The translations under genes and the position numbers were made by a program. The notes beneath the pieces are model-generated. The model had not been told where the DNA came from and ran no database searches. It saw only the letters and a list, made by a program, of their open reading frames with translations. A stretch of DNA of 61,460 nt, the filler included. It is 13 parts of 13 records of this genome, joined end to end, with 100 filler letters (N's around TTAATTAATTAA, not from the genome) between each part and the next. Parts side by side here need not be neighbours in the genome. Positions count along the whole stretch, not along the records: positions 20,151 to 24,221 come from SRR15195285_5710; 12 more parts are not named here. One strand, given 5' to 3'. Position 1 is the stretch's first letter. Each line of letters opens with the position of its first letter. Below are positions 1 to 61,460 of this stretch, one piece after another.

Positions 1-2
1 TC

Positions 3-401
3 CGTGGTGCATACGTGCTTGCGCAGCAAGGCGGCACAAACGAGCGCAAGGCAACGGGCTCAAATGGAGGCAGCAGCGCAAGCTTTTCCCTCCGGCGGAG
101 AGACCCGCCGGTTCCAGCGTCACAAGTTCCAGGTGATGGCTGGGAGGCAGATGCCCTCAAGATCGGTTGCCAGGACTTCGTTGCATCGATGGAGACCGAC
201 ATCGCGGAGCAATTTTACCTCATGGTGGAAGGGAGAGAGACAGCGCTGAAGGAGAACAAGACGGTAGCCGCTGCGATGCAGGCGGCAGGAATGCCCCTGT
301 TTGAGCGGCTGTGTGACTCTCGGTGTGCGCAGCCAAAGTCCACATCGTCGAAGAAGAAGAACAAGAAGAAGAAGGGGCGAAAGGACAAGAGTGAATTTTA
401 A
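3..401 (+). CDS. 5'-truncated C-terminal fragment of a probable ER-lumen Canopy/DUF3456-like (saposin-like) protein
   Basis: Frame is open from the window start. LKIGCQDFV...LC..RC cysteine spacing, basic tail and terminal KSEF (KDEL-like). Confidence 0.4.
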   Translation, partial: RGAYVLAQQGGTNERKATGSNGGSSASFSLRRRDPPVPASQVPGDGWEADALKIGCQDFVASMETDIAEQFYLMVEGRETALKENKTVAAAMQAAGMPLFERLCDSRCAQPKSTSSKKKNKKKKGRKDKSEF

Positions 402-613
402 GGCAGGCGTTCTTGTTTCCCTTGGCTTCTGCAACAGCCCCCTCGAACCTAGCTTGAGTGTGACATTGCTAGATCGACGGTGCTTGGCACCACTGGGCTC
501 ACAGAGCAGTTCCCTCGGAGCCGTTATCTTAGCAATGCAATAGATTACATTTCTCTGAGTACCAGTACTCGCTCAAACTGTCACATTACAGAAAGATGGG
601 AGCTCGTCTCCTG

Positions 614-3600
614 TCAAGCTCCGGGGTCGCCTTCTGGCAGGGTTACCTCAGGCTGCGGCTCAGACTGAGACATTGAATTCGCTGCCAACTGTCGTTTCAA
701 CGCCGCGATTTCAGCCTGCGCAGCTGCGAGTTGTTCTTGGAGTTGCACCTTTTCCTGCTTAACTTCGTGGTTTGTGACCGATTTCACCGCCGTGAGACCT
801 TCTTTCAACGCAGCATTTTGCAGCCTTTGCTTTTCTTCGTGTTTCACTATCAATTTCACTGCCTTGAGGCCTTCCTTCAACCATGCTGGGATCGTGGACG
901 GATCATGCAGGCCCAAGACAGGCTGCTGCGTGGGCCAGTCCTGGACTAGCTTCGCTTCCGTCGGCAGCGAGAACTCAAGCTTGAGTGGCCTCGACTGTAG
1001 CATCTTGGACGCGGCTGTTTGCGTTGGAGGAACCGGCAAGTCATTGATGCGAGTAATCGTACAGCCAGGTTTGATCTGCGGAAATCTCGACGCGATCGTA
1101 ACTCCCTTGGTGGTTTCGTGCTCAATCCTTGTGATCGTCGGCCAACAATCAATACTTCTAGGTCTGAAGTTCAAAGACCCATCTTTGCCTGTAAACTTCA
1201 GACCTTCAGAGTCTTTGAATTTCAGGCCAAATTGCGGCCTACTCAGCTCTGTGATCGAACGATCCGCCAAACCCAACTCCAATTCATGGCCGAGGGCTAA
1301 CTCCTCCCAGTCTGAGCACTTGAATTGACCGACAATCAGCGAGAACGAACCACGTGTCACACGCTCGTAGCGCCATCCATCGTGTTCTTTGTAGACGGCA
1401 TCCTTGTGTTCTGCACACTCGAGCGAGTACATGCCACGATTCCAATGCCTGACACTCTCATGGTTGCGGTCAGAAATCGACCATTGATGACGATATTTCT
1501 GTGTCGTTGTCCCCAATGGATCTTTCTGCTTGAGCTGGTCGGACTCTTTCTCCTTGCTCCCCCGTTGCAACCGCATTTGCTTCCTTAAACCGTCAATTTG
1601 ATGGCGCAACCACTTCCCCACCTCTTTCGCTGACGGCCGTTCGGCTGGGTCGGGGTGAAGACACTTGCGAACCATATCGGCACACTCTGTTGATATGTCG
1701 ACTGGTACCTTCGGACGCAAGTGTTTTATGCAAACCATGTTTGACACTCGGGCCGATTGTTCATCGCGAGTGCCCGATATCCAGTGCCATGCCGTTCGCC
1801 TCGTCAGTACTTCCCACATCACAATGCCAAAGGAATACATGTCAGCTTCCAAACCAATGTTGGAGCCATCCCACAGCTCTGGTGCGGCAACTTCAGCAGT
1901 CACGTGTGGATCATCCCGAGCAGTTGCTCCAAATGGATACGCCGGTGCCGGTCCCATGCTGAGTGCATTCACCCCAATCACTCTGTGCTTGCCTGATGAC
2001 TCATCGTCTATCTTTAGATAGATGAATCCACCGTAAGATGCAAGAGAAATCTCGCCCGAGTACATCTGCAGTTGCTGGAGTTGCTGAGGGGTCAAGTCCT
2101 CAGTAGTCCATGGTGGAAGCTGGTACGCAAACACCACGTGTGTCGCCTGCAGGTTGCCTCTATGCTGACCTGTAGCCTCATCTTTCAACGCCCGAGTAGG
2201 AACGCGCATGCGCAGGCGGCTGATATCGGTCATTGCACCAATAGGATATGGCTTGGAGATGTGCCCCGTAACACCTTCCGGGTAAAGTGCATGTAGACAG
2301 TCGACTTGTGGACTCCATCGCGACCGAGTTTCCTTCTGTTGACGGATCGTGTACTTCGAATTGGCCAGGTCTAGACAGATGTGCTCCGTGATTGGCGAGA
2401 GTTTGTTCAACTCTTCTGCTGATACTACATTGAAAGGGCGTAGTTCCGTTGGGAACGTTGAGTCGCCTTGCGACGATGACGAGGGCATCGAACTAAGCGT
2501 GGCAGCAAAGACAATTTTGCGACCATCCAGGGCACTCGGGTCTTTGCCGAAGGAATACACTAGAGCACCGTGTCGAAACACCGGGTTGTTGCAAGTCATT
2601 GCTGCCTCGATCACGTCGTCTCGGTATTCGCTGATCGTTGTCACGCCAAGCTGCGCGGCCCTTGCCTTCAAAGCTTCCCATTCCAGGCTCTCTAGCTCCT
2701 CACGCAGTCGTCGTTGCGCTTCCGCGGAGACGTCGGGAGGGACGCCAGCAACTATGTCTGCCGTCTCACCTGGATGAACCCAGCAGTAATACTGTGCTCC
2801 CTGTTTCAAAAGAGATTTCGACGTGACTGGCTTGAAGCGGCCCGGTTCGACTTGAGTGGGCCACGGCTCTGCTGGACGAAATGCGAGCACAGGGGTTCGA
2901 ACGATCTTGGCTTCGCCGAAGTCGCAGATCTTCCATCTGCCTGCGTGGTGGCAACGCTCACACTCGCCCGGCTCTCCGTCGAGAAGCACGTTGAGGCACT
3001 TAATGTCTCTGTGAAGTACACTCATATCATGCAGCTTCTGCAGGCCCCGTGATATGTGGTCGAGTATCGTGTATTTCCGAAGGTCGACATCGTCCGGCTT
3101 CAGCCTTTCATCGTGGAAATGCTCCCAGCGATCGTGCTCGTCCAGGAAAGCGCGCAAGCTCATAGTGCAGCGCTCGGTGACGATGCTGCGTGTGACCACG
3201 CCACCATGCACCTTTTCTTCTAGAATCCCGTAGCATGCGACGAGATGTGGGTGGTGCATGTCCTGGAAGAGCTCAATTTCCCTGTGCGAAGAGAACAAGG
3301 AAGCAGCTTCAGCTTTCAGTCAGCATAATTATGTGCGTCTGCTAGTTTGCTATACTTACTGCTTGATGTCCTCTGCTGAACCGAGCGCGACTTTGATCGC
3401 TACCTTTTCGGATCCTTTCCACTGGGCGCGCAGCACCTTGCCGTGCTGTCCCTGCCCACGGTTTCTGCCCTCCTGGTCGACGTGCGACCGAAGTTCTGCC
3501 GATCCGCACGAAGAAGGCACCGTCGGTGTGTCCGAGATAAAGCTGCCCACCCGACCCAGTTCCTCATCGTCCTCCGGCTCCGGTTCGACAAAGATGCTGC

Positions 3601-4129
3601 TGTCAAAAAGTGAGCCGGCTCGTCGCTGCTCGTCCCGCTTGGCCTCCTCCTCCTGCGCCTTTGCGCTCTCCTTGGATGTAGTGCCCTGAAGCTTCTGCGC
3701 TGCAGAAACTGCGCGAGCGTTCTTGAGCTTGAGGCGCTCGCCCTCGTCGAGCTGATCCCAGGTTTTGTCGTGCACGTAACAGTCGTGCCAATCGCAATCA
3801 GGCCCGTACATTTGCTGGTCGTCCCACGTCGCCGTCAAATCCTCTGGGTGGATCTCGCTGGTAACGGACCGCTGGTTTGCTGCCAGATTTCGCAGCTTCA
3901 TCTGCTCTTTGACCTTCTCGTCCGTCTGCGGTGCCGCTCGAGTGGAAGTGAACGACAGCTCCGCGCCGCCGCCGTGCGGCGTTGCCGGGCTGGAGCGTTG
4001 GGTAGGGAGCGGAGATGTTGTGGCGCGTACTGGCGTCTGCGGCGCCGGTAAAACAGGCAGGTCCGCGCAACTCTCGCATGATGAGCAGCGCTCGCACAGC
4101 TGGCTGCTCCCACCTCGCATTGGCAGCAT
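614..4129 (-). CDS. TKL-like protein kinase with a very large activation-segment insert, C-terminal PDZ-like domain and coiled coil; one intron (3282-3359)
   Basis: Motifs GQGQHG, VAIK, HRDIKCLN, DFG, APE, DMYSFGIVMWE, PDPAERP. A 78-nt GTAAGT...CACAG intron joins ORFs 3356-4285 and 614-3298 in frame. Start ATG at 4129 is inferred. Confidence 0.85.
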
Positions 4130-4397
4130 CGCCGCACGCTGTCTGATCGCACCACGCGACGCCAGTCGGTTGGGGCGCCCTCGATCGAAGGCGAATCCGC
4201 GGGGTCGCCGCGCGCGGGCGCGCGCGCGCGTTTTGGTGACCCGCCATCGTGATTTACTCAAGGCAACAGGCATTCCGGAAATCAACAGGATTGAGTAAAT
4301 TCCCCGGGGTCTGTTTCCGAAGTCCGGGAATCTTCGGGGAATTCTCTTCGGGAAACAGCCGAACAGAGACAGTCCCTTGGCGACAGCACTGCATCGG

Positions 4398-4497
4398 NNN
4401 NNNNNNNNNNNNNNNNNNNNNNNNNNNNNNNNNNNNNNNNNTTAATTAATTAANNNNNNNNNNNNNNNNNNNNNNNNNNNNNNNNNNNNNNNNNNNN
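4398..4497. other. Artificial contig linker
   Basis: N44-TTAATTAATTAA-N44. Confidence 0.99.
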
Positions 4498-4498
4498 T

Positions 4499-7400
4499 TC
4501 CGAAGACTGCTGCTCTGCACACGTTATAGCGCAGTGTGGGAACATACGAGGGTGCTGCGCCCAAAACTCCGACTGCCCTCGCGATCTGTACTGTACGGGT
4601 TCAGGATTTTGTCGATCGTGCTCAGACATGTCATCAACCAGTTCAAACACATGTAATGCTATGGGAGGGGATTGTTGTGATGCCAGCTTCGTCCAGCAAT
4701 GCGGACAGATTCGACAGTGTTGTAGGACTGACTCTGATTGCCCCATTGGTCAGTACTGTGGCAACGGAACCTACCATAGCATTCCTGCCAACCAAACGAC
4801 GTGTATAAGCTGCAGCCGCGTGTCTTCTCGTTCCTGTGGCGCTCTGAATGGATGCTGTGGCCCCAGTTTCGAGACACAATGCGGCCAAAACCTGAAGTGT
4901 TGCAGTACACATAGAGATTGTCCCCTTGGTCTCTTCTGTGGCCGTCGGAACTACTATAACAACATCGGTAGTTACTGTCAGAACTGCAGTGATGTTAGTC
5001 GGGGAAATTGTGGCAGTGCTGCAGTCGATGGTGCAGCAGGCTGTTGCGGCTCGAAGTTCATTGGTCAGTGTGGGAATCGCGACGAGTGCTGCGCAAGTCA
5101 TGAAGACTGCCCACAGGGCAAATACTGTGACCGATCCGGTCATTGCTATTCCTGTGGATATTTTTACCCCACACGTTCCTGTGATGCCATAGACAATGAC
5201 TGCTGCAGCTCCAGATTCAACGCGCAATGTGCGCCGGCATCTGGATTTGATTACACGTGCTGCACGAAGGATTCTGAATGCAAGGTTGGTCAATACTGTG
5301 GAACGACGTACGGTGGAAGCAATCAGTCAACGTGCCAGAACTGCCCCCAGCTAGACGTCTCATGGAAATGCAATGCCAAGAATGGCTGTTGTACCACAGA
5401 ATTTGAAGCCCAGTGTGGGCCGTCAGTCCGATGTTGCAGCACGCACACACATTGTCTCGAAGGTGACTTCTGTGGACGAAACGGCTTTTGCTTTTCGTGT
5501 GATTTGAACAAGCGACATCAATGCCTAGCTGTAGACGGAGAAGATGCTTGCTGTGGGCACGACTTCATAGCCCAATGCGGAAATCTGGCACATTGCTGTG
5601 ACCGACACTCGGATTGCGATACAGGGCAATTTTGCAGCAGAGGAGGCTGCGCAGCTTGCAGTGATATACGGACGCATTGGCGCAATCCAACTCATCCCCT
5701 GATTGCACCGTACGGCAAAGAGTGCGCAGACTCCACGTTTATCTACGATCCTCTCGATCGACCTTATGATGGCGATTGCTGCAGTACCGAATTCATTGCG
5801 CAATGTCCGCAAGATCCGATGAATTGCGCCGCAACACAAGTATGCGACTCGCACGAAGCTTGTCCCAAGGACATGTTCTGTGACCAGATCCATAATTGCA
5901 CAGCGTGTGTGGACAGCTGTGAGACTCACGATTTATACCCGTTTGACGGGAACTGCTGCAACTTGGATCTCGTGCGGAAGTGCAAAAAGGTTGATGGATG
6001 CGATTGCTTTTCTCATAAGGACTGCGATGATGGAGAGTTCTGCAACATGCTTCACAACTGCACAGCTTGCGCAAGCGCTACTCATGGGGCATCTTGCAAA
6101 TTTGGGTCAGCCATAAGCCGTCGTGATGACAATTGTCCTTTTGATGGGGACACATGTCAATCAAGCTTTCTTACGAGATGCCCTGGACAGAACGGATGCA
6201 ACGAAGGTCATTCGTACGGACAAGACGAACCGGGTATGCGTACTTCGACTCCCATTGTTGGCGCGCAGTCGATTGAAGGGATATGCATGCCGCTGGTGTA
6301 CGTTGGAATGGCCGGTGTAGTAAATCACACCAATATTCGACCTGTCAACTTCAAAGGCACGTGGGAACAAGCAGCTAGAGCAGACGTTTTAACCCACTAC
6401 TTCGTTGCACTAAACGCCCATACTGGGGAGCTTGTTTGGGCATATTTTCCAAACTGTGGAACCATTGAAGGTGGGGGGAGCTTTGGACCAGATGGTACCA
6501 TCATTCTGCACCCATGGGGATGCGACGTAATAGCCATAGACGCGAAGACAGGCACTGAGCGTTGGCGCTATGCACAGAAACATGTGTCCGGAATCGGATA
6601 CGGAATGTTTGACAATGGCCTCGCCTGGATTAATGAGCGCAATCCTGGGCTGTTGGTCACAGACAACGGTCTAGTTGTTTTTCACAACGTAGAAAGTGCG
6701 AACATAAGCAAAATAGCAGGTGGTACGCACTTGTTGGCTCTAAATGGATCCACTGGAAGTGTTGTCTGGAAATCACAAGGGACAGCCAGCTGTGATGTGC
6801 GTCACTACTGGCATTGTGCCAACACACTTTCCTGCGGCGATGGGAAAATCTTTGTGCCCAACTATGAAGGGACGACCATCGCTGCTTTAGATGAGCTCAC
6901 TGGTGCCCCATTGTGGCAACAGAACCTGATCAGCGGTGAACGGTGGTTCTCAAGGCAATGTTCCACGATTGCTCCACAATTCAACCACGTGGAACATACT
7001 GTGTTGGTTCGAACCTGTGATGCTGTGCACGTACTCGATGTGTTTGATGGCCAGGTGATGCAATTTCAAGACTTCCCTGGCTGCTCTGGTTTTTCGCCAG
7101 GGGCAAATGATGGAGATGGGTATTACTACTTCCTTTGTGACTCTGTAAACTCGCTCTCTGCGCAGAATGCAGCCCGCCATATCGGGCACAAACCAGTCGA
7201 AAACTCGTACGTAAACAAATACGATGTTGTGGACGATAACATGGTGTGGTTCAAGAGGGGTTTTAACGGAGAGAGTTACCACGACCCGTTTAAGGTGTCC
7301 AGCTTCGCAGGGGGTGCGACAGCGCTAACGCTAGCTGAAGGCAGCAGCACACTACTGTTAGGGTCCAACGAGGGGATCTTGCTCGCGCTAGACTCTCTGA

Positions 7401-7531
7401 CAGGCGAGCAGCGTTGGAACGTGACGCTGCGGTCTGGTGCTAGACGCTGGGGATGGGGAACACCCTCGCCAGTCGTTGCCAACGGCCGAATCTACATCTT
7501 CGACGGGGAAACACTGTTCTGCTTCCACTGA
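4499..7531 (+). CDS. 5'-truncated protein with at least 9 Cys-rich repeats followed by a PQQ/BamB-like beta-propeller
   Basis: Frame is open from the contig start. Repeats CC-x4-DC-x2-G-x-[YF]C...CC-x3-F-x2-QC. Propeller blades ALNAHTGELVW, AIDAKTGTERW, ALNGSTGSVVW, ALDELTGAPLW, ALDSLTGEQRW, SPVVANGRIY. Confidence 0.85.
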   Translation, partial: SEDCCSAHVIAQCGNIRGCCAQNSDCPRDLYCTGSGFCRSCSDMSSTSSNTCNAMGGDCCDASFVQQCGQIRQCCRTDSDCPIGQYCGNGTYHSIPANQTTCISCSRVSSRSCGALNGCCGPSFETQCGQNLKCCSTHRDCPLGLFCGRRNYYNNIGSYCQNCSDVSRGNCGSAAVDGAAGCCGSKFIGQCGNRDECCASHEDCPQGKYCDRSGHCYSCGYFYPTRSCDAIDNDCCSSRFNAQCAPASGFDYTCCTKDSECKVGQYCGTTYGGSNQSTCQNCPQLDVSWKCNAKNGCCTTEFEAQCGPSVRCCSTHTHCLEGDFCGRNGFCFSCDLNKRHQCLAVDGEDACCGHDFIAQCGNLAHCCDRHSDCDTGQFCSRGGCAACSDIRTHWRNPTHPLIAPYGKECADSTFIYDPLDRPYDGDCCSTEFIAQCPQDPMNCAATQVCDSHEACPKDMFCDQIHNCTACVDSCETHDLYPFDGNCCNLDLVRKCKKVDGCDCFSHKDCDDGEFCNMLHNCTACASATHGASCKFGSAISRRDDNCPFDGDTCQSSFLTRCPGQNGCNEGHSYGQDEPGMRTSTPIVGAQSIEGICMPLVYVGMAGVVNHTNIRPVNFKGTWEQAARADVLTHYFVALNAHTGELVWAYFPNCGTIEGGGSFGPDGTIILHPWGCDVIAIDAKTGTERWRYAQKHVSGIGYGMFDNGLAWINERNPGLLVTDNGLVVFHNVESANISKIAGGTHLLALNGSTGSVVWKSQGTASCDVRHYWHCANTLSCGDGKIFVPNYEGTTIAALDELTGAPLWQQNLISGERWFSRQCSTIAPQFNHVEHTVLVRTCDAVHVLDVFDGQVMQFQDFPGCSGFSPGANDGDGYYYFLCDSVNSLSAQNAARHIGHKPVENSYVNKYDVVDDNMVWFKRGFNGESYHDPFKVSSFAGGATALTLAEGSSTLLLGSNEGILLALDSLTGEQRWNVTLRSGARRWGWGTPSPVVANGRIYIFDGETLFCFH

Positions 7532-7651
7532 ATTGAGAGGCCTAAAAATATCTCCTATTGATGGGCCCTCAAACAGCGTGTGGTGATCACTGAAGCAATA
7601 CGCGTGTCATTTTACTTCCGTTTTCAATCAAACGTGATACACTCGAGCTTG

Positions 7652-7927
7652 TTACTCAGCGCCACCAATCATGGGCACCGAGTGTAGAGGTCGGTCTCTG
7701 CTTGATATGAGACTGCGCCTGGCGTCCAGAGACTTCGCACCACCTAATGCAGTCAGCTGTAGCGCTTTGCTGACCAGCCCCCAGAGTATTGAAGAAAGCG
7801 AAAAAACCAAGCTGATAATAGCCATCGCCTTACCAGAAATGGGGAGACCAGCTGTATCTTCGTGGCATGGTTCACCTCTGTCAACTTCGGACAAGTAAAG
7901 CAACGCCATGCTGATGAATGCATGCGG
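7652..7927 (-). CDS. Last exon of a truncated membrane protein
   Basis: AG acceptor at 7928-7929, then two hydrophobic segments (FISMALLYL; AIISLVFSLSSILWGL) and a stop. The upstream intron runs into a (GGGA)n tract at the contig end. Confidence 0.5.
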   Translation of the reverse strand, partial: PHAFISMALLYLSEVDRGEPCHEDTAGLPISGKAMAIISLVFSLSSILWGLVSKALQLTALGGAKSLDARRSLISSRDRPLHSVPMIGGAE

Positions 7928-8054
7928 CTGTCGACGCACCAATTGCAAGCACCCGCGCGAAAGCAGTGCCAGATGTCAGACCCATCGAGACAGAGACAGA
8001 TGGGCGTGCGTGGGAGAGGGAGAAAGGGAGGGAGGGAGGGAGGGAGGGAGGGAG

Positions 8055-8154
8055 NNNNNNNNNNNNNNNNNNNNNNNNNNNNNNNNNNNNNNNNNNNNTT
8101 AATTAATTAANNNNNNNNNNNNNNNNNNNNNNNNNNNNNNNNNNNNNNNNNNNN
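8055..8154. other. Artificial contig linker
   Basis: N44-TTAATTAATTAA-N44. Confidence 0.99.
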
Positions 8155-8404
8155 GGCGTTGTGGGTGCCCCAGCTGGAGTGGGCGGCTGGCTGCGGAAGG
8201 GAGGATGCCGGGCTGAGCGCGGGACGGACATACTACTAGCATGCCTCGAGGAGTCTGAACGGACGGTGCTGCGGCTGGTACTGAGGCGGTCGGACGAGGG
8301 GGGTGCGTGCTGAGGGGTGGTAGGGGTGATGGTGTAGGCCATGGGGTAGTGGGCGCTTCGCTGCGAGAGGCCAAGTGTCGTCGGCTGAACGGGCGAGGGG
8401 CACC

Positions 8405-11400
8405 ATGGGGAAATCCAAGAAGAAGCAGAAGGCGGAGGAGGAGGCGGCCGCCGCGGCGGCGGCCGAGGCCGAGGCTGAGGCGGCGGCGAAAGCGGCGGCC
8501 GAGGCCGCGGAGATGGAGAGGATGAGGGCCGAGCAAGAGGTCGCCAGGCTGGAGCAAGAGCGCGTGGTCGCAGAGAACGAGCGGCTGATGCAGCAGGACC
8601 GACAGGAGAAAGAGGCGCTCGCGAGGAAGCTGCAGGCGGTCCACCGCGGCCGGGCGGCGCGCAGGGCGGCCAAGGTGGAGGCTGACGAGCGGCACGCGGA
8701 CTGCGAGGTCCGGCAGAAGGTCCATAAGAAGTCGACGGAGATGGGCGGGAACGACGGTCTCGACCTGTTTGATGCGAAAAAGAGGGACAAAGACTACAGT
8801 TCGGCGGATGACAACGTGGTCGCCGACCGCTCGTTGTACTGCCTAGGCGAAGAGAGTGGCATTCGGCACACGTTCAACGAGATCCTGGATCACAAGGTGA
8901 CCTCGGCCTGCCTCATGTGCTGCATCTTGCTCAATGTCGTCATCCTCGCAATCGAAACTCCTACGAACACGTTCGACGACGACACGCGGGCCACGTTGGC
9001 CGTTCTCGACCTCCTCCTATCCATCATTTTCTCAGGTAAGCATGATGCTGCCATGCCGACGCCCGCCTGTGCCCAGCGCTGACCCGCGCCGCTGCTGGCT
9101 TCCGTAGTTGAGATGGTGATGCGCATCGTCGCGCTTGGCTTGGTCATGCACCCAACTGCGTATCTCCGCACAAGCTGGAACGTGATGGACTTTGTGGTGG
9201 TCACTAGCATCTGGATTGGATGGGCCACGCAGACGGCAGGTGGTCACGAAGCGGAGGAGGGCAACATTAGCTACTTGCGGACGGCCAGGGCCTTGCGGCC
9301 TCTGCGCGCGATGCGGATGTTCGGGAGCATCAAGAAGATCATGTCGTCGATGTACCAGGCCAAGGCAATGATTCTAAACGTGACAGTTCTCATCCTCTTC
9401 TTTTTCGTGGCCTTCGCTGCCTTCGGGCTGTCGCTCTACCACGGCGCGACAACGCGCTCGTGTCTCGATGCGAACACCACTGTCTCGATCGCGAACAGCC
9501 TGCCGGACACGATCAACCTCACGCTCGGAGAAGACTACGTAAATTGCCCCACTACCTTGCAGTGCGATGGCACCGAGCCTGGGCTGTGTGAGGTAGTGCA
9601 ATACGAATATACGGGCGACTTGCCAGATGAGATTCACGACTGGGGGTATGACAACTCGCGCAATGCGCTCATGACCATCTTCATTGCGACAACGCTGGAT
9701 GAATGGCCACAGCTGGCTGACCCAATTCGCGAAGCGCCACTGATGGCACGCTGGACCGTGTGGGGTTTCTATGCTTTGGTTGTGCTAGTGTGCGGCATGC
9801 TCGGCACCAACCTTTTCGTCGCGGTCATCACCTTCGCGTTTGCAAATGTAGCCGAGACCGAAGATGGCACGAGCGCGTTTGCGAAGGGGCAGCAATACAA
9901 TACAACCGTGGAAGATGAGACGGAGGAGAGCACAGCTAACCCCACGTTTGACTTAGAGGATGGCCAGGATTCTACGAACGCCATGTTTGACTCGGAAGCA
10001 TCAGCCCCCAAGAAATCGAAGCCCGGCGTGCCTGCGTTCCGAACGATCGTGGAACACAGCTACTTCGAGGGGTTCATCCTTACAATCGTGGTGCTCAACA
10101 CTGCTGCACTCGCGAGCGAGCACTACGATCCAGAGCATCATGACAGTGGTGGTATGTCACAGGAATTCACGGACAACCTGCACATGGTGGAGACGGTTTT
10201 CAACGTGATTTACGTCATCGAACTGATCATGAAGCAGATTGGGTTGGGGCCGAAGGAGTACTTCAGCAGCGGGTTCAACATACTTGATTTTACGCTCGTA
10301 GCCACGACATTGCTGAGTTATGCGGTGAAGGACCTGAAAGGATTCGGCGCTGGCCGCATGTTCCGTATCCTGCGTCTGTTTCGGGCAGCCCGTCTGGTCA
10401 GGTTGATGAGAAAATACTACGCAGTCCGCAAACTGCTGAGCACAGTGACCAAGTCGTGGGAAGCATTGCTGAATGTGATGTTTTTCATCGCTGTCTGGCT
10501 CGTTATCTTCGCTGTGATGGGGATTCATCTCTATGGGCATGAAAACGAGGTATTTGCAGCGGATGGCATTCCCCGCGACAACTTCCAGAACTTTCCACGC
10601 TCACTGCTGACTTGCTACATTGTCCTCACCGGCGAAGACTGGAGTCCGTTGATGTACGGCTTTATCCGGGCGTATGGGTGGAACGCTGCCATCTACTTCG
10701 TGTTCATGTTCCTCATGACTAACTTTGTGCTGGCAAACCTGTTCGTCGCCGTTATTCTGGAGAATTTCAGCACAGATGAGGACATGAAGCTTGAGATTCA
10801 AAAGCGCAAGTACGAGGCGGACCAAAAGCGCAGGATGAAAATCGGTGCTCCGCTCACATTTGAAGAACAGCCTGATGATACCCCGTTCATCCAAGACCTG
10901 CTTTGCCCTCAGCAAGACTTGCACTACTGTCCAGACCACTGCTTTCTCAGACAGTGGTGTTCGACGGTCGTTGAGGACGAACGTTTTGACAAGTTCATCA
11001 TTGCGATAATTCTCTTGTCAAGTCTGTGCCTCGGCATCGAAGGTCCACCAGACGCCGAGTACTTGCGGGACTATGAGAACGTGCGGACTGCATTAGAAAT
11101 TTTGGATGTGTCCTTCTTCTTCATCTTCTGGTTTGAGTGTCTGTGCAAAATTATCGCGCACGGCTTCCTGTTAACTCGTGGAGCCTACTTAACCGACGGT
11201 TGGAATCAACTGGATTTCAGCATCGTCGTGCTTACCACCGTTGACTTCATCTTGCGGTATTGCGAGAGTTGTACAGGCGATTACACATGGGTCAAGGTGT
11301 TCCGTGTCGCCCGGGTGATGCGCCCGCTGCGTGTTGCAACGAAATTCGAAAACATCAAGGTCATCGTGGATGCACTCCTTTCGGCAATGACGGGCGTGTT

Positions 11401-13423
11401 ATCTGTCCTGGCATTGGCAGCATTTTTGTTCCTGGTGTTCGCCGTTCTCGGGCTGAACATGTTTGCGGGAAAGTTCTGGATGTGCCAGGAGGAAGGGTTT
11501 GAGATGTTCAACAGAACGGAGTGTATGGATGCTGGGTATGAATGGGCCAACCCTGATCAGCACTTTGACAATATCTGGCATTCCCTTGAAGCCTTGTTTG
11601 TCACTGCGACTCTAGAGGGCTGGGTGGAAATCATGAACCGGGGAATGGATGTGCCAGACGAAGTGGGCATGGCGCCTGTTGAAGGCATGTATCCTTCGCA
11701 CTCGCTCTTTTTCGTGATTTTCACGATTCTTGCCAGCTTTTTCATTACAAACTTGTTCATCGGTGTGCTGGTGAATAATTTCCAGGAGAGCACTGGAAGC
11801 GCTGTGATGACAGATGAGCAGCAGAAGTGGGCTCGATTCCAGATGCTGCTTGCCATGGCTTCACTGGAAGAGTCGGAGCAAGAGAAGGCCGCGGAAATGG
11901 AACGGGCCAAGCCGTTCCAACGTACCCTCTTGCCAATTGTCAATGACCACAAGTTTGAGGTCGGCATTGCTGCCATGATCGGCCTCAACGTAACTATCCT
12001 GCTGTTCGAGCACTTCCCACAGTCCCAGGCAGCCACAGACTTCATCGAAGCGGCCAATCTCATTTTCTTGATTCTATTCACACTCGAGATGTTTCTGCAG
12101 ATAGCCGCCCGGGGCCCGGTCGCATACTTCAGCAGCAATTGGTTTAAGATTGACTTCGTCATCATCTCTTTTTCGTGGGTCCTGACATTCTCCAATGTGC
12201 AAGCTGGACAGAATGCCGCGCGAGCTGTCCGAATGCTTCGCGTGCTACTCATCCTGAAGTTTGCCAAGATGGCCCGAGCTATGGTCATGACAGTCATCTT
12301 GTCTGTTGGACCGACCCTTAACGTCATTGCGGTGCTGGTGCTAGTCCTGTACATCTACGCTGTTGCCGGCATGCAATTTTACGGCAATCTGGAAGACTGT
12401 GACAAGATCAACGACTTGGAAAACTTTAGAAACATCTTCAATGCAATGATGTTCCTGTTCCAGATTTCTACGGGACAGGACTTCAAGAGCATCATGTTTG
12501 ATATCCGGGCGCAGAATGGCTTTGCAACGGCTGCGTTCTTCATTTCGTTCTACATTTTGGCCATCTTCGTCTTCACCAACCTGTTCGTAGCCGTGTTGCT
12601 GGAGGCGTTCGAGCGCGAGTTCGACGACTCAGTGCCGCTTGACATGACCGCCGACGACTTGATTGACTTCAAGAACCATTGGGATGGCAAGTGCGAAGAT
12701 TTGCTCAGGAAAGAGCTCGTGCTGCCCAAACGCGGTCGCTGTGGAATCAGGACCACATGTATGGCTGTTCCCGTTCGGCATCTACGGGAGTTCATCCAGG
12801 ATTTGCCAGAGGACTCCGTGGTTGGCCATGCGAGGGACCTAGGAAATTCGACAGTCTGGTGGAATCGCTTGCTGTACGAGCTTTCAACGAACGAGAAGTG
12901 TTCAATTTATCAGGTCGAGCCGCATTTTGTGCACGAGGCAGAGCAGGGGCAGGCGAGCGACCGCGTGCTGGATGAACTGATTGAGTTCGACGAAGTGGTT
13001 CGGGCCTGCAACCTGATGCGCAGTGCGGCCTACGCGGACGAGGATGAACTCCATCTCGACCAGCTTAGTTACGGCGAGCGTGTGAAGATGCAAGAGCAGC
13101 TAGACGCCAAGAGGGAGCATTGCGCGATGCAAATGCTGGAGTCGGCCGTGGGAGCATGGCGCATGCTTCGGTACCCTCCAGCGGAGGTTGCGGATAGGAT
13201 TGCAGCTGACCCGACGGGCAACGAGGAGAAGGTCTGGCACATGCAGGTAAGCTGCCGAGGTTTCCGCTGCCTGCATACCACCACGTTCCCCACTACATCG
13301 CACTACCACGGGACTCACTGGCTGTTGTCTTGACTGTGGCTGTGTTTGCGCCGACCCCTGCAGGTGGTAATGGGGCGGACGTTGATGATGGCAACAATCA
13401 TACAGCGACACAAGATCGGCTAG
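8405..13423 (+). CDS. Four-domain voltage-gated cation channel alpha subunit (Nav/Cav-like); introns 9036-9107 and 13247-13363
   Basis: Four 6-TM repeats with S4 Arg arrays (RTARALRPLRAMR; RMFRILRLFRAARLVR; KVFRVARVMRPLR; RAVRMLR). Pore motifs TLDEW, TGEDW, TLEGW, TGQDF. S6 NLFVAV motifs. Both GT-AG introns restore the frame. Confidence 0.93.
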
Positions 13424-13783
13424 GCCAGATTCCGTAATGCGAGAATCTTCTTTCAGGCGACAACTTGTCACCTGTATTGCGCTATAGACACAGTCCATAC
13501 AGCCCACAACTGTGCGGCCAGCAACCCGCCTCTGAAATGTAGCCAGCAGCCCGGTGACTCGTCTCAGTTACGTCTCGGAGATCGCCGACACTGCCGCGGC
13601 AGCAGCAGCAGCCGACGGAGCAACATGTGAACCAGCAGTCCGCTTGTCAGCCTCCCCGTGCGCCCGTCACTCCGCCACCCCGCAGTCTCGTCTCTCGCAG
13701 TCTCGTCCCTATCCGCCCACCTGAGCGCCGCGTCCGCGCGCAGCGGACAGCCAAGAAGCATGCGCAGGGGGTACCCGCCCCCG

Positions 13784-14315
13784 TTAGAGCTTCTTCATCA
13801 CGTCCATGAAGTCGTCGAAAGTCACTTCGCCCTTGTTGTCTGGGTCCAAAAAATTGAGCATCTCTGCCATCTCTTCACCTGTCATCTGCTCACCCATCAA
13901 GTCCATGACCTGCGCCAGCTCGTGCTCCGTGAAGCTCGGGTTGCCGGCCCCTTGTTGCCCGACGTCACAGAAGAACTGGAACGCGTCCATCATCACATCC
14001 TCCTGGTCGGTCAGGCTTTCCGTCTTCGCGGACGTGCGCCCCATGATCTTGAGAAACTTGGGGAAGTCGATGGTGCCCGTGTCATCGGTATCCACCTCCC
14101 GGATCAGCGCCTCGATTTCCTAAGCGAGCGTCCGATGCGAGGTCATTCGGCGCGACACTCAGGCGAGACAGTTATCGTCAGGAGCGTACCTTGATGTCTA
14201 CTTCCTTGTGCGGGTCGAACCGGGTCATCACCTCGAAGACTTCGTCCGCGGTGAGCTCGGTGTCCGCCGGGTTCTGCGAATTGAAGAACCCGAACGCCTC
14301 CTTAAACTCGCGCAC
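13784..14315 (-). CDS. Calmodulin/centrin-like EF-hand protein (first exon not identified); intron 14120-14189
   Basis: Spliced product VREFKEAFGFF...EIEALIREVDTDDTGTIDFPKFLKIM...MGEQMTGEEMAEMLNFLDPDNKGEVTFDDF. Confidence 0.85.
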
Positions 14316-14979
14316 CTGCACGCACAGAGTAACATTCTGCGGTCAGGCGCTTGCTTGAACGACGCCCACTCTGACCCCTCGCAGGCACAACACTCAGCCC
14401 TCAACCTCAACCTAGCTCTCAACCCTGCACGGATCAACCGCCCCGACGCTACTAGCATGCCGCATGCCGTGGCGAGTATGCTACGGGGAAAGGCTGCTGC
14501 AGCTCTGCCATCTTGTTTTTGCGGGAGGGAGCACAGGCCCCCCGCAGCCCAGCATCTCTCCACCGCACCCCCCGACCCCCGACCCCAGCACCCGACACGC
14601 AACACGCGCCTAATACGCCACATACCACCGCGTGCTACGCTAAGGCGCAGAGGGTCTCTGTCCGTCGCGTGGCGGGCTGCTGCAGCCCCCTCCGTCGCGT
14701 TTTGCGGGACCGCCCAGCGATGACCAGGCCCCTCGCAGCCCAGCCACCCCCTCGCAGCCAATCCCATCTCAACCCTCCCAGGACCCCCACCTCCCCCCGC
14801 GAGCACACCGCATGCTTAAGCACACCACGCCACCCCAAGGAGCAGCGCACGGGAGCGCCCCCCGCCCCCTCACTCTCCAGCGCTCCCACCATCGCGTTTC
14901 GCGGGACCACACCACACCGCTCAGCAATGGCAGCCACCCAGCCAATCCTAACCTCCCCCCCCCCCCCCCCCCCCCCCCC

Positions 14980-15079
14980 NNNNNNNNNNNNNNNNNNNNN
15001 NNNNNNNNNNNNNNNNNNNNNNNTTAATTAATTAANNNNNNNNNNNNNNNNNNNNNNNNNNNNNNNNNNNNNNNNNNNN
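14980..15079. other. Artificial contig linker
   Basis: N44-TTAATTAATTAA-N44. Confidence 0.99.
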
Positions 15080-15109
15080 CGTCGAGGTGTTCAACCTGTG
15101 CGTGGCCAC
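15080..15109 (+). repeat. Left arm of a perfect 30-bp terminal inverted repeat
   Basis: CGTCGAGGTGTTCAACCTGTGCGTGGCCAC; exact reverse complement at 20021-20050. Confidence 0.95.
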
Positions 15110-15269
15110 CCGCGCCGCCCCCCAGTGGCGTCCCGATCAGGTCGACCTCTCCGTCGCGGTCTCGTCAGCGCTACTGCAGCGGGCCTCAGGTTGGGAGCTT
15201 CAGGAAAATTTTGACTGCGGTGCTTGGCTGCTGTCTGCGTCTGGAATACCGTGCGCGCGACGGGCGGGC

Positions 15270-17690
15270 ATGGCGATGTCAGACGCTGGCAGCTCCTCTA
15301 GCACGATGGATGGATTGGCATCTGTCGACCTCGGCCGGCTGCTCCCTGCCATACTGCAGACGTTCGCGCTCGTGCTGCTGGGAGCGGTGGCGAACCAGTA
15401 CTCGCTTGTCCCGCCCGCGGCTGCAGAGGCGCTGGGTGCTTATACCGCCAAGTTCGCCCTGCCGGCATTGATCTTCAGGCAGATCGCCCAGCTGCAGCTG
15501 GGGGCATGCTCGCCCGGGCTGCTCATGGGAATGCTAGTCGCGAAGGTTGCGGTAGCCGTGCTCGTTGCTGCAGTCACATGTTGCCTCTCCGGTGGTGGCC
15601 CTGGTGTGGGTCAGCGAGAGCGCGGGTGGTCCATGGCAGCAATCTTTGCCATGCTGACTACGATGCAGAACGACTTTGCGCTCGGCCTGCCCATCCTCGA
15701 CGCTCTGTACCCATCGCCAGAGAAATCCTGCGAAGAAGGCGCCCACGCACCTCACACACTCACGTACAGCGACTACCTCTACCTCTTCGCGCCAATCTCC
15801 GTCATGATCATCAACCCGCTCTGTTTTGCGGTGCTGGAGTTTGCCAACAGCATCGCGCGACGCAAACACTCCCCGGACGCAGCACATGAACGAATCGGCT
15901 GCTGGTTCATTTGCCGCCAGGTCCTGCTGCCAACCATAAGCAATCCCGTCGTGTTTTGCGTTGGGCTCGGGCTGCTCGCGAACGGGGCCAAGGTTTCGCT
16001 CGGGGTCGAAATGCCATCAGCTGTCGATGAGGCACTCCAGACTCTGGGCGCGTCGTTTTCTGCCTTGGCTCTCTTCTGTTTAGGCATGAGCATGACAGAT
16101 GACGACAAAGGCGATACCGATGTTGACGATGATGCGGTCAGTGATGACAATGAAACGGAGGGGGAGCAACCTGCGACAGTACTCCCGCCTGTCCGCAGTG
16201 CCCGCTTGAGCGTCGCCGATATCCGTGCCAATGCGGGGGTACGCGATCCCGATAAAAGCCTCGGATCATCGCGGTGGATCGCTGCGTTGCTACTTGTCGT
16301 CGTGAAGTCGCTGCTGTTACCGATCGTGGCACGCACTACTGTGTTGCTGCTAACGGGGTCGGTTGAACACAGCAGGTTCGCGTTCGTGTACGCGACCTTT
16401 CCAGCGGCACCTTCAGTCTACTTATTTGCTACACGGTTCAAGTTTCGCTCGCGCGACCTGGCACATGTTTCGCTTACAACTCTGCTCGGAACATTGCTGG
16501 CCGCGCCGATCATGTTCGTCACAGCACAGATGGCGACGATCACGAGTGTCTCAGGGACGAGCGACCAATTCACTGAGGTTCTGCAGGCTGCAGAGGAGAT
16601 CGGCAAGGGCTCTATGTTCTTCTCCGCATGGACGCTGCTCGTCGTGATATCAATGCTGGTATCGCGAGACGCTCAGGGGCGCGGGTACGCCTGGCGCCGC
16701 CAGCATGTAGTCTGGGCAGTGTTCTTCCTGTCGCTGACGCAGCTCCTGTACACTGGGCTCAATGCAGTGTGCGTGCCGATCAAAGGCGCACACCCGGACT
16801 GGGCGCACACCCTAAAGGACTGTACGCTCACAATCGAGGGCTGTGCTACCGCGAGCAGGCTCTGGGGAGTTGTCTTGCTTGTTGCGGAGATACACCTCGG
16901 CCATAGCAACGCGGCGGCACAGTCGGGCGGCATCTGGAGGCTGCTGCGAGCGGGAAAGTACGTTGTGCTGTGGGTGGGGTGGGTTCTGCCAAGCATCTGG
17001 GTCGGCACATTGGTGTTCTCGCAGTTGTGGAGTAAGCTCGATCTTGAATGCTGGTCATGTTTCTCGAGTCAGCCGGGACACCCGGACGTTTACGTCATAC
17101 GTTACAGGCTCGCGGCATCGGGTGTTGCTGCGGGACTGGCTGCAATAGCGATTGGCTGCTTGATCTGGGCACAGCGACAGGTCGCAGATGTCGATCTGAA
17201 GCCACGCTCGCGCAAGCGCCTTGGTGTGGAGGCAAGGCAAGAAGCTGCTTTGCAAGAGGCATTACTAGGTGGACACGGTAGTCCCCGTCCATCGGACGAG
17301 GCAGAGTCACCAGGCTCTTCCATTGCGGTGAATGCCACTGAAGACGTGAACCAGGCAGTGATCGTGTGGCAGTCTGTGCATCTGCGGACAGTCGGGCTAT
17401 GCAATCTGATTGGTTTGTTGGCCCAGGTCGCGGTTGGCGTGGCCACTTTGCTACCTGATTCTGCTGACGGAATTATGCTTGAGATCCTGGCGCTCAATCA
17501 CTTTTGCCTCTTTGCGCAAGGAATCGCAACTGGTGTCATGCTCGGTGGGTTCAGACCCGCTCCGCTCGTTGCATCACTGAGCAGAGTGGTGCGGCAAGTA
17601 GCTCGCTGCTGGCGCAACACCAAGAGCCAGTATGTCGTCCCTGAACGCTGGTCACAATGGAGCCCGGCAACGGAGCCCGAGCTGAACTAG
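15270..17690 (+). CDS. GPR155: GPR155/LYCHOS-like protein (PIN/AEC-type transporter domain plus GPCR-like domain, no DEP domain seen)
   Basis: KFALPALIF, QNDFALGLPILDALY, YLYLFAPISVMIINPLCF, FAFVYATFPAAP, AAPIMFV and late FAQGI match the GPR155 motif order as I recall it. Intronless ORF. Confidence 0.8.
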   Translation: MAMSDAGSSSSTMDGLASVDLGRLLPAILQTFALVLLGAVANQYSLVPPAAAEALGAYTAKFALPALIFRQIAQLQLGACSPGLLMGMLVAKVAVAVLVAAVTCCLSGGGPGVGQRERGWSMAAIFAMLTTMQNDFALGLPILDALYPSPEKSCEEGAHAPHTLTYSDYLYLFAPISVMIINPLCFAVLEFANSIARRKHSPDAAHERIGCWFICRQVLLPTISNPVVFCVGLGLLANGAKVSLGVEMPSAVDEALQTLGASFSALALFCLGMSMTDDDKGDTDVDDDAVSDDNETEGEQPATVLPPVRSARLSVADIRANAGVRDPDKSLGSSRWIAALLLVVVKSLLLPIVARTTVLLLTGSVEHSRFAFVYATFPAAPSVYLFATRFKFRSRDLAHVSLTTLLGTLLAAPIMFVTAQMATITSVSGTSDQFTEVLQAAEEIGKGSMFFSAWTLLVVISMLVSRDAQGRGYAWRRQHVVWAVFFLSLTQLLYTGLNAVCVPIKGAHPDWAHTLKDCTLTIEGCATASRLWGVVLLVAEIHLGHSNAAAQSGGIWRLLRAGKYVVLWVGWVLPSIWVGTLVFSQLWSKLDLECWSCFSSQPGHPDVYVIRYRLAASGVAAGLAAIAIGCLIWAQRQVADVDLKPRSRKRLGVEARQEAALQEALLGGHGSPRPSDEAESPGSSIAVNATEDVNQAVIVWQSVHLRTVGLCNLIGLLAQVAVGVATLLPDSADGIMLEILALNHFCLFAQGIATGVMLGGFRPAPLVASLSRVVRQVARCWRNTKSQYVVPERWSQWSPATEPELN

Positions 17691-17918
17691 CCTGTTGGTG
17701 AACGTTATGGGTCTAGCGTAAAGTCGGACCCCCACGCGTTGATCGATCTGGTCACTGACGTAATGGATGTAAGCTGTAATTCCATCTCAATTTTGATAAG
17801 ACTTGAATCACTACTAATGGTGCTACTATTCGAATGGTATCGCCGCTCAGAAGCTCTACAGCTCTTGCCCAGCTCGCGAGCTTCTCGTCCAGCTTCTTCT
17901 GCTGCTGCTTGTGCCATG

Positions 17919-20050
17919 TCATTGGGGCAAGGCCTGTCGCGCTGCGTCGCCAATGGCATTTCCATGTGCGGGCTCACCTGTCGAATTTGCGCTATCAGCT
18001 GTCTTGGAATCTGATGCACGAGGAGCACTCTGGCCGAGCGATACAAGCGACCTGACCCATAACACACTGCGGAACTTGAGGAAGATGGCTAAGATAAATT
18101 GCCAAAATTTGGCCCAGATGCCACTGGCAACCACTCGAGTGGTTGCCAGTGACGGTGACACTGGTGACTGTAACAGATGGAGGCTGTCTTGGGATGGCGA
18201 TGGCAGCTGTGGCACTGGGCTGCCCTGAGGAAGCACTTGGACCTGTTGCAGTGGGAGTATTCGCTGCTCTGCCTCAGTCTTCGTCTCCGTCTCCGGCTGT
18301 GGGTCCGGCGCTGGCGCTGGTGGTGGTGTAGCCTTAGTCTCCACCATTTGTATGCCCTGCAACGCTGCGACAACTGCAGGAAATCGAAGACGTTCCTGCG
18401 GCTTCGCCTTCCAGCACTGCTCCATCAACGCAACCCAGCTTGGTGGGCAGTTCGCTTGGCGCTGGCTCTGCAGCGCCGCAGGAAGCCTCGGGCGCTTGTT
18501 ATTCACAGCCACCCACTGCGGTATCAATGCTCGTGCCACGTGGGGCCGTTCGTCCGGTCGACCGACGGCCTCCAAGATTCCGCGCACTACCGGAGTCCTA
18601 GCTTCGACTTCCCACATCATAATGGCAAACGCATACACATCAGCTGCGATTCCAACGCCGGTACCTAAGTACATCTCAGGTGCCTGCATACAATTTCAGA
18701 TTTTAGCAACAGGCACAACCACATAAGATGTGCAGGCTGCGATGGTTTCAACGCACCATGTAGTCAATTGTTCCCTGTGGTACTCCTCCATCATCACTAC
18801 CAGGCTGGCTGCCAGTACTGCGCCGGCTTGCAATCGAGAGCCCAAAATCAGCTACCTTGCACCGGTCGCCGCTGATAAGGATGTTTGCTGGCTTCAGATC
18901 AAGATGAACGATGGGTGCCTTCGAAGGCAAGTCAGCGTGAAGGTAAACCATCGCTTGAGCAACTTGCACCATCATGTGGATTTTCCATCGCCAGCGTAGA
19001 GGGCGAGAGTTGATATGAAGCCAGTCATGCAGAGATCCATTGCGCATGAACTCGGTGACCAGCATCCACTGCTTGCCACCTGCACTGCTGTTGTCACCAG
19101 CCCCAGCAGGGCAGAATGATCCTTGAGTCACGCCTAGGAGCTGGATGACGTTTGGATGATGGAGAGCTTTGAGGTGTTCCATCTCACGGAGGAACTCTGT
19201 TGCCGCTGCCGAGCCTAGAGATACCTCATCCGTGCTCGTAAGGGCCTTGACTGCCACCTCAGTACTACCGAGGAACTTCATCTTCATGACCACGCCAAAC
19301 CCACCTTCGCCTAGTCGCCGCTCAAGCCGTAGGTCGGACCATGGGATCAGCATGCTCTGAAGTTTCTGTGTTGTAATTTCGTCTTCAGTACATGCTCGGG
19401 ATGAGTGACCATGGTCATCAGCCACTGGCCGCAGCTCCTGCTCCATCTCAAACTCCTGTGGTGCTAAACATTTTCGATCTCTGCCCATTACCTTCCGCAG
19501 TGTCGGTCCAAGCTTAGCGACTGTACGAGTTTCCGTACCACGGACTTCGTGTGTTGGTGCGTACTTCCACGCATTGACAGTAGCCACTTGGTTGCTCCGG
19601 CATTGTGGGCATTTGTATTTGTGAACCTCTCCACATTGGTCGTCGACCACACAAGAAGCACCGCATTGCTTACAATCCACCACCAGCTGAAACTTTAGAC
19701 CAAATCTTGCGGCAATGGCATCGGTCTCGCCTGGCATGCCTTCAAGGCAGGACATTACCCGCCGAGCAACGCAGGCAGGTTCGTCGCCAGTTTCAACACG
19801 CACCACGATCCGCAGACACTGCTCGCAGGTGCGGTGAACATAGTAGTCCTCATCACCGAAGAAAAATGCTCGGTCTCGATATAAGTGGCGACATGCCCGC
19901 ACATCCGCCGCAGCGCCGAGAGTGCGAAGTAGCGATACTTGCAACGAGAAAAAGACAGCCTCTGGCAAAAACGATGGCGGCTGATCTTCCCAGTATGCAT
20001 CGTGGTGGACTGAGCGCACAGTGGCCACGCACAGGTTGAACACCTCGACG
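17919..20050 (-). CDS. 5'-truncated TKL kinase with upstream COR-like remnant and Cys cluster (possible Roco-type); intron 18684-18756; 3' end uncertain
   Basis: LGEGGFGVV, VAVK, HLDLKPANIL, KVADFG, GTIDYM|APEMY joined across a GT-AG intron, DVYAFAIMMWE. Upstream FLPEAVFFSLQVSL and CxxC...CxxC. Confidence 0.8.
20021..20050 (-). repeat. Right arm of the 30-bp terminal inverted repeat
   Basis: GTGGCCACGCACAGGTTGAACACCTCGACG is the reverse complement of 15080-15109. Confidence 0.95.
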
Positions 20051-20150
20051 NNNNNNNNNNNNNNNNNNNNNNNNNNNNNNNNNNNNNNNNNNNNTTAATT
20101 AATTAANNNNNNNNNNNNNNNNNNNNNNNNNNNNNNNNNNNNNNNNNNNN
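20051..20150. other. Artificial contig linker
   Basis: N44-TTAATTAATTAA-N44. Confidence 0.99.
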
Positions 20151-20387
20151 GCACCGGTGAAAATTACTCGGGATCGTTGTACACCACCCCTGCGCTTGCA
20201 TTGGGACTACACGGTCGGCGAAAACGATGTGCCACTAAACGATGTGCCACGGGTGTGGCACTAGTGGTGGCACTAGTTGAGGCAGCACCACGGTCGCCGC
20301 TGCAGGGGAGGCGCTGGGAGCCGCTGTAGCGCAAAGCTCTGCTCGCTTAGCGATTGGTATTGGATACTTGATTTGTTTGCATTGTGG

Positions 20388-21812
20388 CTACTTCGCCGAC
20401 GACGACGGCCAGTCGCCACTACGTAACCTCTCGAGCATCTCCACGGACTGCCTAACGCCCCCAAACGGGAAAACGTGCACGATCACCTCCCCCTCCGGGA
20501 CACAAGCTTGCTCGCAGTACGCTCCCAGCGCGAGAACTAGCTCCTCTGGGTACACCTCCTTCTCGTCAGCGCCAGCAGCTTGAGGCTGCTGCGAACCACG
20601 CTTGGACAGCGACTGAGGACCATCTGCAACAAATGCCGACGGACCACTGATGCTGCGCGCTGTTTTCGAATCATCTCCGTCCTCCCCAGTGGTCGTGGAC
20701 ATATCTGCACCGATCTCAGCGAGGAGCTGCGCCAGCTCCGGTCGCTGCAGCAGCTTGTCAGTGCCAGAGTGCTTCGCGTACAGCTGCGAGAGCTCCTTCT
20801 CACCTACCGACAGCACCGCCGCTGCTGCAAGCAGCTCCGCCTGATCTACCTGCCCGTCGCCGTCTACATCTAGGATATCAAACGCCGACCCGAGGAACAA
20901 GCTCGGAACCTCACAGATTTCGGCGATGCGACGCAGCTTGCTTGGTTTTGTCGGACCTGGCACCCCGATGTAGTAGCGAGGTGGTATGGGCTCAGGAGCA
21001 CCTTCGCCCACTGCGGTGGCGATGGCATCGTGCACTGCCGCCCGCGTATGCGCCAGCCATCGGACTAGGATTTGCGCGTCAAAGCAAAACTGACTCGCAA
21101 CAGCAACACTGTGGCCCGCAGTAGTAGCAGCATGAACTTTAGTTGAGAGCAGCTGCATCGTCTTCTTCGAGCCTTTTCCAAGACCTGGATGACCCTCCGG
21201 GTGGCCAGCGAGAACGATGGTGTCAAAGCCGTGGCGGAGTAGCGCCCCAGTAGCCAACAGGTCGCTGGCAGAGGCGAAGGCGGAACCGCCCAGCTTCCGG
21301 TCGTGCTGGTCGTTGCCACCAAGCAAGAGGAGCTCAGTGGCGGGACGAGCGTATCCTGGCGAACTGTCATCGGCACAGCCAGTACAGTGCCTAGCCAGAG
21401 CCGTCAGTGTGGCCTCGAGCTGCTCCTCGTTGTCGAATCGGCTCGCTGGTAGATGCGGCACAGGCACCATTCCACGACCCCGCAGCTCGGCAGCTGCGGC
21501 ACCAACGTCGTCGAAGTGGCCAATGTTTTTCTTGACCATGTTTACGAACACCTTTGTGCCAGTCTGCAGCGGCGACGTAGTACAGTTTTCCGCGGCGGCG
21601 TCCAGAGCACCGACCAGCGTGTATTTGAGCTTGGGTGAGTGCGCTTGGGCGGGGCTGAGTTCGATGCTGGCTGTCCTGCCGAGGCCACGCAGGCGAGCGG
21701 CCATCTGCATGTCTATCGGCACAGTGGGCGTCAGCGGTGCTGCAGCTGCTGAGTGTCCAGCTTCGCCCGCCAGCAGCGTTCCGCCTGCGTCGTGACTTGC
21801 GCCACACCCCAT
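20388..21812 (-). CDS. metF: Bacterial-type methylenetetrahydrofolate reductase (MetF-like) with EF-hand insertion and N-terminal MGCGAS
   Basis: SIELSP, PVPHLPA, LLLGG, LAGHPEGHP, SQFCFDA, IGVPGP, VHVFPFGG are motifs of the short bacterial MetF-like family. Internal DVDGDGQVDQAEL EF loop. Confidence 0.8.
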   Translation of the reverse strand: MGCGASHDAGGTLLAGEAGHSAAAAPLTPTVPIDMQMAARLRGLGRTASIELSPAQAHSPKLKYTLVGALDAAAENCTTSPLQTGTKVFVNMVKKNIGHFDDVGAAAAELRGRGMVPVPHLPASRFDNEEQLEATLTALARHCTGCADDSSPGYARPATELLLLGGNDQHDRKLGGSAFASASDLLATGALLRHGFDTIVLAGHPEGHPGLGKGSKKTMQLLSTKVHAATTAGHSVAVASQFCFDAQILVRWLAHTRAAVHDAIATAVGEGAPEPIPPRYYIGVPGPTKPSKLRRIAEICEVPSLFLGSAFDILDVDGDGQVDQAELLAAAAVLSVGEKELSQLYAKHSGTDKLLQRPELAQLLAEIGADMSTTTGEDGDDSKTARSISGPSAFVADGPQSLSKRGSQQPQAAGADEKEVYPEELVLALGAYCEQACVPEGEVIVHVFPFGGVRQSVEMLERLRSGDWPSSSAK

Positions 21813-22308
21813 CCTCCCAAGCGCCGCTACGGTGGCATCGAACCGGCCCACACGCGCGCCACGTCGAAGGGTATATACAAGTAGATAGGTGCGCCAGCGG
21901 CCAGCGAGGGGCGAGGGCCGGCCAGCGTAGCGGCCCGCGCGCTCGGGACACACGCGCGCTCGCGGTCGCCGCGCGCGGCGCGCGCTTGACCAACGCGTAA
22001 CGCTTATAACGCGCGGCTGATGACGACCGATCATCCACGAACGTTCAACCTGGGCACAGCAGTAGACACTTTCCGGGTGTTGTGCTGATTGAAAACTCGT
22101 GCGGATTGTGGTCCAGTAGGGTTGCAGGTACGTATACATACAGTATATATACAGTATGAAAAAGTCAAACTCACAAACAAAACAAATACGACTTACAATA
22201 TAGAATCTTACATGTCGCCACCTATTTTGTGGACAGGTTATGTAGCGGAAACCGGTTCCACGCACGGCAAACGTGGCCCCGTTACCCCTATCTATTAACA
22301 GCTAGGAC

Positions 22309-23848
22309 ATGGCAGACTACTACGGTGCATCGCAGCTCTACCTGAACGCACTCCATGACTTTGAGGAGCAGGGGTATTGCGTGGTGAAGGGGCTGCTCGA
22401 TCCGGCTGCCCTGGGGCCCGTCCGAGAGCTTGTCTGTACGTTCACCGGCGACGTGCACATTTCTCCTGCCTCTTGCCGCCGCATTTGCCCGGGCTTATCC
22501 TTTGCGCGGTGTACCTCCTCGGGATTCGTGGTTGCTGCCGAAACCACGCTGAATCTTCGGAGCAGCTCGTTACGTTGACGCCCGCGCCGAGCGCCTTCAT
22601 GCCGACGGCCACATCACGGCGCTGTGCGAGGACGCGCCGTTCGAGAGCCGCTGGGCAAGGCTCCGTGCTCAGGTGGAGGACAGCGGGCCGACAGGACCCA
22701 TCGGGTCCACGTCTGATTGGGGAGTCCCATCTGCAATGGGCGAGTTGCTGCTTGCGGAACCTGTACATGCCCTCTATCGACAAGCAGAGCTCACAAGGCT
22801 TGCGTCTATGTTGCTGAAGACGGGCGATGTGTACAGCTGCGGCAACTACTGGTTCCGCCCGATGACGTGTGATGACTCGCAAGGTCACTACCCACTGCAT
22901 CAAGATTCTTACTTCTATGGGGGAGAGGTATCTATGCCAGAGCGCTGCGATATCCTATCCGTTTGGTGCGCACAACAGTTCCATCCGCGTCAGCGCATCG
23001 CTCCCATCAGCTGAAGTCGTGCATGCCTCACGACTTCGTTGCTCGTGGCGTCCTGTTTTGGCCAGGATTCCTCTGGTACCAGTGGACGAAACTACAGGGG
23101 TAAGCGTGGACTCGTTTTCCACCGCACGCTGTCCTTCTTGTTGAGTGGGTTGTCGTAGTGAGTTTCACTCACGGACGGTGCGTGTTGAAAACGGTGCGTG
23201 TTCCATGCTACGGCTGCCGGTGCGTCAACTGCAGGCGCTCCTGCTCGTCCCAGGCAGTCATCGGCTTGGCAAGCTGCCAATGGAATTTGGCAACTGGCAA
23301 AGTGGCGACTGGGTGCAGCCAATGGACGAGATTACCCGGAAGTATGGAGTTGCAGTTGCTTCAGAGCCGATGCAAGTTGGCGACGTGCTGTGAGTGCCGG
23401 TTGCGAGGTATTGTTTTGTGTCAGCCTTCTGTAGCAGTTCAGTCTCAATCTCTTTCTCCGCGGAGCGGTCGGGTGTCGAGTGGTGCGGTGGATATAACCG
23501 TTTGCCTGTGGTACTCGCAGGTTTTTCCACAACCTGGCGCTACACGGTTCTGGAGAGCACTTGCGCTCGGATTTTGTTAGATGGGCACTAGACTTGCGCT
23601 ACGAACGAGCCCCTGATCCGACTCGATACTCACAAGGCGACCAGTATTATCAGCAGTACCCGAGCTTTTTGTGCCACGTTGGGGACGCTGATAACACTGG
23701 TGGTGAAACGGCCGCGGAGACGCGTCGTGAACTTGAAAGCTGGCAGGAATGGCTGCACATGTGGTCAGCAGCAGGAGCAGTGGTGGCGAAGGACGAGCAG
23801 CAAGAGGGCGACTTGAAAAATACCGCTAAGCACAAGCCACGGCTGTAG
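22309..23848 (+). CDS. Phytanoyl-CoA dioxygenase (PhyH) family Fe/2OG dioxygenase; introns 22436-22565, 22966-23065, 23100-23234, 23390-23520
   Basis: FEEQGYCVVKGLL, LHQDSYF, SVWIPLVPVD, LVPGSH, GDVLFFHNLALHGS, RWALDLRY assembled across canonical introns. Ends ...KPRL. Confidence 0.88.
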
Positions 23849-23921
23849 CATGGTAATCTAGCCACTATGAATTCTAGCATTCTCGGCAGCGTCCGGGCAG
23901 TCACCGTTTATTGGAAACGAA

Positions 23922-24221
23922 CTACACGTCAATCCCGTCCGGCTCGGGAGCCGGGCTCTCCGAATTCCCGCTATCCTCAGTCTTGCTATCTGTGCCGTGC
24001 TTGTCTCTGGCCTTACTCGGCGGAGCCCGTCCACTTCGCTTTGCTCGGCTTGAGCGAAGATCTTGTACTTTGTCGTTGACCTGAGCCTGCTCTTCAGTAG
24101 GTACATCTGCCTTAGTGGCCTGTTCTCCCGTCGGTTTGACTTCCTTTGCCGCTCCCCGCTGGGCGTCTGGCTCAGACTCTGGCTCAGGCTCAGGCCCAGG
24201 CTCAGGCTCAGGCTCTGGCTC
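23922..24221 (-). CDS. C-terminal low-complexity fragment (EPEPEP...) of a truncated protein
   Basis: Open frame from the contig end: EPEPEPEPGPEPEPESEPD...PEPDGIDV*. Confidence 0.5.
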   Translation of the reverse strand, partial: EPEPEPEPGPEPEPESEPDAQRGAAKEVKPTGEQATKADVPTEEQAQVNDKVQDLRSSRAKRSGRAPPSKARDKHGTDSKTEDSGNSESPAPEPDGIDV

Positions 24222-24321
24222 NNNNNNNNNNNNNNNNNNNNNNNNNNNNNNNNNNNNNNNNNNNNTTAATTAATTAANNNNNNNNNNNNNNNNNNNNNNN
24301 NNNNNNNNNNNNNNNNNNNNN
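24222..24321. other. Artificial contig linker
   Basis: N44-TTAATTAATTAA-N44. Confidence 0.99.
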
Positions 24322-24726
24322 ACTCACGTGTGTAGGCACTGGGCCGCGGCCACATCGGGTGTGCAGGCAATGGGGTTTTGGCGATTGTTGTCCCCTCCAA
24401 GACTTTGCGGGCGGCGTGGCTCACCTACGACACCGTGGCGACTTCCTTTCTGACTGGCATGACCAAGGTTACCCGCGCTAATTTGGTTCTGCTGTGCTAC
24501 GGGTTCGAGAAGACACTGTGTGCTCCTATGGCTGGCCTGCCACTGCGGCGCTTGTTGCTATGGATGCATCAGTCCGGAGAATATGTACCTGCTCCACAGC
24601 GTCGATGGTGGGGTTGACGTCGGCGCGTGCCACCGTTCCGGCCAAGGACGGTAATGGCTTGTCACGTGGGTCGCTAATGATCAACGCAATTCGCGACGGC
24701 CGCGAGAAAATTGCAAACGGGCTGTG

Positions 24727-24795
24727 GCGCTAGAGCGGGGTGGGCTGTTGCGCTAGAGTGGGGTGGAGTGTCGCGTTAGAGCGAGGTGGCGTGTT
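24727..24795 (+). repeat. 23-bp tandem repeat x3
   Basis: gcgctagagcggggtgggctgtt / gcgctagagtggggtggagtgtc / gcgttagagcgaggtggcgtgtt. Confidence 0.85.
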
Positions 24796-25192
24796 GTATA
24801 TTCGTACCGTCAATTGTGTTTTTTTTCGCTAAGTCTAAATGAACAATGGTAGGATCCTACTCATCCGATATCCTATCATCATCAATATGTCAAGTTGCAC
24901 ACGCACGGTATCTAGGATACTTCGTTCATCACGGTTTGACTATACAGGGTGCGGAGGAGCAGGAGCTGGAGCGATGTTCGTCACTCGCGAGGAGGGATAT
25001 ATGGCCTGGAAATCTAAGCCATCTGCGACTCGCTCGGAGTGACAGCGAGTACCGTACAGCCGTACACTGACTGTGATGCTGTGACGCCGCAGAGGACACG
25101 GCTCGCTGAGCTCTTCCGCTCAAGCAGGTCCGGCCACTCGCTCGAGCATTGCGCGACAGAGTAGCAGGCATCAGTGAACATCGGATATTGTG

Positions 25193-25837
25193 ATGAGGCT
25201 CTCGGCGCGTGGGCCAGGCCGCCCGCCCGCCCCCATCGCCGCTGAGCCGGACTGGACTCTTGCGCGGCTCAAGTCCGCCGTCGAACAGGCCCTCGGCGTG
25301 CCTGCCACTGCTCAAACGCTTAAGGTGGGTTTTCCACCACATCCACTGCCGGATGGGGACGCAACAGCGACTCTGGCCACGCTCGGACTGGCAGACGGCG
25401 AGGTGATTGTGGTTGAGCAGCGTGGTGGGGTGTCGACAGCGCAGGAACACGCGCCCGAGCGGGCCAAGAGGGCCACTGGCAGCTACCACGGCAGCGAGGC
25501 TGACGTGGCTCGGCAGCAGCGGCAAGCTGCAGAGGTGGCTGCGGCTGCCCGAGGAACCACCGCCGGGTTCCGGGAAGGGGAGCGTGTCTTGTACCGAGGA
25601 CGCGAGCAGACTGTGACGATCGATGGTCAGGACGTTTCGATTGACGCCGAGCAAGTCGTGACGATCGTCAGCATCTCGACGGCGGGCCTGCAAGCTGGGG
25701 AGGAGCCGATGGTCGCTGTGCGGCTGGCTTCGGGCACGATTCGCGACACGACGTTCAGCCGACTCTCCGCATACAGAGCCCCACAAGGCGAGGGCGAGGG
25801 TGGATACGTCCCACTGCCCTCGTCGGCGACGAGCTAG
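25193..25837 (+). CDS. Protein with an N-terminal ubiquitin-like (OTU1/UBX-like) domain
   Basis: WTLARLKSAVEQALGVPATAQTLKVGFPPHPL...TLATLGLADGEVIVVE is a Ubl/UBX-like pattern including GFPP. Confidence 0.7.
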   Translation: MRLSARGPGRPPAPIAAEPDWTLARLKSAVEQALGVPATAQTLKVGFPPHPLPDGDATATLATLGLADGEVIVVEQRGGVSTAQEHAPERAKRATGSYHGSEADVARQQRQAAEVAAAARGTTAGFREGERVLYRGREQTVTIDGQDVSIDAEQVVTIVSISTAGLQAGEEPMVAVRLASGTIRDTTFSRLSAYRAPQGEGEGGYVPLPSSATS

Positions 25838-26309
25838 GTAGGCACCCGGACTAACACCAGTGCAAGGCGTGCGAGAGATCGACTTGTGCTCAGTTTGTGA
25901 CAAAACACAGAGAGCAGCGTAATCATTGTCTGACCACGGCCAACTCACACCCTAATCCTCTCGGTGACCACGTGTCCTGCACTCCTGCTCCTGCTAAGGT
26001 ATCGGCGCAGACTGTCGGTGGCAATATCTGCCAATGTGCACCAGTTGCGCAAACGTGGGTTTCGACGCCTTGGCGGTGAGTGCTTCGTTTGGTGACCCTT
26101 TCACCCTTGCTCGTTATCACTCGAGCGCGATGTGACCATGCCACTCAGGTGTAGCGCCGAAATTTCTATCCTCTGCCGAGTCTCCAGCCTGCGAGTACGG
26201 CATTAACATTTACTCAGCTTGCCAATTGGATAGCTGGCGCGGGTAGTCTGGCAACCGACCATATCAACCATCAGTAGATGGGCAAGGTGGAAAGTCTGTT
26301 TGTCATTTC

Positions 26310-26616
26310 TCACCCGATGAAGTCCGTGTCGTCCTGGGGGGATCGGTGGCGTCGGCATCTGACGATACCTGTCCCACGCAACACAATCAACAGAAGCGAA
26401 AACAGCAGCGTCGCCATCCTTGCCACCGCACGGCATGGGCTATCATTGGAAACAGGCTTGCAACGGTCATACCATGCGAGTACATGAACGCACCAAGGAG
26501 TGCAAGGCAAAAAGCCAGCGACATGGCGGCAAAGAGCGGGATCGTTGCAACGGAAATGTCTTCAGGCCACGGTATATGCCGTCGTGGCTCGCTCAGCACG
26601 TAAAGAATGGCGACTG
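26310..26616 (-). CDS. Possible small spliced membrane protein (3' exons only)
   Basis: Hydrophobic exon (PLFAAMSLAFCLALLGAFMY) flanked by plausible AG and GT sites. No family recognised. Confidence 0.3.
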
Positions 26617-27248
26617 CATAGACAAAACCGCCAATGCAAATTAGATGAAATTAGATGCAAAACCCTCTAGTAGGCCAGGCATTTCAAGGTGTTTGCGTGC
26701 GGTGAAACGAGTGGCCAATGTCCAACTGTGAGACGCACATGTCAATATAGAAGAACACTGCGCTCTAATAGATCTATAAGAATTACTACCTCTAGGTAGG
26801 TATGCAAACCTGATACAAACCACGTTCGCGCGCTCGCCGCCGGCCGGTGCATGCTGGTGCCATCATGGGTGGTGCCGCTGGCGGGTCGTTCATACAAATT
26901 ATAGGGGAAGCCGTGACGCGGGGCGGAGTTGGCGATGGCGGCCCCATCAAGTTGAGTGGGTGGTGGTCGCCCTCTTTTCACCTTGCACTACTTGATTGAC
27001 TGTGAGCAGAGAGTAGCCCAATGTGTGCGCTAGTGCGCTGGTGCACCATCAGCAGGAGACCAGGCGAGCTGTAGAACGGACGTGTGGCGAGTGCACGCGA
27101 TGGCAGTACGCCACGCTTGTCCAGCGTCTGGGGTCTACTCAAGCATTGTGGATTGTGCGGAGGAATTGTGCCACCGGCTCGTCGACACTCATCGACGACA
27201 ACTAGGGCACTACCGGTAGTGGTAAAGTAGTCGACCAGCACTGTGTGG

Positions 27249-28600
27249 ATGTCGGAAATCAACTGCGACAGCAGCGCCAGCTCCACCGACAGCGCAGACA
27301 GCGTCGAGGCGCCACGCGAGCGGCTGCCGCAATCGACGCTGCAGGCGATGCAGAGGCTGTTTATCGGCCCAAAACCCACACAGCTGGAGCACTGTTGCAG
27401 TTTGTCGGCAAGGATCAGGCTCTGGGCGTACATCGGACCGCAGGCCGGAGGTGTTCTGGGTGGAGTGGCTGTGTTCGTGGTGTGCCACAGTGCTGGGACA
27501 GAGGCGTGGGAATCAATCGCCTGGGCGGGACTATGTGTGTGGGTGGGCGTAGGAGTGGCCGTGGGCGAAGCGACTCAGCAAGTGGCAACTGCACTGGTGG
27601 GCATGGAGCGGGCTGACCTTGAGTCAACAAGCAGTGGTGGCGCGCTAAACGCACCGCTGACTAACGGTCCAGACTCGCCACGCTGGGACAACAATGGCGG
27701 AGACAATGAATTGGTAGCGTTCTTGGAGAAGCTGCTGAGCTCAAGAGTCAGTAGCCGAGTGGCTCGAAGCACAACGCGAGCGGTCAGAGTGGCGGGAATT
27801 CAAGTTGTCGTCTTCGTAGTGCTCCTTGAGCTGTGTTTCGTCGGCATGTTATTCGCATTCGAGCGCGACACTGATGTCATCCTTGCTGACCACAACAGCG
27901 AGGAGTTGGTGCGCGACCTGGCATACTGCATGGTTTTGGCGGCGGCAGTCTCTGCGCCAGTCTGTGGGGCGGTTGGGGCTGGCTTTCTGCTTTTCTTCAG
28001 GATTCCGTGCGAAGTAGCGATCGATCGCATAAGGCGCCAGGCTCTTCGTATCGAGAGCGCGACCGCGGCAACCGCCGACTGGAACGCGATCATGGGCGCT
28101 ATTCAGCATGCTCACGAGATCACGGTGCGGCTCGGTGTGCTGTTGCACCCCCCACTGGTGGCGTTCCAAGTTGCAATGGTGCTCGCTGGTGTATGGTGGT
28201 TTATTTGTGGGATCGCACCGCGGGTGAACGTGCCAGAGGATCACCCGTTAAGTCTGTATTTCGGCCCAGGATTCTTCTTTTGTGCGCATTTAGCAGTCTT
28301 CTTCGGTGGTATGTGGCCGCTGTGCTACCCGGCAGCAATAACACACGCATGTGACGACCTAATGGTGTCCATCACGCGGCTCCGCGCGGCAAAAACTGCA
28401 GTAGCAACGAGCACTGATCCTGAATCCTTGCCGGTACGAGAGAAGCCGCAGAGGCGGCGGCGACAGCAGCACGTGCTTGCAAGCCCGAGCGACCTTGTCC
28501 GAATACAAGGCATTGAATCGTACGCGACGGAGCTCAATCGCGGGCAAGGGCTAGGGTTCTACCATCGCAACGTGAAGATTACTAACACGATCGTGGTGCG
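27249..28600 (+). CDS. 3'-truncated multi-pass membrane protein, candidate GRL/7TM ion channel (DUF3537-like)
   Basis: About 6 hydrophobic segments, then PLCYPAAITHACD...YATELNRGQGLGFYHRNVKIT, which resembles the TM6 to TM7a region of GRL/DUF3537 proteins. Confidence 0.55.
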
Positions 28601-28665
28601 TTCGGTCTCTTGGGCGCCTCTTCCTTCGGAGCATCCCGCCCTCTCCCTCTCCCTCTCCCTCTCCT

Positions 28666-28765
28666 NNNNNNNNNNNNNNNNNNNNNNNNNNNNNNNNNNN
28701 NNNNNNNNNTTAATTAATTAANNNNNNNNNNNNNNNNNNNNNNNNNNNNNNNNNNNNNNNNNNNN
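28666..28765. other. Artificial contig linker
   Basis: N44-TTAATTAATTAA-N44. Confidence 0.99.
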
Positions 28766-29311
28766 TGGATTTCGATCCCCCACTCGCTAATGGTGACGCA
28801 AGATGGAAATGGCAACACGATCGAGCCACGTTACGCTAACGTGCATGTGCAGAAGTCGTATATTTTGAATCTAAGCCATAGCACTGAAGCCGCCGATTCT
28901 TCGACTGCCAGAGCATCGGCAACCTCAGATCCACCAGCGCTGAGCGACGCACAGATGTCTAATGCGCGGGAAGCGTTCGACATTTTTGACCTGGATTACA
29001 GTGGGACCATCGATACGAACGAATTGACCATAGCATTGCAGAGTTTGGGCTTCAATCCATCAGCTACACAAGTGGACACGATGCTTCAGCAAGCCGATTT
29101 GGATGCCAATGGTACGCTCGATTTTGCTGAGTTCGTAGCGATGGTGGCCGCCCAAAACTCATTAGCAGCCAAGCTACAATCATTTACCAGCCAAAACCCA
29201 CCGGGCGAGAGATCCGGTGGAGCAACGAATCCTCTTTGTAGGCCTCCACCTCCGCCTCCACGTCCGCTCGAGGCGCGTGATGCTAATTTAGATATGGAAG
29301 TAGAGGTTTGA
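28766..29311 (+). CDS. C-terminal fragment of a protein with a calmodulin-like EF-hand pair
   Basis: AREAFDIFDLDYSGTIDTNEL and ADLDANGTLDFAEFVAM; frame is open from the contig start. Confidence 0.8.
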   Translation, partial: WISIPHSLMVTQDGNGNTIEPRYANVHVQKSYILNLSHSTEAADSSTARASATSDPPALSDAQMSNAREAFDIFDLDYSGTIDTNELTIALQSLGFNPSATQVDTMLQQADLDANGTLDFAEFVAMVAAQNSLAAKLQSFTSQNPPGERSGGATNPLCRPPPPPPRPLEARDANLDMEVEV

Positions 29312-29935
29312 GAGCCGCCTTTGAGCTGTGAGGGTGGAATATAAACGGTTTGAACCTATGACGCACTACACCACTAAAGACATTCAACGGCAAGAGTCAT
29401 TGCCACAACCACGACGATTGTAAGACCTAGCTCCTATCCTAGGAATCATCTGAGTTCTCGATCGAGCGTGTCACAACATACGAAGTTAGTGGGGTCGCTT
29501 AACGCAACCCAAGGAACCACACTTGCACAGTTCCAGATGTCACCGCGAGGTGTGAGGAACACAATCATAATGTTGTCTGCATGCTAACAAAATTGCGAAC
29601 CTTCACAATCATGCATAATTATCTTGACCGCAGCGCCGAGGACTAGGTCCACCACGCAAACGAGAGAGGGGACACAACTGCGGGACAGGACAGCAGCACG
29701 CGTGGAGGACGCCGGTGATACTAGTTCTATAACCACCCATCAGCGATGAGACATGAAGTGCGTATGTGCGCGCGCGACAACAATGTACCGTAGTGCTGCT
29801 ACACTGTTAGTTTCGCAGTCTAGATCTAGTTGTACGCGCGCATTAGCATTATCTCAAACCCTGGATATGGTCCTGCAAATGCATCTCGTTGTCTGCACGT
29901 TTACCCGGCTGGCTCATTTCATCGGATGCCACTAA

Positions 29936-32900
29936 TCAGATACCTCGAGGGGTGGGCCTCCGCTTCGGCTTTGGTAGTTGCAAGCCAGATTCTACAGCGC
30001 CACCCTCTGAACGCGACGGCGTATCATCTCGTCGTCCAGGTGTCACAATTCGGTGCCGTGAAGCGCTCTGTGCGATGAGGGTGAGCACTGGTTAGAACGA
30101 GTAGGACGCAGCAAACTCCGTTCCACAAAAGCGTGCTGAAACTGTGCGCGCACCTTTGCAGCGAGAGCCTTGCGATCAGCCGCCTCCTGCGCCTGCTGCT
30201 CCTTCATCCTGGCAGCGGACTCAGCCATCTCGTCTTCCATGCCCCGCTTACGCTTCTCAACTGATGCAGGTGACAGTGCACAGTGCAGCAGGGCACAGCA
30301 CAACACGGGCGTCAGTAGTTGTAACCATTGCATAAGGCGAGACGGGGCAACGATCTTACTGTCTCTCCGCTTTCCGATGCGCTGCGCGTAACTTTCCTTA
30401 ACACTGTAAAACATCGGCCCCAACTCTGCGAGCCACTCCGCCTCTACGGCACTCACGGTAGCCATGTACTCTTTTGAGGTGAAGATCAACTCATGGTAGA
30501 CGACGTAGTCTGGCGTATACCCAAGACCAGACAAGGAGGAGGACGGATGCAGATGCGCAGGCATCCCTGTGCGCATGTTCACGTACTCCCCAATGCCCTT
30601 GATCTTTCCAGCATTCGTGAAGTAGCCTGAGCAAATCGCCTTCCGGACGACATCCCAGTCAGAACCGCAAGAGATTACGTTCATCCGGAGCGTCTTCATT
30701 TGGTCGAGTAGCTGACTGCGCACCTCCCGCACCTTCTTCATCGCCTTGAAATTGATGAAATGCTTCGTCGCCCACGAAGAGCTGTATTTCGAGTTCTTCC
30801 ATTGCCCATAAGCGTGCAGCAATGTCAGGTGGTCTGATTCTGGCACGAAAAACTTCTCACGTGCAGCATCACTCTCTTCCTCTCGATCTTTTGGTCGGAA
30901 GAACACAGTGGGCACTGACAGCATCGAGACAATCGTGATGATCTCATCGGAGCACTTGAGCTTCTCGCCAGTGATGACCATGCGTGACAGTGGAGGGTCC
31001 AGCGGGAACTCAGACATCTGCTTGCCCACTGGTGTCAGCTTGCCGGTGTTGTCGAGAGCTCCAAGGATCCACAACTGATACATGGAATTCAAGATGTTAT
31101 CTTGCGGCGGTGGGTCCATGAAATCGAACGCCAGTAGATCGTCCACGCCCAACGTCTTCAGCAAGAGTACGACAGTCGCCAGATTTGTCCGCTGAATCTC
31201 GGGCACTGTCGCATGCAGCATCTCATCATCGTATGACGTCTCAGTGTACATCCTATACGCGTAACCAGGCCCAGTACGCCCCGCTCGCCCAGCGCGCTGG
31301 TTGGCATTTGCTTGTGAGATTGGCGTAATGTTGAGCGAGTCCATGCCGATCCGCGGATTGTACATTTTCAATTTGCAGAACCCAGAGTCTATCACGTACA
31401 AAATTCCATCAATTGTCAGCGAAGTCTCTGCGATGTTCGTGCTCACCACACATTTGCGCTGTCCATCCGGCGCTTCCTCGAATATCTTCGCCTGCATATC
31501 ACTTGGTAGCTGACTGTAAATTGGCAACAAGGCAAGAGGGGGCGGCGATTCTAGCACTTCAAGGCGCTCAGCGATGACGCGGCAGGTGCCTTCGATATCC
31601 TCCTGGCCAGTCATAAATATCAGTATGTCACCCGGCGGGAAGGACAGATGAATTTGTAGAGCCTGCTTCACCGCAGCCTCGACGTAGTCTTCGCAGTTGA
31701 ATTTTGAGAACATTTTGTCGACCTTGAACGTTCGACCAGGGATCATGAACTGCGGACAGCCACCGAAGAAGTTGGAAAACTTTGCCGAATCCAGCGTCGC
31801 ACTGGTTACTAGCAGCTTCATGTCGCGGCGTTTCGTAATGATCTTGAGCAAAATTCCAAACAGCACATCCGTGTGCAATGATCGCTCGTGAGCCTCATCC
31901 ATGACAATGCACGAGTACTGCTCCAGCGAATCTTCATTCAGCGACTCTCTCAAAAGGACTCCATCTGTCATATACTTGATCACAGTTTTCGGTCCGGTCA
32001 CATCTTCGAAACGAATTGCATATCCGACCTCTTCGCCGAGCGGAACGCCCATCTCTTCTGAAACCCGCTTCGCAACGCTCATTGCAGCGACGCGGCGCGG
32101 CTGTGTACAACCAATCACTCCGTAGTCAGAATACCCTTCTTCGTGCAAGTATTGCGTCATTTGGGTGGTCTTGCCAGAGCCAGTTTCACCCACGATAATC
32201 ACGACTTGATTATCTCGAATGACCTGCATCAGCTCCTCCCGGCAGCCGTAGACAGGTAGATACTCTCGCTGTTGCTTCATCGTCTTTGTTTTCGCAAACA
32301 TTGACTGCGCGGTACTCTTCTTCATTGCCCCGTATTGGGAGTCCTTCTTGTAATTCAGCTCGCCGTCTTCGTCTTCTTCCATCGCTTCTTCACGAGTCTC
32401 GCGTTTCTCCTTCTTTTTCATTCCCATAGCGTCACCCATTTTGCTCCCGGCTAGCTCCCAAAATTTCGCCCGCGACTTATCCTGGTCTTTCTTGTCCCGC
32501 ACTTCTCGGAGCAGCATGCTACCTTTGCGTGCCACCTGCGACATGACGGCAGTCGGATCCTTCACAGGCAGGACCATCTTCTGCTGTCGAGTGAAGACAT
32601 TTCGCCCGTCCAGGAACGGCGGTTTGGTGTCATGAACCATCAACTGAGTCCTCGCCTCTGTGCTGTCGTCGAAGTCCATGCTCTGGTTAGCGAGTTGCGT
32701 GACCACGCCAGAGCTGATCAATCGCCCCTCTTCCCACCGATCACGATCTTCGTTCAGACCAGCCTTGCGCTGCGAGACGCCAGCCTTGACCATCTTCTCT
32801 TTCGATCGCTTCGTTTCCAATTCTTCCACCTTGCTATCGTTCATCATGAAAGGATTAGAACCTTGCTCCTGGTAGCCGCCTTCCTCCATATCATACCACG

Positions 32901-34416
32901 ATCGATCGAGGCGTGCCTGCTCAGCCTCCCATTGCTCGCGATCCCTTTCTGTCATCTGCCCTTCATCCCCCGTCGCACCACCATCTGCGTCGCTCATATC
33001 CTCGGGCTTCCCAGAGCTGCGCCGCTTGTCACGATCATCACCATCGCGCGCAGGTGTCTGTCCGGTCTTTTTCCGGTTGGAGGCCCAGCTGTTGTAATGA
33101 TAGCTCGGCGTAGAAGCAGGTGTTTCGTCAGCGCGGCGAGGACGGCCGAGGCTGTCCAATTCACTATCTCGAAGTGGTGTCGCACCCTCGCGCCGCGAGC
33201 TCGTGCCAGACGAGGGCCGTCGTGAGCTCTCTGTCCACACGTCACTCGACGGCGTGGGCGGCTCTTCCCAACGATTGTCACCACGTTCCGAATCACGTGA
33301 GCGGCGGGCCCTGTCGCGGTCTCTGTCGCGGTCTCTGTTCCTGTCCCGATCCCGATCCCTGTCCCGGTCCCTATCCCTATCCCGGTCGCTGTCTCTGTCG
33401 TTCAGGTGCCGGCCACCGTCGCGATCTGAGCGCACGGCGCCCCGCCCGCGATCACGCTGGTGTCGGCGCTCTATGGCAGCTCTGGCCTCTGCACTTACAG
33501 CACTGCCGCCTTGTCCAGGAGTCATGTTGCCTGCAGAACGCCGGCGTATCTTCTTCTTCTTCGCCTCGCCAATCTTCGAGCCGCCGTCGCGCCTCTGTGC
33601 ACCACGCTCGGTGCTACCACCCGCCTCGTCAGCGTCTTCGTCCTCCTCCCCAAAGCTGAGAAGCGGCTTCTTCTTTGTCTTTGTCGGGGCCTCACCCTTC
33701 GCACCAGCCTCGGCCGCTGCCTCTGCGCGCTTCTTCTCCGCGAGCGCCTGCAGCCCCAGCTGAGACTCCTTGGCCTCCGGCCGAGCGAACACGTGTCTCT
33801 CAGCGCCTTGCTTGGACGGCGGCAGAATCAGGCCGCCGCGCATCTGGCGGGGCTTAGCTTGGCCGGTAGTGCTCCCATCCGCCCCAAGCTTCTCCTGCTG
33901 CCCACCGAAGCTGCGCGAGAACGGCAGCGACGCCGGCACGCTGGGCCCACCCGCCGCCGCCGCCTCCTGCGCCGCCTGCGCCGCCCTGGCCGCCGCCGAT
34001 CGCTGCAGCCGATCATTCGCCCTCAAAATCCCCTCGTACAGCGTCTCCACAAACTCCCTATCAAAGCTCCCATACGCGCTCGCGCGCTCGCCAAACCCGC
34101 CGACATCCCCGCTGTCCAGCGCTTCCCTGCGTTGCCAACCACCAACCAGCTCAGCAAACCCCACCTCCCCTCCAAACAACCAAACCGCCCACCCTCCCCA
34201 CCACCACCACCACCACCAACACCACCACAACCTCCACCACCTCCACCACCTCCAGCTCCACCACCACCAAGAACGCCCATGAGCAGAGGGATAGACGCAC
34301 CGGATGACAGATCGCCCGAGCTCGCGGTTCGTCGCCTCGAGGTTGAGCGCCCGGGAGACCTTGAGCGCGATGTCCTCCACCGTGAACTTGTCGTTCACCG
34401 CGCTGATCGTCCCCAT
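29936..34416 (-). CDS. DHX38: Pre-mRNA splicing DEAH helicase PRP16/DHX38; introns 34127-34300, 30261-30359 and about 30068-30153
   Basis: [27 protein letters not shown] plus PRP16-type [38 protein letters not shown]-repeat N-terminal region. Confidence 0.95.
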
Positions 34417-34709
34417 CGCCCTGCTGTGAGCTGCCCAGTCAACTGTATGGGGTAAGAAACAGGGCGGCCACTTTTCGCAGCACCAGCTCACACAGGCTGG
34501 CTCAGAATTCAGCACCCCGCGGAGTGAAAACAATACGAATTTCAATACGAATTTCAATAGTAATGCGCAAGAAAAGGCGGCGACTCGAGGGTGTCAGAGA
34601 GGGCGGTGCACTGCATTTGCAGATTTGACAGTGACCGGACTTGTTTTTTCAAAATGCAAAGGAATTCACTGCATTTGCACGTACAATCAAGCGCCGGGAT
34701 GTATTAGAA

Positions 34710-34809
34710 NNNNNNNNNNNNNNNNNNNNNNNNNNNNNNNNNNNNNNNNNNNNTTAATTAATTAANNNNNNNNNNNNNNNNNNNNNNNNNNNNNNNNNNN
34801 NNNNNNNNN
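34710..34809. other. Artificial contig linker
   Basis: N44-TTAATTAATTAA-N44. Confidence 0.99.
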
Positions 34810-37800
34810 GAGGAGATGCCCACCGGCAACACGTGGTGGTACCCGTACACATACTGTGACAACTGCCCAAGTGGTTCTTTCGACGATGATATGGACCCAA
34901 CAACCCCTTGTCTGGCTTGCATTGCCGGCGAGTACTCCCCAGGCAGAACGAACAGCTGCATAGACTGCGAGCCTGGATTCGCTGATGCTGGTTCCAACCC
35001 CGGCACAGTCTGCACAGCATGCCACACAGGACAATATTCAGGTGACCGTGCAACAGTGTGCTGGGACTGCCAAGCAGGCGAGAAGGACGTAGATTCTGAT
35101 CTGTCTACTCCGTGTGTCGCGTGCAACGCTGGGCAGTTTGCGGCAGTAGCGTCAACCACGTGCGCCACCTGCGATGCTGGCCAGGCAGACCTGGACTCTG
35201 ATCCGGCGACAGCGTGTGCTTCTTGCCCTGCCGGCAAATTTGCAGCGTCGGGCTCCACCAGCTGTGCTGTCTTTTCTACAGGACAAGTGGACCATGATTC
35301 TGATGCTTCGACAGCGTGTGAATCGTGCGTTGTTGGGGAGTACTCAGCACCAGGTGAGACTGCATGCAGCATTTGCGCAGCTGGGACGCACGACGATGAC
35401 TCCGATCCAGGCACACCGTGTGTTGCCTGCCCACCAGGCACAGAGACGTTGGCCGAAGGCCGTTGCCTCGATGCCAGTCGAGTTGTAACTGCTCTGAACG
35501 CTGGAGCTGACGATGAAGAAAGATGCGAGTCGGTTCGCAATACTAATACCTGGACGCCTGCAGCATGCACGCAGAATTCCGATTCGTCACCGGTGGTAGA
35601 TGTAACATCCGAGAGTGTTTGCGAGGTCGAGTCCACAGGTCGTTTCTGGGACGGCTCGAATTGGCTTGAGGGGCGCTGCTGGGCCACTCTGCAGCAAACT
35701 GTGTCGGGGATCAACCCGGGTGCACAGACTGTAACAACAGCAAATGCTGAAACATCTGTCGTGGCTGGCGTGAAACTACAGCTCGCCGATGCCCCAGGGC
35801 AGTCTTGCCTAGCGACTCCACTGGACACCGACCTGGAGGTTGAGTCGAGGGTTGGATCAACGATCACGTTCGTGCCGGGGTCCACCACCGCAGGAGATGC
35901 TGCATCGGCAGCAAATTGTGTGTTGCGAGAACCCGTGACAGCGGCTAATCAGCCTGACTGCGAGGAGAACCCACTACCTCGGACATGGACTGATCCAGGT
36001 TGCTATGACGCTAGTGGTGTTTCACTGGCAGGTACAGTGGAGAACAATGACATCGGGTCCTGCACGACAGAGTCTAGTGGCCACATTTGGAATGAAGGAG
36101 TGTGCACTAAGTCAGATCTGTCGCTTGACACGGAAGCGACAGACGAATACAGTTGCTTAGTTGAGGTTACAAACAACATGGAATTTTCTGCAGCATTCTG
36201 CACTCTGACGGACGGCACACAGAGTGAACGAACGCGTTCTGACTGTGAAACTGCAACTGACAGCGTCTGGACCTACGCTAGGTGTTCTGACGCTCGGTCT
36301 CCCATCGACAATGATGAGGCCACCTGCTACCAGCAAGACAGGCCGAATACCTGGCATCCCGAGAGTTGTGAGGACGAAAACTTTGCGCCTGTGACGCCGA
36401 CTCCTGAGTCTGAGGTGCTTTGCGAGCGTGATCCAACAGGCAATTCCTGGCAACCGGTGGGGAGCTACTGTGCTGACTGTGTTGCTGGACGAGCAGACAT
36501 TGACTCTGACGGTGGTGCAGAGACATCCTGTGATGTGTGCCCGTCAGGCACGTACGCGCCAGTTCGTAGCACGGTCTGTGAGCCTTGCCCGAGCGGGACA
36601 TACGACACAGAGACTGCGTGTACATCGAAAACAGGGGCAGTTGTAGTTGCTGAAACGGAGGCGGAGTGCTTAGGATCATGCACTGTCTTGCCTGGAACCA
36701 CCGAAGAGGAGGCAGCAGAGGAAACCACGTGTGAGCTAAGTGTCAGTAGCTGCGCAGTTGCGACAGGGTCTGGGTCCTGCGAATATGTTACATCGAGCAA
36801 CACTTGGTTCCTAACAGCGTCTACTCCATGTGTGGCCTGTGCGATAGGCCGTGTCGCGGTTGATGCAGTCACAAACTGCGACGCCTGCGCCGATGGCTTG
36901 GCTGATGTGGACAGCGTCTATGCGTGGATTGAAATCGGCGTACGTGGCACCGCAAACGCAGCCGGCGTCCTTGTTCTCCTGCTCGCGACGATGGACCACA
37001 AGCTCTCGTTCGGCGGCACGATTGGTACGGGTCATGTTGGTGCCCTCGTGGTCGCGATGATGTGCTTGAACACTACGCTCGGCGAAGGCATCGGCTCGAC
37101 CGAGAGACCGCCTTTGCGCTCGGCACCGCTGGGTAAAGGTGGCACTCCAACATCCGATGGTGTGATCACGTTGACACCGAACATCTTGCCACGTCGAGCG
37201 TTGCAGAGGTCTTCGAATCCTGCTTGCGCTACTTCAAGCGATGGAACACAAAACGGAGGATGGGCCAGTGCACGGTCATGTACGCGATATTTCGGATGGG
37301 GTTATACGTGCGAAACCTTGATCGGAACTTATGAAGGATGCGGTGCTGCATGCGAAGCTTGCGGTCCAAACGGTCCAGATTGGCAAGCCTCCGACGCCAC
37401 CCACGACCAATGCAACAGTTGGCAGCTCACCGCGCACGAAGACGGGTGGGGCGACGCGGCTATGCACATCCACGCGTCGGGTGTTCTACAAATTGAGAAC
37501 TTCATCTACGTGGACGACGAGTACGTCACAGCCGGCGTGGCCGAGGCGTGCCTTCACCCGTCGGATTGCTACGAGATCACGGTCGACGGCCCGACCACGG
37601 CGCGATGGAGTATCCATGACGCGTTTGGCATCGTCGTCGTGGAGGGATCCGCACCGTTCTCGGGCGAGGTGTGCCATTGCAGCGCACATGTGGACCTCCT
37701 TCACTACGGTGGCGATGTTTGCTCGAATTGCACCGGGCTTGCGATGCCGGTCGGTGGTACGCGTGGAGACTGCAGCTTGGACGGCACTTTGGAGCACGAT

Positions 37801-38001
37801 CGTCGATGCTTGCAAACATGCGCCGAGGGTTCAAAATCGTTGCCGACAACATGTTTCAACGGCACAATGCGCGCGCCAGAGGGATGTTGTGCCGCGGGGT
37901 CTAGTTGGAACGGGGAGGGTGGTGTGGCGTGTGAACCATGCGAAGCAGGGCGATACGATGGCGACTCGGATCCCTCGACGCCGTGCGATGCGTGCCCCAC
38001 G
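34810..38001 (+). CDS. Fragment of a large Cys-rich surface protein (GCC2/GCC3, ephrin-receptor-like repeats), open at both ends, possibly two joined genes
   Basis: Repeated CxxCxxG-x-[YF]...D-x-DSDP-x-T-x-C units; no stop across the contig. Confidence 0.8.
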
Positions 38002-38101
38002 NNNNNNNNNNNNNNNNNNNNNNNNNNNNNNNNNNNNNNNNNNNNTTAATTAATTAANNNNNNNNNNNNNNNNNNNNNNNNNNNNNNNNNNNNNNNNNNN
38101 N
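38002..38101. other. Artificial contig linker
   Basis: N44-TTAATTAATTAA-N44. Confidence 0.99.
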
Positions 38102-38516
38102 CCTATAGAGCGGTGCAGGTAGAGATTTGGTATTTATTGCTAGAGTGTTCCACTACAATAATGTACTCTAACTCTTTGTACTCGAACTTACAGGCCACTC
38201 GAGCCACCCGGATGGGGGCGGATGCCCGGCACCGGGTACATACCGCGCGGCCGGTACCTATCTACGTACTAGTATGGGTGCGGGAGCGGTGCGGTCCTCG
38301 GTCGGGGTCGCGTGGCTGGGACGCCCACGCAGCCTGACTGGGGGCTCAGAGAGCAGGTCTGGGTGCTTGAGCAGTACCGCAGGCGGTGCGAGCTCCCCCC
38401 CTGCCCCCACGCCCTGCGGGCTCTGCGGGGGGCCCTGGGGAGGGAAGGCGGAAGGTTGCGGCAGTCGTGGAGGTCTTACCGGTTTTGGAGCCGGGGCCGA
38501 GTCGGTCAAGCGGACG

Positions 38517-40112
38517 ATGACGCGAGCGCTCGGCGGGAACCCTACGACGCAACGGGGCAAGGTGCAGCCGCCGGAGAGTACTACCCCCGTCAAGCAGCGG
38601 CTGCATAGCCAGGTGGCTTCGCCGTACGCAAACGCACAGACGAGCCCCGCGGTGTCGCTGCCAGGCAGTCCTGGCTTCGACTCGCCTCCACGCCTGTATG
38701 ACCCCCCGCAATCAGGTGAGCGACTGAGCGAGTCAGCAGAGCTCGACAGACTTCGCGGCAGCGACGCCTTCATCGGCCTCACTCCACTGCGCGAGCGGGC
38801 TGGCGAGGCCTTCTCAGGTGTTATGTCGGAATCACAGGAGAGCGGTAGGAGCGGAAGTCTCGGGTTGTCCGGGCCGCTCTCCAAATCTGCGCCCGATATC
38901 TTGCCATCCATCAACAAGGGCCGGACACCACAAATGGAGCGCGCTGTGCAGAAGTTTCTCGGGCGTCGCGAGCGGCTTGCACTGGCCGCAGAGACGCGCG
39001 ACACTCGTGCGGAAGAGGCGCGATGCAAGGTACAGGCCGAGCGTTCCACGAAGGGTGGCGACCGCTCGAAAAAGTACAGCGATGCAGTGGAACGAGTGAA
39101 AGTGCGGGCAGATGCTGCTCGGGGGAAAAGAAGGGCAGAGCGTAATGCTCACCGCGAAAAGACGCGTGCAGGCGTGCGACGCGAGATGTTGGCCGAGGCT
39201 AAGGCCAAGATTCAGCAGGCGCGGCAGAAAGCCGCGCAGATGGCGAAACCGAAGCTCAGTTTCATCGATCACCACCAGATGCTCGCTTCGAAAGCAAACT
39301 ACCCAAGCGCCGCGGACTATTCCTTTCACGGCAAACTTGATGCGCGCGGAGTTAAAATCGCTGAGGGTAGGCTGCCCAGCGATATCGAGCAGCAGATTGC
39401 CTTGGCGGCGAAGCTTCCTGGTCCTGGCGAGTACCTGGCGATTGGAGCGATCGACCATCGCCCCGCGCTGCCAGGCACCACGCGCACAGGATCAGGCGCC
39501 AAGCCCTTCCAGCTGCGGCCACCGGACGACGTCGAGATCCTCATGCGGCGAACTGCAGACCTTCCATCGCCTGGTGAATATCCAATTGGTCATGCCTCAC
39601 CGGAACCATATGGACGCTATGGCAAATGTGAGCCCATAACAAGTAAGTGGTCCGTCACCGCTCGGGACGACTGCTTTCCGTTTTCTCCGTTCAAATACGC
39701 CACAATGCAAGGGTTGGATGGTCCTGGCCCGGCCGATTACGGAGACACAAACGAGGTCATGTTTGGTGTCGGTAGCAACATCGTCACGCCAGGTGCTTTG
39801 CGCGGGGGTGGTAGGAACGATGTCGACCCAAGGTCAAAGGAGGCTGGGGTTTACAACATTGCACGTATGCTTGAGCCAGGACCAGGAGCCTATGGTGCCC
39901 CTATGCCTTACGGAAGCCGCCCGAACCACAACCCACCGCGGTTTGCCCAGAGTCACGATCGAAATTTTATCGAGCAAGAGCTGTATGATTCCCGAGACAA
40001 GTTTGGACCATCGATGCCAGAGACACCGCCGACATTCGCAGAGACGATCGAATGGGAGCAAGAAGCTGCACTGCTTGCGAAGATCGATGAGGCAGAGAAA
40101 GCGACTCAGTGA
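38517..40112 (+). CDS. SHIPPO/ODF3-like PG-rich repeat (ciliary) protein
   Basis: LPGPGEY, LPSPGEY, GPGPADY, EPGPGAY repeats after a coiled coil. Start ATG is inferred. Confidence 0.7.
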   Translation: MTRALGGNPTTQRGKVQPPESTTPVKQRLHSQVASPYANAQTSPAVSLPGSPGFDSPPRLYDPPQSGERLSESAELDRLRGSDAFIGLTPLRERAGEAFSGVMSESQESGRSGSLGLSGPLSKSAPDILPSINKGRTPQMERAVQKFLGRRERLALAAETRDTRAEEARCKVQAERSTKGGDRSKKYSDAVERVKVRADAARGKRRAERNAHREKTRAGVRREMLAEAKAKIQQARQKAAQMAKPKLSFIDHHQMLASKANYPSAADYSFHGKLDARGVKIAEGRLPSDIEQQIALAAKLPGPGEYLAIGAIDHRPALPGTTRTGSGAKPFQLRPPDDVEILMRRTADLPSPGEYPIGHASPEPYGRYGKCEPITSKWSVTARDDCFPFSPFKYATMQGLDGPGPADYGDTNEVMFGVGSNIVTPGALRGGGRNDVDPRSKEAGVYNIARMLEPGPGAYGAPMPYGSRPNHNPPRFAQSHDRNFIEQELYDSRDKFGPSMPETPPTFAETIEWEQEAALLAKIDEAEKATQ

Positions 40113-40190
40113 GTTGAATGTAAATGACAGGGTGTCCAGAATGTTGAGCGACTACACAGCCTGCTACCAAATCCTCGTTTCTCAGCATGC

Positions 40191-42611
40191 TCATGTCCTG
40201 AGCTCGTAGTACTTGTTCGTCTTTGGGTCATAGTAGCACGAAAGTATTGGATCATAGAGCAAGTCAATTTCTTCGGCGCCACCACCACCACCGCTGCCAT
40301 CTTTAACACGCTGCCCGAGTTGCTCACCACCCGGCTCACTGCCGCCGACACTGGCGTCAGCCCCGAGAGCAACGGATGTAGAAGCAGCGACCGTACGCAG
40401 GTTGGACGGTGGGACGAGTGGAGGTGTGAAGCTTCGCTCTAGACCTGCCAACCGTGCCTCGAACGCAGCCTGACCGCTGTAACCCTCGGGGCTCAAACCA
40501 GTTCCGTCACCGACAGACAGCTTCTGCGGAGTGGCGTGCTGTGTGTCTGCATCGCTCCCGGCAACGCCCTGGCCATGGATCATCCCAGGTGCTCCTTCTC
40601 CGCTTTCAGGTCCGACATGACCTCCGGAAGCACTCAACCCAACGCTCGAGCTTGAGTGGCGATGGTCACCACCATACGATTCAGATTGCGACTGAGATCC
40701 TTCTAGGCGGACGTAGTCATCATCGTCTGCGAATCCTATGGAAGTATTCTTCGGCGATCCACCAGTATAAAATCCATGAGATCCCTCCGTTCCAAAGCCT
40801 GGTGCAGAGTCGTCACCGTGACGGTTGAGATCATTGTCTGCCTCGTCGCTGTAACGGTTGCGGTCGTACTGTCCCCTTTCATAGTGGTGGCCACTCCTGC
40901 CGCCTCGGCCTCTGTCACCACCGCCCTCGTTCTCTTCGAACTCTCCCCCAGTTCCCACACTGTCAGCGTACTCAACTAGCTCTTCTGCGACAGAGCCCGC
41001 ATGCGATGGCACTGGAGACGCGGCGCCTGCCTCAGACTTTAGCGCCCCCAGCGTTTGTTGCCCAGCATGAGAACCGACCGCAGGGCCACCGAACCGAGCC
41101 ATATACGACTCCTCCAACCGAGCCAAATGAGCGCGCTTTCTTTCAATCTCCTGTTGCCGCAGCTCTGCTGACTGCCGCACTGCACCGCGCTGCCGATCTT
41201 TGGACCACCGTGGCTCCGGCTCCGGCTCGGGTATTGGGCGCTCTGAGCGAGGGCTTCCATCCCAGCCACCTCCAAGTGGGCTACGAAACTCCATTTCTTC
41301 CGCTAGCTGGTGGTTAGTAGCCAGAGATCCACCCTTCGCGACCGCAGCCTCAATCTCTGCCATCTGCGCATCCTTCTGTGCAAGCACGCCCATCACGTCC
41401 TCTACCGCCCCGCGAGACGCCGCCTCCTGCCGCCGCTCATCGGCCCGGGCGTCAAGGCCACTCAGAGGTTTGCGTTGCTGTCGTGCCTCGCGGATCGGGC
41501 TTCGACGTTTAGCCGAGGTCCGCCCGGAGCGGTTCGGGCTGCGATCTTTGGTAGACGCACGGCCGGAACGCTGTGAATTGTCAGGCCCCAGGCCACTGTC
41601 TACGCGTGAAGAGCTGCGTTTCGAGCCAGCAGTGCCACCCCGAGACGCGCCTTTGTGTCCGCCAGCGCTGTTGCTTGGGGTCTGTAGGCGCGAGTGAGAC
41701 GTGCCTGGCGTCCTGACACGCGATCCAGCTGTTTGCGCTCGGGAGCCAGCCGTTCCTGGGGGCCTGGATGCACCAGCCTGCTCGATTCGCCGCCCGAACG
41801 CGACCTGAGCGCTGGACGCAGCGGATAAGGCACCTTCGCGTGCCGCGGGAAATTTGGCTTGCGAGGGCGACACGGTATCGCCCAAGCGCTCCATTGCCTC
41901 AGCGGTCTGACTCCCAGGCGGCGTGTATGTCTCTCCGCGAGCTGCGGCCTCCCATGCGTAGAGTTTGTGCATATGAAAAATCTGGTTGACATATTGCACC
42001 CCGGGAAGGAAATGCCAGCTCTTCGGCGCCTCTTCGACGGGTGTGGCCTGCCAGATTGTGCGGTCACAGCCGAGCTTCACGTCATCCTCTGTGGTGTCCA
42101 CCAAGGCGCCACGTAGTGTGGCGATCCGCCGCAGCTTGCACGCCGCGCCCACGCTTATGAGCTCCACTGATTGAAATTCAGTGCCTGGCCACAGCCGCGC
42201 CGTCATGTCTCGCACATCGAAGCACAGGTTGAGCCAGATACCGCGCTGGATCGGCCCCATCGGGACGCGAGCGTGGAGCGCAGTAGCGACAGTCTCCTTG
42301 TTGCCAGAGTTACACACTATGCGACGTCGCTTGCGAGTCGTGTCGATCAGCGCGATCTCCACGGCAATCCCCTTACTCGGCGGGATCTTGACCTGAAGTG
42401 CCAAGAACCCCTGCGTCAAAGCCAGGGCCCCGCGCTCATCCTTTGGCACCTGGATCTTCGACATCCCATCCAAATCGAAGATGAACGATTTGACCTCCTT
42501 GTCATAGAGCTTCTTCGGCTTGCCGCTAACCTTCCAGTCCTTCAGCGGCGCACTGCCCTGCGCGGTGAAGACCTCCACCGACGCCCCCCCATGGAACGCG
42601 CCCGCAAACAT
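40191..42611 (-). CDS. CFAP20DC: CFAP20 domain-containing protein (C3orf67/CFAP20DC)
   Basis: N-terminal DUF667 (MFAGAFHGGASVEVFTAQG...WLNLCFD...CKLRRI) and the characteristic C-terminus DLLYDPILSCYYDPKTNKYYEL. Confidence 0.9.
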   Translation of the reverse strand: MFAGAFHGGASVEVFTAQGSAPLKDWKVSGKPKKLYDKEVKSFIFDLDGMSKIQVPKDERGALALTQGFLALQVKIPPSKGIAVEIALIDTTRKRRRIVCNSGNKETVATALHARVPMGPIQRGIWLNLCFDVRDMTARLWPGTEFQSVELISVGAACKLRRIATLRGALVDTTEDDVKLGCDRTIWQATPVEEAPKSWHFLPGVQYVNQIFHMHKLYAWEAAARGETYTPPGSQTAEAMERLGDTVSPSQAKFPAAREGALSAASSAQVAFGRRIEQAGASRPPGTAGSRAQTAGSRVRTPGTSHSRLQTPSNSAGGHKGASRGGTAGSKRSSSRVDSGLGPDNSQRSGRASTKDRSPNRSGRTSAKRRSPIREARQQRKPLSGLDARADERRQEAASRGAVEDVMGVLAQKDAQMAEIEAAVAKGGSLATNHQLAEEMEFRSPLGGGWDGSPRSERPIPEPEPEPRWSKDRQRGAVRQSAELRQQEIERKRAHLARLEESYMARFGGPAVGSHAGQQTLGALKSEAGAASPVPSHAGSVAEELVEYADSVGTGGEFEENEGGGDRGRGGRSGHHYERGQYDRNRYSDEADNDLNRHGDDSAPGFGTEGSHGFYTGGSPKNTSIGFADDDDYVRLEGSQSQSESYGGDHRHSSSSVGLSASGGHVGPESGEGAPGMIHGQGVAGSDADTQHATPQKLSVGDGTGLSPEGYSGQAAFEARLAGLERSFTPPLVPPSNLRTVAASTSVALGADASVGGSEPGGEQLGQRVKDGSGGGGGAEEIDLLYDPILSCYYDPKTNKYYELRT

Positions 42612-42903
42612 CCCGTGCCCACGCCAGCCCGAGAGCCCCGACGTCAGCTGCTCACGACTCCCCTCCCTGAGCGGATCCCGGGGCACGCACCGCTGCTGTT
42701 TTGCGAGCCAAGCAAGCCCCGGTGGCGCGCACAGCCAGCCACTCTTCCGCACGCCAAGCAAGCAGCTCCAGTGGCGCTGGCGGGGCTCACAGTGAGCTGT
42801 TGACCATCCAAGGCAGCAGCGCCATCACCGTCATCGCCATCATATATGCTGAATATCGAGATCTCTCCTCGCTATTCACAGGCTGGCTCAGGATTCAATC
42901 CAC

Positions 42904-43003
42904 NNNNNNNNNNNNNNNNNNNNNNNNNNNNNNNNNNNNNNNNNNNNTTAATTAATTAANNNNNNNNNNNNNNNNNNNNNNNNNNNNNNNNNNNNNNNNN
43001 NNN
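42904..43003. other. Artificial contig linker
   Basis: N44-TTAATTAATTAA-N44. Confidence 0.99.
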
Positions 43004-43005
43004 GC

Positions 43006-44115
43006 GACGGGGAGATTGATCTCGATGAGTTCAAGGCCATCATGATGACGGCGGTCCCATCCGATGCGCCTGCAGAGGAGCGCACTCTGCGGAGGAAAAT
43101 GCGATCGACCGTCCGCGCACTCATCATGCAGAGTCGCATGGCAGCGGCGTTTAGTGGCTTCAATGCCCGCTACGACTTCCTGCGCTTTCAGGACGCGAAG
43201 ATCATCGCTCCTGAGAACCAGACCATCCGCCGGCTGCACCAGTCGGCCACGACAATGGAAGCAGCCGAGGCGATGCGTACAGCAGGTGAGCTATTTGCTC
43301 CCGTGTACGAAGACGAGGCGTGTAAGGAAGATCCGATTGGCTTCGTGAGTATGATGGACATCGTCCACACGATGCTCGACTCAGTGAAGCTTGCCTTCAA
43401 AATGGAGTCCAACGACACAATGGCAGTGCAGATGCGGCTGGAGAAGATCACTGACTCCGCAGGACAGTTTGCGCAAACTACATGCAAGAGCATCTGTGAC
43501 AACAAGTGGAACGCCATCCGGCCGGGCTACAGTGTGAACGACGTGGGGATGGTTCTGAAGAAAGGAGCTACGCGCGTTCCGTATATCGGCGAGGACGGTG
43601 ATCTCGCCTACATTATCTCGCAGCAGAGTTTCGTGGCGTCTTTCAACGATGACCCAAAAGTCCGGCTGGGTGGCGTCGGTCATGTTACTGCAATGGATTT
43701 GGGCGGCATTAAGCCGTTGACGACGGTAACGGAGAAGAGTCAGCTGGTGTCAGCGTTCGAGCTGCTGATGGAAGATCAGCCCTCAGGTGCCGTTGCAATG
43801 GTCGATTCGGAGACAGGCGAGATCAAGTGGTATATCAGTGCTGATACTCTCAAGGCCGCAGGGAGCACAGGCCCAGAGCTGGCCACGTGCCTCTCGAAAC
43901 CAATCGAAGATCTTTACGAGGTCTTGGTAAAACAACCTGAGTTCAAGAAGCCAGTGTGCATTACACCAGATGCTTCAATGCTTGAGATGGTCAAGGTGAT
44001 TGTAGAGACGAACAGCCACAGATTATGGGTGGTGGATAGTGCGAAGAGGCCGATCGGCGTAGTGTCCTTGACCAACATGATCGGATGCATTATGAAGACA
44101 GAAGATAAGAAGTGA
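43006..44115 (+). CDS. 5'-truncated EF-hand plus CBS-domain (AMPK-gamma-like) protein
   Basis: DGEIDLDEFKAIM EF loop at the contig start. CBS motifs APVY...IGFVSMMDI and HRLWVVD...PIGVVSLTN. Confidence 0.8.
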   Translation, partial: DGEIDLDEFKAIMMTAVPSDAPAEERTLRRKMRSTVRALIMQSRMAAAFSGFNARYDFLRFQDAKIIAPENQTIRRLHQSATTMEAAEAMRTAGELFAPVYEDEACKEDPIGFVSMMDIVHTMLDSVKLAFKMESNDTMAVQMRLEKITDSAGQFAQTTCKSICDNKWNAIRPGYSVNDVGMVLKKGATRVPYIGEDGDLAYIISQQSFVASFNDDPKVRLGGVGHVTAMDLGGIKPLTTVTEKSQLVSAFELLMEDQPSGAVAMVDSETGEIKWYISADTLKAAGSTGPELATCLSKPIEDLYEVLVKQPEFKKPVCITPDASMLEMVKVIVETNSHRLWVVDSAKRPIGVVSLTNMIGCIMKTEDKK

Positions 44116-44253
44116 TGATTGTCAGCAAGAACACGAGCCACCAACAAAAAGCATTATTTATGATTATGAGGACACAGACGTGACCAGCTGCCTGTTGCGT
44201 GCCCATTCTTCACACTGCATTATTTTGTCGCCTACTATCTACGCTTTCTGAGT

Positions 44254-45793
44254 CTAGGATTCTGCCGTGACTAGCGGTTCGTGCTCGCTGGCCCTGTCGT
44301 CAGCACCACTTCCGGCCAGTGCATCTCTCGCCCCCGTGCTGGATCTCGCCGCGCCACGCCGCGACAGCAACCGTACCGCTAACCCCGTGCTTACTACGGC
44401 AAAGACGACCGCCCAACGCAACAAAGCTCCACGGAAACCATAGATCCCAATGAAGTAAGCGCCTAGAAAGGGGCCGAGTACCTGACCAAGATTGAAAGCT
44501 GTCTGAAAGATCGAGGTCACACAATTCGTAAGGTGCTCATCCACTGCGTTCTTGTCCCCATAGTCCTCCATGGCACTATCGATCATCTGGGGCAAAAATA
44601 TTGGCTCAAGTAGGGGGCAGAGTAGGCCTTCTAGCACAATGTACGGAACGAGAACCCTTTTCCTAGTCTCCAGCGTCCAGTGCAGTTGCCACGGTCCCAT
44701 GAAAATGTAAATGGCGGCCAGTGTCGCAAGCGACATAGCCATGACAAGCATGCGATTGCCGCGCGGATGGTCACCCAGCCAGCCGCCCAGCGGAACCAGT
44801 AGTGCAAAGATGCCAGCGAGCATTCCCATGAATAAACTAGACGTCTCGATCCCCCATTGAAACTCTTGGACGCACCACGTGGTAAACTGAATTGAACAAA
44901 GGCAGGCAACATTCAGTTTGTAACGTGCCATTGTACGGAATGCAACGCAAAGCCGAAACGTTAAAATCTACGTATGACTCCGACAGAGTGCTGAATCGTT
45001 GTCGCACCTGAATGTCCCACCATCCCCATTTTGACATATATCCAAAGGCAGTGAACGCTACGATCCAAACATCAGCCTTCCGAACGACAAGCTGGATTGG
45101 CGTCTTGTCGCGCCATACTTGTCGGCCAACCGTGTCCGTGCCCTTCGAACTGTGAGCAGCGATGCTTGGACCAGAGGATTGCATCGCACCAGCGCTCGCC
45201 GTGAGCGTCACTAGTGGGCACAGCAAACAAAGCGGTATCGCGCCCATCACGACAAAAGGCAGCCGGAAGCCTCCGATCACATACAAGACACCTCCAATGG
45301 GTGGCCCAATGGCCCATCCGAGGCCAATCGCGCTAATGGCACTGCCAGAAACCAGGCCTCGGTGTGCAGGGAAGGAATCCGAGAGCATTGCAAACGTCGC
45401 CAGCTGCGAGCAGCTCAGTCCAATGCCCTGCAGGATGCGTGCGCCAGTCATGACGACAACCAGTGGCTGAACCTCGTGCCGTGTGAGGTCGGGTGTCATG
45501 CCGATGAAAATCGTTGAACAGCCTACCAGTGCGATGCCTCCGATCATCACCCGCCGTCTTCCAAAACGCGATGCAAGTGCTCCTGCGACGGGTGACATGA
45601 GCATTTTTGCGACGCTGTAGGCGATGAAAACTACATTCGTCTGCGTGATCGAGATGCCGACATCCGCTGCGTAAAGAGGGAAGAAGGCGGCCATCATTGC
45701 GAAATTGGTCGCCTGAAAGGTGAGCGAGAAGCAGACGGTCAAAACGAAGGCCAGCTCCCTGCGGGTGAGCGACAGCTTTCGGCCTGCCGTCAT
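44254..45793 (-). CDS. MFS transporter (SLC18B1-like); intron 44887-45007
   Basis: About 12 TM segments, motif A GALASRFGRR, ARILQGIG, GPPIGG, GQVLGPFLG. The intron restores the frame. Confidence 0.88.
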
Positions 45794-45831
45794 CTCGCGA
45801 TGATGTACAGCCTGGCCGCAGGGAGCTGCCA

Positions 45832-45905
45832 GACTACACTGGTGCACGCAACCAACCTGTTGCACGGAGCGGGCACCCAGACCGACTACACTGGTGCACG
45901 CAACC
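45832..45905 (+). repeat. Perfect 22-bp direct repeat pair with a 30-bp spacer, upstream of the MFS gene
   Basis: GACTACACTGGTGCACGCAACC at 45832-45853 and 45884-45905. Confidence 0.9.
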
Positions 45906-46227
45906 TCGCAGCTGGGTTGAGAAGCCAGGAGCTACACGTATTATTATAGATGCCCGCACTGGCGTCTCTAGCTCAGCGCTCCTCACGCTACTCACGCTCG
46001 GCGCGACCTTTCGCGCCCTCTTCCTATAGTATACACATCCGAATGTGCCGTGCTGCTCAGTGCACGCGAGGCGCACTGGCAGGCAGGGAGTGCACGCACT
46101 CCCGGCGCGTGCGTGCACGACGCCGGCGGTCCCGACGCGCGCGACGCGACGGCGCCGCGGGCGCCGCCGCGCGCGGTCCACGGCCGGCGCCGGTATGCTC
46201 GCGTCCCGGGATGTACATGTACGTGAC

Positions 46228-46327
46228 NNNNNNNNNNNNNNNNNNNNNNNNNNNNNNNNNNNNNNNNNNNNTTAATTAATTAANNNNNNNNNNNNNNNNN
46301 NNNNNNNNNNNNNNNNNNNNNNNNNNN
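46228..46327. other. Artificial contig linker
   Basis: N44-TTAATTAATTAA-N44. Confidence 0.99.
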
Positions 46328-46703
46328 GTAGCACTCCTAGTCTGCATCGTATCAAGCAATCACTGCTGGCATCCCCGACGACGCGGCCGGCGCGCCTGCG
46401 TGCTGGGTAGCGCGCGAGAGCTACGCAAGTGGAGGCAGCAGCGAGCTGGAAGGTGTGAGATGGGGTGCTTAGAATCGGAGGCCGCTGGGACTAGATAGCC
46501 GCGGCGCACCCTTCATTGCAATCGGGTATAGATTGTTGTCTGCGATACAACATTTTCACGCCAGGTGACCCTCGCTGACACTCGGGAACTCGACCACCCG
46601 CGAGCCTTGAGTGTGGAGAGCAACTTGAGGTGTCGAGGGCGGAGGCGATAGCTGCCTAGGACGCGCTGGCCTTGGGCGGTCTCGCTGCCTGAAGTGGGCG
46701 ATA

Positions 46704-48916
46704 TTGCGGTGGATGTTTTCCGCGTCGATCGGTCGCGACGGGCGTAGGCGCTGGTCAGGGCTGCTGGCTGTCGACGTGTTTGTTGTGGTCCTTGCGGCGC
46801 TGGACCTTGGGGTGGGTGGGTGGCAAGAGATACAGCATGGTAAGCCAGCAGGAGGGGCCGCCCTAACAGGGCTATGTGGCGGCACGAGCGCGACTGTGTA
46901 CTTCGGCGCGCTGTGCCTCTGCTGGGACGAAGGGCTGTCGCCACGGCGTTTGCTGCTGTTACTTGCGTCATTCATTGTTCTCGTCGGCTCTGCGTTACTT
47001 GGCGCGCAGCTGCAGTGCATGGAAGCCCCACGTGAGAATCGTCCAACCCGTGCTCGCGTGCACTATCTTCGTCGTCGTTCGTAATCAGTCGTACGGTGTG
47101 GTGCGCAGGAATTGCTGCAAGCTGCAGCTTCTTGGCATTTGTGGCTCTGCGGGTGTGTGGTGCAAGGGCGTTCGAGCTGGCTGGAAGCGCGAGCGTTCCA
47201 GGCCCGGTCTCGGTGGCGTCGGGCCGCCCATCGCACCCGATGCGCCAAGAGGTCGTGGCAGAGATTCGACGACTCTATCAGAGGGCCGCTCCTGACAAGG
47301 TGCAGCATGCCGTCGGCCTGATCGACCGATACCCACCAGACCAGTGGCATCAGATGCTGCGGATGATAGGGCACAAGTATGGTCAGGCCATCGAGGAGGC
47401 AGTATTGGCACAGACGGCTGCCATTTGCCCTGCACGTGGGGCAAAAGTGGAAACATTCCAGGCATCCATGCGACACCCCCAGTCTTCACACCACAACAGG
47501 ATTGGTCGGGCGCTTGCCCTTTTGCTCCCGGTCTTCGCTATACTCCTATTTGATGGGCAGCTGGACGCTACAGATGCAGCTCTAAACCACGGCCTTCGAG
47601 CTGTCTCATTTCTCACAGGTCCGCACTACGGTACATCTGGTGTGATGTTACCAGAGACCACCGCCACACAACTGCGCTGGCTGTATCCACAGCTGCTCCC
47701 GATGCCAACGGCGATCTCCCGCCCGTCGGAAGAGTGGATTGAGGTGCGAGGTCCGCAAAAGGATGTCAGGACTCCTGACGTCTTTCCGATCCGTATCCGG
47801 CTGCTCACACCTAGCACAGAATCAGCAGCGGTAAGGAGGCTATTTCAGACAGTCGACAGCAACGCGGATGGAACGATCCATCCGGCTGAGCTGAATGCGT
47901 GGCGTGAGGGCCACGAAAACAATACAGGCACCTACGTGCTTGAAGCGGAGAAGGGAGGTCAGCGCCCGTTGCTGATATGGTTTTCTTGGTCCACTCTGGT
48001 GTTAGGTGGTGCCGCGATGGATGCGGAGAAAGGACTGGCCGAAGCACTGGCAGACTCCTTGGACGTGGTTGTGGCCGTGGTTGATGTCGGTTTGGCCCCC
48101 GAACGAGGCTACCCATACTCGACGCAGGCCGGGCTAGAAGCTGTGGACTGGTTGTTCCACCAGGTGCAAGGGGGGCAGATTAGTGGGAAAGTAGACACAA
48201 ATCGGATCATGATCGGTGGTGCCGGTGGAGGAGGGGCTGTGGCGGCTTCGATCGCCCTCAGTGACGAAGCACGCACACGGCTCCGGAAGTACACCAACAC
48301 GCGACTGTTTGGGGGAGGTGGTGACGACCGTGTTTTTGAGAGTTGCCTTTTGATCGCACCAATGCTAAAATGCCCGAACAAGACTACGGCTGTGTACGAC
48401 GACAATCCTGCTGCGGGCAGCGCTTTATCCAAGTTATCGTCCGAGCAGCGGGAAGACAGCAGGTCGCAGGCGGATCGAATGGGTGCCACCGTGATGAGTA
48501 GTTCTCAAGTGGATTGGGGCTGGGACATGTATGGGCGAGGGCACCCGGAGGGTGTCAGGGGCTGCGCGTCATCCACTGACTGCTCACCAAGCAGCGCAAC
48601 CGAAGAGCAGCTGAAAGTGGCAGGGTTTGAACACCTTGTGATCCTTACGGCTTCGCAAGACGTTCTCTTTGATGAAGGTGCGCATGCAACATTGCGAGTC
48701 CAGTGATAAGAATTCTTTCCTTCAGCACTGGCTGATTTGCGTCCATTTGCGCACGCAGGAGCGAACTTTGCAGCGCGGCTCACTGCGGTGACGAACGGTG
48801 GCTCTGACAAAGTGCATCACATCCGCGCCAAGGGCTCACACCTTGGCGCTGCGCTTTATGACACCACTGCGTGGACAGAACTGATTGCCACAACCAACAA
48901 AATCGTGCAGCGGTAG
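46704..48916 (+). CDS. Membrane-anchored HSL-family alpha/beta hydrolase-like protein, probably inactive, with an inserted EF-hand; 5' end uncertain; intron 48678-48758
   Basis: PLLIWF, VVDVGLAPERGYP, RIMIGGAGGGG (where GDSAGG is expected), DVLFDEG|ANFAARL, KGSH. EF loop DSNADGTIHPAE. Confidence 0.7.
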
Positions 48917-49183
48917 AAGAATTTTTCTGCAATTTGTATGACACTACAAACGTTACTGAAGGCTTAGCAGCTTGCGTTGGATGGCGTTGTGCACTCGTTC
49001 ATGCAACCTCCGCATCAGACCATTGGTTGACACCTCCGGGTGTGCTGCAAAGGGCAGTATCATCCAGTCATGAGTTAGATAGCTGTCGTCGCACATTTAG
49101 GAGATCTCGCCGCGATACTAGCAAACGACTGCAGCTGAAATCACAGGGCACACGTGCACACAAATGGAATTGACGAGACGTAC

Positions 49184-50875
49184 CAATTGCCTGTTGCAGC
49201 ATCATTTGGGAGAGACCCTCTGCATCGTTGCCCGACGAATCCTTATGCTGCAGCTGCCGCAGCGTGGTGTGCTCTAGCATCGCCTCAACCATATCTGCGT
49301 TTCCTTGAAAAGCACACCACTGCAAGGGCAGGCGATTCGACGGATCGGCATGATTGAGCAACCTGGGGTCCTTGGACAGCGCATAGTCCATAATGGCCGA
49401 CTCCGCGTATGCACAGGCTGCGTGAGCAATGTTGACAGTGCCGGCAGGCTTGTTGTCATCACCCACAGTCATCTTTTCGTTAATTGGCGTGCCTACCTCC
49501 TCGACGTAAAACTTGACGACGTCCAGTAAACCGTCTATCCAATGAGGGAAGCAACCAGTCGATCCGCACGAGGAGAACTGTGAGAGAAGTGTTATCCACG
49601 CGCAAAGAAAGAGAGCCTGCTGCGTGCGTGGCACTCACACTGAGTCGCAAGGTAAAGGTTGGCTATGCCATGAATACCGGAGCCTCGGAACCATGGTGAA
49701 CCACCGAGCAGCATGCAGGTCTGTAGCTTGCTGAAGTGCGGCTGAGCGCGATATTCCGGGATAGAGTTATAGTCACAGTGCATCGGTGACGTGATATCGA
49801 GGCCTGCTGCTGCCATCAGTCGCAGGGCTTCCACGCGGTTGTGCATTACAGCCAGATGCCATGGTTTCTGCCCCGTGTGAAGGCCGGCTGTGTGGTCCGT
49901 GGTGGTGTCTGCCAATGCTGCAGCCACACCCTCAGCATTGTTGTCCAGCACCCTGAAATGCAAACGGCAGGAGAGTATTTAGAATCAAAACCGGTTCTTT
50001 TCGAAGGGCACAGCGGGACGGAAGACGGACGCTCGCAGGAAGGCGGAGCTTGACGAGTATGCAGGAGCCTTATGCAGGAGCCTTACGCAGTCGCCAGGTC
50101 GCTTGCATCGGCGACATCACCCTGACCGCCGAGAGAAAGTGTGAACTTGTCCATGTTGCACGTGGCATGATGCCAACCCGTCGGGACGTAGATCGCCTGC
50201 CCGGGCTCTACGATGCAGGACTTGATGCGTGGGTCCTGCGCTGCCGCGCTTGGGTTGCCAAGCAGCCACTCGCAGCCGTGCTTCTTCTCCCAGTCTGCGC
50301 CCTTGGAGTTGGGTCCCGGGGGGGCGACGAACCAGGCTTTGCGGCCAACCACTTGTCCGAGCCAGTTCTCCGAGTGTGCGTGGAAACCCACGCCCGTCCC
50401 GACGCCACCCAATGAAAAGATATGGTGGAAGCGCAACGAACGAGTTGGCAGATGGTCGTACGCGTGGGCGTCGTCGCTGTGTGGGTCACTCCCGCCACTG
50501 GTGGCAAGTTCGGCGACAAGCGCGTCAGTTACGTGCATCCATCGATTCCAGAACACAGGGTTCGGCTCTGCGTCCATATTCCCGACGTACTCGCCAAGCT
50601 GTCGCCGGGCAGTCACCGGCGCGAATGAACCTCGCTTGACTAGCAGCTCAGGGTCTTGAATGGCAATGATCTCATCGCCGTGGTGCGCGCTAATGTTCTC
50701 TGCGTTCCAGGACTGCATCGCATCCGCCCACTCTGGAGTGCCATGCTCGATCAACACGGCGCCCCGCTCCTGTATGTTTTTGCGGAACTCCTCCACCGAC
50801 ACTGCACGCGCGTCGACCCTCGGGAGCTGGCAGGCCGGCAGCGACTCCAGCGCGCCCAGCTTCCCTTGCAGCCGC
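49184..50875 (-). CDS. 5'-truncated JmjC (JMJD8-like) plus ankyrin-repeat protein, multi-exon; 3' end uncertain
   Basis: FSLGGVGTGVGFHAH, GRKAWF, PGQAIYVPTGWHHATCN. Ankyrin-like PWHLAVMHNR, LYLATQ|YGLLDVVKFY, PLQWCAFQGNADMVEAML. Confidence 0.75.
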
Positions 50876-50975
50876 NNNNNNNNNNNNNNNNNNNNNNNNN
50901 NNNNNNNNNNNNNNNNNNNTTAATTAATTAANNNNNNNNNNNNNNNNNNNNNNNNNNNNNNNNNNNNNNNNNNNN
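50876..50975. other. Artificial contig linker
   Basis: N44-TTAATTAATTAA-N44. Confidence 0.99.
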
Positions 50976-51664
50976 CTGCTGCTGCTGCTGCTGCTGCTGC
51001 TGTCTTCGTCGTCATCCGATGGTCCCATGGTCCCCATGCCGCAACCGTCAACTCTCGAGGTGACTCGATCCGGTGAGTCGGCAGCTTATCATGCGGCACA
51101 CACGACACACGTTCGCGTTCCCACCACTACTCCATCTCGCGACCCGAGCCACACCGCCTTTCAACTGCCTCTGCCACTTGGTCGGTCGGGGCATCCGACG
51201 ACTTCACATTCGAGCGTCACCCATGCGCACTATCGAGGCGCCACTCGTCGAGCTTGCAGCCACGCTGCTGCCTAGGGGATAGACCCAGTGCCACGCACCA
51301 TGCAGGGTTGCAGCCTGGAGGCGCGTGCCACGCGTGCGCACGCGTGACCAGCGCGCGAGCCCGCGGCGCGAGCGCAGGCCTGCGCGCGACAGCGTCCAAC
51401 AATACTCAACAGTCGTAATGAAGCCGAGTAACTCTTTTCTCAATGCGCATTTGATTATGTCCAGGATTACGAGTGAATCACTGAATGAGTCGCATCAGAT
51501 CGCACGCGCGCGCGCGCCGCGAGCTGCGATGTATACTAGTAGTACGATTTATTCCGCGCCGCGCGGTATGCGATACGTACCGAGCTAGCTCCTCGCTCGG
51601 GTACACGCCCGGGCGTAGCGCGTGCCGGCGACGCACCATCAGGCACTTAAGGCACATACAACTT

Positions 51665-54600
51665 ATGATGGCTGCATGTGCCGGTAGCTGCAGCAGGGAA
51701 GGCGCGATCGCTGCAGTGAACGAGTACACCCTCCGCGCAATTGCCAAGGATCCTCCAGACTGAGTCACTCGCGCCAGCACTGAAGTCGTGCATGATGCAT
51801 ATGTTACCAACTGCAACTGCTTATATATAGGATCGATAGCTGCCTTTAGACACGGCAGTTAGGGAAGTAACTGGCCACCGCGCCGCGACTGGGTCGGAGC
51901 AGGTACGGTGCAGCATGGGTTGCACAGGATGCGGCGCGGATTGCCGCGCTCTTCACAGCAAACGCAAGCTATGTAAGCGAGTTTTGAGTGGCTGACAAAG
52001 AATTGCTTTGACATCTGGTAAAACCCCGTGCCTTGGGGCGTGGCTGTAGATCGAGCGACCGTTCGACGAAGCTGGGACGTTCTGCGGGAATGAAGCGATC
52101 CGAGAGTACTGGACGAGACAGGTGGGCGTACACCAAACGAACATTCGGTTCCGGCAGCTCGAACAAGAGCTTCTATGGGACGAATCAAAACGCACGGCGA
52201 TGGCGAAGTGGGAAGCTGCCTTCGACAAGCGGCGCCATGACGGGACTACGAGGCCATGCCACTTTGTTCAGGTCGCGGTGCTTCGTTTCACTCCGTTGGG
52301 AAAGATTGAGTTTCTCGAGGAATACTGGCACTCCACGACGAAGCAAAAGCGGCACGATGATGCTGCTGTGGTGGTGCCAGCAAGTGCAGTTGTACTGGCT
52401 CAGCAGGCGCCTGCACAAACTGCAGCACCCATCACGCCTGAACGAGAACCCACAGCGACAGTACCAGGGGGACAAACTTTCAGCTGCACTGTGTGTGGCT
52501 GTACTTTCGCGACACGGAACAAGCTATTTGTACATCTTCGGGGTGTTCCCGGGGGCCCGGGCACGTGCATAGCAGCTGACGCTCAACTGGCAGGAACCAT
52601 TTCCAAGAAGCGCGAGAGAATGGCTTTGGTGGTTGCTTACATCGGAGCAGTTGCTACTGACATGCCGAGTGCCATAGCAACGGCGTGGGCTGCGTTCACG
52701 GGGGAACCTTGTTCGGACATGTCGTTGCGAGTGTCGTCTGCTGCTGCTGAGTTTCTGACTAGCGACAGCGTCGGAGTGATCGGTGACGTCCTGAGCTTGT
52801 CTGTCAGCCATAGTGTGGCGACAATGTTGCTAGAACGCTGGGCAAGACCTGGTGATATGGGTGGACGCTCGGGCCTGCGCCAGGAGGCCGTTGTGGAGTT
52901 CAATCAGAAGCTTCGCGAAGCGTTGGCAGGGATGGGTCACGATGACGAGTGCAACAGCATACAGTGTTGTCTCAACCTTGTTGGTCCATGCAGTCGAGAT
53001 TTCGACGCGAAAAAGTCCTGCGAACGCCGGTGAGTGTCAGTTGCCACACATCTTTACTTGAATCTACGTTTTGTCCCTTGTACTCTGATTGCACAGTGGT
53101 CCATCTCACTGACACGTTACGCGCGATGGTCCGATGGCTGTGTTGCCCGCTACGCCCAGGCGCTGGGAGTACCTCCTGCCGGTCACCTCAATACTACCTC
53201 AACGGACACAGGTGCCATCAGCTAGGACTGTGGGAGAACTCACTGAGAAATCAGAGTATTTGCAGTCTGTTGTACAATCAAACTCACCAGACATTCTGAT
53301 TCAGCAATCAGATGTAGCAGATAACGATGCCGTTGTCATGGAAGAGGGTCAGTGGACATACCGGGTCTCCGAAAAGCTTTCGGCGCGGTTCGACCTCCGT
53401 GCGTGGCCTGCCCCAAAGGCTTCGAAGACCGGTGCCTTCGTGCATCAAGGTGAAGTGGTAGTGGCGGACGCACGACTAGTGCTCGATGGGATCCTTTATC
53501 TCCATGTTACCACTACTACGCTCGATGGAGACCTTGCCAGTTGTGAAGGACCTGCACGTACGCAGTCAGCAGGTCGCGGCGGGTGGATATTTGATCGCAC
53601 CCAAGGTGGTGGGAGTGGTATCTGCAGCGCTCCAGGAGCCCACGTGTTACTCCATGAGCTACCGGGTGGCATCACGCACAGGGTAAAGCTGGTCGGTGGT
53701 CGGCGAACGGCGAACTGTAGTTCAGACCCTATTGCTGTTGCAAGGTCAGTCCATCTCATACACGGAGTGTGTGCTACAAGACCCTAATCTCGCGCGGTGA
53801 ACGTGTGAACGTGGTTGCTCTATTTTTTGCGTTGTCAGCACGCAGTTGCTCAGTCCATCAGCTTTAGGGTTTGGATTAGGGTTTGGAGTTGGTGTAAGTC
53901 GCTACAAAGTTTGGTCTGATGAAACTGTACGTGCAGGGCAATGGAGCGACTGGACCAGGGGTTGCTGGCATTCAGTACTGCAAAAAAGGGGCGCTTTCAC
54001 AACTACTTACGGCAGCAACACCCTCGCACAGAAATAGATAGTGCCAGTGAAATTGCAGCGACCGGAAGATTATCGCAGTGTCGACGTAGTCCTGAGTCGT
54101 TTACTTTGCAGCACTTGGTCTTGAACGAAGATACTGGATCAGTTTCATCCAGCTCACTGTTTGTGCTGCTGTCTTTCACGGGGAAGCTTCTCACGGCTGA
54201 CCAGGTTTGTCGAATGGCAACCGTGCTTGTTGGGTGTGGAAATGGCTCACTGACACCGAGCTTCGTTGCGAGATCCCTTTCGCGAGAGGTGGTGATTTCC
54301 ATTCCAGCTGCGCAGCCTATGTTGTACTGGGCGGAAGGTGGATTCACAGCGTGAGTCACTAGATCTACCGTTTTTGGAAGCAGTCTTACTCGGTTACTAG
54401 CTCGGTCAATTCATTTTGCGCGTTCTCGTCTGCTGATGAGTTTGGTTTGATTGACCTGTCTTGCGGTTGACCTCATTGGGTATGGTCTTGCAGGTATGAA
54501 GGAAAAAACAATCTGACATTCTGCCCCTCATCTTTGACTCAGAAGGCCAATCTTACTCAATACTCATTGTCTGAGGACGCTCATTGTGCGAGTTCACAAC

Positions 54601-55730
54601 CTGGCTTGACGGATGATGAGCGAATTCTGTGTAGCATTCATGAAGTTCGTGCGCGCATGCGAGCTTTGGCGATGAGCCAATTTGAGCACTCGGACTGGAG
54701 CTTGGTATTGGCTGCAGTTTCTGATATCAAAGAGGAATATGATATCTTAATACAACGCTGGCCGTGGTCTAGGCTGCCGTACCGTGACGACCTTGTCACA
54801 GCTGCAGCAGTCGTCTCACCAGCAACTACTGCAGCAGACTTAGACGACGAGATAGAGGCAGGGAGGCTCGGCCAGGTGGATCTTCGGGCTGGGTGGCGAG
54901 CAGTCGCCCAACAGTTTGAACATGTGCTGGCGCTAGGTGATCATGGATCTGCTTCTTCTGGTGCAATGGCGCACTCTATCAATGACTGCGGGTGGGTGGG
55001 GCGGTTGTTTTTTGCTCATGATCACTGCTTGCTGATCGGTGCACGGCTCGATGGGCGTCACCCACGCGAGAGTACACTCGTTTGCATCTCACGTGGTGGC
55101 CATGCAGTCCCCCCACATGCACATTCAGCAGTCGAGATCTGTCTTGAAACGCTGGCGATGAAGCTTTCGGAGGTGCGCTGGCGGCGGCACGCTGGAGAAC
55201 GTTGCGCATTTGTCTGCCTTTCGGCACCGAACGTAGCACTGTGCATCGGAGCTCCTGCATTCCCGGCGATGGTGAGCTGCTCCGAGGAGCTCACTGGTTG
55301 TGCTAGTGATGAAGCTGGTAGACGCAATGATGATACTAGCGGATCCAGAGACAAATCAGCTCTTGTGATTCAAACTACGTCAGCAGGTGCAGGTACGCTG
55401 CGAGTGCGCCTGCGGGCTCTAGCGCCGTGGAGAACTTTACCAGCCAAGAATGGAAATCCGTCGGATAATGCACTTGTAGCTCTGGGGCGGATTGAAGAAG
55501 CAGGTCCAAAGACTGAGCTTGGTTATCCAGTAGAGATCACCGCTTCACCGGGGCTGTATGTGACACCGCATCGGGCTACTCTTCCAGTGACTGTGACTCT
55601 CTCACTAGCAAATAATGGGTCCTTGCCGACTATTCACAGTGGTGACAGCTGCAATGGTAGGAAGCAGCTGTTGCTGACAGTTGCTGGACGTGACGTAGTC
55701 ACAATGCGCCGAGAGATAAAGATTTTTTAA
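51665..55730 (+). CDS. Multi-exon fusion protein: SnoaL/NTF2-like domain, C2H2 zinc finger, degenerate TruA/PUS1-like domain, unknown C-terminus
   Basis: Spliced VNE|YGAAWVAQDAARIAALFTANASY|IERPF...AIREYW...EEYWH (introns 51724-51902, 51973-52049). CTVCGCTFATRNKLFVH. MALVVAYIG, FDAKKSCERR|RWEYLLP, RFHNY, QVCRM. Confidence 0.65.
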
Positions 55731-57968
55731 TTTCCAATGGCTTGCTTTCCCTTGGGTGCGCGTTTCGGTGTCGCCAAAACTTCTGCCTTGGTCGACCAGA
55801 TCGATCCCATTGTCCACACGTTGGCCTGTACCTCGATCGATGCGCTGGCGTTGTTGCAAATTGTTGCCCCCCCACGAACGGTGCCAGGTGGCAATGGCAC
55901 AGGGGTATGCGTATGGGCCTCATTTACGGTTGCACTACCAGTCGTGACACTGCGTCCACCTTGCCAGTAGACCTCGACAACCGAGATGTCGGTGAATATC
56001 TCAACAGTCACCTCAGTCTCGTTTGTCAGGAGCCACAACTGTCCGTTTTTCCCATTCACTGTAGTGGTGACGTTGTACTTTCCGGCGGCACGTTGAGCAG
56101 CAGTCGGTGCTGTGTAATTCACTCCAACAAAAACACCGTTCGAACAAGCAGATAGGTTGCCTTCAGTCCCGTCAGCGGGCACAATTCCCATGGTGGCGAC
56201 CCCGAACATTCCAGTCAGAGTTAGCCCCTTCGGCAACTGAAAAGTAACCATGGCGTCGGAGGCGTTGCCGGCTGCCTGGTTGAAGAGTGGGAGCTCTTGC
56301 CAAGATTTGACCGACGTCTCGCCAATCGAGGCCACGGGTGTTCCCGAGCGCAGCTCCCGCAGCTCGTGGACAGGGGACTGCACAATAAGCTGAAGTCGCG
56401 GATCGTACGTCAAGTCGCGTGGCAAGGACTTGCCGGAGGTCATTGACCAGCCCCACAGAACACGGCGCTGGTGTTTTGCATCCCAAAAGTCCTTGGACGC
56501 TGCGGCAAGAAGCACCACACAGCTGCAAGGTTAAGAACGAAGTCCTGGCGTAATACGTGGTGGTTTAAACTCAAAGGAGGCAGAGCATGGCAAAATGCGC
56601 GACCATAATTACCGTAGAATCCACCATAGTCGACCAAGTTATCCCCAGACACCTTCCCATCAGTTCCGTCTCCCGTGCACGGGTTCGACACCAGAACCTT
56701 CCGATCTTTGCCAGTTTTCCCGTTGTCTACCTCTTGTTTGCACGGGAACGGCACCCCGGGCGTCGCAGTAAAAGTGCCACCAGTCGCATTCAATGGGTCG
56801 GTGAGAGGCCGCCCATCGGTAAAAGTTCCAAGGATGAATTTGTCGGTGAGACGACATTGTGGATCGGGGCACTTGCCACGCTTGAACACGTGGGACGGCA
56901 ACTGCTCGCCTGGTGCAACGGAGGTTCCTGGGGTCAGCCGGGGCAAAGGAAACAGCGACGGACATTCTCCACCGGTGAAGTTTGCAACTGTACCAACGCC
57001 AGTCCACGGGCCACTAAGCTTGGGCGCAGCGAAGATCGGGCATTCGCCGCGGCCCTTGCCATTCCCAAGGAACCGCCATTCGCCACTGGCGGTTTTCCAT
57101 GCACTGCTCGGATCGTCACTTGTTCTATTTACGATTGGATTGTAAGCAGGCTTAGTCCAATTCGTGAGGAAGGGGTCGCCTTTTCGGTCAGCTGGAATAG
57201 CCTGCGCGTAGGTGGTACCAGTCTCGCAGCCGACGTGGGCGAGGGGATTTGGCGGGACACCAGGCTTCTTCGGGTGACCAGGAGAGCCCTGCGCAGCATT
57301 TGCACATACAGAGCATCTCCGGTCACTCAATGGATATTGTCATACCGTAGCGCTACCACGTACATACTCCTACCTGCCGGTAGCTCTATGGCTTGCAGCG
57401 CAATTCCTACCGGCGGTGGTGGGCAAAGCCCGGGATACGTAATAATCGGGTCCCCAGACTCATCGAATGTCGCGCTGCCACTGAAGATCGCATTCGAGTC
57501 ATACCACTGGTCGTTCCAGATTGCGACTGGCAAAGTTGTCCACCTCACGAAATCGCGGGACGCCCAGTGCCCCCAAACCGGGCCGGACCCACCAGGCTGC
57601 GACAGGTGATCTTGAAAGAACACGTGGTACATATCGTGCTCTGCGTCGTACATCACACCATTGGGGTCGTTTTCTCCACATCCTGAGCGCGTATGCAGGT
57701 GATAAACTGGCCCGCCTACAGGTGCGGGCCCACAGTGCTCAAACCCCGGTCCACAGGGCCGAGAGCCGACGCATGTTTCAGTGCAGTGGCAATGCCCCTG
57801 CTTCGGCATCGGGTTGCACGGCACACATGTGCACGAGGTGGGTGCTGGAGCTTGCGCAGTACAGTTCGCGTCAATGCCGCGCGGGGCCGCGAGTAGTAGG
57901 AGGAGGAGCAGCAGCAGTAGCGGTGGCTGGTTCACACGAGCAAGTGAGAGGCGACTTGTCAATGTCAT
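55727..57968 (-). CDS. Secreted glycoside hydrolase family 32 (beta-fructofuranosidase-like); introns 57289-57410 and 56500-56612
   Basis: Signal peptide, ENDPNG, HVFFQ, WGHWASRD, IFSGSA, ECP, DYGGFY|ASKDF, SLPR, DISVVEVY. Confidence 0.9.
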
Positions 57969-58242
57969 CACGCGCACGCGGGTGGCGGCAGGTCCACGCG
58001 CGCCGGTAGCAATTTGGTGTTCCTGTTCGCGTGCACGGGGACCCACGCCGGTGGCCTCGCTCTGGCCATGCACGCATGTGGGTTACCTGTATATACTAGT
58101 ACGTGCATGCACTCGATGCATTTTTAACATTTTAAAAACAACCGATACTCACACATCTAGAGCGGATCACATCCGCATGCATGCACAAGAACACACTAAA
58201 ACACACTATGACCGGCCGAACTAGTCAGCCGTCCCACGATCA

Positions 58243-58342
58243 NNNNNNNNNNNNNNNNNNNNNNNNNNNNNNNNNNNNNNNNNNNNTTAATTAATTAANN
58301 NNNNNNNNNNNNNNNNNNNNNNNNNNNNNNNNNNNNNNNNNN
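58243..58342. other. Artificial contig linker
   Basis: N44-TTAATTAATTAA-N44. Confidence 0.99.
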
Positions 58343-58459
58343 CGATCAAATCACATTGTACTTAAACGCTACGTGGTCGTGCGTGCATGGCACCGCGCGC
58401 GCGTGGCATCGCGATCGCGCGATCGCGACCGGCGCCGGGCGTGCGTCGCGCGAACGAAG

Positions 58460-59728
58460 ATGTCTGCAGCTCAGCGAAGGGTGGACAAGCGGCGGCAGCG
58501 CGTTCGCCTTGCTCGGCTCGGCTCGCAGCTGATTGCTCCTGCAGCAGCAACACCGCGCAGCGTCCTTTCCAGGAGCTACTCTCGTTGGCGCTCTACGCCA
58601 GGCTGCTTGAGCACTGGCACGTCGACGACGGGGGGAGCAGAGCGCCGGCGCCGGCGCCCAGTCCTGATTCAAGGCCCGATGCCAATTGAAGCGCAGTATT
58701 TCGCTGCGCAACTCGACAATGTAACGGTCGAGCACGTGGCGAATTTCGCTTATCATCTGGGCGAGCTGGGTGGCTACCCAGTGTGTGTATGCAAAACAGC
58801 AAAAGGTATGGAGAACACTGCCGCGTCGACGGCCGTGGCGATGGAGCGTTATGAGCCGATAGCCATCATCAACCAGGGCACATCGGGTGGCCACGATCCA
58901 TCGCTGCACGTTGGCGACATCGTGCTCGGCAAGCGAGTCTTGAACATCGGTATGTTCGACGCGATTGTCTATGGCTATGAGAGACTGCCCTCCGCTAACT
59001 GCAAACTGATTCGTAGGGAACCTCAAGACGCCCACGCGAGCATTGGGCGAGGGCAGTGATCCTTTCAGCTGGATTCCGATGGATATCATGGCAAGCGAAG
59101 GCTCCGCGGGAGAAGACCCAGGTCTGCCATCTTTGGGCGCCACGCCAACTGGCTAAATTGATTGCCTTGCCAGCTGTTGCTGCTCGATTGAGTGTCTGTC
59201 ACTGCCTCAGATGCCGAGCAGGCTCGATACTATGAGGGGAGCGCCGAGCTGCTGACCTCGGCACACGCAGTCAAAAGCGAATACGGGCGGGGCAAGGTCG
59301 TGGAGGGAACCATCGCGTCGGCCAACTTCTGGAACTCTGAGGTTGACCGAATCAATTGGTTTCACAACACGTTCGGTAAGGTTTCTCCGCCAGAAACAAC
59401 TGATCTGTGTGGCACACGACATGACATCGCCACAAATGATTCTGCTAGTGTAGGGCTATAGCCTAAGTTAAACAGCACATATTATCGTTCACGAAACCTT
59501 CGACCTGATGGTTTTGTGCGCGCAGGCACGAGTGTCGAGGAAATGGAGGGCGCAGCTGCGGCAATGATGGCTGAAGCTTTTGGTGTCCCAATGTTAGCCA
59601 TCCGCGTCTTGTCCAACAATCTGACCAATGGTGGGGGCTATGATCCATCCACTGCTCGTGACTGCCAGAAGTACACCCTCCGAGTTGTCCAGCACTTCAT
59701 CTCCACCCTGGAGGTGAATGACGAATGA
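58460..59728 (+). CDS. mtnN: 5'-methylthioadenosine/S-adenosylhomocysteine nucleosidase, bacterial type; introns 58950-59016, 59122-59210, 59376-59525
   Basis: IQGPMPIE, KGMENTAA, IINQGTSGG, GDIVLG, GTIASANFW, EEMEGAA, LAIRVLSNN. Confidence 0.88.
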
Positions 59729-59803
59729 ACACACTCTGACGTGACTGGTGGTCACATTGTGAGAAAGCCTTTCGATTCACAAAATGTGTAAAATACAACT
59801 TGA

Positions 59804-61367
59804 TCACATCGCAGCCCGCTGCCCATTGTGTTGACGCAAGGATGGACGGCCATCTAGTGCCGCTGCTACCCACGGCGCGACAGCTGCGAGCGCTGCCGGG
59901 ACGTTGCGTGGTTCACCCAAAGATGTCATCCAAAATTGATCTCGGGCAGGCCCACCTGGTAAACCCTCGGACACTCTGTGCCCCCAGTGGTCGACATCCT
60001 CTGCTACGAACTCCTGGCCTCGATCGATCCCTTCGCGTGGTGTTTGCGCAGTCAACTGGGCCTCCGCATCACTACAAAATGTTTGTTTGCCGAATTCACC
60101 ACTGCTACTGGTCTCGACGCGAGCCCCGCCTGCGGTCACATTGCCGGACGGGTTGGCAGTGCTGCACCAGCCGAGGCAGATCATGTGACGTGGGAGAGAA
60201 GTGTTGTTTGGTTGTCCGCTGACATAATTATTCACAACGACACATCGAACACGTTTTCAGAATGCTCGGTCCTAACGAAAACCAACCACGCATTCATTGC
60301 ATTAAGATTATGTTCCACGCACCGGTGCCAGACCCGCAGCTCCCTGAACGCCACCCCACCTTTCGGCACTTCGATCTGCACAGGCGGAGCAACCTCCCGT
60401 TGTTCTTCGATCAGCTCGGCTGAGATTCCGTTAGCAGACTTCTCAACAAGATGTGACCCAGGCCATACCTAGTGTTCCATTCGGGGTGGCCGGCCAAGCA
60501 TCATTTAGTGAGGCCGTGCACCGACAGACGGTTACGTGCCTAGATGTCGTTCGAAGGCAGGCTCGCTCACCTCTGTGCTTCCATTTGCTGCTATCATGTC
60601 ATCGACACCAAAGTTGACGGAGAGCATATAAGCCGGATGGGGCCACGCTACGCCGGCCTGATCTGCCTCTGCCTTGTTCTTCACAGACCAGCCTCCACCA
60701 TCTGCGTGCAGGGGCTGGATGCCACTTCCAGGACACGCAGTGTTCCCACACCAATATCGGCAGTAAGCAGGGCCGAGAAAGCGCCGGACGCACTGCTCGA
60801 TAATTGGGTTCGATAGCATTTCGGGAAAGCTGTACTCGGTACTGCGGGGGAGCCCAACCTCGAGGTGCCTCCCACCTACGCCCCCGAACGTGTCGTCGCT
60901 CTCGCCACTAGCTCCACGGCCACTCTCCACGCCGTACCCATGAAGAATCATTCGCGCCGCATCGTAGTCTAGCTTGGCGGCTGCAGCATCGAGAACCGCG
61001 TGCGGAATTACGTTCGCCAGCGTGACCACGCCGTCCGTGGCTGCGGCAGACAGCATCACACGTGAGTACCATTTATGCGAGCACAGCTACTATGAGCATA
61101 GTACACGTGTAGTCACGCCAGTTCTACGAGCTGCGTGGGACGTTTTCCATTCCGCAGGGGAATGAGCGAAGGACTGTCGGCTGACGCCCTGTTCCACTGA
61201 CCAAATGCGGCTGCCATTGCCGAGAGCTTCTCCTCATCGATCTCACCAGCTGCGGCTTCCTCGGCCGTCACCACTTCTGCCAAGAGGACCATTCCGGCGC
61301 CGCCGTCGGTCGTGCTGGCGGCAGTCAGGGCTTGCGCAAGGCGCCTTATGCGTTCCACTGAGTGCAT
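59804..61367 (-). CDS. PhyH-family Fe/2OG dioxygenase, multi-exon
   Basis: F|ATDGVVTLANVI, NPIIEQCV, QPLHAD, NGSTE|VWPGSH, PKGGVAFRELRVWHR, PRHMI. Confidence 0.85.
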
Positions 61368-61460
61368 GCATGGTGACCGACCGCGCCCCCCCCGCCGCCC
61401 GTACTCTACCCGATAATAGTACGTGTACACGAAATTATGCAGGAATTGGATTCGTCACAG

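Follow-up and report, generated by a model that had tools for sequence, protein, structure and literature searches.

A flagellate eukaryote carries an intronless gene for a 474-residue protein whose core is an MTHFR-type TIM barrel without a SAM-regulatory domain. Our profile searches and structure model trace this core to the type 4 MTHFR lineage of bacteria and not to a generic MetF. A pair of EF-hands is inserted behind the substrate-gating helix, the chain begins with Met-Gly-Cys, and most of the catalytic residues are conserved. We propose, at about even confidence, that the protein, through its bacterial type-4 ancestry, would be a methyl-THF:acceptor oxidoreductase that is gated by Ca2+ and tethered to a membrane. 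The gene lies in the part SRR15195285_5710 (20,151-24,221) of the window, by which we mean the whole stretch of DNA analyzed here (13 joined records, 61,460 nt with filler). Its ORF is on the minus strand, which the earlier note on this DNA had left unstated. The features are collected in Table 1.

The host was called eukaryotic and flagellate from genes found by comparing long ORFs of the window with Pfam: kinases, a four-domain cation channel, a CFA20-domain protein and PRP16, a helicase whose strong conservation keeps it from narrowing down the host lineage. A contaminant or a recent transfer was rejected, since eukaryotic genes fill the 61-kb window and the G+C of the gene (0.59) falls in the window range (0.51-0.61). 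Scanning the window for tRNAs and Rfam families returned no match, and a protein atlas search gave no usable match. The coding sequence is collinear with full-length relatives in the alignment, and a public gene model of the same sequence is identical to it at 474/474 positions from the MGC on. Both domains score below the Pfam cut-offs in this protein, PF02219 with 15.8 bits (cut-off 24) and the EF-hand with 20.9 bits at best (residues 307-331; cut-off 25), and routine annotation would therefore say hypothetical protein. Among 33 relatives, PF02219 is precomputed in 9 and EF-hand domains in 12.

Table 1. Features of the gene and its surroundings, with positions counted along the window
Feature	Residues	Position	Strand	Basis
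Complete intronless CDS, 474 codons + stop (stop 20388-20390)	1-474	20388..21812	minus	ORF list and translation
Likely 5' UTR or promoter, upstream of the CDS		21813..22265	minus	frame open throughout
In-frame upstream ATGs		22139 and 22034	minus	
3-codon out-of-frame uORF		21838	minus	
MGCGAS, putative N-myristoylation (Gly2) + S-palmitoylation (Cys3) motif	1-6	21795..21812	minus	comparative
Disordered N-terminal tail	1-29	21726..21812	minus	pLDDT <50
MTHFR-type TIM barrel, strands 1-7 + substrate-gating helix	33-302	20907..21716	minus	7xg9 matches, Foldseek
Glu51	51	21660-21662	minus	= E. coli E28 by site mapping
GGND	165-168	21309-21320	minus	N167 = E. coli D120
Gln241	241	21090-21092	minus	= E. 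coli Q183
Gating helix, through Cys300	290-300	20913-20945	minus	
Inserted block (87 residues)	303-389	20646..20906	minus	segment alignment, length census
Calmodulin-lobe-like EF-hand pair	305-371	20700..20900	minus	profile, model, conservation
EF-hand 1, canonical Ca2+-binding-type loop DVDGDGQVDQAE	315-326	20835..20870	minus	Pfam, shuffles, census
EF-hand 2, degenerate loop HSGTDKLLQRPE	348-359	20736..20771	minus	non-canonical positions, model
Variable, mostly disordered linker	372-419	20556..20699	minus	pLDDT <50 at 373-382, 388-414
GPS motif	390-392	20637-20645	minus	G390, P391, S392 each at least 90% conserved
Barrel return: helix 423-435, last strand 443-448, final helix		20391..20555	minus	second 7xg9 stretch
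P449-F450-G451-G452 loop	449-452	20457-20468	minus	PFGG conserved

The best sequence match in the PDB was 7xg9_A, a 288-aa MTHFR (phmmer, E 6.6e-10). This match covers residues 82-263 plus the last strand (440-460), the second stretch being paired with 7xg9 residues 259-281. When the family profile was compared with the PDB, 7xg9_A was found at E 2.3e-48 and the Thermus MTHFR at E 2.3e-8. Structure prediction, one of the checks proposed earlier, returned an MTHFR-type barrel (AlphaFold2, pLDDT 81.5, pTM 0.83). Its best fold in Foldseek is that of 7xlf/7xg9, with a target-normalized TM of 0.80-0.82, compared to about 0.5-0.56 for E. coli-type MTHFR and just 0.28-0.35 for two-domain eukaryotic MTHFRs. 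There were 69 PDB matches at E<=0.001, and every one among the matches listed is an MTHFR. The chain stops 22 residues past the last strand, leaving no SAM-regulatory domain, and the intronless short barrel described in the earlier note is confirmed. The bacterial type that the note gave to this core is supported, as the nearest relatives are short and nearly all from Pseudomonadota (78/80 loci fetched), but the generic MetF label has to give way to type 4, which is far closer by the profile E-values above.

The solved type 4 enzyme, S6MTHFR of Sphingobium lignivorans SYK-6 (PDB 7XG9/7XLF), oxidizes 5-methyl-THF and barely reacts with NADH; it has relatives in Methylorubrum CM4 and Rhizorhabdus Ndbn-20, and no natural acceptor is reported for it, menadione having served in vitro (PMC11868366). 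Its gating helix moves onto the folate upon binding, a PFGG loop and a Cys of the gating helix are tied to NADH exclusion and methyl-THF oxidation, and a Leu48-Pro49 motif in the loop after strand 2 is positioned by Arg78 (PMC11868366). Descent from this lineage therefore changes the reaction to be expected of the protist protein.

Our residue census showed that much of this machinery is kept in eukaryote-type rows. In the PFGG loop, P449 is found in 49/50 filled rows and F450 in 43/50, while the fifth position, Leu in the type-4 motif PFGGL and Val453 here, is Leu in 23 rows and Val in 15. Cys300 (S6 Cys219) is present in 49/50 filled rows and Arg125 (S6 Arg78) in 55/55. Glu51 occurs in 47/49 filled rows, and Gln241, His120 and Lys225 in 54/55 each; further E. 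coli equivalences by site mapping are H120=H88, K225=K172 and I296=F223. The type-4 Leu48-Pro49 pair is not kept: Pro49 is replaced by Lys94, but the Leu48 position, which blocks NADH, stays bulky with Val93 (Val in 50/53 filled rows), where types 1 and 2 have Gly. On the gating helix, S6 Phe215 corresponds to Ile296 (44/49 filled rows), where bacterial-type rows have Tyr or Phe.

These residues bear on a conservative reading, which is that the protein would be an ordinary biosynthetic MTHFR, using NAD(P)H to reduce methylene-THF for methionine synthase, with Ca2+ control and a tether added. Its fold and most of its catalytic residues are indeed common to all MTHFRs, and the Lys in place of the NADH-excluding Pro49 also points this way, given that the L48G-P49G double substitution in S6MTHFR raised NADH oxidation about 38-fold (PMC11868366). 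We nevertheless consider it quite unlikely. The PFGG loop and the gating-helix Cys, both tied to NADH exclusion, are kept, position 48 is bulky, and the likeness to type 4 is far above that to type 1 or 2.

At the catalytic Asp, we observed a change that the earlier note had missed. This column (E. coli D120, S6 D107) is Asn167 in the protist protein, followed by Asp168, and the same Asn-then-Asp is found in 56/56 rows of the eukaryote-type class, which is itself defined in the census by these two residues. In the E. coli enzyme, D120N is said to slow the folate half-reaction by about two orders of magnitude, and the chemistry here may therefore be altered or slow. From its place directly after Asn167, Asp168 could take over the role of the catalytic Asp.

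The inserted block sits exactly between "CEV" and "GPS", which aligns with the bacterial "CGV-GPS". It begins two residues past Cys300, the last residue of the gating helix, and is missing from the bacterial relatives as well as from short EF-less eukaryote-type forms. From Cys300 to Pro449, the protist protein counts 148 residues, against 41-57 (median 50) in 103 bacterial-type rows. The net gain is about 98 residues, in line with the earlier estimate of some 100 aa inserted before the last strand. An unspliced intron was rejected as the origin of the block, which is in frame and holds the best-conserved segment at the protein level; the EF loop is also present in the transcript-derived relative P0160 (TRINITY transcript model).

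The family profile matched residues 13-83 of the calmodulin N-lobe (E 2e-8), and in the AlphaFold2 model the pair is folded twice as helix-loop-helix (pLDDT 83-90). A loop was taken as canonical when its 12 residues were acidic or polar at positions 1, 3, 5 and 12, Gly at 6 and hydrophobic at 8, with helices on either side. The loop of EF-hand 1 shows all of these, its modeled helices being residues 310-314 and 324-329, and it falls inside the range (20831-20886) where a canonical loop had been reported. The chance of such a loop is low, as any was contained in 517 of 200,000 shuffles of this protein. A strict EF loop was found in 35/59 eukaryote-type rows and 0/103 bacterial-type rows. The second, degenerate helix pair of the earlier note was recovered too, with helices on both sides of the loop in the model. 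This loop is non-canonical at positions 1, 3 and 6, while the family consensus is non-canonical at 1 and 3 but has Gly at 6, and EF-hand 2 is probably a structural partner, not a Ca2+ site. The pTM of the whole-chain model suggests that the EF lobe is held in a fixed position on the barrel.

No other segment is as well conserved among close orthologues as the EF pair, which has 96/94/90% identity compared to 76-87% for the barrel. Such conservation would suit a dead or strongly slowed barrel, kept at the membrane as a Ca2+- and ligand-binding (folate/flavin) sensor or scaffold, and so would the Asn at the catalytic Asp in all the class-defining rows and the nearly invariant GPS, which stands in a predicted-disordered linker and resembles a docking or modification site. 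We regard this explanation as improbable, to the same degree as the biosynthetic one. Glu51, Gln241, His120, Lys225, Cys300 and PFGG are nearly invariant across a deeply diverged clade, and the Asp following the Asn could substitute for it. Moreover, the GND core is also found in those members of the clade that have no EF loop; the Asn change is therefore older than the sensor and independent of it.

Proteins with a dual-acylation signal start with Met, followed by Gly2, Cys3 and a small residue or Ser at position 6. MGCGAS fits this rule with its Gly2, Cys3 and Ser6. The N-terminal tail as a whole has low identity to close orthologues (41-56%). MGC is the very start of 13 proteins, and another 7 have it after extensions that are not conserved. 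Comparison gives the MGC start good support, short of proof. For the N-terminus read in the earlier note, the sequence and a family-wide MG(C) start are upheld, while the initiator Met is short of proof in view of the in-frame ATGs upstream.

A start at 22034 or 22139 could give a longer, non-acylated, Arg-rich N-terminus, which would target the enzyme to an organelle, where it would be soluble and not lipid-anchored. We think this very unlikely. The frame is open to 22265, one public model of the gene runs from 22139 (583 aa), and N-termini resembling presequences occur in short relatives without the EF block, P0222 for example, all of which would agree with an upstream start. The upstream part is, however, not conserved: a strain with just 2 differences over the 474 codons has, within about 48 upstream codons, an indel of 4 codons as well as several substitutions. 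The extensions of P0005, P0014, P0022 and P0159 show no sequence relationship, but all of them run up to the same Met-Gly-Cys. Finally, the ATG of MGC is the only one in a strong context, with A at -3 and G at +4, whereas the upstream ATGs have T at -3.

The single refitted enzyme pictured in the earlier note proved to be one member of a widespread family, and its layout occurs, judging from the relatives collected, in many uncultured protists. The eukaryote-type relatives number in the dozens and group in a single clade (support 99), most of them keeping the EF loop and the MG(C) start. A relative at 84% identity is a EukProt protein labeled Picozoa sp. COSAG02, the only taxon label that cluster look-ups returned (10 further members had none), and we take it with caution because its source is a single-cell co-assembly. 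In a tree rooted on E. coli MetF, the clade is placed among Pseudomonadota-type relatives. Of the horizontal acquisition suggested earlier, the position of a eukaryote-type clade among bacterial rows is retained, but which way and when the gene was transferred depends in this tree on a root set by one very long outgroup branch. The EF loop is present in 22/31 eukaryote-type tree rows and in 0/52 rows labeled bacterial, and on this quick tree at least 7 gains or losses of the EF block are needed. An MG start is found in 15/22 EF-bearing rows compared to 1/9 EF-less rows, and anchor and sensor therefore tend to travel together; the association is soft because many rows scored without MG may be truncated transcripts. 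Our literature searches found no description of a eukaryotic type-4-like MTHFR with an EF-hand insert, as the earlier note had expected, and in Supplementary Data 4 of the type 4 study all 18 rows labeled Eukaryota are type 1 or 2, with 0/18 of type 4 (PMC11868366).

In the mechanism that we propose, the protein would be an FAD enzyme, most likely oxidizing 5-methyl-THF to 5,10-methylene-THF. The electrons would probably not go to NAD(P)+ but to another acceptor, which may be a membrane quinone. Myristoylation and palmitoylation of Met-Gly-Cys would keep the barrel at a membrane, on its cytosolic side, and Ca2+ on EF-hand 1 would reposition the gating helix, thereby opening or closing the folate site. 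Several observations count against this explanation: the Asn at the catalytic Asp, the changes of Pro49 to Lys94 and of Phe215 to Ile296, the Pfam scores below both cut-offs, the upstream in-frame ATG used by one public model, and the gene content of the window. The type-4 family is genomically coupled with a THF-dependent demethylase (PMC11868366). A Pfam scan of the window, covering 18 long ORFs, found neither this demethylase nor any other folate gene. In eukaryotes, however, gene clustering is not expected. A bacterial partner gene has no Pfam, NCBIfam or PDB relative, no eukaryote-labeled match among the 120 rows listed and no copy in the window, and it offered no clue to the eukaryotic enzyme.

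Compared to S6MTHFR, the protist protein shares the single-domain TIM barrel, the PFGG loop, the gating-helix Cys, Arg78 (R125) and the catalytic Glu and Gln. It differs by its eukaryotic host, the EF-hand block and the MGC N-terminus, by Asp107 changed to Asn then Asp, Leu48-Pro49 to Val-Lys and Phe215 to Ile, by a disordered linker in place of the helix region after GPS, and by the lack of an adjacent demethylase gene in the window. With E. coli MetF (type 2) and human and yeast MTHFR (type 1), it has in common the superfamily fold and the equivalents of Glu28, Gln183, His88 and Lys172. The loop after the last strand is T-L-N-R in E. coli MetF and PFGG here, and the C-terminal SAM-binding regulatory domain of type 1 is absent from the protist protein.

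A parallel exists in plant and fungal mitochondria, whose external type II NAD(P)H dehydrogenases with an EF-hand include NDB1 (PMC4587368). These membrane-associated flavoenzymes probably reduce quinones, and the EF-hand, inserted into their catalytic domain, makes them depend on Ca2+. They have a Rossmann fold and an unrelated substrate, whereas the protist protein is a TIM barrel, and the likeness is one of analogy, not of membership. We know of no lipid anchor of the MGC kind in NDB1-like dehydrogenases. The dually acylated calflagins/FCaBP of trypanosomatids combine a Met-Gly-Cys type acylation motif with EF-hands, but are small flagellar Ca2+-binding proteins without an enzyme domain (PMC4824491, PMC6678300), unlike the protist protein with its enzyme barrel.

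A more specific form of our proposal, that a Ca2+-triggered, membrane-bound 5-methyl-THF:quinone oxidoreductase would let one-carbon units flow back from the 5-methyl-THF pool, is put forward only tentatively and is, on balance, unlikely. The MTHFR step is usually treated as a one-way commitment of one-carbon units to methylation. The bacterial family that runs it backward was defined only in 2025 and reported from bacteria only (PMC11868366). If our proposal is true, the type-4 family would extend to eukaryotes, with the first eukaryotic type-4 MTHFR, and this protein would be the first Ca2+-gated folate enzyme and the first link of folate redox chemistry to Ca2+ signaling. An escape from the methyl-folate trap would then be conceivable when the cobalamin-dependent methionine synthase stalls, as would a route by which methyl groups of methylated osmolytes enter the folate pool while their electrons enter the membrane quinone pool. 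In addition, a lipid anchor would hint that type-4 enzymes in general may use a membrane quinone as their natural electron acceptor.

According to our in silico analysis, the barrel of the studied protein is closest to a bacterial "type 4" MTHFR. The Pfam MTHFR model scored 15.8 bits (cut-off 24), Pfam EF-hand models scored about 20 bits against cut-offs of 25-30, and an NCBIfam scan left only a trace. The best solved relative found by phmmer was 7xg9_A, a 288-aa MTHFR (E 6.6e-10). A profile built from 22 family members matched this chain at E 2.3e-48, the next MTHFR being the Thermus enzyme at E 2.3e-8. The structure prediction suggested in an earlier note gave an MTHFR fold (AlphaFold2, family alignment A1; mean pLDDT 81.5, pTM 0.83) with predicted disorder confined to residues 1-29, 373-382 and 388-414. 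Foldseek ranked 7xlf/7xg9 first (E about 1e-13, target-normalised TM 0.80-0.82), compared to about 0.5-0.56 for the E. coli, Thermus, Haemophilus and Neisseria enzymes and 0.28-0.35 for the two-domain fungal and human enzymes. As that note had read, the SAM-regulatory domain is absent from the studied protein. Its MetF-like core is indeed an MTHFR barrel, but not a generic MetF.

According to PMC11868366, 7xg9 is S6MTHFR of Sphingobium lignivorans SYK-6, an FAD enzyme that oxidizes 5-methyl-THF to methylene-THF, hardly reacts with NADH and was assayed with menadione, the natural acceptor being unknown. Its catalytic residues are Glu21, Asp107 and Gln175. Three elements define type 4 there: Leu48-Pro49, which Arg78 keeps in place; Phe215/Cys219, located on a helix that moves onto the substrate; and the P268-F269-G270-G271-L272 loop. 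Type 4 is described there from bacteria only, and the 18 Eukaryota-labelled rows of Supplementary Data 4 comprise 16 of type 1, two of type 2 and none of type 4 (PMC11868366).

We mapped the active site in a 171-row alignment containing E. coli MetF (from locus L001), with which HMMER alignments (phmmer and family profile versus PDB) were concordant. For this mapping, eukaryote-type rows were the 56 with Asn-Asp at 167/168; a wider eukaryote-type class, with that pair or a Cys300-Pro449 segment of at least 60 residues, has 59 rows, which include fragments and probably two stray bacterial rows. The near-invariant catalytic residues and the Asn-Asp column argue, on sequence grounds, that the active site is under selection with one catalytic position rebuilt. 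The remaining 114 rows hold Asp (86), Gly (10), Ser (4), a gap (9) or other residues (5) at the Asp120 column. In E. coli MTHFR, D120N makes the folate half-reaction much slower. The change of the catalytic Asp to Asn could also mark a slowed or dead barrel serving as a sensor, which we consider unlikely given this conservation. The loss of Pro49 speaks for an ordinary NAD(P)H-dependent reductase, to which we give an equally low probability; the reaction would more likely run toward methyl-THF oxidation, to judge from the type-4 lineage and from PFGG, the Cys and the bulky residue at position 48, all of which are kept.

Features of the studied gene, its window and the related bacterial loci
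Feature	Position	Strand	Remark
Single unbroken ORF, 474 codons + stop	20388..21812	minus	starts MGCGAS
EF loop 1, DVDGDGQVDQAE	residues 315-326, window 20835-20870		canonical at positions 1, 3, 5, 6, 8, 12
Four-domain voltage-gated cation channel	9113-13333	plus	intronless; Ion_trans matched four times
CFA20-domain protein, 856 aa	40191-42761	minus	
Putative upstream partner ORF (bacterial loci)	L003:3456-4997; L053:3335-4918	same as MetF-like gene	about 455-513 aa, 57-85% identical across loci
E. coli E28 / S6 Glu21	Glu51		kept in 47/49 filled eukaryote-type rows
E. coli H88	His120		kept in 54/55 eukaryote-type rows
E. coli K172	Lys225		kept in 54/55 eukaryote-type rows
E. coli Q183 / S6 Gln175	Gln241		kept in 54/55 eukaryote-type rows
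S6 Arg78	Arg125		kept in 55/55 eukaryote-type rows
S6 Cys219	Cys300		kept in 49/50 eukaryote-type rows
S6 PFGGL	P449-F450-G451-G452-V453		P 49/50, F 43/50 eukaryote-type rows
S6 Leu48-Pro49	Val93-Lys94		differs
S6 Phe215 / E. coli F223	Ile296		differs
E. coli D120 / S6 Asp107	Asn167 then Asp168		Asn 56/56, Asp168 56/56

The stretch from Cys300 to Pro449 spans 148 residues in the studied protein versus 41-57 (median 50) in the 103 bacterial-type rows, none of which has an EF loop. In a local segment alignment, bacteria and short EF-less eukaryote-type forms (P0222, P0283) read C-G-V directly followed by G-P-S, whereas in EF-bearing forms "CEV" and "GPS" are separated by a block (residues 303-389 in the studied protein). 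The AlphaFold2 model shows helix-loop-helix twice over residues 305-371 (pLDDT 83-90), and the family profile matched calmodulin residues 13-83 (E 2e-8). A canonical loop arose by chance in 517 of 200,000 shuffles of the studied protein. Loop 2 (residues 348-359) is degenerate, as is the family consensus at positions 1 and 3. Relative to its three closest orthologues, the studied protein is 96, 94 and 90% identical in the EF pair, 87, 86 and 76% in the barrel, 71, 65 and 50% in the linker and 56, 56 and 41% in the N-terminal tail. The EF pair is thus more conserved than the barrel, which rules out an intron and indicates stronger constraint than on the enzyme core. The insert of about 100 residues and its canonical loop with a degenerate second pair, both described in the earlier note, are borne out. 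Because the block begins two residues past Cys300, the first EF helix would be expected to transmit any Ca2+-driven shift to the folate-closing helix known from the solved relative.

The G-P-S motif (residues 390-392, window 20637-20645, inside the linker 20556-20699; family form SGPSxFV) is at least 90% conserved despite predicted-disordered surroundings. It aligns with the bacterial GPS directly after the Cys helix, so the insert displaced it by about 87 residues.

Gly2, Cys3 and Ser6 would be expected to specify myristoylation and palmitoylation, trypanosome calflagins being known examples of such N-terminal acylation. Thirteen proteins, the studied one included, start exactly with MGC, seven more carry MGC behind mutually unrelated extensions, and a further five have A, G or S after an initial MG. 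Within the tree set, 15/22 EF-bearing and 1/9 EF-less rows start with MG; some of the rows lacking it may be truncated transcripts. Upstream of MGC the frame stays open as far as 22265 and contains two in-frame ATGs, one at 22139 and one at 22034, and the public model P0036, identical at 474/474 residues, starts at 22139. Use of an upstream start, which would yield an organelle-targeted form, is improbable. The P0002 strain differs at 2 of 474 codons, yet shows a 4-codon indel and several substitutions in the ~48 codons before MGC; position -3 is T at the upstream ATGs but A at the MGC ATG, which also has G at +4; and a 3-codon out-of-frame uORF lies at 21838. These three features argue against 22139, and MGC is very probably, if not provably, the true start.

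Both strands of the eukaryotic, gene-dense window carry long ORFs, and its other products include a PRP16-type splicing helicase as well as several protein kinases and transporters; tRNA and Rfam scans of the window gave no match. The eukaryotic neighbours and a G+C of 0.59 around the gene (window range 0.51-0.61) rule out a contaminant and place the gene in a eukaryotic flagellate genome, the cation channel and CFA20-domain protein indicating a flagellate with Ca2+/voltage signalling parts. A neighbouring kinase falls in two minus-strand ORFs (17919-18689 and 18748-20043, 58 bases apart), one covering positions 1-152 of the kinase profile and the other 172-257. The two ORFs probably belong to a single gene interrupted by a short intron; introns would thus occur in this genome, though the studied gene has none. 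A divergent plus-strand ORF starts at 22309 and shares the intervening ~500 bases (21813-22308) with the studied gene; a TATA-like run near 22145-22160 adjoins ATG 22139.

A word-indexed search returned 33 relatives, none with a UniRef source listed; precomputed Pfam annotation gave EF-hand for 12, PF02219 for nine and both for four. An exhaustive profile search gave 3701 matches at E<=1e-3, of which 413 reached E<=1e-30. The best ~40 are full-length or fragmentary proteins of the MTHFR plus EF-hand architecture, and short proteins of 285-320 aa come next. The strict EF loop is kept in 35/59 eukaryote-type rows; the block is absent from P0163, P0164, P0166, P0182, P0188, P0222 and P0283, and decayed in P0013, P0167, P0172, P0176 and P0177. 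P0222, P0283, P0163 and P0164 are short, have the Gly-Asn-Asp (GND) core and Arg/Ala/Leu-rich, presequence-like N-termini, and may be organellar paralogues showing the pre-insert state. A subgroup without the MGC start (P0015, P0016, P0025-P0028) is instead extended at the N-terminus by ~60-90 residues that include an EF-loop-like stretch; extra Ca2+-module-like sequence thus takes the place of a lipid anchor. P0169 (908 aa) is an EF-bearing member fused behind ~400 residues of Thr/Ala/Pro-rich low-complexity sequence.

A quick IQ-TREE analysis (84 rows, 296 core columns) covered 31 near-full-length eukaryote-type rows, E. coli MetF and 52 short rows (P0033, P0034 and every second 270-380-aa row among P0184-P0296), with P0229, P0258 and fragmentary rows excluded. 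The eukaryote-type rows all formed one clade (SH-aLRT 99, stem 1.13) with P0222, which entered among the short rows by length and has the GND core and presequence-like N-terminus. Rooted on E. coli MetF, this clade is nested among short rows (node support 81-89), tentatively, as the outgroup branch is very long (4.67). A single clade placed among bacterial-type rows fits the horizontal acquisition proposed earlier. The nearest short rows are Pseudomonadota (78/80 loci kept from 522 confirmed relatives), in line with the suggested proteobacterial affinity, and make a bacterial origin the best reading, whether by one old transfer, an endosymbiont or protist-to-protist spread. The EF loop requires at least seven changes on this tree; the block's constant place and homologous sequence suggest one gain and several losses.

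At 71/80 of these loci (L002-L081), a highly conserved ORF lies directly upstream of the MetF-like gene. Some sources name it "SAM-dependent methyltransferase"; no relative of it turned up in Pfam, NCBIfam or PDB, and the window contains no copy. It looks like an uncharacterized obligatory partner of this bacterial subgroup.

Taken together, the studied protein is most likely a methyl-THF:acceptor oxidoreductase with a putative lipid anchor and Ca2+ gate. A membrane quinone may be the acceptor, as suggested by the anchor and by the use of menadione in assays of the bacterial enzyme. The closest working analogy is with plant mitochondrial external NAD(P)H dehydrogenases that bear EF-hands (PMC4587368). 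In a literature search, none of the matches listed concerned an MTHFR plus EF-hand protein, judged by title or abstract start, and nothing was found on this combination in phytoplankton; "type 4 MTHFR" or "S6MTHFR" occurred, among the matches listed, in PMC11868366 only. What appears new here is that type-4 MTHFR has a eukaryotic branch, in which a putative Ca2+ sensor is inserted, a lipid anchor is predicted and the position of the catalytic Asp is rebuilt.
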